Source: Podospora anserina (Eukaryota). From it: a stretch of 64,000 nt of DNA. Positions 1 through 64,000 of the stretch are shown piece by piece; within the stretch, counting starts at the first letter, position 1, and every line of letters begins with the position of its first letter. The stretch is from contig CM030337.1 of NCBI GenBank assembly GCA_017654855.1, forward strand, positions 2,852,001-2,916,000. Direction: 5' to 3'. Made by a program: the position numbers and the translations under genes. The notes beneath the pieces are model-generated. The model did no database searches and was not told where the DNA came from. It was given only the letters and a program-made list of their open reading frames with translations.

Positions 1-985
1 GACAGTATCGAAGTTTAGTATACCCTTAACTCTATATTTTAGTGGTACCGCAATATAATTAAATACTATATTTATCTTATAAACGTCTTAACCTGCTAGT
101 AGGACGCCGACAGTAATCCTGGCTAGGAATTGACCTTTCGAAACTCTAGGTGGTTCACTCGTGGATGGACCCTCTAAGAACTCATTGCTTTAGCAATTAT
201 AGAATTCTTCTCTAAAGAGGGCGAGTGTCTAAGAAATAAGAATTCTTTAGAATAATAAATCTACGATATAACCAAGATTCCCCTAGGAGCTCTCTAAAGC
301 AATATATTATCCGACTTCAGTATCGAAGAGCGTCTATCATAGGTCGGAAAGCGTAATATAATATAAAAAAAAGATAAAGCGTGCTCGCTATTCGGCATCT
401 TTAATGTGATAATGCCGCTTCTGTATAGCGAAGGAGAAGACAAAGCATTTAAACGGGTACGAAAAAAATTAGCAAGCATAATCGCGATCTGTCCAGTCTA
501 CGTTCTACCGACCCGCGCCTTGACAAGAAGCGCATCGAGGAGGCAAAGGGTGGGTTGCTTGCTGGCGCTTACCGCTGGGTTTTCGACACCCCCGACTTCT
601 ACCGTTAGCATGACCAGTCAGAGAGCCGCCTTCTATGGATTAAAGGAGATCCTGGCAAGGGCAAGACCATGTTGCTCTGCGGCATCATTAAAGAGCTTGA
701 GAGAGCCATTGTTGAAGACGGGCATTGTCGTAATTTAGCCTATTTCTTCTGCCAGGCTACCGACTCGCGCATCAATAACGCTATTGCCGTGTTACGTGGC
801 TTGATCTACCTTCTTGGTCGCCAGCAACCACATCTCTTCTCCTACATACGCAAATTTACGGACGCGGGTACATCGCTCTCTGACGCAAATACGGGGTTCG
901 CCCTCTCGGATATTTTGGAGGGGATGCTAGGAGATGCGAACTTGAAGCTAACCTACCTGGTCATCGACGCTCTGGACGAATGCAT
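1..985 (+). pseudogene. RIP-inactivated HET-NACHT (HNWD/het-e-like NLR) gene fragment, running off the window start and truncated after Walker B
   Basis: Manual translation gives HET motifs 'LNSIF*WYRN', 'SRWFTRGWTL*ELIA' and 'SLFGIFNVIMPLLYSEGE'. After a frameshift in the A-run near 462-468 come 'STDPRLDKKRIEEAKGGLL', the P-loop 'LLWIKGDPGKGKTMLLCGII', 'YFFCQATDSRINNA' and Walker B 'LVIDALDEC'. Stops arise from CAG>TAG, CAA>TAA and TGG>TAG changes in TpA-rich DNA, the RIP signature. No WD repeats follow. Confidence 0.9.
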
Positions 986-1382
986 GGGTCGAGTCGTTGT
1001 TGGTTAGATCAAGCATGTATGCGGCCCAGCTGTGGCCACCATCGGCGAAAGATATCCTCGAGTTGTTCGTCCACTGACTTGCGCTCCCATTGACCCAGAC
1101 CACAGCCTAGCCGCCGCCCAGAGTTGCAACGAACAAATGAACACAGAATGAAAAGGATAGTTCGGCTCTCACCGATATATTTCTGATCATGTTACATGTT
1201 CCTATGCCAAAGCCCTTGGACAATGTCCCCCACACTCTGCAGCCTCAACCTATTGAGGTTAGACATATTGAAAAGTAATAAGTTTTTGATAGAATACCCT
1301 GTGATTCTTCAAGACAGAAAACATGAATGTAAATAACTGATCCAAGACTCGTTATGAAATAACCAGCGGCAAATGAGTACTC

Positions 1383-3395
1383 TCACCGAAGGATGCTAGA
1401 AATGCACTCCTCGGAGACATACTGCGCTCTCACTATCCCAACTCCCACCCTTTTATATCCCCTGTCACCGTCTTCCTTCTGTACAATGATCATGTAATAA
1501 CCTTTCCTAGCGTCTTCCACCTTATGGTCTTTCATCTCCGCGTCTAGGGCACCAACAATAACACAATTACAATCCTCAAACCGGATCTGATCCGCTATGT
1601 CAAACCATAAAGACCCTACTTCTTCCTCTCCATCCAAAATAACATACTTTTCTTCGTTTTGTCCCATTCGGCAACTTCCACCAAAGTTCCTCACTTTGAC
1701 ATTTAGTACCGATCTATCATCGGCAAAATCAAGGTCTTCGAAGCGTGGGACCCGAAAACTTGGGTTTGGATCCAAGATAAACTCAATGCCCCCGGAATAT
1801 GCCATCCAAGACCATGATGGCACTTGATCATCATCATACTTGATCAGGGGTTTCTGCTCCTCGGTCCGCTTCCACAAAAGAAGAGAACCTAAACAAAAGC
1901 GGAAGATCCCGTACTTCGCTTTACTTTGCACCACCTTTTCCATCCGTTCAACAAGGCTGTGAATCGCAATGACCCTGTCTGTTTCATCGGTAAGACCGGA
2001 TGTCGAATATTTCTGGAATAAAAACTGTATGAATTCGATGGTACGATAATACCCACTCCGCCAGAGTCTATCTAGGAAGTGTGGATCGAGGATGAAGTAT
2101 TCCTTCCCAAACGGCCTAGAGCAAGATAAGACTTTGTACCATACGTAGTTTTTAATGATCAGACTTACGGTATAAGTTTTGTGAGCCGTTCACAAATCAC
2201 CCCGTCCCCACATTCGCAATACACATGTGACGTAGTAAAATGAATGGTTCGCCGGGACAGCACTCGTTCTTGTAAGACCCAAGCTCGTTGCATGAGAGGC
2301 CCTGCGTCGACGTCTTCGTCGAAATGACATTGGCAAGCTGAGGAGGCCAAGGTATTTTGTGCTCCATCATCTGAGAAGCGTGACTGGGATTTGAGAAAGC
2401 CATCTTTCCAGTTATGTGCTGAGGTTACGGCAATAGTACAGTAAGCATTAGCGAAAATATTTTGCATAGTGTTAGCTTGGCTTTTCCAGTCGCCACCATC
2501 TCCTTGAATGATACAGAGAGCATCAATCCAGAGATATTGTTTGCCAAGTGCTCGAGTAATTTGAACAGTATCCTGAAAGGTCTTCGGCAACTGCTCAAAA
2601 AAAAAGTCTTTCAAACGTCTGTTTTCCTTGGTATTGCAGAATTGGCGTTTTTCATCTTCGGTAGGATTGCCCCAACGGTGTGACAATACAAGGTAGTCTT
2701 CATCCAGAGATTGGTTCTCTACCAGAGATAATTTTTTGGGGTCAGAGTCACCAACAAAGATAATTCTCTTTGGCCAGAAGCTGCCCTTTCCTCGTTTTTG
2801 GGGACAGTCGTGATTGTTGTCACAGTGCTGAAGCCACTCGCGCAACAGGAGAAGGTTTGGAATGACTGGCATGAAATCTGATGAATGACTAGTGGGGAAA
2901 GAATTTGATGACTGTTTGCTCTGAAATGTCGAAAGAAATGGGTCTTTAGTTGTACGTCGCCATGATCGCTAAAGAAAACGCCGATTAGTGGGAAATGTAA
3001 ATTAGTCGGACGGATCCACTTACTTCCTACACCACCACACACACCGAGGTCAGTAATGATTCCCATCTCCGCTCTCTTGAGGGCATCCACTTACATACTA
3101 CACCACCACACACACCGAGGTCAGTAATGATTCCCATCTCCGCTCTCTTGAGGGCATCGACTTACTTCCTACACCACCACACACAACGAGGTCAGTAATC
3201 ACCATCAGGCTTCATCTACTAAACACACTTTTTATAACGTGGCTGTTATTTGAAATCGGACCATAGCTTTAAATTAGACACATACCGACTATACAAAGTT
3301 AGGTTTTATACTTCCAAGTGACAATTATCCCTTACCTCAAAGTCCCGATGAATCCGAACTCGTGCTGGAATTTTGGCAACAGACATTTCGGCCAT
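1383..3395 (-). CDS. HET-domain (heterokaryon incompatibility) protein, ~534 aa, 7 predicted exons including four 3-nt microexons
   Basis: Exons: 3395-3336, 3288-3286, 3168-3166, 3097-3095, 3026-3024, 2968-2169 and 2115-1383 (1605 nt, open frame). HET motifs: 'YLVLSHRWG', 'LPKTFQDTV', 'YLWIDALCIIQGD', 'MQNIFANAYCTIA', 'PLMQRAWVLQERVLSRRTIHF' and 'VPSWSWM'. A 53-nt GTAAGT..TAG intron (2116-2168) joins ORFs 2165-2872 and 1383-1943 in frame. The HET call is strong; the 5' exon structure is inferred from splice signals only. Confidence 0.85.
3014..3199. repeat. Tandem repeat, 71-bp unit x ~2.6; each unit is a 68-nt intron plus a 3-nt exon on the minus strand
   Basis: Units start at 3014, 3085 and 3156 and are nearly identical. 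The minus-strand unit reads GTAAGT...ACTGAC...GTGTAG|NNN. Confidence 0.95.
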
Positions 3396-4924
3396 GTTGC
3401 TCTGATAATGTCGTTTCTCCTTACACTCGGTTTGTGACAATGGCTAGTGATCAGGACTTGGAACAGTAGTTCAATTCAGCTGATAATCTTTAATGGCCTC
3501 GAAGTCCTTAGAGAAGAAAGTCTAGAGATACAAACAGGTTCTGAGGACGCGTATTTATCCGTCCTTTTGAAGTCCGTGCCCTAATGGCCTCAGGCAGCTG
3601 CCAAGTCCTTCCACATACCCTCTAGCCAATACCATTCCTTTGGTAGCCGCGAGGCACTTGATTTTCTGCCTTACTTCCAACCATTGGTTCTCGATTATGC
3701 AGGTAGATAGCGGTTGGGCCGTGATGCAGCTGGTTGGTTGTTTGCCGTGTGACACGGTTGCCGTTGCAATGATTGAAGACGTTTTCGATCCATGTTGCGT
3801 TGGTTTCTGCTTGGGGTCTGCCGGAAAATGTGAGCTACGACAATGCTTGCGATACGGGGCGGAGTCTCAACATAGCCATGGACTGCGTGCTAGACGAAGC
3901 TGGCGACGCTGCATGACGACGCCGGGTGATCATTTCAAACCACCCGCTGTACCTGTTAGCCGTGTTTTTGGTAGAGGTTGCTTGAATAACGATGCTTGCT
4001 GGGAAGAGGGGATGCTATTGCAACGGCAGCGACGACGAAATTTAACAGTGGCATCCTGCGCGGTTATCGCGCAGCGGTGGCTTGAAAACTGTGGTCTTGC
4101 TTTGTTTGGCTGTCGATTGTCCACGACACAGGCAACACGACACAGCTGAGACACAGAGAGGGGATCACTTGTGAGCGGGAGTGAGCTAGGTACGAAGGTA
4201 CTTAGGGATTCACGGTCTATATATACGGAGGAACTAGACAGCTCGTAGATAGTTCCGCAGTATGCAATCACAGCTTGTATTGCGGTATCTTGTGTTTACA
4301 TTGAGACATCTTGTTGTGCATTATTTAGCTGCAACGATCCAATATCTAGAAGTTCGCCCTCAACCGGTATCCCTTTCAGAGGTTCTGGACAGAGGATCGT
4401 CACAAGATGCCTCAATTCTTGAAGGACTGTATAGAATTAGAAGACGCATTGACTGGGCATTACAATGCAATACAGTTGAAGGGAATTTCACAAGCGCGAG
4501 TTCCCACACGTGCAAGGTCAAGAACCTGAAGAGCAATCTATATTCCCATCAACGCGTCGACGCGTTCCATGTCGTTTTTGATTTTCATCTCATTTCTTTT
4601 GTTTACATCCATATCCATGACGTGGTGCACCTGACGGCCAGTGCCAATTATTACCTTTCTTTTCCCCACCCGTTTTAGCTCAGGGGAAGATCCCAGATCG
4701 AAGCAACCATGACGTCGCGGGCAAAAGAACTGCCATATCAGAGAAAGTAAAAACAAAGTCAAAGTACAAAGCAATTAAACCCCAACTCCCACTCAAATAC
4801 CCCAGATATCCCAAACCCATTGCCAACATACATTTCAAATCCAACCATGATCGTAATCCATGACAGGAAAATCCTTCACTCCCTCCTCCAGCCCTTCCCG
4901 CGATTTGTCTTTGCCATGCGTCAC

Positions 4925-6413
4925 TCAAAGACATTGTGAATACCACACGCTTAACACGACACATTGATATGGAGATTCACAAACCGTCGATCCCAGGTGG
5001 TATATCCCACCACATGTTCCCCAGTGAGGCACCGGTGTGCCAGTCGGGGTTGACGAGCCCGATGTAGACTTGACAGACGCCGTCGTAGGCGATGGGACCT
5101 CTTCCGTGGAAAATTCAGTTGCTGTCGCGCTGAAAACAACAGTAGTTGTAATGGTAACGAATGCCGTTTGGCTGGATAGTAGGCTAGACAGGAGGCTAGC
5201 TAGTTGGCTGGATGATAGACTGGTTGAAATCGTTGTTTGGCTGGCTGTTTGCGTGGGCGGTAGACCGGATCCTTGACCAGACGACTGGCCATCACTCCCC
5301 AGCGCAGCCTGGATACTGTCCAAGAACCCAGTATTCCCATAAACCTGCGACATATCCCTTTGTAATCTGTTAGCTCTCATTCCCACACTTCCCCCTCATT
5401 AGAACCTACCACATCATCACCCCCCCAAAACTCTCAAACCCCTTCACGTACTCCACCACCCCCTTCAACACCTCCCCATTCACATACCCCCTCCCCGCCG
5501 CCTGACTCCCCGGCACCCCCAACAAAACCTTCACCCCCTTGTTCTTACTCTCCTCCCTAGCCCACCGATCCCACCTCTCAAAGTTGAACTGGCTCTCACC
5601 CTTCCCATCACCACCCCCAGAAGCCTTCCAACTATCAACCCCACACCAATTATTATAAAACTGCACCATCACAAAATCAAACCCCACCCCATCCATCAAC
5701 CCCCCCATCGCCGCATCAGGAAACGGGCACTGCGGCGCACCACTCATGTAAAACTTTTTCTTCCCACCATCCGCATCCATCAACCTCCTCAACTCCCCCA
5801 CAAAATCAACCATATTCACCGCCACAGCCTCCAAGTCAATATCAAACCCATCCACCACCGCATCCCCAAACGGTCTCTCCACCTTTGACCCCTCCTTCTT
5901 CGGTCCAAACATCTCCCATACCGCCCCCGCCATCTGGACCGCCTCGGCAGGGGAGGAAAAACCCCCTTCGGTGTAAGTTGCTCCCCCGATAGACAAGAGT
6001 ATAGATTTGTTGTGGGCCGTCTGGCAGGTTTGGATGTCTTCTTCGAGCTGAGGGCAGGAGAGGAGCTGGCTACCGGAGAAGAGGGTGCAATTGTCGCCCG
6101 CGTTGGCAAAGTTGATTGTCGTGGAGGGGGTCTTGATCGTGTAGAGGAAGGCGAGGGGGATGATGTTGATGGGGGTGTTGGCGCAGTAGTAGGAGAGGCG
6201 TTGCTGGCCGCCCGAGGTGAGTGAGATGGAGTTTTGGCCTGGGATTCAGATGAGTAGGAGAGAAAAGTTCGGGATGGAGGGGAGTTGGGAGAGAAACATA
6301 CCCCAGTAGACGGCGATGTTGTTTGAGGCGGTGGGGTCGAAGCCCGCGAGGACTTTGTTGGAGAGAGAAAGGATGATGCCGCAGAGGGCGAGGAGATTGT
6401 GAGATCGAAGCAT
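4925..6413 (-). CDS. Secreted GH18 (class III/subgroup B) chitinase with Ser/Thr-rich linker and C-terminal CBM1
   Basis: Signal peptide '[23 protein letters not shown]', then 'NIAVYW|GQNS', 'LLSIGGA', catalytic 'DGFDIDLE', 'VQFYNNWC' and 'FGGVMMW|DMSQ'. CBM1 is '[33 protein letters not shown]'. Introns 6239-6301 and 5358-5409. Confidence 0.93.
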
Positions 6414-7648
6414 TTTTGGTGAACAATAAGTCGAAGGTTGTGGGAATTGAAAGGTTTGAAGGTCGTGGTTGGCGCTTGTCGAGGTGAATCGTGAATTGTA
6501 AATCGCTTGCTGACGTGCCCTTTATCTTCGAAAAACTCGATAACTGCCAAAGTACCTCGAGAATTGAACTGGTTCAGGCTGCCTGCTCACTGAATCGCTC
6601 CTTCCATGTGTGGTGTTCTTACCTCACGCGATAGTCTGACATCGATACTCACCTCATCCCTGCACCTCATCCCATGTCCTTCCTCTCGGAGGCAGTAACT
6701 TGAAAACTAAAAGGGAATAAAGTCAGGGAATTTCACCCGATCTTTCATCTCAAAGTATGGTAACTCCAACAACATGGCCACTGGGTCAAATCTGCTACGT
6801 TACACACTGGCAATAACACAGTCCAAACGATTGAGCTGTTCACATCTCACAGATTACACATCTCATGTAGGATCGTCTTTTAACCTCAGCCGTGATCAAT
6901 ATCTGTGGCATATGAAGGGATTTGGTGTATCCGTGATCGGAGGATACTGGATCGAAGCCGCCTCCTGATGGCCGGTGGAACATGATAACAACGCAACATT
7001 TCATGTTCACAAGAGAGCCGCTGAAATGTTGAAATGAGCGGGGTATGAAAGGAATCGGGAGATAGTGATCGTTGCATTTCGGGATCCGAGGCTACCTTGG
7101 GTATCTTGCGGTCAGATGCCTGTTCACATGCTCTGTGTTTGGTAGTTTGAGAAGAGCCGCTTGTCTCCTGCAACGTAGGATTTCGGACCTGTGAAAGCCT
7201 TCAAAATCAGTGTTCCCGAGTCAACCGTGATCGCTGGAAGTACCTTCGTAGGGCAAGCATGTACTCTGGTTTGGATATTGGTACCCAATTCTAAAGAGGC
7301 TCCATCTGCCCATAGCCCTGGACGATCTCTGAGAAGAGCGATCGGAACCGATGATCAACATTACTGGTAAATCTCAACATTAAACAACAAAAAGCAAAAT
7401 GAAATTCGGCAGGTTGGAGTACTCCAGACCTCCCACATGACAGCCCCGGTACGTCCACACCAACATTGATACAAGTTCAAAAAAGACCACCCGTTGCTTG
7501 CCATAAGTACCCGAATTCCTGGTTCCACCGAAAAGAGTGGACTTCGATCTGTACCCATACGCAACATATTGATGAATAGCCTTGCACAAAGCTTGTTCCG
7601 TGGAGTTATTGATTTTCCCCCCTGTCTCTTGAAACTAGTCTTGATACA

Positions 7649-8834
7649 TCGCAGGATAACAACCTTGGAGCCCACCTCCCGAGCAAGCTTCAAGCAGCAG
7701 CCAAGGCAAGCTTCCTTTCGCAGAATAACCAACGACTGGAATTCGAAGCTCAAACCCGTCGGTACAAGCGGGTTAGACAGGGCAAAGAATCTCATCTCGT
7801 CATTCCCGTCCCCAGCAACGACATCGACGACGTTGAGTCCACGTGCACGTCTGCGCTCACGACGACGGCCTCGCTGACGGCCACCTTCAAGTTCGGTTCC
7901 CTGCCCATGATCACTCGTCGTTTCAGCAATTTCGTTGCCTATGAGCGGACTTATGAAGCTGGCGGCCGGGTCCGGTTCAGTCAGTTTGGTAGTTGGGATG
8001 CTTCAAGTTGGATCTTGGGTAGTCAAGAGGGCTATTCCAGAATTCAAGCTTCTGTAAAACTTGCCGAAGAGCATATGGTATGGCCTCCTCCATTGCTTGC
8101 TTGGCGTGACCATGATTCAGCCCAAGTTTGTTGAGTCGTAGGTCCCCATAGGTACTCAACCTGACCATTCCAAATATCGGAGGCGAGGAACCAGGCCCCG
8201 CCACAAGTTCTGACAAAGCCCTTATTGAAGAATGGGTAATCACCTTAAATGTCGAAATATCCCTAGCGTGACCCTTCTGGATTATGTTGATGACGACTAT
8301 TGAGCCGGGTTGATCTAGCCCGACCGTACCATCGGCATGAGCAATGCTGGGAGGGATGCCCAAGCACCACTTGGTGAAGGCGGCTGTCCATGCAGCGAAT
8401 GATATAGAAGTTTCTATGACGATGCGAGTGACCTCAGCCGGCAGGAGCGTTTTATCAGCAGCCGACTCCTCTAACATCGCGTGCACAGCAAGGCCACTGT
8501 TGAAAGTATCCATCACCGAAACAAGACTGCAGATTAGACCCAAGAAATGCAATCCAGCGAGACTGCGGCCAAAACGGGCCACACTGTCGTTTGCCGCAAA
8601 TCCAACCGTGACCTGGAGGAAGCTCAACACAGCTGGCGGAGGGGTGGGCACCACGCTGTGTTCCATCTTTCGACGCGTCTCGATGCTCATTGCGATTGTG
8701 TTTTCGAAGCGCTCACAGGCCAAAATGGCAAGGGGTTGAATGTTATCCGATGTTTCTGCCTGCAGGACACCTCTCGCGATAGTGATTCCAGACTGAGCAG
8801 TGGTGTCCAGGCTCCGTTGTGGTGAGATGGACAT
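7649..8834 (-). pseudogene. Disrupted hypothetical fungal protein gene (frameshifted, probably with internal deletions)
   Basis: A 285-aa ORF (7977-8834) stops at 7977. A different frame continues with protein-like 'VVDVVAGDGNDEMRFFAL...ILRKEACLGCCLKLAREVGSKVVIL'. I found no intron that would restore the frame. Family resemblance is from memory only. Confidence 0.45.
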
Positions 8835-9225
8835 GGTCGAGTAATCTGTACGAGTCAGTCGAGAGGAACATGACGATCACTTGTGAGAGTCAAGGACGTA
8901 CCGAAAGTTGTTGTTTTTTGACTCGATTCAAACGCCTCCTAAGACTGTGGATGTGTGTTTGGGAACAGAGATTGTATGTGACATGGAGTTGCTCGTGATT
9001 GCGTCCCGGTAGCGAAAGATCATAATTGTATCCAGGCAAAAGTTAGAGGCGTGGTTATCAACCAACATTTCAAGCGATTTGTGTTGAGTTGAGAAAACGA
9101 TTCAAGTGTCCATTTTAGACGGGAGCACACATGTGTTTTCCTGCTGGAAGGAGCGCACTTGGTGGTGCCTTCCACAATGGAACAAGCTTTGCAGTTTGAA
9201 CTCGATGCCTTCTGCCCACTCCACT

Positions 9226-10528
9226 TCAACTATCTCCCCCACCCCCATCACCCTCCTTATTATCATACGGTTTCTGCGCAAACCAAAAATAAAAGTAATA
9301 ATACCTATGCACCTTCCCATCCATAACCGCCTCCCTCACCTTCGCACTAAAGACCTCTCTCTCCACTGCATCCATCCCCAAGTTTGCAAAGGCTTTCCCC
9401 AGCGCTGATAAGCTCTGCAACGCGGCCTCTTTCACATACAGCCCAATCAACCTCATCGTTTTATCTTTAGGCCACGTTCCCACTGGTGTCTTCTTCTTGA
9501 CACAGGTAATATTGACGAAACCAGCTCGTTCAAGAAAGTTGCCCACCACAGCCGGCATGTTCAAATTCATTCCAAACTTGGCCATAGCTTCCACACATAA
9601 AGCCCAGAATTTCTTCATCACGTCCGTCTCGGGGTCCATGGTTCCGTCGTCACAACGAGGTTCCCCATGTGATTCTTGAAATTCGATCCAGCCTCCTGGT
9701 TTGAGGTGTCTGTTTGCTTTGTCAGCCTCATATTTCATCGGCAAAAAGGGGAACACATACTGATAGATCTGGTCCACCGCCTTCTGCAAATCCCTCAGCA
9801 CAAGCGCCATGCCCCTTAAATGCACAAAGTCCCAGTCTGACCCGTTCGCCCACTCGTCTTCGACATCGTCAATCATGAACCTGACATTTGGCGGCACCCA
9901 CTGTGGTTGGATCGGTGAGAGATCGAGCCCCAAGATTTCAGCCCCAGGGAACAGGTCCCCCATCTCGATAGCCCAGATTCCTGTGCCGGTCCCAATATCA
10001 ATGATCTTTTGTGGGTTGGGTCCAATGGGTGAAAGGTAGGGTTTCCCGTCCTTTCGACACAAAACAATGTTAGTGAATAATTACCTAAGGGGCAACAAAG
10101 GGGCAACCCACCGTCAACTCCATCATCATCGCATGCTTCATATCCTCCCTATTCTGCTCCTGATCATCATTTGGAATTGGGTACCTCCCATATCGATAAG
10201 AATGATATCTCCTCCCATTCTCATACGTATGTGCATAAATGCTCGACGTCACCGACGTCGAAGCCTTGGACGACCCGTCCCATCCCTCAGCCAAGAACTC
10301 GTCTTCTTCCTCAGGGCCCTCCTCAGCCTCGATTGAATCAGGGAATTGCTCTGTCTGCCGTCTCCCATCTCCTGTTTCCTGCGAAAATGCTTCATCTTCC
10401 GGTATCGGGCCCGTTGTTGACGGTTGCGGTGGTTTTGGCGACGATCTTTTCGTCTGTGGTGGTAGTGGTGGTTCTAAATGTGAGGGGTCATCGGATGGCC
10501 CCCTTTGGGGTTCTGAAAGTCCTGACAT
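9226..10528 (-). CDS. SAM-dependent methyltransferase, LaeA-like (Methyltransf_23) family
   Basis: 'YENGRRYHSYRYGRYPIPNDDQEQNRED', SAM motif 'IIDIGTGTGIWAIEM', 'GLDLSPIQPQWVPPNVRF' and 'LKPGGWIEFQE'. Introns at about 10053-10111 and 9711-9760. Confidence 0.92.
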
Positions 10529-12998
10529 CGGAGAGCTGTGCCGACCGTTGACGTCGACCGGGATTTAATGCACGTCACCGCGGGATGATTGTTGAGGATT
10601 CAGGAAGGAAATTTCCGCGTAGCTTTTGGTCCGTCGTCGCCGGTCTCAGGATCGATATCGGGATCACAGAATCGGAGCCTTTTCTCGTTCTTCGGCAGCT
10701 TCAAGAAATGACGGAGTGAAAGATGAACAAAATACCGTCAGACCCGACAGGACACACAGCTGGAATGCGGTGGTGGTGGTGGTTGGGACGGGCCGTCGGT
10801 TTGGCTATATAAAACATTAATATCCGCGTGCCACCTGGGCGGGCGCCCATCACCATCGCTTATGGAGCCCAGCCGACTTTTGCTGTAGACAGGATGCACG
10901 GCAGCACCATGGCTTTGATCTGTCGGGCCGTGGTCTCCGTCGGAGGGTTTTTAGCTGTCAATCTGTCGTAGAGGAGCCGTGATCCCAGCGCTGGGGTTCA
11001 ACACCAGGTTGAAAAATCAGAGCAGCTTGGTTGAAAGAATCGGCGAGATTCGGCCCGCTTACATTTCGGGGAAGCGCTCTCTCGTTCGCGTCTGCAAAAG
11101 TGATAAGACCATGGAAGCTCCGCATAAAAGTGCCTTCCCATTCAAGGACAGGTTTCTTTGCCTTCCGTCACATCTTGCATCTGCACGAGAGTGGGAATAC
11201 TGGCAATGCAGCCGCCCGTCATGGCCAATCAGAGTCAAGGTATCTGGACTTTTATCCCCTGTCCTCCCAACCTTGAAGCCGTGGTGTTTGGTTCTCTGCT
11301 TCGTTTAATTCTAGTAATGCAACGACCGGCGGCACGTACACAACGTCAAAATGCTGCTACCCGATCAGATCAGCCTGCCAGACCCGCCATAGCTTTTTCT
11401 CGGAGGTCGATCAAACGGCTTTAAAGCGTAGAGGTGGTGAGGTGTTTAACTCAAAGTCAGATAATCAAGATATGGTTATGTTGATCAATGTGGCTGACCA
11501 ATGCACGTCTAGTGCTACACTACAATTCTCTACGTCTAGTAGTGATCAGCCTATGTTTGTCTAGACTTGCGATCTGTTGTTTCGTGAGACAGGTCCTGCA
11601 TATGGCTTCCTGTCTGACAACCTTTGAGAAATTGAGATGACAGCAGCGTGCGTCGTGAGACTTTTCTGATTCTCTTGTTCAAAGACCGAGATGTCGATCC
11701 ATGCCAGCTGGCCTTTATCTAACCCTGGAAGCTATTCGGGACCCAGCAGCCTTGACAAATCTTTTTAGTCTAGCATAGCAGATGGGAGTTGGACGCGGCT
11801 AGTGAAATAGCAATTCTGAGACTCTGTCGTGAAGTTGCCAGCTGAAACTAGCGACCGACGCTGCCGAAGAGGCTTGGAAGAGGTCACGTTGTGGACTATA
11901 ATCAGGGGATCCAGGAGATTGTCTTGGTAACCCTCTGGCCGGCAAATCTTGTCGGTTCGCGTCCCGTCGCGGAACAACCTCCAAACCGAAAGATTGCCGC
12001 GCACGTGCCTCGTGTGCCTGGATCTGAGAGATTCTAGTGTTGCTAGCGCAGCGGTCCAGCAATGCTTATTTTGACATTCGAAGGGGTGGTGCACTGGTGT
12101 TGAAGATGCGGCGTTTTGTGTCGGATCACCAACAGGGAAAAACCGAGGCCTGTAACGCGGTCGTCCGGAAAAACGACCCATTCCGAGCAGCAGTGGGCAA
12201 TCCAATCCGGGGCGAGGTCGGGTCTGGGGGAGCTCTGGGGAAGCTGTCCGGGGAAGCGGAGCTGGCCGCAACACCAAGCCCACCAGAGCCGTTTTGTCCT
12301 CGGTTACCCCACAGTTCGTGGCACGACATGCGGAGCGCTTCACAGGCCAAACACACCACCATTGGCCGCTAATCACACGAGAAACCACCACATGCCGAAC
12401 CACTTGCTCCTCCCGCTCTGCCCATCATGTTCTCTCCTGGCCAGTCTGCCAGTTGTGCCCAACGCACCTGCTCTGCCTTTGCCATACATCAATTCGCATG
12501 TTTTCTTCTCTTTGTCCCACCCTCCAGAAACTTCCCACCTTTTCTGGGCTGGCCATCTACAAGCATCTATCCTTGAATCTACATACGCCGGAGAGAGAGA
12601 GAGGGGTATCTTATCCTCCCCACGCTCTAATTTGCTTGTCGATCTCTTGTCAACTCATCCTTGCATCTACTCCATACAACTACGTCTTCTTCCCCACAGG
12701 GCAACCTCCTCCCGCGGCAACCGAAGTGGGAATATAAACACTCCCCTTCGTCCCTGATTCCTGTCCTCTCGACCTGACCTCGACATCATCGCTTCGTTAT
12801 ACACACTTCAACAGTTCTCGCCCGCACTTCAAGATACCCTTTTTGTTGGTTTTGTGCTGTTTCGGTTCCTTGTAACAAACCACCACATTTCCACCCCCCA
12901 CCCTTTTTACGTACTACTACAACTACCAAGGACGACAAACCACCACTCTGTCGAACCACCTCCGACTACCGAGAGAGAACACCTTTACTCTACCAAAA

Positions 12999-13411
12999 AT
13001 GGCCTCTACTCAGCAGCAATCCCGCCTCCTTTCCACCTCTGCCCGCGTGCACCCCCCTTACCTTCCTCACCTCTACACCGCGGCTACCAAACCATCCCCC
13101 GTAGCAAGGGGCATCAAGTGGTATGCTCCCCCTCATTTCCCCTTTCTCCTCTCTGCCCAACAGCTTCTAACATGTTCTTTGTGTTTAGGGTCCCACCTCT
13201 CGCAGGCGCCCTCGCAGCAGGCTACGTAGCCGTCTCAACCTACCGCACCTCCGCCGCTGCCGCCCAGCAACGACAGGCCGAGGCTGAGCAGGCTGATCTG
13301 GAGAGAAGACGACAGAACGCCGCTTTGGCGGACGCCTACGGGGACAGGAGCAGCTTGGAGGAGCTGGAGAGGGCGATGAGGGTGTATGAGGCGCAGCGGG
13401 GCAACAACTAA
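12999..13411 (+). CDS. Small hypothetical protein (~114 aa) with one hydrophobic segment followed by a coiled coil
   Basis: Exon 12999-13120, then a GTATGC..CTAAC..TAG intron (13121-13188), then exon 13189-13411. The join is in frame (…GIKW|VPPLAGALAAGYVAV…DAYGDRSSLEELERAMRVYE). Confidence 0.75.
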
Positions 13412-15850
13412 GCAGGGGTGATGTTGCCCAGGAAGAGGGGGACTGACTGATGAGCGGGCTCTTGGAGGGTTCTCTCGTACTGACAGGGCAATGACAGGGG
13501 GAAATGGGAAATGTGGTGGAATTTTGGCTTTTTGATATCCTGTTTTGGTGTTTTTCTGGGTTGGTTTTTTGAAAGGCATTAGCATGGGTTATGAACTGGA
13601 TGGATGGGGTTGGGCAAACGGGCACAAGGCATATTTTCTGGCGGGGCGTTGTTGGATGGGCAATCTGATGCAAGATCATGGGGAAGCTACGGCTGGCTAT
13701 TCCTTGCAGATATTTTGGGAGAAAAAAATGTCAAAATAATATTCTATCTGCTCTGGTCATCATGTTGTGTGAATGATGCTGGGGTAGTGATGAGCGGGGG
13801 GTTGTTGCACACCCAGGCTCAAACACTGAGAAGCACGACCACCTCATCACCGGCCAAGACCTCCCTTCCACACATCCCGACGGTGGCAGAAGTCAAGCTT
13901 TGTCCCCCCCTGCAAGATCCATCACACTCAATCACATTTTACTCACCTTAAATCCGAGCAGAGTTCATCAAAAATACCTCGAATCTCTCCTGTTGTGCAC
14001 GTATGATTGGGGCTATGGGGGAGATTTTGTACGGCATGATGTGGTGGTGTTGTCATACCTTTGCAGTGCAGATCTGCTGCGGGGGATGAGATGGTTGATG
14101 CCTGATGATTATTAAAGTTGGCGGCGTGCATATGCGGTGTTTGTGGTTGGATGAGTGAGTGATGGGCGGGGATCTGGGTTGATGGGTTGATCTTTGATGT
14201 GGGAGCATGGCACAGAGGGGGGGGGAGGGGGTTTGTGAGACTGTGATTTGACGATGGGGGTGATAGGGCGTTGCGGAGGGCGTCGTACTTGCGAGGATGC
14301 GGGTGTTGCGAGTTGGGGAAGAGAAGGGTGATGAGTTGAGTTGCCGGTGAAATTTCAACGTGGGGGTTTGGAGGATGTTATTGGGTGGTTTTGATTGGGC
14401 TGTACATAAGAGTTGGGGATTTGAATTGCTTAATCGTAAGTAGGGTATGTGAGCTACTGCTTGTACATTTGTGGTGTGTATCTGAGATATGCATGAGAGA
14501 AGCTGGGCGTCAGTCATGTTGAGGAAGTGATGAGATGGCTCATGAGGCGAGACTTGCTCAGTTTCATTACGTCGGTGTAAGTGATCAAAAACCGAGGAGT
14601 GAGATACGAGGCTGGTAAGAAATGACAGAATAATTCTGTCCTGATCAGGCGGTTCATCAAAAATGAGATAGAGTTGTCGAAAACATTCCTGAGCACACTT
14701 CACTTCCCGGGTCAGGCTTGTGCCGAGCGGAATAAGTTGCCGCACGGAGTATGGGAACTATCCGATAGGAACCCTGGGTTGTTCTTGCTTTTTGGGATCT
14801 TTTTACCTTTCGACAATTGGAAAAACATGGGGCTCTGTCCTGGGTGTACCTTCCCTCTTGGGAACCCACAGATGTCCGCCAGTCACATACTTGAATTTCT
14901 ACCCACTCAACACACCTACTCAACACAAAAGAGACTTACAGCACCAAAATTCTCCATGATAACAAGTCCTCAACCTCACCCGCCCTTTTCTTATCAACGC
15001 CCAGTCCGCTGCCGTTTCTGGGCAATTCCTCCCCAAATGGATGTAGCCCTGCTCAGCACGGCTCCCTACGGCCCATGACGTTGGGAAACTGTGAGACTGC
15101 TCGTTGGCACCCGATGGAACGGGGATAAGATTGGCAGAATGCTCCAGACAGGCAAGGCGGAAGCCGTGCAAAGTTGGCAAAGGGAGGCATCTGTCTACAA
15201 GATGAGACACCCAGACCTAGACCAGCTGTCTACAAGAGGAGAAGTGAGCACACCAGCGCAAGGGGTAAGACGATGTTTTCATACTCTATCCCATCATTGG
15301 CCTCAACTATGAACTCATCACACCCTTTAGTATCACGACTCAATCTTGGCTATCTCGATCATCACGACCTGCATCGGCAGTGCGACGGCAGCAAGTCATG
15401 TCAGCGATAGTCTCGCCCCAAACTCAACCCCCTCCCAGCCTCGTGTTGGAAGCCGATGATTATTACACTTGTTTTTTCATCTGAGAAAGACGTCACACTA
15501 AGGCTCGCCGGAATGCTCGCCGCGGGATACGCAACCCGATCTGGGGCTTGCAACACCTGCTTCGGAGTCCCATCCGTGAACTCGGTTAACGACGAGGAAT
15601 GAGATGTCTCGCAACGCGCGAATCTCCCCCTTCCTCCCACTATTCCTCTCTCGTTCACGCGCAATCAGCATGAAGGATAAGATGTGTTTTGCATCAGCAC
15701 AAGTTGTTCCGTTTTGTTCTGCTTTCTTCTGACTTACACACTCTAGGGGGAGCAATACGACAGCTCTCTTGTACATTTTGACCCCTAGACATATACCAGC
15801 ACCAGTCCCATAGAAAGGGGCTCGAGATACCCAGCAAGACAACACGCAGA

Positions 15851-17695
15851 ATGATAGTCAATCTCTACTGGATCACGCTTTTTGTTCTTCTTCCCGTCAC
15901 AGTGTTGCTTATGAACAGGAGCCTACTGGCCAAAGCAGCACGAAGTTTCCTCGCCAAAGCAAAAAGACACACATCAGACACTCCACCACTATCACCAACA
16001 GATTCCGTCACAGGAGAAGATGACCATGAGCGAATCAAAGACAAGGAAGCGCGGGCGTTCCAGATCAAGTTTCTCAAGGTGTACCTTTTTGCCATGGCGG
16101 CCGACTGGTTGCAGGGGCCATACACTTACCCCCTCTTCAAGACGGAGTTTGAGTTTCCAGAAAAGACGGTCGCGTCACTGTACATGACGACGTTTATTGC
16201 TGCGGCAATCTCTTCACTCCTTGTCGGGTTTCTGGCGGACAAGTTTGGGAGAAGAAATGCCTGTCTAGCGTTCTGTCTCATCCACTCGCTCTCGGCGTTG
16301 AGCGTGCTTTCGAAGGATTTGAAAGTGCTGTATGCGGGACAAGCACTTGGTGGAATAGGGCTGGCGATGCTCTGGACGGTGTTTGAGAGTTGGATGGTGA
16401 CTGAGTGGAACACTAGGAAGCTTGGAGATGAGAGGCTAGGGACCATGTTTGGGACCATGACGAGGGCCAACTGCAGTGCTGCTGTGTTGGGTGGGTTGAT
16501 TGGCGATTTGGCTGTGGAGGTGTCGGGGACGAGAAAGGGACCTTTTGTGGTTGGTGTGGTAAGTGCATGGCCATTGTTTGTGGTGAAAAAGGCGAAATTA
16601 ACGACGAACATAGGCTATTGAAGCTATTGCTGCGGCCATGCTTATTTGCTGCTGGGTAAGACACTCGCCATGACATTTTCTGGGCTACATACTGACTGAT
16701 CTCGCAGAACGAGAACTACGGACAGCCAAAAGACAGCAAGGAGAAGCGCATGACTCCAAAGGATACCCTCAGACAGCTTGGAGGTAAGTGCCTGAAAGAC
16801 CGCCAAGACCTTGCGGTTGCTAACGGATAAAGACATCAAAATCTGGGCACTCAGCTTCATCAGCTGCTGCTGGGAAGGCACCAATTTCTTGGTCCTCTTC
16901 TTCTGGCCTGGTATTCTCCAAGACGCACACAGACGCATCCACGGACCTGACGCTGAGGATGTGCCCTACGGCCCCATCTTCGCTGCCTTCATGTTGGCCA
17001 TGATACTCGGCGCTCTGCTGTTCAGTGCCATCATGAAGAGAAAGAAGAGCCGCCTCGCCTTGCCCGTCGATCCTTCCCAATCTCCCAGCAAGACTTCCTG
17101 GTTGAAGAAAGCCTTCACCAATCCCCACAACCTGATGGGCATCGTCATCTTCATCGGCGGCGGCTGTCTACTGCAATCAGCATATGTCCCAATCGAGGTC
17201 CTCGCCTTCTTTGGCTACTTGTTGTTCGAGTTTTGCAACGGCATTTACGTGCCCTGCGTGGCGTACCATAGGGGTATCGTCGTCAACGAGGGCAACAGAG
17301 CTGGTTTGTACGGTCTGATGAAGCTACCTCACTTCCTGTTTGTGATCATTGCACTTGCGACTGCTGTTGAAGGTTAGTACTCTCTTCTCTCGCCTGATGG
17401 CCAAGTGTGCAGAGACTGATGATTCCCAGACCCTCGTCACCGGCAAACCGTCTTCCTCGCTTGCTTCTCCACCCTCGTTGCTGCCTCTCTGGCGAGCATC
17501 ATTGGACTGAGGGGCTCGGCGCCGGAAGAGAAGAAGCCCGAGAATGACTTGGAGCAACTGATGGAGATGAGCGATGGTGACAGCTTTCGGGAGAAGATGC
17601 TCACGCCACACACCCTGGCTTCGGCTTCGACACCAACGCTGTCCACCACGAGGCCAACCACGGCTCATGAGATTATCATGGATAAGCAATCCTGA
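15851..17695 (+). CDS. MFS transporter, MFS_5 / MFSD5 (molybdate-anion transporter-like) family
   Basis: Family motif 'FLKVYLFAMAADWLQGPYTY', MFS motif 'GFLADKFGRRNACL', 'TVFESWMV' and 'FEFCNGIY'. Many TM segments; three introns near 16559, 16656 and 17373; stop TGA at 17693-17695. Confidence 0.88.
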
Positions 17696-17892
17696 GCGAC
17701 TCACAGGCGTGCCCTACCAAGGCAAACCACCAGCGACGATACCCAGAAAGATTCAACATGAACGACAACTAGCCCTTAGTGGTCAACAGCCAACTAACGA
17801 ACGATGAAGTATGGTATGTGCGAGTAAGATGAACAGACGGGATAAGGGAAGGTACAAGTAACAAACATGGACAGGACGGGATTAACATGAGG

Positions 17893-17940
17893 ACAACAAC
17901 AAAAACAACAACAACAACAACAACAAGATAACCAACAACA
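17893..17940. repeat. (CAA)n microsatellite, imperfect
   Basis: Run of acaacaacaaaaacaacaacaacaacaacaacaa in the intergenic region. Confidence 0.8.
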
Positions 17941-18098
17941 CATCTGTACTTTTCTGTAAATTAGTTATACCCGACATCTTAGTCCCTAAAACAACAAGGA
18001 AACAGACTTGATCATCCAGCCCCAATAGAGCTTGATCTCAAAAACAGCAATCTCTCTCATTGAACCCGATATCTACACCCTTGGTATCTCGAACTTTT

Positions 18099-19571
18099 TC
18101 ACTTCTTAAAAGCCTTCCTCTTCCCCTGTTTATTCCCATCGGCAATCTCCCCCTCCTCATCCTCCCACTCCCCATCCTCCTCCATCTTCGAGTTGACCTG
18201 CTCCTCAGCATCCCCAGCCAACCCCTCGCTATCAAACCCCTTGTCATCCCCATCATACCCATACTCGTACAAATCACTATCGTAATCCTCCATATCCTCA
18301 TCATCATCCTCTTCTTCCTCTTGCTGCCCCTTCTTCCCCTGCTGCTGCTGCTGCTGCTTATTCGCCTCCTTGGCAGCCTTCTTCCTCTCCACATTGGCCT
18401 TCTGCTCCTTCTTCCTCGCCTCCTTGTCCTTCCTCCTCTGCTCCCACTTCTTCTCCAGCTCCCTAATCTCCTCCCTTGTCTTGTGGACATACTCATGCCA
18501 CATCACCTTGCCCGAGCACAGCCCTTCCTCCACCTTTGTCATGCGAAGCTTCATTCTCGGGCCGAGCTCGACTAACTTCACAGCCCGACGCTCAACATTG
18601 TCTTTACGCCCCGTGTCACCATCCTCATCATCACTCCCGTCTTCATTTTGTGCTTGTCTTGGCTTGTTGGAACTGTGAACCTTCCTCGCCGACGTCTCGA
18701 GAACCTCCACCTCGGCGTCGGTTTCGTACTCGCTTCCTGACGTGTTATCCGTCTCGTACCCCGCGCCGTTTTCACCCCCAATCATAAACTCGGAAATGTC
18801 TTTTAGCTTCCCCAGGTTGGGCAGCTGCCCCTTCTTTGACTTGGACGACTTTAGCAGTTTCTCGGCGGCGTTTAACCTCCTCAGTGGCTTCGACAGGCCG
18901 ACTGGTTTGGTGGTGATGGCGTAGTGGCGAAAGTTGACGATGAACGTCCCGTCGTCTTCGGTGGATTGCTCCCTGTTAAGAAGGAGGACGCGACGGATGG
19001 ATTTGAGGGGGGTTCGTTGCGGGTTGATTGGGGGGAAGAGAGACTGGAAAGCGGTCGTGGTGAGGGACTCGAGGTGGCGGGGGACTTTGGAGGTGTGGTC
19101 CGAGTTGGGGTTGGTGAAGTTGTTCATGACTAGGAGGGGAGGAGTGATGTACTCTTTGCCGCCCCCCTTGGGGTGTCGCTGGGCTCGCCGGACGTCCTTT
19201 GTCAAAGAGTACTTTTCTACGCGAAAGTGAAAGGTAGGGCCGCGGGGGGTGATGGCGAGGCGCATGTTGGTGTTGCCCGACTCGGAGCGGGAGAAGAGAA
19301 GGAGGTGGGAGACGCCGAGGGGGCCGCACATGGTCACGTAGTCGCGTAGGCGGTTGGCTTTGCGCTCTTTGAGGCGGGAGGCGGTGCCGGGTTCCATTAC
19401 GCGCCGGACGTCGGCGGCAAGTTGAGAGATGCTGGTTCCTACTTCGCCGGCGCCCATGCGGATGACCATGGATTTCGGGTCTTTGGTGTTGATGTGGCCA
19501 GTGACGGCGGTGGGGGCGGCTGGGTTGTGAGCACCCAGGTGGGTTCTTCTCTTGGAGCGTTTCTTGGCCAT
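18099..19571 (-). CDS. SSF1: Ribosome biogenesis Brix-domain protein Ssf1/Ssf2 (Peter Pan)
   Basis: 'PKSMVIRMG', 'VRRVMEPGTASRLKERKANRLRDY', 'PRGPTFHFRV', 'FRHYAI' and 'VKLVELGPRMKL…KVEEGLC'. Single exon starting MAKKRSKRRTH. Confidence 0.95.
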   Translation of the reverse strand: MAKKRSKRRTHLGAHNPAAPTAVTGHINTKDPKSMVIRMGAGEVGTSISQLAADVRRVMEPGTASRLKERKANRLRDYVTMCGPLGVSHLLLFSRSESGNTNMRLAITPRGPTFHFRVEKYSLTKDVRRAQRHPKGGGKEYITPPLLVMNNFTNPNSDHTSKVPRHLESLTTTAFQSLFPPINPQRTPLKSIRRVLLLNREQSTEDDGTFIVNFRHYAITTKPVGLSKPLRRLNAAEKLLKSSKSKKGQLPNLGKLKDISEFMIGGENGAGYETDNTSGSEYETDAEVEVLETSARKVHSSNKPRQAQNEDGSDDEDGDTGRKDNVERRAVKLVELGPRMKLRMTKVEEGLCSGKVMWHEYVHKTREEIRELEKKWEQRRKDKEARKKEQKANVERKKAAKEANKQQQQQQGKKGQQEEEEDDDEDMEDYDSDLYEYGYDGDDKGFDSEGLAGDAEEQVNSKMEEDGEWEDEEGEIADGNKQGKRKAFKK

Positions 19572-19688
19572 TGTGGTGGTGGTTGATGTGTTTTCTCGGG
19601 TTTCGTAGGCAGAGAAATGTATGATGGAGGAAGCTTTCGACCTGCTGCAGCAAACCAATTGATGCGCCAGAGCTTTGGCGGCGCGCAG

Positions 19689-19755
19689 AGAAAATTTCGG
19701 TGGGGCCTTTGCTTATCGGGCCGCCCCACATGGCCGATAAGCCTGGAATTTTGGA
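19689..19755. promoter_or_regulatory. Putative bidirectional ribosome-biogenesis promoter elements (RRPE-like AAAATTT and an inverted CTTATC/GATAAG pair)
   Basis: GAAAATTTC at 19690-19698, GCTTATCGG at 19711-19719 and its reverse complement CCGATAAGC at 19734-19742, then GGAATTTT at about 19745. All lie in the 274-bp gap between the SSF1 and RRP3 start codons. Confidence 0.5.
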
Positions 19756-19845
19756 AGATGGCTTTGTAGTTCGACAGCTTCTGAAAGTCTATTTCACCGG
19801 ACAAACACTTTCTTGTAAGGTTTGATTGTCCGAAACACCGTCAAA

Positions 19846-21425
19846 ATGTCGTCAGTCAAGCGCAGAAAGATCTCCGACAACCCTTCCGCGGTGAAGAAAA
19901 AGAAGACCGAAGCACCCAAGCCCAAAATCACACCTGGGCCAGAACCCAGAATCGAAGATGCAGTATCTGAGGCCTCAGATGCCGAGGAGTCGACCACCCT
20001 TGACAATGAGAACGGGGAGGCTGCCCCAAAGACCTTCAAGGATCTCGTATGTTGGAATTGATGGTCTGTATAGTGTTTGAGTCTTCTGCTGACTTGTACC
20101 CAGGGCATCGTCGACTCCCTGTGCGAAGCATGCGACCGACTCGGATACAAGCAACCAACCGCTATTCAGCAAGAGGCCATCCCACTTGCGCTTCAAGATC
20201 GCGACATCATTGGTATCGCCGAGACGGGTTCCGGAAAAACAGCCGCTTTTGCCCTTCCAATTCTTCAAGCTTTGCTCGACAAGCCCCAGCCCTTGTTCGC
20301 CCTCGTTCTTGCGCCGACAAGAGAACTTGCCGCCCAGATCGCCCAGTCCTTTGAAGCTCTCGGTTCCCTGATCAACCTCCGCTGCGCTCTTCTTCTTGGT
20401 GGTCTAGACATGGTACAGCAAGCTATCGCCCTCGGAAAGAAGCCTCACGTCGTCGTCGCAACCCCCGGTAGACTTCTCGACCATTTGGAAAAGACCAAGG
20501 GCTTCAGCTTGCGCAATCTTAGGTACTGCGTCATGGACGAAGCCGATCGCCTCCTCGACATGGACTTCGGCCCCATCCTCGAGAAGATCCTCAAGTTCCT
20601 CCCCCGCGAGCGCCGCACTTTTCTGTTCTCCGCCACCATGTCCAGCAAAGTCGAGTCCCTCCAGCGCGCCTCTCTCCGCGACCCCCTAAAGGTCAACGTC
20701 TCCACCTCCAAGTACCAAACCGTCTCGACGCTCGTCTCCAACTACCTCTTCATCCCTCACATTCACAAGGACACGTATTTCATCTACCTCTGTAATGAAT
20801 TCGCCGGCAAGACAATGATCGTCTTTACCCGTACTGTTCTCGAGACGCAAAGAATTGCCATTCTGTTGCGCACTCTGGGCATGGGCGCTATCCCGCTCCA
20901 CGGTGGCTTGTCTCAGTCAGCTCGTCTCGGTGCGCTGAGCAAGTTCCGCGCTGGGACGAGGAATATTCTTGTGGCTACTGATGTTGCGGCTCGTGGTTTG
21001 GATATTCCCAATGTGGACTGTGTCATCAATTATGATTTGCCGCAGGATTCGAAGACATATATTCATCGGGTTGGTCGTACGGCTCGTGCGGGCAAGTCCG
21101 GGCATGCTTTGAGTATTGTGACGCAATAGTGAGTTATCTGTCTCTACCTCTTGTTGACCTGAAAACTAACGTGAACAGTGACCTCGAAATCTGGACCCGC
21201 ATCGAAGCCGCCCTCGGCACCAAGCTCACCGAGTACGCTTACGAAAAGGACGAGGTGATGGTTTTTAAGCCCCGTGTGGAAGAGGCTCAACGGCACGCGA
21301 GAAATGAGATGAAGAACTTGATTGATGACCGGGGGAAGAAGGGGTCGGTGCTGAAGGGCCACAGGGGGAAGAAGAGGGGTGCGCCCGGGTCTGGGAGGGA
21401 TAATATGGATACTGAGGAGGGTTGA
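19846..21425 (+). CDS. RRP3: DEAD-box rRNA helicase Rrp3 (DDX47)
   Basis: Q motif, 'AETGSGKT', 'PTRELA', 'TPGRL', 'DEAD', 'SAT', 'ARGLD' and '[12 protein letters not shown]'. Introns at about 20047-20103 and 21129-21178. Lies divergent from SSF1. Confidence 0.93.
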
Positions 21426-21684
21426 GAAGGCTCTGGAAGGTGATGAATCTTTTTATTTAGTCTGGCATGTGCGGAGTTTGAAAAAAGGTTGTTATTTCTT
21501 GGGAATAGGGGCGGGGGTGAGTGGAGGATAGAGAGCGCCGGAGTGGGTATATACCATCTTGGGGAGTTTTACGTGTAATGGGGGCGCGCTGGGTTGGTGA
21601 GTGAATACATTTGGATTAACTTTGTCACGTCCATCCTATTCCTGTTGAGTTCATCCTGCCCTGAAATGTGCATGCTATGTGAAC

Positions 21685-23823
21685 TCACTGTCCATCCTCC
21701 AACACCCTCGTCCAATCCCACTTCCTCCACCTCTTTTTGAACCCCTCCACCCTCTCATCCCCCCTCGTCCACCTCCCCTGCTTCTTAATCACAGCGACAT
21801 CAGCATCCAACATCCCCCCAATGACCTCCCTAGCAAACCCATCCCCCCTCGGCCAACTCCCGCTATCCTCCACCACATGCCCCAACCCCCCATCAAGCCC
21901 AAACCAAGCATGAAAATACGGCATCTCCTTTGCAATGCTCTTCCGGAACGCCATCCTCCCAAACCCGGGCTCCTTGCTCTTTTTGAGAGTATCAATCACC
22001 TTTTTGTGCTGGGACCACTCCTCCCCCGCGCTCATCATCGCTTCCCTGAAAAATGCCGGTGCCGTATCCCCTAGTTCGTAAGGGATGGGGACAGCAACCA
22101 TAGCGGCGTGCTGCCTGCGCTGCGGGTTCGCGGCATTTTCGTAAAAAATGACTTCTCGTCCTTGGTCGTGATACATCCTCGTAAGCGACTTCATGAAATT
22201 CCTCATCTCCTCCCACTCATCATCGTCGCATTCAAGGAGATTTGTTCGATGCGACAAAGGGACGATGACGGCTCCGCCTTCCGCACCCGTCAGCTCCGGA
22301 GCCGGCGCCAAAGTGAGATACGTCCTCGTACCCAAAGAAACAACCGGCGCCACCGGCAAGTTTCCCGGCGGGTTCTTCTCCTCGTGATAACACAACGGAC
22401 AACTGTCCAATATCCGATTCAACTTCTTGTACTCCGTCACAGCGACATTCTTCAAGCTCGAGTCAGTCTTGTGCACCCTCTTCGCCAATTTCTCCGCATT
22501 CTCATCCAGATACTCCAAATCATTGTCGAACTTCCCATCCTTGGCGATCCTCTCCGCCAGACGCATCCCTTCCCCGCCGGCTTCGCCTTTTGTACGGCGC
22601 TCTTCGCGGACCATGTCGTCCAGCGTCATCTCGTCGTTTTCCACCACTGTTCCGCGCTCAAGACCCCGTTTGTTGGTTACTGGCTTTACTTCCCCTCTTG
22701 ACCCGCCGGCCAAGAGGCGCGAGTGGGAGGCGTCGAGGACTATGGCGTTGCTGGTTGCCTGGCCTGACTGGAACGCCGCCATGGCAGAGTTGAATTCTGC
22801 TTCCAGCTTGGGCACGTCGGGGGAGTTGCGGAGTTTGGCCTTCATGAGCTGGGCGCGGAGGCGGTTGAGGGCTGATTGATCCATGGGATGGGCAGGGGCA
22901 ATTTTGTCTTCGATTAAGACGCCTTGTTCCAGTTCGGCGGGGGGTTTGCTCAGGGTCGGGAAGCCAGGGGGTGGTGGTGCATTCTTTTGGCTGGCGATTC
23001 TCTCCGCGTAGAGCTCCCCGGTTGGCTTCTCCTTGCCAACGTAGCCGCTTCCGTAGACCTTTCTCCTATCCACTTCAATCTTTTCCTCTCGCACATCGTC
23101 AAAATCCCGGAGACTGCCAAAGCGCTCAATCGCGACTTCGTCCACTGGCCGGCCGGTTTCCTCGGCGATGGTGTAGACAGCCTTGAGCTTCGTCATGCGC
23201 CATTGTGACCCGTCGTCGCCAAAGGTGTATCTGACCTCCCGCGGCTTGCCGGTCTCTGGCTCCTCTGCCGGCTTATTGCTCGCCTCTTCCAGGCCCCTGT
23301 TTAGTTCCCGATGATGCAACACCCTCTTCGGCTCCTCCCTCACAGGCGAGGGACTTTTCCGTTTGTTACGCTGGACATAGTCAATATCCAGCGCAGACGG
23401 CGCCGTCATCCACGAGTCTCGGACCAATGACGACTTGGATTCACCCGGCGCGAGTTCCTCGTCTGGCAGTGGTAGGTCTTCTTTCGGGTCGGATGCTTTT
23501 AAATCCTTCGTGTCCTTCCCGCTGCGCCGGTGCCTGTCTCTGTCTCTGTCCCGGTCATCATCTCTATGCCGGTGTCGATGCCGCCTTGACTCGTCGTCCT
23601 CATCATCCCGGCGGTACCGCTTATGCCTGCGGCTCTCATCGTCTTGGTCGTCGCGTCGTCGTCTTCGATCGCTGTCTCTGTCGCGCTCTGTTGACCTGTC
23701 TCGTCTCGACTCTCGATGGTGGTGTCTATGTTTTCTGTCTCTGCGCTCCTCCTTTTCCTTTTGGCGCTCACGCTCGGCCCTTTCGGCAGCGAGAGACTTT
23801 TCAAAGTCTTCGAGGCTGTCCAT
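21685..23823 (-). CDS. CWF19: Pre-mRNA splicing factor Cwf19 (CWF19L2-like, CwfJ C-terminal domains)
   Basis: R/D-rich N-terminus, 'FGDDGSQWRMTKL', 'CPLC', 'ECDDDEWEEMRNFMKSL', 'APAFFREA…EEWSQHKKVIDT' and 'PYFHAWFGLDGGLGHVVED'. Likely start MDSLEDF at 23823. Confidence 0.92.
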   Translation of the reverse strand: MDSLEDFEKSLAAERAERERQKEKEERRDRKHRHHHRESRRDRSTERDRDSDRRRRRDDQDDESRRHKRYRRDDEDDESRRHRHRHRDDDRDRDRDRHRRSGKDTKDLKASDPKEDLPLPDEELAPGESKSSLVRDSWMTAPSALDIDYVQRNKRKSPSPVREEPKRVLHHRELNRGLEEASNKPAEEPETGKPREVRYTFGDDGSQWRMTKLKAVYTIAEETGRPVDEVAIERFGSLRDFDDVREEKIEVDRRKVYGSGYVGKEKPTGELYAERIASQKNAPPPPGFPTLSKPPAELEQGVLIEDKIAPAHPMDQSALNRLRAQLMKAKLRNSPDVPKLEAEFNSAMAAFQSGQATSNAIVLDASHSRLLAGGSRGEVKPVTNKRGLERGTVVENDEMTLDDMVREERRTKGEAGGEGMRLAERIAKDGKFDNDLEYLDENAEKLAKRVHKTDSSLKNVAVTEYKKLNRILDSCPLCYHEEKNPPGNLPVAPVVSLGTRTYLTLAPAPELTGAEGGAVIVPLSHRTNLLECDDDEWEEMRNFMKSLTRMYHDQGREVIFYENAANPQRRQHAAMVAVPIPYELGDTAPAFFREAMMSAGEEWSQHKKVIDTLKKSKEPGFGRMAFRKSIAKEMPYFHAWFGLDGGLGHVVEDSGSWPRGDGFAREVIGGMLDADVAVIKKQGRWTRGDERVEGFKKRWRKWDWTRVLEDGQ

Positions 23824-24853
23824 TTTCTGGGGTTGTTTGCTGGGGTTGATGGCGACGATGCATTGGAAATTTAAGAAGCCAGAGCCGCCAGTGACGTCGA
23901 GAACTGGGAGCTCCATTCAAATGTGCACCGTGCACGACGCTAGGATTATAGCGCCGATGCTTAGTGGGGTAGGGGTTGTACTAGGGGTGCCCCACTGTTG
24001 ACTTCACTTTTTGGTGGCATCCTCCCCCACTGAACTCCAACATATTGAGTTGAGCAACACAGAAGTTGGAGACACAGCGGCAGTGCTGAAAGTATGTGCC
24101 ATATCCTCTCATCATCTCGGAAGTGAATAACAACTTCTGACCACCACCTTTCCCCATCTCAAAACAACTCCAACCTCCAAAGTGGCTGAGCAAAACGGGA
24201 AGTAACCCTTCCGTTCGGCAGAGCCCATCCCCAACCTTCAACCTGACGTTGCCTCCCGCTGTCAACCACCTGTGACTATCCGAGTTTATCTCTGTACCAT
24301 TCCAAACCTCGTCTTCGGGTTGGTCTCGAGAGAAAAGGACGCTTATGACTAGCTTCATTGTCCCCAACTCATGGCCGCCATGTGGCTTTATCCTCCAACA
24401 ATGAATAGTCCCCTTCTCTTTTTGTTTCCACGTTTCAGGAATATCACGAGATGGTCCGGTTTTGCTCTATTGTCTCCCCGTACTCCCAGTTATTTGTCTT
24501 CCCGGCAATCTTCATCATTGAGATAGACTTGTCAGTGTGCAAGGAAGTACCTTGACCTAAAACCTCCGACAGACCGGTTTCCTTCCGGGCCCGCCCTAAC
24601 GCGGCCATCCCATCCCATCTCAGCCTCTTCCTGTGTTTCCGGGATTGAAACGTGCCGGTGTTGTGTCTGTCTGTCCTGACCAAATCTGCCGACCAGCCAG
24701 GTGATCTGCTTGTGTACTGTACCAAGTATCGAGCTTGCTAATAATCTCGAGCTGCGATGACTGATGTCTTTGCAGGAGTTAATCAGCATTTAATATAGCT
24801 ACAGGGCGCGCTGTGTATACTCGGATCCGATAGAGCTTGCTATCTTCGGCTGT

Positions 24854-24930
24854 GAAGCTTTTATTTAACATTGGTGTTATTTTCGCCCTGCGAAGCTTTT
24901 ATTTAACATTGGTGTTATTTTCGCCTTGCG
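24854..24930. repeat. Direct tandem duplication, 38-bp unit x2, in an AT-rich patch
   Basis: gaagcttttatttaacattggtgttattttcgcc(c/t)tgc starts at 24854 and again at 24892. Confidence 0.9.
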
Positions 24931-25613
24931 CTAGTTTGAGATTTGATAGTATTTGTTATTGCAAGCGTTTTATTTAAGCAGATCATAGTCTCAATAGCTA
25001 TTCTAATCATAGTAGCTCCCTTAATTTTGAGTGGGAAGATATACTGCGTAAGCGCCGGTAGGAACGGCAACTACCTTGGTGTCCTGTCGTCTCGTATGCA
25101 TCTCAGTGGCGGGCCGGGGGACAAGAACTCACCGCACCACCACACCATTTCCCACCAAAAGCGGTTTCTCGGATTAAAATGGTCAAAAAATGGAGAGATT
25201 GTCTCTGTGCCACGAGGCGACCGCGGTGGAATTGCGTCACTGTCGTTACACCGACATCTCTCGACGTAACTTCTCTTTCACACGTAGAACCGAGGGGTGA
25301 TGATGACTGTCGTGAAATCAGGCAACAGGTGAGAAAATGTAATGTATTAACCACAAAATTGAGAAGTGCATATTCCCAGCCCGTAAATCCCCCAACAAGT
25401 GCGAAAAAAGAAACAAAAAAAAGATCCCAAAACGCCGACTTGCTTGTTCATTCCCATCATTAACCTTGATCCATTCATCTCACAAAAGAGCAAAAAAAAA
25501 AAAATGAAAAATACACCCCAGGGTATAACCTAACATCAATTCCTACATCCCATCCCATCCATCTTCAACACCATTTTTATATCCTTCAATCAAAACCACC
25601 CAGCTACACACCA

Positions 25614-26993
25614 TCAATATCCATACCGCTGCTGCGTATACTGCTGCCCTTGCTGCTGCTGCTGCTGCCCCCCACCCGGCTGCAAAGGCGAAGGAACCTT
25701 TGCGTAATCAGCCGGGTTATACGCCGCATAAGGCGACTTCTGAATCGAATCATGCTTCCTCTGCCCCGTGTGATGCTCCTCATTCGTCTCCCTATGCGGC
25801 GCCAACTGCTGTTGCTGCCCTGGGTACCCCCCTTTCAGATCAGGGTTCGGAGACGTGATGCTTGACTGATAACTCGCCGGGCGTGAACCCGCATTCGACC
25901 ACTGGCCCTGCTGCGAGTGTGGACTGCCGTGGTTGGTGGGGGGGCGGTTTGGATCAACTAATGACTCCCGGTTAGCTGAGCTCGGTGTGGGTTGCGGTGA
26001 AGGCAATGGTGAATTAAATTTCGGGGTGCGCTGACCGTTGGCAAAGACAAAGTCGCCAGGCATTTCGACGGCAAAGTTGTTGTTGTTGTTGGTTTGGCCA
26101 GCCTCTACGCCATGGAGTTCCTGGGGGCCGTTATCATGGGGGATTTGCCCGTATTGGGGTGGTTGTTGCTGCTGTTGCTGGGCTGCTTGGATTTGCTGCT
26201 GGAGACCCCCCGGCCCTTGAGAGCCTGCCGTGCCGGGTCGTCCGTAGGGGTTGTGCACTGATGTGACTCTGGGGATTTGGTACGGCATTCTTGGTGAGTG
26301 CATCTGCGGCGGGGTGCTGCCGCCGTTGATAGACGGTGAGTAGTGAAGACTGGAAGGAGACGGCAATGGTGATCGTACAGTGTTGCGTCTGTCGGCTGGG
26401 TTGAGCGTCTTCAGCTTTCCGTCCTCAATCATGGCTGACAGCACACCGGCATCCAGCAGCTCGGCCTTCTTGATCATCCTCTGCACCATTTCGGCCGACG
26501 CCTTCTTCATCTGAGACCTGACATAGCTGACCATGGTGACGTTGCACTTGATTTCGATGTCCTCGCGGAGGTAGAGTCCGTCCGAAGGTACGCCTAATGC
26601 TTTGAGGCCAATCTCTGGCACCTCGGGGGGCTCGACACCGGGTTGGTTACCCGCGATGCGATAGGTGCTGCGCATGTCGATATTCATGGGCGCGTAGACG
26701 TGTGTTTGAAGTCCCCAGGGCATATCGTGAAAGCAGCCGTTGAACTTGATAGTCGAGGATCCCATCTTGCCGATTCCAGGTACGAGCTGGAGGCGCTCCG
26801 TGATCTCATACCAAGTCGAGTAATACTCATCGGTCTCGGCATTTTGAGGCGCCGCGATGGGCTTGTGGTCGATAACCAGCGGGTTGAGCGTGATGACTTC
26901 TGAATGGGAATGAAGAATATCAATGGCGAGTTGGCGGGGGATAAAGCCCGGGATGGGCGTGATGACGGTGAAGGTGTCCTTCTTCCGCAACAT
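25614..26993 (-). CDS. Conserved hypothetical protein: globular N-terminal domain (DUF7053-like) and a Q/P/N-rich low-complexity tail
   Basis: 459-aa ATG-initiated ORF with biased codon use. The N-terminus 'FTVITPIPGFIPRQLAIDILHSHSEVITLNPLV' resembles a fungal DUF family (from memory). Confidence 0.8.
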   Translation of the reverse strand: MLRKKDTFTVITPIPGFIPRQLAIDILHSHSEVITLNPLVIDHKPIAAPQNAETDEYYSTWYEITERLQLVPGIGKMGSSTIKFNGCFHDMPWGLQTHVYAPMNIDMRSTYRIAGNQPGVEPPEVPEIGLKALGVPSDGLYLREDIEIKCNVTMVSYVRSQMKKASAEMVQRMIKKAELLDAGVLSAMIEDGKLKTLNPADRRNTVRSPLPSPSSLHYSPSINGGSTPPQMHSPRMPYQIPRVTSVHNPYGRPGTAGSQGPGGLQQQIQAAQQQQQQPPQYGQIPHDNGPQELHGVEAGQTNNNNNFAVEMPGDFVFANGQRTPKFNSPLPSPQPTPSSANRESLVDPNRPPTNHGSPHSQQGQWSNAGSRPASYQSSITSPNPDLKGGYPGQQQQLAPHRETNEEHHTGQRKHDSIQKSPYAAYNPADYAKVPSPLQPGGGQQQQQQGQQYTQQRYGY

Positions 26994-27557
26994 GGCGAAT
27001 GAGTTGGTCCTGAACTCTTACGGTTGTATGAGAGAATAAAAGTTGGATATACAGTTCGAGATGGTGATGTGAGCGATTACCCGTTCCAGGTTGTTAGTTC
27101 TGGGGGATGCAGAATGAAAAACTAGAATAAAGCTGCCAGGTCGGCATGGGATATGGGGTAGGAGTGCTAAAAATGGTACAACAAAGAAGCTGTGATAGTA
27201 TCAAAGAGGGGAGAGGGCGTGGGAAGCGGGTTGATCAGATGGGACCTGGGGTTTCTTGAACAAACGGCTGGGCTCTGGGCGGCCCTCGCTGTGAGTGGTT
27301 GAAGCTGCAGGACTGTTGGTCGCTCCCTGCTGGGCAGATGGGACCGGGACGTCTGCTCAGCCCAAAGAGGCCGGCCCAAAGCCGCCAGTCGCTCAATCCC
27401 CCCGCCAAGTGACAAGGTCAATCAACTATCTGGGCTGGGACTCGGAGACCCTTTGTCCCGGAGAGCCGTCCAGCACGATGACGTGAGACGGACGGCCGCG
27501 CCTCTTGTACGTACTACTTAATCGAGTAGTTTGCCATGCTGCTCTCTATCACTGCCC

Positions 27558-27597
27558 TCCTCTACATCCTCTACATCCTCTACATCCTCTACATCCT
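27558..27597. repeat. 9-bp minisatellite (TCCTCTACA) x ~4.4
   Basis: Perfect tandem copies visible in intergenic DNA. Confidence 0.9.
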
Positions 27598-28155
27598 GTG
27601 ATGAAGTAATGAAACATGGACAAAAGCTCAGTCCTTCGTATGGGTAACTTGAGACAAGCTGGTGGTTTTGATCGCTGGTCAAGCTCTTTAGTGTGAGAAC
27701 CGTTAATGCTGTTGGGTCCACTTGACCCAAACGTGGAGGCCTTGGGTTTTTTGAATGTTTACCATGTGCGAGGAACCAGTGCACTGTCTTCCATGCCCGT
27801 GTAACCGAGAGTTGGGAGACGTGTCGCCAGCCCTTTTGTCAAGAGGCATATAGCTCATGTCGGTGGTGAGCATGAGCCCTCTGTTGGTGATATAAGTGAT
27901 AGATTCTGATAGGTCCCGAGTATCTGATACCCACGGACACATGGAACACTGACTGTTGACATTTCCATGCATCCATGCTGGGCTGGAGGCTCTACAGTGG
28001 GGCACACAGTGAATTTAGCGTTGCGGTGGAAGCCTTCCCAAGTTTTGTTTGCCCCACCATGCTCGGAACCCCGCCGTCGGTTTGATTCTGTCACTGGTGC
28101 TTGGGGTCTGGACAATATTCTCCCCATCCCAAAAACAACCAACCATACCACAACA

Positions 28156-29405
28156 ATGGCATCGACATCAGCAGACCCAGCGCAAACGCCAGAGACCAAG
28201 CCCCCCGTCGCCATCGTGGTGATTGGCATGGCAGGTTCGTGATGTGCGCCTCCGTTCCTTGCCCACCCTTCCACTAATCCAACATGACAGGCTCGGGCAA
28301 GACGACCTTCATGCAGAGAATCAACGCCTACCTCCACGAGAAGAAACAACCACCATACGTCATGAACCTCGATCCCGCCATCACCCACTCCCCCTTCCAG
28401 GCCAACATCGACATCCGCGACTCGGTCAACTACAAGAAGGTGATGGAAGAGTACAAGCTTGGCCCAAACGGAGGCATCATGACGTCTCTGAATCTCTTCG
28501 CCACAAAGGTTGACCAAGTCATGGGGATTCTCGAGAAGCGCGCCAAGCCCAACCCGGACAACCCTGCCCAAAAGCCCATTGATAAGATCCTCGTCGATAC
28601 GCCCGGTCAGATCGAAGTGTTTGTCTGGTCAGCTTCGGGCACAATTCTTCTGGAGTCGCTCGCATCATCGTTCCCCACCGTCATCGCCTACGTAATCGAC
28701 ACCCCGCGCACGAGCTCAACGTCGACCTTTATGAGCAACATGCTTTATGCCTGCAGTATTCTCTACAAGATGAAGCTGCCTATGATCTTGGTGTTCAACA
28801 AGGCCGACGCGAAGGACCCATCCTTTGCCAAGGAGTGGATGACGGACTACGAAGCCTTCCAGGCTGCTCTTGCCGAGGATGAGAACAGCAATGCCTTTGG
28901 TGGTGTAGAGGGAGGGGACGGTGCTGGGAGTGGGTATATGGGCGGTCTTATCAACAGTATGAGCCTGATGCTCGAGGAGTTCTACTCTCACCTCAGCGTC
29001 GTCGGCGTCAGTTCGCTCCTCGGTACTGGTATCGATGAATTCTTTGAGGCTGTTGCGGAAAAGACAGAGGAGTTCAAGAAGGACTACCAGCCAGAGCTGG
29101 ACCGGAGGCGCGAGGAGCGGGAGAAGAACAAGGAGAAGCAGCGCGAAAAGCAGCTTGCCAAGATGATGACTGACATGAACATGGGCGACTCGTCCATGTC
29201 CAAGGCTGTGGCCGATCTCAAGGCTGGCGACGAGGACGAGAAGGACGCCCCGACTCTGAGCTCTGACGAAGACGAAGACGAAGACGACATCGACATTGAT
29301 GAGGATGACCGAGAAGGGCTGCAAGCTAGATACTCGGCCGCCATGCAGTCGGACTCTGTTGAGACGGATGCTAGCTTTGCAAAGTATATTTACTCTCAGC
29401 GCTAG
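28156..29405 (+). CDS. NPA3: GPN-loop GTPase 1 (Npa3/XAB1), RNA polymerase II assembly factor
   Basis: 'VIGMA|GSGKTT' split by intron 28235-28290, 'NLDPA', GPN loop 'LGPNGGI', '[15 protein letters not shown]', 'NKAD' and an acidic tail. Confidence 0.95.
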
Positions 29406-29710
29406 GCGCACATGAGTAAAAGAGACTGGGCAGTGGGAGGAATAAAGGGTATATTTAGCATTTGACTCGGCGTTTAGACATGATACCAGGGTGTTTTTGG
29501 TAGCGGAAAAAGACGAAATTAAGTTTTCATGACCAGACTATATTCTGTTCCTGTCCAATGTACCCCCAACGCCATGATGTGCAAAATGCTGTTCCTGCCA
29601 CCGAGCCGTAGCCACCCCCTCGTAAGGTGTTATCTATGGCAGCTCCATCTTTATGTTCCTCAATCCCATTCGTGGTTTTTAGTTTTCGTTCGCCTGAGTG
29701 TATGAATCGA

Positions 29711-29985
29711 TCACCGAGCCTCGAACTGAACCATTCTATACACGAGATTTGTCAGCGTTTTGAGCGATGGACGGGGGAGAGGGGAGGGGGATGAACAAAC
29801 CTTCTGGTGCGCTCCTTGTAGAGGACACGGGCACCGCACTTTTGGCAGCGGATGGGAGCGCCCTTTTCGAGGGGGACGCGGACGGCGCAGTCGCCGCAGC
29901 GGTAGATCATTGTGCCCGAGCTGGCGGCGACGTCGTCGCGCTGGGAGAAGGCGCCCGAGGGGGCTTCGTAGTCTTGGCCGGACAT
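29711..29985 (-). CDS. RPB12: RNA polymerase I/II/III shared subunit Rpb12/Rpc10 (69 aa)
   Basis: Zinc ribbon 'YRCGDC…IRCQKCGARVLYKERTR', intron 29736-29800, then the conserved ending 'MVQFEAR*'. Confidence 0.95.
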
Positions 29986-30481
29986 TTCTTTTTCCTGGTT
30001 GACGACGGTGAGTGATTGGGTGTGAGTGATTGCTTGGGAAGTGCGATGGATTGTTTGTGGATGAGATGGTTGACGATAGCGAATGGATGGACGGAGTGGA
30101 GGGGCTCTATCAAAGACAGATTGATGCGCGCGCTGACTGACGGGAGAGCAGCAGCAAGGCAGAAAAAAAGGCGGAGGGGGGCGGCAAAACCTTTGGCGGT
30201 GGGAAACGGACGGTGAAACAGCAGGGATCACGTGGTAGTTTGGGGTGATTGACAGGGGGTTTCCGGCAGGCAAGGAGACCCCGGGAGACGACGCTATCGG
30301 GAATCGAGACCCGGGGAAGGCTGCTGTCAGGTGAACCTTGACAGCAGTTGCTTCCCTTAAACAACAAACGAGTAAATACTGTATATTTTTTTTTGTATAA
30401 ATTCTTGATACCCCAGACCTTTCACGGCTGGCATACCTCAAACATAACCATCCTTACCCTCCCTCACCAACAAAATAACCC

Positions 30482-31120
30482 ATGTCCTCCAACGACAACC
30501 CCCCATCACCACCCACCCAACCACTCCCCTCCCCCTCAACCTTCGACACCACCACCCCCCCCTCTCAAGAAACCGACTGCCCCTTCTGTCACATCTCCCT
30601 CACCTACCCCCCCTACCCCCCATCCTCCCCCCCACCCCCTGATTCCCTCTCCCCAACCCTAACCCATCCCCACCCATCAACCCACCTGATCCTCTCCACC
30701 CCCCTTTTGATCGCCTTCCTCGACATAATGCCCCTCTCTGTAGGCCACCTCCTCCTCTGCCCCCGCGCCCACCGCCCAAAACTAACAGACGTCACCCCCG
30801 CCGAATCCGCCGAGCTGGGGAAGTACCTCCGGATCCTCTCGACAGCAGTCTCCAGAGCGACAGGCATCAAAGACTGGAACGTGGTGCAAAACAACGGAGC
30901 GGCGGCGGCGCAGGTGGTGCCCCATTGCCATTTTCACGTTATCCCCAGGCCAGAACTGAGGGATAAGAGGAATGAGAGGTTTACTAGTACCATGTTTGGG
31001 CGTGGGCAGAGGGATGAGTTGGATGAGGAGGAGGGGGAGAAGCTGGCGGGGGAGATTAGGGAGATGGTGAGGGTGGTGGTGAGGGATGATGAGGAGAGGG
31101 AGGGGAGGGGCAAGTTGTAG
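30482..31120 (+). CDS. HIT-family (histidine triad) nucleotide hydrolase, Hint-like
   Basis: 'CPFC', 'AFLDIMPLSVGHLL' and 'QNNGAAAAQVVPHCHFHVIPR' (HxHxH). Confidence 0.92.
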   Translation: MSSNDNPPSPPTQPLPSPSTFDTTTPPSQETDCPFCHISLTYPPYPPSSPPPPDSLSPTLTHPHPSTHLILSTPLLIAFLDIMPLSVGHLLLCPRAHRPKLTDVTPAESAELGKYLRILSTAVSRATGIKDWNVVQNNGAAAAQVVPHCHFHVIPRPELRDKRNERFTSTMFGRGQRDELDEEEGEKLAGEIREMVRVVVRDDEEREGRGKL

Positions 31121-31435
31121 GGGGGGATATGAGCATGGATATGGGTGTTGATGGTGGGCTTGGATCAGCATGATGAAGCTATCATGTGTTGGGTGTGGAA
31201 CGAGGAAGCGAGGTGTGCGTTGAGATACCCCCTTTTTGTATTTGGCGTTGAAAGTTCCATGAGAAAAGGCCCCGGGGCGATCTAGTGGAGGATGGAAACA
31301 TGGCGGCGCGAAAATAGCAGCACAATTTCCCAAATGCTAAACACTCCGCTGGAGATAGAGTTCTCGATTGAAAATCCCCCACCCCCCTAAGCTACATAGC
31401 TGCCAACAAACAAGCGCAACTCGTCCGTCTCAAAT

Positions 31436-32465
31436 CTACTCATCATCCCCAAAGAAAACCTTGATCGGCAACCAATCATCCCCACACACCTTGAACCGGT
31501 CAGGAATAGCATCAATCTTCTTGACCTCCTCCTCAGTCAACTCCCAATCATCCAGCTCAAAGTTGGCCTTGATCCTCGACTCAGTGACGCTCTTGGGCAG
31601 GACACTCCACCCCTTTTGAACCCCCCACGCGAGCAGCACCTGCTGCGGCGTCTTGCCTTTAGCTTCAGCAATAGCCTTGATCGTGTCGTTGGTGTACAAC
31701 GGCGAGTCACTGCTTCCGAGAGGGGAGTACCCCGACGAGTGAATCCCCTTGGCCGTGTTGTAGGCGACCAGCTTAGGGGAGGGGTTGCCAGGGTGAAGTT
31801 CGATTTGGTTGACGGCCGGGACCATCTTTTCTCTCCATCAGCGACCCTTATCTCTCGAGATGGAATCAAAAAGAATGAACGTACCTTGCAAGAAGGATCA
31901 CCAAGAAGCCTCTCCAGGTTCTTAATCCCAAAATTACTAACTCCGATAGCCTTCACCTTCCCCGTCTCCACCAGCTTCTGCATCTCCCTCCACGTATCGA
32001 CAAAATCCCAATCCTGATACACCTCCCCCTTGCCCTCATTCTCCCCCTGCCTCTCCGGATCAATACTCGCCGGCCAGTGCACCAAGAACAAATCGACATA
32101 CTCCACCCCCAAGTTCTCCAAGCTCTTCTCCAACCCCTCCCTCACCCTCTTGTGCCAGGGGTTGTCCAGCTTGGTCGTCAGCCAGATCTCTTCCCGGGGG
32201 ACGCCAGACGCCTTGATCCCCTGCCCGACTTCCTTCTCGTTGCGATACCCAAAGGCCGTGTCAATGTGGCGGTATCCATTCCGAAGAGCCGCCTCAACCG
32301 CCTTTCCGACCTCACCGGGGGAGGACTGCCAGGTTCCGAGGCCGATGGCTGGGATGGAGAGACCTGGGACGTTGAGGGGGTACCGTTTGCTAAAAGTGAA
32401 CGTTAGTTAAGGCGGCGAAAGGGAAGAGAGCGGGAAACATACGTTGTCTTCTTAGTCGAAGCCAT
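31436..32465 (-). CDS. Aldo-keto reductase (Gcy1/Ypr1-like NADPH-dependent carbonyl reductase)
   Basis: 'IPAIGLGTWQS', 'GYRHIDTA', 'YVDLFLVHWP', 'KAIGVSNF', 'NQIELHP' and 'LPKSVTESRI'. Two introns (about 32392-32442 and 31826-31884). Confidence 0.92.
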
Positions 32466-33334
32466 TGTTGCTAGCGAACGCGAGATGGCCGGGTATGAGT
32501 AAATGGAAGACGAAGATCGAAAAGGGCGGAGACTTGTCCTGGCTACTTGTCTGGGAATTGGTCTCAGAATAGAGAGCATGGTACAGCGTAAGGTATTTCA
32601 GAGACAAAAACAGCCCTCTTATAGGTAGAACGAAAGGCTTCGGTTACCTTCTACTCTCCTAATAATTTCCCACCCACTCCCTCAGCTTATGACGTTATCA
32701 TATCCCCGCGCGCGGGATTCAATGAGGGGTTCGTCTGACCGCGCTACTGTACCTCAGGAGGAGCTTGAGCTCTGATGGTGACAATCTGGTGGGGTACAAG
32801 ACCTGCAGGCCGAGCTGTCTGGGAGGGGCTTCATTGGTCTTTTGTGTGTCCAAAAGGGGGCTTGACGGGCCGACACTGCGGGTGTTGTACAATACGAAAA
32901 GAAAGGGTGGAGATTCGAATACGTTGACATAGTCTCTAGAAAAGACAAGATGGACGATCCTCTATCGCGGCTGAAGCGTCTCTTGAAGAGAACATACCCC
33001 TGACCAAGTGTCATCATGCATGCAGGTACCCGAGACCCAAGCAAGGGGTCAAAGTCCGAGATCAACAAGAGCCGCACTATATCAGTCGTCCCATGATATA
33101 AATGAACCCCAAAAACTTTGTCATGCTTCGCTATAATAAAACAACTCAAAGATTAAAGCCCGTCTTTCTTTTAACACCCCCCCATCCAACACCAACAAAA
33201 AAACGCTGCTAAATTGACCCTCAGTACATCTGCGCTTTGACACCAGTAAAAAGATTCGAGTAATGAACCATAAAGTTCTTGATGGACTCGGCAGGCTTGG
33301 GCGAAGCTGTGCGATCACCGATGCGGTGGATTTC

Positions 33335-35657
33335 CTAACCCTCTGTGCCACTGCTTCTGAAAGTAGCACAAAGCGCCGCGTAGTGGTGCGTGAGGTCCAG
33401 GACGTTCTGCGGCAGGTTAGTGGCCTGAATGATGCTCCGAATCTTGACGGCGCCCTCATCCTCAATAAGAATGCGAATTGTGTGTAGCAGCTCGGGCGAG
33501 AACTCGCTGTACCACCTATACTGCCAAGTTACCAGCCGGATGACTGCCGCAACCGCATCTCGTGTGAGCTTGGTCTTCATAAACACCTTCAAGATACCCG
33601 CAAGGGCCTTGGGGCTAAACCGCTGTCCGAGACAGGCACGGTACGCCTCCACAGCCTCGTCCGTGTGCTGGAGGCGCTCGGCAAGGCTGCCAAGAATCTC
33701 CCACTCCTCAGGGGACTTCTTGTACTGCATGCTTTGAGCGCGGTACTGAGCCATCTGGGTACGCCATATTGTGTAGACGCGGAGGTCCTCGTAGAGTACC
33801 ATGAAAAGGCTGTCAAGCCAACGCTCACACAGCCGCTTGTTATTAAGCCGGGAGGAGTGGTCCTCGGAACCCTGTCCAATGTTAGCAACTGGCCCTACGT
33901 GGTCAGACACTGCTGCACTCACCTTCTCTTCTGCCTTCTTCACCACATCGGGGTCCATGGCACTCGAAGGTCTCTCGATATCTTCGGGCTTTCCATTGGC
34001 CGCTGGTGGCGCCAGATTTTCACCGTCAGCTTCCTGGCCAGCTTCTTCGCTCTTTTCAGCCACCTCAGTCTCCCCCACCGCGGTTTCTCCGTTAACGCCT
34101 GGGTCAGGGCTTCCGCGAAGAACATCGGTGCTAGGATTTCGGTTCGCGGGGTAATGCGAGGATTCCTGCTTCTCACGGTACTCGTCTTCCATGACGAAGA
34201 CGTTGCTCCGGATCTTGAGCAGCTGGTCCCAGCCAATCTTGGCTGTCATTTCGGTCAAGATGGCGTAGGCCTGCTTGAAGGTGCCACGATAAGTGGCCGC
34301 GCGGAGGCCCAAGAGACTCGGGTCAATCTGCTCCGAGTAACGAAAATCGGGCTCACTGTCGATCTCGTCTAGCCTCGTCTCGGGGAGGGTTGGCAAGTGA
34401 TACTCCTTCGGCTCCGGCATGATCGGTGCATCCTTATCCTGGTAGGTAAACATCGGGCACGAGTTGAGTGTCGTCAGCGCATTTTCCCAATCTTCCATGG
34501 CCACATAGACCTGGGCGAGTCTAGCCCATGTTCCAAACTCGCTTGGTGCTGCGATGGTGCTTCGGTCGGCGCAGCCAAGAGCCAGCCGTAGTCTCTCTTC
34601 CCTCTGTTCGGGAGTGGTGGCAGTCTCGGCCTTCTTCAACAGGAATTCGGCTTGCGTGTCCAGCATGACATAATCCATGGGCATTTCCTTGATGGCTTCG
34701 TGCAGGACGCGGATGCCTTGTACCTCCTCGTTGCCCATGAACATGACCTTGGCCAGCAAAGATGCAACCTCAACGTTCTGCGTGCGCAATTTCTCGAACA
34801 AGTTGATACCCGAGGCGTAGCGACCGGTAGTGTGAAAGTATTTTATGAGACCAGTCGTGAGATGGTTCGAAACAACGTTGGGTACCTGTACAACCGAGTC
34901 GGACCCGAGCGACCAGCCTGCCCGTCCATTAGCAATCGCTCGTCGTTGACGTATTCTGGTATGACAACGTACCCCTGAAAAATAGCTGCTCGGCTGCGCT
35001 GAGGAAGCGATGTTCGGTCTCCGTGTTAGTGACGGGGTTGAACCGTCTCACGCACATGATCTTCCTTATAGCATCACCTGTTCCATCGTCGGCATAAGAA
35101 TAGGCTCGCAACACACTGCAGAGATATGTCTCTAGCCAGAGCTCGTCGGTTGCCTTGCGCTTTTCGCCGCGCTCGTCAATACAGTAAGCTTCTACTGAAC
35201 CAGGAAAGGGGGCATGCACGCGCATATCGACTCGGGAGAAGGCATTGTAGCAGCTGGAAAGAAGGAGTTGTCAGCTAACGTGCTGAATACACAATCGTGG
35301 GTATAGGCGTACCAGTAGGTGCCCTCGAGCGTCTTTGTGGTTGCCGAGGGGCCAAACTCTTTGTATGCAAGAGTGTTGATGTAGGCAGCCAGACTGGCTG
35401 ACGACGAGGCATCTACACCGGTGACATGGTGGTACACCCCAACTTGCTTGGTTTGTTGTCTCAATGGTTGTTTGACGAGGTGGACGAGGTCAGGGGGCCC
35501 CAGTTCACGAAGGGAGCTCAGAGACTCGGTGCGAGCCTCAATTGCTTCGTGCAGGACCTCTTCCGTGACCCTGAGAGCAGTGTTAGTGGTTATTGAAGAG
35601 TGCCTGGCAATGACTGAGGTGGAGGCCGACGAACTCGGGAACCGCTGGCGCTACCAT
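33335..35657 (-). CDS. ChAPs family exomer cargo adaptor (Bud7/Bch1/Chs6-like)
   Basis: 'LRELGPPDLVHLVK', 'HHVTGVDASSSASLAAYIN', 'YNAFSRVDMRV', 'ALTTLNSCPMF', 'KRLCERWLDSLFMVLYEDLR' and 'WQYRWYSEFSP'. About four introns. Confidence 0.92.
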
Positions 35658-36302
35658 GATGGATGCGCCGTTGCGACGGGAATGAGATGCCCCTCAGGGA
35701 GCTCGAGAAGACGAAGCTGGTCTTAAGAAGAAGACGGGAGCTTGGACCTTGCGGTTGGATTGGAACCTGGGTGGGTAGTGGCGATTGAGAGCTGAAGCGG
35801 TGCTATTTGGATATAAACATGTATGCGCGCTGCAATCCCCAAGTCCAGAAACGTCTGATGCGCCAACTGCACAAGACTGGACGAATGCGAGGGGGTGATG
35901 TCGGGTTGTTCTGGTCTGGCCTACCCCGTGGTGTTGCTGCACAGTGGCCCAAATGCCAAATGTCTCCTGCAGCCGACAGCTTTAGTGGGGCACAGTGGGA
36001 TTGGTGTTCCTTGTAAGGCCGCGCACGGTCCCGGGCCGGGCAGGCATATCGTCACTCTCAGCACTTCGGGCGGTGCCAAGAGAGTGCCAATGAAAGCTGC
36101 CGGCCGGCATGTCGCGTCTCGAAATATACCAACCGCGATTTGGTTATTGGAGGATTTGGAGATGGACATGCGCATTCGACTACTTGCGCATACGATACAT
36201 GGCAGCAGCTTGAGACTTTCAACCCTAGCCTACCACTGATAGTCGCGCCAGTTCATCCAACGGAGTCCTGCATGACCACTTTGGCATTTCACCGGCGTCA
36301 AC

Positions 36303-39300
36303 ATGGCAAGTCTCTTGCACCGTCCCGTCCAGCTCCATCAACCATGGAGAAACCACACAGAACCAATGCTAATCGCTTCGCCGCCCAGCCTGCATTTCAA
36401 GCAATCAATGTCGAACCCGACGAAATCGTCGATGAGGAGATCGACAACACTCGAGATATCCAGGTGGAAGATGCCCTGAAGCTATTCCAAACCGCCCTCA
36501 AACTACACTCGCAAGGCCCCAAGTTCTTCGATGACGCGGCCGACGCCTATAACGCCCTTTTCGGCTCCGAAATCTTCAAATATCCAGAGGCAAAGACCGA
36601 GTACGAGCGGGCCGAAGCGGGCGAAGATGGCGTCCTGGCTGTTGAGCCCACGTTTGCGACAGTGCTCGATGCCGCTGCCGCAGAGACCGACACCCTGAGC
36701 AACACCCTCCCACAAGCCTTCTACCTCGCGTACAAAAACCACGGCCAATTTATCGTCGATCGGATTAGGCGCAAGATCCGAAAAGCTTTCGTGGCCAAGT
36801 CGGCCGCTCTTGAGGATCCAGCTGTGTTGGAAGATGCCAGGAAGGCACTGGAGGATTTCAGCGCCGCGCTCGACCGTGACCCCTCAGACGCCGAGTTATG
36901 GAGAAAAACCGCCCGCATGGCTGCTTTCCTGAATAGCAGCCGGATTAGTCGCTACAGCTTGGAGGCTGCCATCGAATTGGACGATGACCCTGCGGTGGAC
37001 GAGGTGGAGCCCCCTTCGTTGGCAGAAGGATATGCGGGCGAGGATCTCAAAGACCAGCTTCAAGTCTTGGGGGATGAAATGGCGCTGGGCCATCCGATAA
37101 TGAAGCCCTTTGTGGAACGAGGACTTCCTCCCATGCTGAAACGGTATCAAGATCCAATACCCTTTCTTCCGAATCCTGCCAAGTCATTGGCTGTGCCCAA
37201 GAAACAGACAACAGATGTCCCACCCCCACGACATGTTATTTCTGCCGCGAGCTCCTCCTGGACAGAGCTGGGTGCGGCCATGGTGCGTTTCGTCGAGGAA
37301 GAGGGGCTTTCAGGACAGGCGGTGTTTTTGGAAACTCCAGATGCGGCGGACGATGAGGATATCCAGATGGAAATAGATATGCAACTTTTGCCTCCGGATT
37401 CCTCGCCTCCTCCCGACAGGCCATCTGAATTTGCTGTGAAAGACGAACAAGCTTCGGGCGAGCAATCCGAGAAACCACAAGCGGCTGAGGAAGAATCCAC
37501 GCCAATGGTGGCAGAGCCGGCATCCCTGGGTGAAGCAACGGGCAAGGAGCGTGCTTTGCCTTCCAGGAAGCGTTCTCAGTCAGTTGCTGGGCTTCCCGAT
37601 CCCCCGGAAGAAGAGGCGGCCGAGGGCAAGCGGAGCAAGCGGACTCGACGGCGGGAAACAGGGCGACGAGAAACAGCGGCGGAAGAGATTGTGGATCCTG
37701 CCCGGCTTCTCGCGACGCAATTGCAACCGTTACAGGCCGCTGACCAGAATCTGTTTCAAACGACCAAGAATCTTCTGGAGAATCTTGGAGTAACGGACCA
37801 TGTGACACTGGAAAGAATAGCTGAGGTCCTTGATTCGTGTGCGTCTGACGACCGGATGGGGAAGATTCAGAATCTATCAACCGTTGATCTTCGAGATTCG
37901 ATTCTCCAGTTTGACGAGGAGAATGCCACTGTCCTGCTAAGTAAGCGTGAGCGCCCGCAGCTCAGTCTCTCGGCCTTCCTTGAGCACACCAAGTCAGGGT
38001 CTCAGCGAGCAAATGAGGCCCCGACGTTCGATGAGACCCGGGGCGTTCGAGCTTTTGTTGAAAAGATCAACAATGGATGGTACCCAGTTCAAGACGTGGT
38101 GTTTGAGTTTCTCAAGATCATTATGCCTACATACACTGGGACCAAATGGCCAGACCACACCAAGACAACGCTGTCGGATGTTATCACACAGTTTGGCTCC
38201 AGCATATACGAGAGGGTCACCTACGAGCTCGACTTGTGCCTTGCGAAGGGCGACCATGAGGCGCATCTTGAGCTAGTCAAGCTGGTACATATGGTGTTTG
38301 AACTCTACCTGGACGTCTATGAACGCACCACCAACCCTAACAGCACGGCAGAAGAAAGCACCAAGGTTGAGATTCAGCTGCGTGTGGACAAGTGGATGGA
38401 CCTCACGACGGAAGTCACAAGACAACGGAATCCAAACACAGACGACGAGCTCTCGTCACGCTTCCTGTGGGCTGGAGTGTATGCCACAACATTGGCGAAA
38501 GACACACCACGAGATCATATCCTCAACTGTTGGCACAGCATGTACGATCATCTTCTCGAGTCCTCCATCAGCGAAATCACATTGCCCAACAACGCTGTTA
38601 TGCCCGAAATTTCAACCGCTGCTGCCGAACGCGAGATATCAAAGTTGACGACGATGGACTTCTTCTTGGGTCTCTTCCAGGAGGACATGGGTGATCCAAC
38701 CTCTGTGATTGACAGTCTAGAACCGGTTTTGAACCCGGAAAATGTTTACATCACGGTGCCTGGCACGTCGGAGCCAAATGGAACCGACGGTGACCACTCA
38801 TGGGCAAAGCAACAGAAGTTGCCGCTCTTGGAGTGCGCAAGCCAGAGTCTGATGGACTTGTGGAAGTTCCTCAAGCGGAGCAGCACGGAGCTCAGGCTGT
38901 TGCTATGGTCACGACTGGGCGAGGCGTACGGCAAGATTAGCTATGCGACCAAACAGTTCTCGTGCTTTTTGAGGAGCATCGAAACCATCATCACCGACTT
39001 TGAACATGCAGATTACCTCGAGACACCACCCGAACCAAGGAGGGCCCTGTTTATGACCATGATCAAGGCGCTGGATGATCTGATCATACAATCATTGCAC
39101 TTGGCCTTGAACGACAACAGCGCATTCGACATCATTGATGAGGAGCACTTGAAGTCAACCCTCTCGGCCCTCGCCAAACTCAGCTGTCTCCTTCATGTAG
39201 CAGCCATGTACGAGGACGAGACTCGCATCGGGATGAGACCGGCGCCGGCCAACAACTCAACTCTACGATCGTTCCTCAACAAGCTTCAGGAGATGCAGGT

Positions 39301-42300
39301 GAGAACTTGGTCCCTTCAGTATACCATGCTCAAGGTCGGCATTCAGCAGCATCCAGACGCTTTCCCCAACTACGAAAACGACTTGGCCGAGTACCTGGCG
39401 GCCGTTCATCAAGTTCTCGGTCTGCGCAAGAGCTGCAAGTCGTCCAACAAGATCTTCCTCAAGATGATGCGGGTGGAGCTCCTGAAGCAGAGGAACATTG
39501 AGAACTGGGAAGATTACCTGGGGCAGGTCCTTTACGATCTGCACGGCTTGAAGCTCGGAGTTGGTATCTGGGAGGTTCAGGAGCATGGCTGCGAGCCTGA
39601 GAATCTCGAGAAGCGCCAGGCTCTGCAGCTTGTCGAGAAGATCACCGTCCTTGCCAACAGGATGTCGATGAAGGATCTCCTGAAATCGGATCTCAAGACC
39701 ACGATTGAACGGATGCAGCAGGCGATTGGGACTACCAAGTCCAATCCCCAGATGACGCACAATCTGCGCAATTACACCGAGTACCTCAAGACTCCCATCC
39801 ACCCCTTGCACCTCTTCCAGGCGCTCGACGGCAGTATCGACCTCGACGCCGTCACCATTAACACCGTGGACAGCGCTCCCGCCAAGCACGGGTGGTACTT
39901 CCTCCTCGGCATGATCGGTCTCACCAAGTTCAAGGGCGTCGAGCTCGCGCGGCGCCAAACACCGGGCGCTACTGACGATCTCCGCATTGGCGCCACGTAC
40001 CTGCGCCTCCAGCTTCAGTTCACCCCCGACCGTTGGGATGCGTGGTTCCGTCTGGCCGAGTGCTTCGACTATGAGCTGGACGAGTCTGTCCTCTGGAGCG
40101 CGGACAAGATGAACAAGGACCGGGCTGAGCTGGTGAAGTTCCAGCGAAGCTCTATCCATTGTTACACGCTGGCGTTGTCGCATTCGTATGCCTGGTCGGC
40201 TGACCCGCACGCGTATGGGGCTTCAGAAGATGAGAAGGAGGCGCTGAACGACATGTACCGCGAGTTTGGCATGCGGATGTATGCCTCCAGCCGGGAGCCG
40301 TTTGCGATGGAGCCGTTCAAGCACTCTGATCAGGAGAGGTGGTTTATCGAGCCAGAAGGGATCGAGACTTTCCGACGGATTCGTCACAACGAGATGACAG
40401 ATTATCAGGTCTGGAAGTTTGCGGCTCACTTGTTCCGCAAGGCGATGGAGGGCAAGCCAAAGGAGTGGAAGAACCCTTACATGGTGGCGAAGTGCCTGTG
40501 GAAGATGTACACCAAGGCGCCCGAGGAGCTGGATGAGAAGACTCGCCGGCATCGTCCCACAGTGAAGATGATTCTGAGGGCGCTCGAGAAGACAGTGGAG
40601 GTGGTGTCGGCGTTGCCGAAGCCTCGCAGTGGTCAGGATCCGATTCTCGAGCCGCACTACAAGATTGTCTCTGTGGTTGACAAGCTGGTTCGTCGGGGGG
40701 ATTTACCCCGTCAAGAAGCTGCTGATCTTCTTCAGCGTCAGCCGTACGCTATCGACAGAGGGAAACCAGTTACGGTCGATACCCCTGAGGAGTGGGAGGC
40801 GTACATTATTCGGTGCTTGCGGTACTTGCGAGACAAGGATAAGTCCAACTGGCAACATCGCATTATCATGCGGCATGCTCGGGTGCTCTTTCCCGACTCC
40901 GTGGACGAGAACGACCCTGCCAACGTCGACGCCGCCAAGGCAGCCTTTGCCGTCTTGAGAGAAAACATGTTCACCAAGACCATGGTGATGAACGTCTGGA
41001 AGTGTGAAGCCGAGCGTTCTGGTCGGCACTACGTCTACACCTGGCGCTACATCAAATACGTCGCCAAGATCCTCGCCGCCCTGAACGACAGAACCAACCT
41101 CGAGGCTGTCCTCCGACGTATTCGCAAGCGCGGCGCCGACTTTTACTACTTCAACGAGCTCTGGCAGTACTGTGTCCAAATCTACCTCAAGCTGATCAGG
41201 CAAACCTTCAACGTCCCCTCCGCCGGCGAGGACGCCTTCAAGACGTTGAATACCGAAGAATTCGACGTCGTAGGCGAGAAAATCACCGAGTGGGCCACCA
41301 CGCCCGCAGCAGAATCCCACCCTGCCCTCAACGCAATGAAGGAAGCGGTCGAGCTGAAGAAGTTGAACTCCAACCTCATGAAGGCGGGTCCCATCGACGA
41401 CCTGATCACAGACTGCTACTCAACCATCTACCTCGATGTCAGACCTGAGCTGCCCCGGCCAGCTGAACATAGCACCGAAACCCAACCGGGTGAAGATTCC
41501 TCTCAGCAACCACCACCGTCCGCTTCTCAAGACGGGGTTGGGGTTGGGGTTCCGGCGGCGGAACTCAAAAGCAAGCTCCTCCAGAACCTGGTCGCCCAAG
41601 AAGAAAAGACCGTTCTCGGCTCGTTGCGGGCGGTGTCGGAGCAGCCTGACCGTTCTGAAAAAGCGTCCGTGGCAGGGGATGCAGCACCGCGAAGCCACAG
41701 ACTGGGCGTTCGTCGGCCGAACATCCTGCGCAAGGCGGACGATGCCGTGCAGGCTGTTTTGCGGGTTGCTGAGGCGCCAAAGTCGGCGGTTAGCGGTGCC
41801 TCCCGCGGCAGAGGTAAAAATGGGCGGACGCCAAGGGAGAGTGAGGATGAGGAGGGGGAGGAGGAGGGGGAGGATGTGGAGATGAAGGATGCCGGTGCTG
41901 CTGCGGGTGGACATTCGAGGAAGGCGAGTAAGGCGAGTAATAATGCTGGGGGGGTTGTGGGGGTTGGGAGCGAAAGGTCGACTCCTGGGCCCGGGGGTTG
42001 GAATGATGATGATGACGATGAGAGTGACTTGAGTGATGTGCCGCCGGATTATGAGGATGATATTCCGGAGAGTCTGCTGTTTCCCAGTTTGGGGAAGGTT
42101 GCTAAGGTGGAGAGCGAGGGGGAGGAGGAGGAAGGGGAGGAGGAGGAAGGGGAGGAGGAGGAAGGGGAGGAGGAGGAAGGGGAGGAGGAGGAAGGGGAGG
42201 AGGAGGAAGGGGAAACGGTCATGGAAGGGGAGGAGACGGTCATGGAGGAGGGGGATCAGACTGCTGAATTGGGGGATGAGAATATGGAGGAGGACGAGGA

Positions 42301-42655
42301 AGAAGAAGAGGAGGAGGATGAAGGAGAAGAGACCCATGCTGAGGATGGACCAGATGAGGAAATGGTGGATACCGAGATGGAAGATGTGGGACCTCGATCT
42401 GATCATGAGGACGAGGTGGTGGATGAGGTGGAGGAGGGGGAGCAGGCTGATGATGAGGATGATGAGGATGATGAGGATGAAGAAGATGGTGAGGAGGAGG
42501 AAGACGAGGACGATGATGAGGATGAGGCGGAAGAGGCTGAGGAAGAAGAGGAGGAGGACGGGCATGAGCGGCCGGTGGAGATGGCGGAGGCTGGAGATGG
42601 GGAGGATGATGAAGAGGCTACTGAGGATGAGGGGCTAGAGCAGGATGTCGAGTAG
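36303..42655 (+). CDS. HIR3: Histone transcription regulator Hir3 (HIR complex, Cabin1-like TPR protein) with a long acidic C-terminal tail
   Basis: About 2090 aa. N-terminus 'PAFQAINVE…IQVEDALKLFQTALKLH', 'YLAYKNHG', 'ILEPHYKIVS', 'DKSNWQHR' and 'VWKCEAERSGRHYVY'. The start is inferred as an ATG-only exon (36303-36305) plus a GC-AG intron (36306-36388). Confidence 0.88.
42119..42208 (+). repeat. 15-bp coding tandem repeat (GGGGAGGAGGAGGAA) x6 encoding (GEEEE)6 in the Hir3 tail
   Basis: Six perfect copies. Confidence 0.92.
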
Positions 42656-43280
42656 GGCTTTGCTGTTAAGCTCAGTGGCGGGTGCATATGTGTTCTGGGT
42701 GGTTAAATTGAGGGCGTCCGTGATTTCGGGTAGCTGTTTGAAGCGAAAAGGGTTATGGGGGCATTGCAAATGTTGCGTTGATTTGCATGTTTTATGATGA
42801 GTCCATCATGACCTATTTCCACAGCGCTGCCTTCTAGTCTAGTATTTCTAAGAATTTACAGTTACTCTTGCCGCATTCTGTCAGTTCATCCTCGCCTGCT
42901 GATAAAAGCAATGACATCAAAGCTCACGAGAGCTACCCCTGTATTTGGAGGCGGGGCTAGCCCGCCTGCCGGGAAAGTCCCACCATCCTGCTGGGCAAGC
43001 AGCACCCCGCGCGTCACCTGCAACCCCACCAAACTCACCTGCCTTGTCTGCCTGCCCTGCATGTGCTTGGGGTCCTGTCTTGGCCGACGCCTCTAAAGCT
43101 TCCTCTTTACAAACACTTTTACTTTCCTCCAGGCATCTTCTTACTTCCACTCTCAAATCCCATAACTCGTCGACATCTTCTCCCTCTCAAACCAAACTCT
43201 TCCTCCCGTAACGAGCTACCACCTTATCTATTCCAACCAAAACCGAGCCCCTCATCACCAAATCAGGCAAAACAGCAACC

Positions 43281-43886
43281 ATGTCTTCGTCCAAGAGAAT
43301 CACCAAGGTACTTACTTTTCCCTCCCCTCCCTTTCCCCTTTCCCCCCCAATAACTGACTAACCTTTTGCCCTTCAGGAGCTAAACGACTGCCTCACCTCC
43401 CCACCCCCCTCCATCACCATCACCCTCCCCTCGGAATCCAACATCTCCCTCTGGCACATCACCCTCACCGCACCCCCTGAATCAATCTACTCCGGCGGCA
43501 AATTCGGCCTGATTGTGCAATTTCCCCCAGAATACCCTTTCAAACCTCCCACCATCACCTTCGCAACCCGCATCTACCACCCCAACATCACCAACGAGAC
43601 AAACGGCTCTATCTGCCTTTCGTTGCTCAAAACAGACAATTGGAAGCCGTCAACCAAGATTGTCACTGTGCTGGAGGCAATTAGACAACTGCTTGTCGAG
43701 CCGCAGCCGGATGACCCATTGGAAACAAGAATCGCGGAGCAGTACAAGAATGAGAGGAAGGAGTTCGAGAAGGAGGCGAGGGCGTATGTGGGGAGGTATG
43801 CCAAGGGGCCGGTGCAGTTTGGCACCGAGGCGGGGGCGGCGACGACTGGGGGGGAGGGACAACAGCAGCAACAACAGGTGTCTTAG
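43281..43886 (+). CDS. Ubiquitin-conjugating enzyme E2 (Ubc4/5-related)
   Basis: 'KRITK|EL' across intron 43308-43376, 'FPPEYPFKPP', 'RIYHPNI', active-site 'GSICL', 'WKP' and 'PQPDDPL'. Confidence 0.93.
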
Positions 43887-44878
43887 TTTGATGTTTGGGG
43901 TCTTTGGACCGGGGGGGGGTGCCGCCGAGGTTTCCTCCGAGAACGACGAATGCTCTTTTGGAGCGGCGGCGGGCGGCGTCTTGGTGGGCTGATGTTTGAG
44001 GGGCTTGGAGCTGGGGCGTGTTGGGAAGGTTTTTGGGGGGTGGTGTTGCTGGACCTGCTGTTTGGAGGGGGTTCGTGTGGTGGTTTGGGAGAGGAGGATG
44101 GGGGAGAAGGTAGTTGGGGGAAAAGAGATTGTAATTGTGTGTTTTTTGGTTGGGTTTGACCTATTACAGCGAAGTCTACCAAGACAGTTATTCGGGATAT
44201 GATACATGTTGAGGGGTTGGTCGGTGGTGAAGACATGGCAGCGGTAGTCATTTAATCAATCAAATACAAGCACTTCAAATTACTGAGGTCACCATCACAA
44301 AACATCATGTATTTGATCTCGAGATGTGAACAAACGCGCTCCTTTGTATTTTTCGACTCCCCTCTTCCTTCGCATTCACTAACTAGCCAGCCAGTCCCTA
44401 ACTTACACACACCACAACATGCTGAAGAAGAACGAACAGAAGGGAAATATGAACAAGAAGAAAAGTCTTCACAGAAAATGAAAAGAGATGATGCTATGCT
44501 ATTTTGAACCACCCAAAATAAACAAACAAAAAAAGCCCAGAATATGCCCCCCCCTGATCACCGTTTGTTTTGCCGCCTTTGCCATTTGCCTTCTCCAAAT
44601 AGGTACAAGAACCCCAGAGAGACCCTCGCCGTTTATAATGCTTTGACTCCCTTCCCTCCAACCTTCTTCTCGTTTTTCCCCGGAGCTAATGATTTTTCGC
44701 AAAGTGTGTTTTGACAAAAGAAAGCCTCGGTTGCTGTCACAACGTCCCCGACGTGACAGCACTCGGTTGTGATGTGATGCGATGTGGTCTAAAACAAAAG
44801 AAATTCCTTGCTTCAAAACGTCACCCCCACCCTCCTCCAAGCAGCAGGAGCAAAGCCAGAGACAGGCCGAGGATCACT

Positions 44879-47130
44879 CTACATCACCTCCGCAGCCCTG
44901 ACCTGCTCCTTGTTCCCCCCCGACTTATTCCCCCCCACCCTTCCAAAAACCCCCCTCATGCCGCCGTCCACCCCCCCAGCTAAATCCAACCCCCTCGTCC
45001 CTGTTCCCCCGTTGCTGCTACTCCCACCGCCCAAAGCAGCAGCCTCCTGCTCCGCCTTCCACCTCCTAATCCCATCCCTCCTCTCCTGCCTCTTCTCCTC
45101 AACATCATCCTGGCTCAAATGCCCGATCCCGTTCCGCCTCTTGTAGCACAAATCCATCAGCGCGTTCGCGTCCAGCAGCTTCCGTGGAAACTGCTGCACA
45201 ACCCCAAACATCTCCATCGGATCCTGCACCGCCTTGATCTCGGGCTCCCCCAGCTTGAAGATCGTCAACGCAACCCTAAACAGCGTCCTGCTCCCCTCGT
45301 AGAAAAACACGTCCCAGACTCTCAGGACCGTCTCGATGGGGAGAGTCCCGATGAAACAAGACATGAACCAGGCCGTCATGCAGAGTGTTATGGCAGGGAG
45401 CCGATTAGGATCGCTCACGCTCTGCTGGTTGGCCCTGTGTCCGCTGCCGGGGAGGCCTCGTTTGGGTTTCTTCTTTCCCCCTCCTCCCCCGCCCAGTCCC
45501 ATGTCCTCGTCGCCTCCTATTTGCTTCCAGACATTAGGGAGAGAGTCCTTGAGCGCCACCATCAAAACCCCAAGATCAACTTTTGATCCCTCCAGGCTCA
45601 TCTCGTGCGTGCCCGGAAGATAAACCCTGGTGATGACATTAAGCAACCAAAACGCCTGCTCCTCGGTCTCAACAAACAGCAGCAGTAACCCAGCCAGAAA
45701 GTTCAGACTCTGACAGTACCCAATCCGGGGGTTATACAACGCAAACGCGTGCAAGACCCTCCTGAGCGACGTGATGATCTCCGGCTCTGGCGCTGGCTCG
45801 ACCTCGACCGCATCATCTCCCTCCTCACCGCCAACCGGACTACTCGGAGGTGGCGGCGCCGGCCTGGGCGGCGGCTTGAACCGGATATTGTCAGGAAACG
45901 TCCTGTATAAATCCTTCTCGATATCGTCCACAATCAACGGCTTCACCTCCCCCACCAACCCCGGCATGCTCCCCGGCCCGGTGGGATCCAACGCAGCCCG
46001 CCTCAGCAAATCTTCGTACACACCCCGGTGCTTGCTCAGAATCGCCGGCCCGCCCGCGTAGTAAAACCAGGCCGCCCCTCTCCAGTCTGGCGGGATGCCC
46101 TTTCGGATGAATCTCTTCGTCTTGGTGCTGCGTGGCGGGAATCGTATAGGTCGGTCCGTCATGAGCGAGTTGTCCTTGAGAAAGGCAATCCACTTCTTGC
46201 GTCTCCTGGACAAGTATTCGGTATAACCGGCGTTCCAAGCGTCATACGCCTGGCGGGAAACATTAGGACCCGCCTTTCGGAACCCGTACCGGTCCCGGGC
46301 GCCTGGCTCCTCCGGTGGTTCCTGTGGCATTGGTGGCGGAGCGCGAGATGGCGTTGTAGGGCGAGAAGCTGGTATCGGCATCGTGGGTATCGGTAGCTCT
46401 GGCTGTACAGGCGACAAGGGCGAAACTGGTCTCTCTTCCTCCCGTTCCACCGCCTGCTGCACTGGGACATCATCCCTATCCACCAACTTGGCCGAATCGT
46501 GCTTCTCCAGCCCTTCGGCTTCAGCCAGATTTCTCTTCGCGATATGCTGTCCAAATCCGAAATCCTTCGGCAACGAGTTCGTTGGCAGTAACGACTGTCT
46601 AAACTTGGGAACCGACTGTCTCGAACCCGGACTGCCCATCGGAATCGCGATGCCAGTTGGCGCTGGCAAGCTGTCGTTCATCGCTTCCAATATCTTCTCC
46701 TTCACCACGTCGGCGTCGGAATGGTGGCTGCTTGCAGGCCTCGAGCTGTTCCTCCGTGGCATCGGGTTGTCCAAATCAGCCTGCGCAAAAATGTCCTCGT
46801 CGTCCGCAAACCTCATGCTCTTCCGTATGCTTTCAATGTCCGAATCGTTGAACCCTCTCTCGTACATTCCCATCACATCCTCCAAAAGCCCATCGTCTCC
46901 AATGATGGAGTTGTGCCACCAGCTTGCCCGAGCATAGATGTTAGTAATAGATTGGTGATCCCCGACACTGCTCGCCTTGGTGAGAACGCTGTTTCTCTCG
47001 GTTCCCGTCGCTGTGAATAACGTGCCCTGAGCCGTGGAGGATGTGAGCTGGGATCGAAAGCTCGACCGAAGGGTTTCGTCCGGTGCCGAGAGCCATGGTG
47101 GTGGCTCGCGAGGTTGAACTGGCTGTTGCT

Positions 47131-47161
<31 letters not shown>

Positions 47162-64000: not shown

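Follow-up and report, generated by a model that had tools for sequence, protein, structure and literature searches.

The locus analyzed here raises the question of how the reading frame of a HET-domain gene begins, and whether part of a protein's N-terminus can be assembled from exons that hold one codon each. The original prediction placed such a gene on the minus strand of a 64,000-nucleotide (64-kb) stretch of the Podospora anserina genome, which we call the window. Upon re-reading the sequence, every coordinate and every length of that prediction was found to hold (Table 1). All five introns upstream of exon 6 start with GTAAGG, GTATGT or GTAAGT, contain a CTAAC, CTGAC or CTAAT site and end in TAG, and each intron beside the microexons has a strong 5′ site, a branch site and a TAG of its own. 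The whole coding sequence is 1605 nt long and encodes 534 amino acids. An additional YAG-NNN-GTATGT match upstream of the ATG (3621-3619) was rejected as a microexon, as RNA contigs cross it unspliced.

Table 1. Features of the PODANS_6_6980 locus in window coordinates.
Feature	Position	Strand	Description
Exon 1	3336..3395	-	ATG and 19 further codons, 60 nt, MAEMSVAKIPARVRIHRDFE; absent from the deposited model; joined to the microexons in RNA; N-terminus of P0123
Intron 1	3289..3335	-	47 nt, GTAAGG..CTAAC..TAG; unique, outside the repeat; joint 3288 to 3336 in X3 and X12
Microexon 1	3286..3288	-	TCG (Ser); seen in sequence, RNA contigs and P0123
Intron 2	3169..3285	-	117 nt, GTATGT..CTGAC..TAG; 5′ part unique, 3′ part a cassette copy
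Microexon 2	3166..3168	-	GAA (Glu); seen in sequence, RNA contigs and P0123
Intron 3	3098..3165	-	68-nt cassette, GTAAGT..ACTGAC..TAG; spliced and retained forms both in 4/4 runs
Microexon 3	3095..3097	-	TAT (Tyr); seen in sequence, RNA contigs and P0123
Intron 4	3027..3094	-	68-nt cassette, one base different from intron 3; seen in sequence and RNA contigs
Microexon 4	3024..3026	-	GAA (Glu); seen in sequence, RNA contigs and P0123
Intron 5	2969..3023	-	55 nt; cassette-like start GTAAGT, remainder unique, CTAAT, TAG
Exon 6	2169..2968	-	RSWRR.. through the HET domain; annotated ATG inside, at 2872
Ordinary 53-nt intron	2116..2168	-	joint 2114 to 2168 (cut +1) in 4/4 runs; coordinates from the sequence
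Last exon	1383..2115	-	ends at the stop codon
71-nt tandem repeat	3014..3199	-	Tandem Repeats Finder: 2.6 copies, 94% matching; unit of a 3-nt exon and a 68-nt intron

In a protein search, the translation of exon 6 is 100% identical to PODANS_6_6980, an uncharacterized protein of 478 amino acids from P. anserina S mat+. The match extends over only 88% of the exon-6 query, since the deposited gene begins at the inner ATG, position 2872. The exon-6 translation matches the HET domain (PF06985) with an E value of 5.3e-29 over profile positions 1-146 of 146 (Pfam), which confirms that this is a HET-domain gene. In P0123, the transcript-derived protein described below, the same domain occupies residues 116-258 (E 2.1e-28) and is the sole domain found. 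A role of PODANS_6_6980 in cell death or incompatibility is presumed from the HET family only; a literature search found no paper that names Pa_6_6980. It had been argued that ORF finders cannot see the structure in front of the HET exon, and indeed the deposited annotation misses it too. The PODANS_6_6980 gene model needs a 5′ extension, from the annotated 478 amino acids to a predicted 534.

The main evidence for the spliced array comes from RNA. The data are assembled contigs of four runs from four studies (X1, X3, X5 and X12, of 24 listed), whose RNA nature is inferred from their splice joints: the downstream 53-nt intron, with GT..AG borders, is absent from the main contig in 4/4 runs, so the runs contain spliced RNA. 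A junction of exon 1 to exon 6 with zero to four inserted codons takes the form GACTTTGAG-(NNN)0-4-CGATCATGG. The complete chain is seen in a contig of X12, where 12 letters, TTCATATTCCGA, stand at the joint of 2968 to 3336; they read TCG GAA TAT GAA on the minus strand. The depth of this contig is 139.6, compared to 186.2 for the exon contig. The same chain is given in X1 by two overlapping contigs, 2968 (exon 6)+TTCATA+3166 and 3097+TTCCGA+3336 (exon 1), and the joint of 2968 to 3336 is present in X3 and X5 too, with the inserted letters undisplayed. Junctions of the microexon array are found in contigs of all four runs. In addition, the stored protein P0123 (534 amino acids, from a 1814-nt assembled contig, in the 90% cluster of the annotated protein) starts with MAEMSVAKIPARVRIHRDFESEYERSWRR and includes ...RIHRDFESEYERSWRR...; no other complete ORF in the protein collection derives from a transcript, and this one has the all-inclusive form, and it may stem from one of the four runs and so possibly is not independent of the contigs. 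The mature mRNA joins exon 1, TCG, GAA, TAT, GAA and the HET exon, with a predicted product of 534 amino acids. The central claim, an N-terminus assembled from exon 1 and four single-codon exons, is thus borne out by RNA contigs and by P0123, and the array is expressed.

One option is that a tandem repeat in a 5′ UTR happens to resemble splice signals, with translation starting at 2872. The deposited model does begin there, and three of the four units, as copies of a single repeat, are not independent of each other. However, the exact junctions are present in RNA contigs from four studies, so that at the RNA level this option is already refuted, and when joined, the exons give an open reading that agrees with N-termini conserved in homologues. 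We therefore give it practically no chance of being correct.

The repeat itself does change how the row of introns should be read. One 71-nt unit, copied in tandem, accounts for introns 3 and 4 and also for the 3′ part of intron 2 and the beginning of intron 5, and three of the four microexons lie within its copies. Since these introns share one tandem unit, the five introns are not independent events. A scan for array motifs, which had been proposed for the genome, was run in the window only: YAG-NNN-GTRNGT occurs 10 times, compared to 4.9 +/- 2.1 in 100 shuffles, and four of the 10 matches are at the array. When up to two mismatches are allowed, a 14-nt cassette core has three matches in the 64-kb window, all of them at the array.

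Homologous proteins, counted here among the best 120 matches, show what is kept and what varies around the microexons. By pattern, 22/120 have a WIHxxF-type N-terminus, followed after a variable 1 to ~25 residues by SW.R. As both are kept in homologues, exon 1 and the start of exon 6 can be regarded as conserved coding sequence, and the variable number of residues between them marks the microexon site as an insertion point of variable length. At this site P0049 has DEYE and P0033 has TEWE.., while P. anserina has SEYE, a likeness that points to a constitutive motif. Other models, 11/120 by a strict pattern together with P0008 and P0009 by eye, have the translated cassette itself as their N-terminus ('M.MIADLG..', e.g. 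MVMIADLG..). These models belong to Sordariales and also to Hypocreales, including Fusarium and Cladobotryum, and since this N-terminus is a translated intron cassette, they begin inside an intron. In the Fusarium falciforme model P0045, about nine cassette-type repeats of 24-25 residues are read through, and these match the translated cassettes of the window with an E value of 4.5e-5 (50-60% over 19-28 residues; tblastn). The cassettes of Fusarium and other genomes are deduced from protein models alone. When residues 1-215 of P0045, its N-terminal repeat, were used as a query, P0045 itself was the only match, and a search with residues 1-62 of P0123 gave no match.

At the DNA level, a degenerate pattern for the 3′ half of the cassette found two loci in metagenome contigs. 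In the first (L001), an exon-1 homologue and the HET exon are separated by 19 microexons and 20 introns with a period of 71; the introns are mostly 67-68 nt long, 16/20 start with GTAAGT and 20/20 end in TAG. After the array come ISWKR.. and a HET reading that is intact and shares 58.5% identity with that of the window. Its translated cassettes are matched by the F. falciforme repeats with E values of 1e-9 to 6e-5 (tblastn). In the exon-1 homologue, TAG replaces the conserved Trp codon. The second locus (L002) shows the arrangement of L001 in a degraded, AT-rich state that resembles the outcome of RIP (GC 0.36, TpA/ApT 1.63). The TAG in exon 1 and the RIP-like look suggest that both are perhaps dead genes.

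Intron 4 of P. anserina was compared with 16 L001 cassettes of the same length and the mean identity is 72.5% (66-81%); as the global identity of short sequences has a high baseline, this should be set against 56.3 +/- 2.4% for shuffles. The third codon positions of exon 6 are only 52% identical between the window and L001. In the 13 L001 units of exactly 71 nt, the exon columns form the most variable 3-column window of the 71, with 1.5 bits compared to 0.44 bits in the intron columns. These sequences show the intron cassette at the corresponding position of HET-gene homologues in other fungi, in up to 19 units, with the restriction that L001 and L002 may be dead and that Fusarium is seen through proteins only.

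New introns can arise by tandem duplication or from introner-like elements, as near-identical copies of existing sequence. It could accordingly be suggested that the 68-nt intron is a mobile, self-propagating family that was inserted repeatedly at this locus by chance, given the row of near-identical introns and the similar units in other fungi. Dispersal in unrelated genes, which such a family should show, was found neither in the 64-kb window, where the cassette core is confined to this locus, nor at the metagenome loci, both of which occupy the same position of homologous HET genes. All 13 models with a mistranslated cassette are HET homologues as well, a count that is biased by the use of a HET search to find them. 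The copies follow one another in strict tandem at a 71-nt period, and the cassette has no conserved RNA structure or stable fold (z = +1.37; six predicted pairs in the consensus, 0 compensatory changes). Unlike in the known cases of intron gain, each unit here carries a one-codon exon, and the units stand in tandem at one site in one gene family. An origin by mobile insertion is very improbable.

Another question is whether the four codons are always included. Partly spliced contigs are found in 4/4 runs, and three forms occur in each of them: exon 6-GAA-TAT followed by retained intron 3, exon 1-TCG-GAA ahead of retained intron 3, and GAA-TAT joined in the presence of introns 2 and 4. In X3 and X12, intron 1 is out and intron 2 is retained; generally, intron 2 is removed in contigs that carry ..TTC CGA.. 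and retained in others. Because different subsets of introns are removed, the introns are excised independently and in no fixed order, which is as expected for intron definition. None of the displayed contigs has a direct joint of exon 1 to exon 6 without inserted letters, and the only fully spliced junction displayed with its letters (X12) holds all four codons. X3 also has a joint of 3168 to 3336 (cut +1) with a depth of 8.08 and GT..AG ends, which would fit a skip of microexon 1; the letters between are given as 'not known'.

These observations bear on the suggestion, made in the original prediction, that the microexons are included or skipped in combinations so that one gene gives up to 16 mRNAs and with them an N-terminal repertoire of a cell-death effector. 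Every skipping pattern keeps the frame, the X3 joint is compatible with exon 1 being joined to microexon 2, and the mini-exons of the Tuber nank genes are described in the papers that cite them as alternatively spliced. The hypervariable exon triplets between conserved introns in the 19-unit array of L001 fit such a function at least as well as they fit a neutral hinge. On the other hand, both the displayed full junction and the sole full-length assembled ORF hold all four codons, a direct joint of exon 1 to exon 6 that lacks inserted letters is absent from the displayed contigs, the X3 joint has its intervening letters 'not known', and homologues have at this site DEYE or TEWE, which are similar to SEYE. 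Moreover, four codons can give 14 short peptides at most. Contig depth is not quantitative for isoforms and rare variants are lost in assembly, so the contig data do not refute alternative splicing. Overall, diversification by splicing seems to us unlikely in P. anserina.

The same partly spliced forms may be read in a different manner, as a gate, in which the row of small introns throttles or times the production of a dangerous protein because full-length HET output needs five splicing events. Any retained unit would lead to a frameshift and an early stop, the 71-nt unit and the introns (47, 117, 68, 68 and 55 nt) being, with the 117-nt one excepted, non-multiples of three, and the conservation of the intron cassette extends well past the splice signals. 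The contigs that retain intron 3 have a depth at least that of the fully spliced junction in 4/4 runs, but contig depths are non-quantitative and are inflated here by the repeated intron words. The inner ATG at 2872 could still yield a HET protein from unspliced RNA, and gating leaves the exact one-codon size of the exons unexplained. We see gating as a possible but rather doubtful function of the array.

Predicted structures give an indication of where the four residues lie. The AlphaFold models have a mean pLDDT of 84.0 for P0012 and 83.4 for P0123, with values below 50 at residues 1-17 and 1-21, respectively, and the first strand of P0123 is at residues 28-30. According to the model, the low-confidence tail and the position of this strand would place SEYE (residues 21-24) at a hinge before the folded body. 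A Foldseek search of the P0012 model against the PDB gave no match at E <= 0.001.

The most probable explanation of these data is that PODANS_6_6980 has a real and expressed array of four microexons, which grew by tandem duplication, encodes a flexible hinge and is most likely included constitutively; we assign to this reading a probability of about 0.8. The array would gain and lose units via tandem duplication or unequal crossing-over. A further unit would be tolerated only as a spliced intron, since 71 is not divisible by three, and each unit would then add exactly one codon. The microexon codons may form a flexible hinge of variable length that connects a conserved, WIHxDF-like N-terminal tail to the folded HET body. 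As an unspliced unit shifts the frame, the full-length protein would come from fully spliced RNA only.

A bolder proposal is that the 68-nt intron and the one-codon exon together form a codon-insertion module dedicated to a HET cell-death gene family across Sordariomycetes. The intron would be held constant by selection so that a 3-nt exon can be spliced, while the triplet would be free, or even driven, to vary. Arrays would reach about 20 units, and the hinge would be diversified in the germ line by gain, loss and shuffling of units, and possibly in RNA by skipping. We put this proposal forward tentatively and would not expect it to hold in full. If it is true, it would be the second time, independently of the Tuber NLRs, that fungal non-self genes are found to have codon-by-codon exon arrays, here in the main genetic model for fungal incompatibility.

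Even with the simpler explanation, the four-microexon array corrects a gene model in the fungus that serves as the reference for heterokaryon incompatibility, and indicates that a HET subfamily is systematically mis-annotated, with models that start in an intron, models that skip the microexons and one Fusarium model in which about nine units are read through. With Podospora genetics and the existing RNA data, this is a tractable system for asking how the spliceosome defines one-codon exons and why an intron can be more conserved than the exon it flanks. Arrays of codon-sized exons are extended from the NLR sensors of truffles to HET effector genes, and whether such arrays diversify or gate their proteins is now testable.

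Rows of very short exons are known from other organisms. The micro-exon genes of schistosomes have rows of very short symmetric exons of 6-36 nt, in which any inclusion pattern keeps the frame; they encode secreted parasite proteins and have been proposed as a source of protein variation, and variation by alternative splicing is documented for them. These genes are unrelated to the HET gene, and their exons are longer than the 3 nt found here. Single conserved 3-nt exons were described in animals, namely micro-Ex8 of Drosophila homothorax (PMC7392893) and an exon of human MAP4K5 (PMC8632122). As here, the spliceosome defines a one-codon exon and a single residue is added. By these accounts, however, the animal exons are isolated, have long flanking introns and show regulated inclusion, whereas the P. 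anserina exons are in tandem between short, near-identical introns. In filamentous fungi, functional microexons are stated to be previously undescribed in the abstract on the Xlr2 microexon switch of Trichoderma virens (PMC11121469). Xlr2 too belongs to a filamentous ascomycete, but, as described there, it is a transcription factor with a single, regulated microexon and not a codon-sized array. Our literature search found no description of microexon arrays in HET genes or in Podospora, and the main text of PMC9801653 contains neither 'microexon' nor 'micro-exon'.

The closest precedent is the nank (NACHT-ankyrin) family of Tuber melanosporum, which the original prediction named and which does exist in print. 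Its 3-bp mini-exons (Iotti et al., 2012, Fungal Biology 116:261) are described as alternatively spliced in the citing papers (PMC9815663, PMC4986451, PMC13449251, PMC3689799 and PMC10197012), on whose descriptions our comparison is based. Like PODANS_6_6980, these genes have many exact 3-bp exons in a row, belong to a fungal family of the non-self or immune type and are invisible to ORF finders. The P. anserina locus has what defines such an array, spliced 3-nt exons with canonical introns and several of them in a row (four here, 19 in L001). The host gene is different: P0123 has a HET domain only and no NACHT-ankyrin architecture, so that we deal with a stand-alone HET gene and not with an NLR. 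The position also differs, as the array is near the N-terminus, before the HET domain (residues 21-24), and not in a C-terminal ankyrin sensor. While alternative splicing was reported in Tuber, we see here an all-inclusive junction and one possible skip in contigs of 1/4 runs. Finally, the hosts are Sordariomycetes (Podospora and, judging from protein models, probably Fusarium and Cladobotryum) instead of a truffle, and the P. anserina array is built of a conserved 68-nt cassette in 71-nt tandem units.

The HET-NACHT gene fragment that lies beside the HET gene of Podospora anserina (PODANS_6_6980) is convergent with it and contains the last part of a HET domain, a linker and the Walker A and Walker B motifs of a NACHT domain. 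The fragment carries an in-frame stop at 606-608, its reading stops shortly past Walker B, and it is probably a pseudogene.

Features in the window and at the second metagenome locus
Feature	Position	Strand	Remarks
HET-NACHT (HNWD-like) NLR gene fragment	window 367-1007	+	Pfam NPHP3_N, E 1.6e-14
GH18 chitinase-like gene, C-terminal fungal cellulose-binding domain (CBM1)	window 4925-6245	-	
ORF with methyltransferase domain	window 9229-10080	-	Methyltransf_23, E 1e-17
Cassette array and HET remnants, L002	about 3250-3700 and downstream	-	second metagenome locus, array as in L001

Upstream of exon 1 of the HET gene, the RNA contigs are continuous from 3336 to beyond 3800 (928-nt record of X1, one of four sequencing runs taken as RNA from their splice joints), which points either to a long 5' UTR or to an overlap with the transcript of the upstream chitinase gene at its 3' end. 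Loose ends of RNA contigs are also found in this region, at 3452, 3507 and 3611, together with a 79-nt skip from 3507 to 3587 whose ends are non-canonical. The matching parts of these contigs contain three mismatches and two gaps, and they probably stem from a related sequence at another genomic site.

In L001, the metagenome contig with 19 microexons, the conserved Trp of the homologues is replaced in the exon-1 homologue by a TAG at 1362-1364 (..R*IHADFQ). The gene is open apart from this codon and may have become a pseudogene recently or may be a strain variant. L002 is high in AT, with RIP-like dinucleotide indices and numerous stop codons.

In the deposited Fusarium falciforme model P0045, a predicted protein homologous to the HET gene product, residues 1-215 read through about nine tandem repeats of 24-25 residues, which are the intron cassette in translation; the frame would be kept open through these repeats if the unit lengths are multiples of three. 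The ordinary intron downstream of the HET exon also appears rather similar between P. anserina (window 2116-2168) and L001 (about 3562-3614); a crude global alignment, for which the baseline is high, gives about 77%, and on the basis of this similarity the conservation of introns may extend beyond the cassette.

Follow-up and report, generated by a model that had tools for sequence, protein, structure and literature searches.

We identified four consecutive exons of one codon each in Pa_6_6980 (PODANS_6_6980), a HET-domain gene of Podospora anserina that lies on the minus strand of the window (the whole stretch of 64,000 nucleotides that was analysed) and hosts a 71-bp tandem repeat upstream of its HET exon. 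All four are spliced in, mostly together, and supply residues 21-24 (S-E-Y-E) of the protein. With four residues the locus alone is modest; it is the family that carries the interest. The gene belongs to a HET clade that appears to encode an N-terminal segment, or the linker of kinase-HET proteins, one codon per exon. We consider it on balance probable that the introns of these arrays act as recombination spacers, which shuffle single codons and give rise to a variable N-terminal peptide; the functional part of this reading is one that we infer. HET genes are abundant and their function is mostly unknown, and codon shuffling would be a second route to diversification beside the shuffling of WD40 repeats. 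What this analysis adds is RNA-type evidence from a model fungus, together with the dead cassette, long arrays that look like transcripts, and the diversity statistics.

The 90% protein cluster of Pa_6_6980 has five members, one of which, P0123, derives from a Logan contig of 1814 nt and has the sequence ...IHRDFE-S-E-Y-E-RSWRR... across the region of interest. Four of the 24 listed sequencing runs were examined, all as contigs: three of RNA type from three studies (X15, X17 and X20) and one of DNA type. The label 'RNA-type' is a guess supported by spliced joints, as none of the listed runs is documented to be RNA. The features of the locus, in the direction of transcription, are as follows.

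3433-3720, no strand assigned: dispersed repeat outside the array, 41 genome matches, with two same-strand pairs about 6.6 kb apart
3336-3395, minus strand: exon 1, 20 codons ending in IHRDFE, from P0123, the joints and the exon model
3289-3335, minus strand: intron 1, single-copy, 47 nt; X17 and X20 both show joint 3288-3336
3286-3288, minus strand: microexon 1, TCG (Ser); left out in one contig of one run
3169-3285, minus strand: intron 2, 117 nt, spliced as one unit; the last 31 nt correspond to the repeat intron
3229-3231, minus strand: apparently dead microexon AAA, aligned with microexon 2 of relatives and absent from the RNA contigs
3166-3168, minus strand: microexon GAA (Glu), from the repeat alignment, P0123 and the joints
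3098-3165, minus strand: repeat intron copy A, 68 nt; spliced and retained forms both present in 3/3 RNA-type runs
3095-3097, minus strand: microexon TAT (Tyr), from the repeat alignment, P0123 and the joints
3027-3094, minus strand: repeat intron copy B, 68 nt, 55/68 identical (ungapped) to the array consensus of the relative L071
3024-3026, minus strand: microexon GAA (Glu), from the repeat alignment, P0123 and the joints
2969-3023, minus strand: intron 5, 55 nt; the first 10 nt are repeat intron and the remainder is unique
2169-2968, minus strand: large exon starting with RSWRR, with the HET domain (PF06985) at about 2695-2267
2116-2168, minus strand: intron 6, 53 nt; joint in 3/3 RNA-type runs and absent from the DNA-type run
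1383-2115, minus strand: last exon, encoding a C-terminal domain that is conserved in this HET subfamily and has no Pfam match

The exon model 3395-3336, 3288-3286, 3168-3166, 3097-3095, 3026-3024, 2968-2169, 2115-1383 reproduces P0123 exactly, which brings the number of live one-codon exons to four instead of three. The product has 534 amino acids, 4 of them from microexons, and all introns measure 47-117 nt. The public annotation omits exon 1 and every microexon and begins at an internal Met. Exon 1 carries the family motif (W/R)I(H/Y)xxF(E/Q), and the same exon is present in the complete close relatives L071, L073, L079 and L084. The Pfam match to PF06985 is strong (E about 5e-29 to 2e-28; 99.9 bits against a cut-off of 22.5) and was the only one on the full protein, with no NACHT, ankyrin or WD40. 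A 14-nt exon at 3242-3229 was tried and rejected: with it the HET exon would lose its frame, and neither P0123 nor the joints contain it. Direct splicing evidence comes from the joint 2968-3336, which carries 12 letters for S, E, Y and E in runs X17 and X20, and from X15, where the four joined microexons form a loose end. The splice sites of the repeat are thus in use, as P0123 and contigs of the three RNA-type runs testify. The DNA-type run has no joints at the introns of the gene, and there the core of the repeat reaches a depth of 180 against 71-74 in the flanks.

Tandem Repeats Finder places the repeat at 3014-3199 on the minus strand (period 71, 2.6 copies, 94% matches, score 344). It spans the 3' end of intron 2, GAA, intron 3, TAT, intron 4, GAA and the first 10 nt of intron 5. 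The sequence-only reading had equated the 71-bp period with a 68-nt intron plus a 3-nt exon, which both this program and the spliced joints bear out, and had rightly described the cassette as frame-neutral; its intron is in phase 0 and its exon one codon long. Intron makes up 96% of the unit (68/71 nt), with a GTAAGT donor, a CTGAC branch site and a TAG acceptor; no notable RNA fold was found for it (z = 0.76). At lag 71, mismatches inside the repeat occur only in the codons (3024/3026 and 3095/3097), at 3088 versus 3159 (1/68 between the two full introns) and at 3115 versus 3186 (1/31 in the upstream intron end), so the mismatch counts first given, with 2/3 codon positions, were accurate. For codon (2/3) versus intron (1/68) differences the locus alone gives a Fisher p of 0.004, a single comparison picked post hoc.

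GAA, TAT and GAA, the microexons first named, are indeed spliced, but that list was incomplete: it overlooked TCG at 3288-3286 and the dead cassette at 3231-3229. The latter (AAA) has a donor-like GTGTGT behind it and no AG acceptor in front, and the 117-nt intron 2 can be aligned with a whole intron-microexon-intron segment in L071 and L073. Intron 2 may represent two ancestral introns (54 + 60 nt) fused across this lost cassette. The array comprises four live units and one dead unit, compared with 3-19 parsed units in its closest relatives. Judging from the 1/68 intron difference, the last copying or homogenising event at this array was recent, and Pa_6_6980 would be a short member of the family in which duplication or homogenisation of the two repeat introns is recent.

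In a predicted structure based on a 139-sequence alignment (pLDDT 88.1), residues 1-18 mostly score below 50 and the block 21-30 averages 77; on this profile S-E-Y-E would sit where the low-confidence tail meets the folded body. A first model, at pLDDT 48.5, was unusable. A comparison of the predicted structure with the PDB gave no match at E <= 0.001. The HET domain is described in the literature as TIR-like. A supplement row of PMC3689799 lists Pa_6_6980 in the induced class 'idi' during incompatibility (2.62-fold at 1 h), and a passage of PMC10197012 counts het loci as 5/125 HET genes in P. anserina. Among literature main texts, none naming Pa_6_6980 was found.

As for the surroundings of the gene, the dispersed repeat at 3433-3720, which we take for a probable solo LTR, stops 38 nt upstream of the start codon. 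Given this position and its coverage by RNA-type contigs, it may supply the promoter or the 5' leader of Pa_6_6980. Tail to tail with the HET gene lies a broken NLR-like fragment with NACHT / NPHP3_N Pfam matches (367-1007, plus strand), adjoined by an AT-rich stretch with RIP-like dinucleotide indices (1-480). On the other side is a GH18 chitinase-like gene (4925-6420, minus strand; PF00704) with a Ser/Thr-rich linker, the cysteine-containing tail of which resembles, by eye, a carbohydrate-binding module.

One-codon exons are not confined to this gene but form part of an old and widespread type of array. The three closest HET paralogues in this genome (L003-L005) have 4-6 candidates each, located in the linker behind kinase-like frames (read by eye), and the other 26/30 HET loci examined (30 of 59 matches, with 1.5-kb flanks) have none. 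The candidate arrays lie on C1 at about 500.3-500.8 kb, C7 at about 4113.8-4114.0 kb and C6 at about 3455.1-3455.5 kb. Their introns have a mutual identity of 0.46-0.50, which is background level; being fully diverged, these arrays look frozen. L154 (C7:1923000-1931500), a kinase-HET gene of the same clade, lacks an array altogether and has its kinase end and HET domain in one 652-codon frame. Active shuffling is therefore not universal, given this gene and the background identity of the paralogue introns. Genome-wide counts of the splice pattern equalled those of reversed controls (45 vs 47, and 55 vs 51 in a second search), so single matches are uninformative and only clustering is informative; in the first search clusters occurred only at the four HET genes (10/45 matches).

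Among the best 80 of 193 related metagenome loci, strict chains of at least three one-codon exons were found in 38/80 on the sense strand and 0/80 on the antisense strand; for loci with at least 600 nt upstream, a looser detector gave 36/52 and 0/52. Removal of the duplicates L080, L118 and L135 leaves 35 arrays of 3-57 units from these best 80 loci, many of them interrupted by degenerate units or contig ends. In a midpoint-rooted FastTree phylogeny a single clade (support 0.99) takes in every array-bearing locus as well as some loci that are short or lack an array, and 24 other HET loci of this genome fall outside it. The entire organisation is found in L071, L073, L079 and L084: exon 1 is short, the first introns are unique, repeated introns follow, and the large exon begins with xSW. 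Their last intron also starts like the repeat intron. Relatives with the same array layout share only 53-61% protein identity and have up to 19 units. Between the repeat intron of Pa_6_6980 and the arrays of L071-L074, L077, L079 and L081, mean identity is 0.66-0.74; controls with shuffled interiors give 0.54-0.58, and a set of 35 unrelated intron-like strings gives 0.47 (max 0.55). By these values the repeat intron is to be regarded as homologous to the array introns of its closest relatives. In more distant arrays (L130) identity drops to the control level, and in L071 conservation of the repeat intron (0.81) is close to that of a single-copy internal intron (0.78), that is, not clearly higher in the nearest relatives. 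With the N-terminal 150 residues as query, five proteins were retrieved; that none of the 50 candidates was an orthologue from a sister species carries little weight. Some members carry lesions: L071, L073, L091, L109 and L137 have stop codons in arrays or first exons (in exon 1 for L071 and L073) and transition-rich introns. They appear to have been inactivated, as would fit RIP-like mutation acting on long arrays.

Across relatives, the arrays combine homogeneous introns with a small alphabet of very different codons in near-random order. Diversity was compared in the 13/35 arrays with at least four units flanked by introns of modal length. Mean exon diversity was 0.62 versus 0.15 for the intron interior, the exon being higher in 13/13 arrays (p = 2e-4), a figure that overstates independence since the arrays are related by descent. 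The concentration of divergence on the codon, only suggestive when first noticed at three copies, is thereby statistical across the family. Even in unit pairs with identical 50-nt flanks the codon differs in 8/10, and of 19 adjacent intron pairs with at most two mismatches across the family, 16 are followed by different codons. The codon is unlinked to variants of the flanking intron (flank mismatch is the same in same-codon and different-codon pairs, with ratios of 0.88-1.09). Transitions make up 93% of intron differences and 28% of exon differences. Synonymous redundancy is lower than expected (23 vs 36.8, p = 0.002, 23 arrays), meaning that distinct codons tend to specify distinct amino acids. 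Among the encoded residues W and F are enriched and V and C depleted, with the caveat that splice-site context could bias codon composition. Stop codons number 5/457 against 22 expected, all five in three arrays. Repeated three-codon words show a modest enrichment (12 observed, 5.1 expected), and array length and intron diversity are not significantly related (rho 0.29, p = 0.11).

L076, which lacks the internal HET intron, has within positions 1-290 of the contig about 54 codons drawn from 10 distinct triplets, compared with 40 in a control stretch; R is always CGT (16x) and E always GAA (15x). It retains one 65-nt cassette intron, which shares 86% identity with the intron of the L083 array. 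In L082 (about 170-270), some 24 codons come mainly from three triplets. Both runs are rich in R, E and Y with nearly one codon per amino acid, the contigs are transcript-like, and the runs are likely to be spliced products of long arrays. A translated repeat intron is present at the N-terminus of 11/124 homologous proteins, from Sordariales, Fusarium and Cladobotryum (Hypocreales); a looser pattern for translated introns was discarded, as it matched many long proteins as well. In P0045 of Fusarium falciforme the gene model translates nine cassette introns (residues 1-205), and the periods of 24 and 25 residues in this translation would imply both 3-nt and 6-nt exons. Used as a query, this repeat retrieved only itself among 8000 scored candidates. 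Gene callers mis-annotate HET genes with one-codon exons, and given the case of Pa_6_6980 and of the 11/124 homologues, a variable part of a large HET clade has been invisible in protein databases.

How might such arrays evolve? A unit of one phase-0 intron (about 65-69 nt) and one codon can be gained, lost or swapped without a frameshift. Recombination that begins and ends in near-identical introns, by unequal crossing-over or gene conversion, would copy, delete and reorder codons and keep the introns alike, and selection would maintain an open frame and a diverse codon alphabet. RIP acts on longer duplications. RIP-like mutation would then strike the long arrays and kill some of them, so that introns, near-identical at first, would later be peppered by transitions, and the codon alphabet would be older than these. 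The variable peptide could set the recognition or activation specificity of the HET cell-death protein, a proposal that we hold only tentatively. A shade more doubtful is the wider idea of a codon-resolution generator, by which strains, and perhaps nuclei within a mycelium, would write peptides of 3 to more than 50 residues that set HET recognition or activation. If this were true, the Podospora gene would be its smallest and a genetically tractable example. The P. anserina locus can also serve as a model for the inclusion of consecutive 3-nt exons by the spliceosome and for the effect of the peptide on HET activity. Speaking against codon shuffling are the small recognition surface that four residues provide, the indirect case for recombination, and the lack of visible variation within the species: no differing letters are listed at the locus in the four runs examined, and one full-length protein form occurs among the five cluster members, both samples being biased to near-identical holders. 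The 14 listed DNA-like runs (4 studies) contain 0.99 of the locus words, having been chosen as best holders.

The most serious competitor is a neutral by-product, in which recombination lets cassette number drift within a disordered tail that tolerates it, and the peptide serves no specific purpose. The low confidence of residues 1-18 in the structure model agrees with such a tail, array size ranges from none (L154) to 57, Pa_6_6980 tolerates a dead cassette, and the depletion of stops demonstrates frame-keeping only. Under neutrality, though, concerted evolution should homogenise the exon positions like the intron, and the exon is about four times more diverse; moreover, its differences are transversion-rich and biased to different amino acids. 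We therefore judge drift without function unlikely.

Somewhat less likely is that diversity arises at the RNA level, mainly through combinatorial skipping of microexons, as reported for the nank genes of Tuber and the micro-exon genes of schistosomes. All units are frame-neutral, and the X17 joint 3167-3335 (167 nt skipped, depth 8, intervening letters not known) fits splicing from exon 1 to the first GAA with S skipped; it occurs in 1/3 RNA-type runs only. On the other hand, the full S-E-Y-E is present in 3/3 RNA-type runs, and no joint that skips GAA, TAT or GAA is among those listed for these runs, on the understanding that contigs lose rare forms, so that skipping may still occur, above all in long arrays, and that contig depth cannot rank isoforms.

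The array could also act as a splicing brake on a toxic protein, since every short intron must be removed and any retention leads to an early stop. We regard this as very unlikely. Retention of any of introns 1-4 places a stop at codon 25-38, and forms retaining at least one of them are present in 3/3 RNA-type runs, but these contigs may be ordinary splicing intermediates, and contig depth cannot rank isoforms. A brake leaves the codon diversity unexplained, and it is compatible with codon shuffling. As a separate observation, contigs that keep intron 3098-3165 lead the joints in contig depth in two runs (X15 and X20) and rank near the top in X17. This gives no more than a hint that this copy, which differs from the other only at +7, is spliced more slowly.

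The sequence-only reading had seen intron gain by local tandem duplication, caught at an early stage. Indeed the two full introns differ at 1/68 positions, and the last event would have to be polarised by the nearest species (about 70% protein identity). The same layout and a homologous intron nevertheless recur in relatives that have up to 19 units and 53-61% protein identity; the way in which the last intron begins is likewise common to relatives, so that even the edge introns are partly shared; near-identical neighbouring introns are common (19 pairs); and the dead cassette points to loss. Early gain as the origin of the array is thus largely refuted, and as an account of Pa_6_6980 we find it highly improbable. 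Still less credible is an introner-like mobile intron inserted repeatedly at adjacent codon boundaries of ordinary coding sequence. It would explain identical introns unlinked to codon identity, but the genome search for such copies found only the three local matches of the 71-nt unit, and for the wider repeat region only itself (both counts being lower bounds), and the 10 distinct codons over 54 positions in L076, against 40 in the control, fit the copying of cassettes rather than insertion. Short tandem repeats are prone to mis-assembly, yet an assembly artefact can practically be dismissed, since in spliced RNA-type contigs the order S-E-Y-E is set by the 12 letters that separate exon 1 from the HET exon, and the DNA contigs, which come from another study, agree with two intron copies.

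Returning to codon shuffling between near-identical introns, several known systems invite comparison. Among the top matches for microexons in HET or fungal genes we found no description of microexon arrays in HET genes, and subscription papers or bioRxiv supplements may contain one; the terms 'exon' and 'splicing' are absent from a 2025 review (PMC12881547), as are 'exon', 'intron' and 'splic' from a survey of Neurospora HET genes (PMC4540973). According to excerpts of PMC4457414, introner-like elements of Dothideomycetes are near-identical spliceosomal introns with hundreds of copies in unrelated genes; the likeness lies in the near-identity, whereas the intron of Pa_6_6980 was found only in tandem inside one gene. 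The micro-exon genes of Schistosoma, as summarised in part of PMC10526429, encode secreted proteins from exons of 3-81 bp separated by introns of up to 5 kb. They share with the present case very short exons (from 3 bp) that can be varied in frame, and differ from its uniform one-codon exons, homogeneous 65-69-nt introns and intracellular cell-death domain.

Within the same species, the WD40 arrays of the hnwd genes (het-d, het-e, het-r) undergo concerted evolution with frame-safe deletion, duplication and reordering, are unstable and act in incompatibility, as set out in the abstract of PMC2873952. The parallel with them, which the sequence-only reading had drawn, is reasonable in the sense of 'works like': both concern a HET-domain gene with a tandem repeat of conserved units that vary at a few coding positions. 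It does not extend to domain architecture, as Pa_6_6980 has no HET-NACHT-WD40 organisation. In hnwd each unit codes for an entire WD40 repeat of an NLR, whereas the unit here is 68/71 nt intron and adds one residue; instability and an incompatibility role have been demonstrated for hnwd and are at most presumed for Pa_6_6980. The closest known system appears to be the codon-sized microexons of the nank (NACHT-ankyrin) genes of Tuber melanosporum (Iotti et al., 2012), for which passages of citing papers (PMC3689799, PMC4986451, PMC10197012, PMC13449251) report extensive alternative splicing. As far as these passages go, both are runs of 3-bp exons in a fungal family of non-self-recognition or cell death, proposed to diversify a protein. 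The Tuber genes are NACHT-ankyrin and of another lineage, while those of Podospora are HET or kinase-HET, with neither NACHT nor ankyrin. Diversity in nank, as described there, comes from alternative splicing; in the Podospora array, inclusion looks mostly constitutive and the variation would reside in DNA arrays with homogenised introns.
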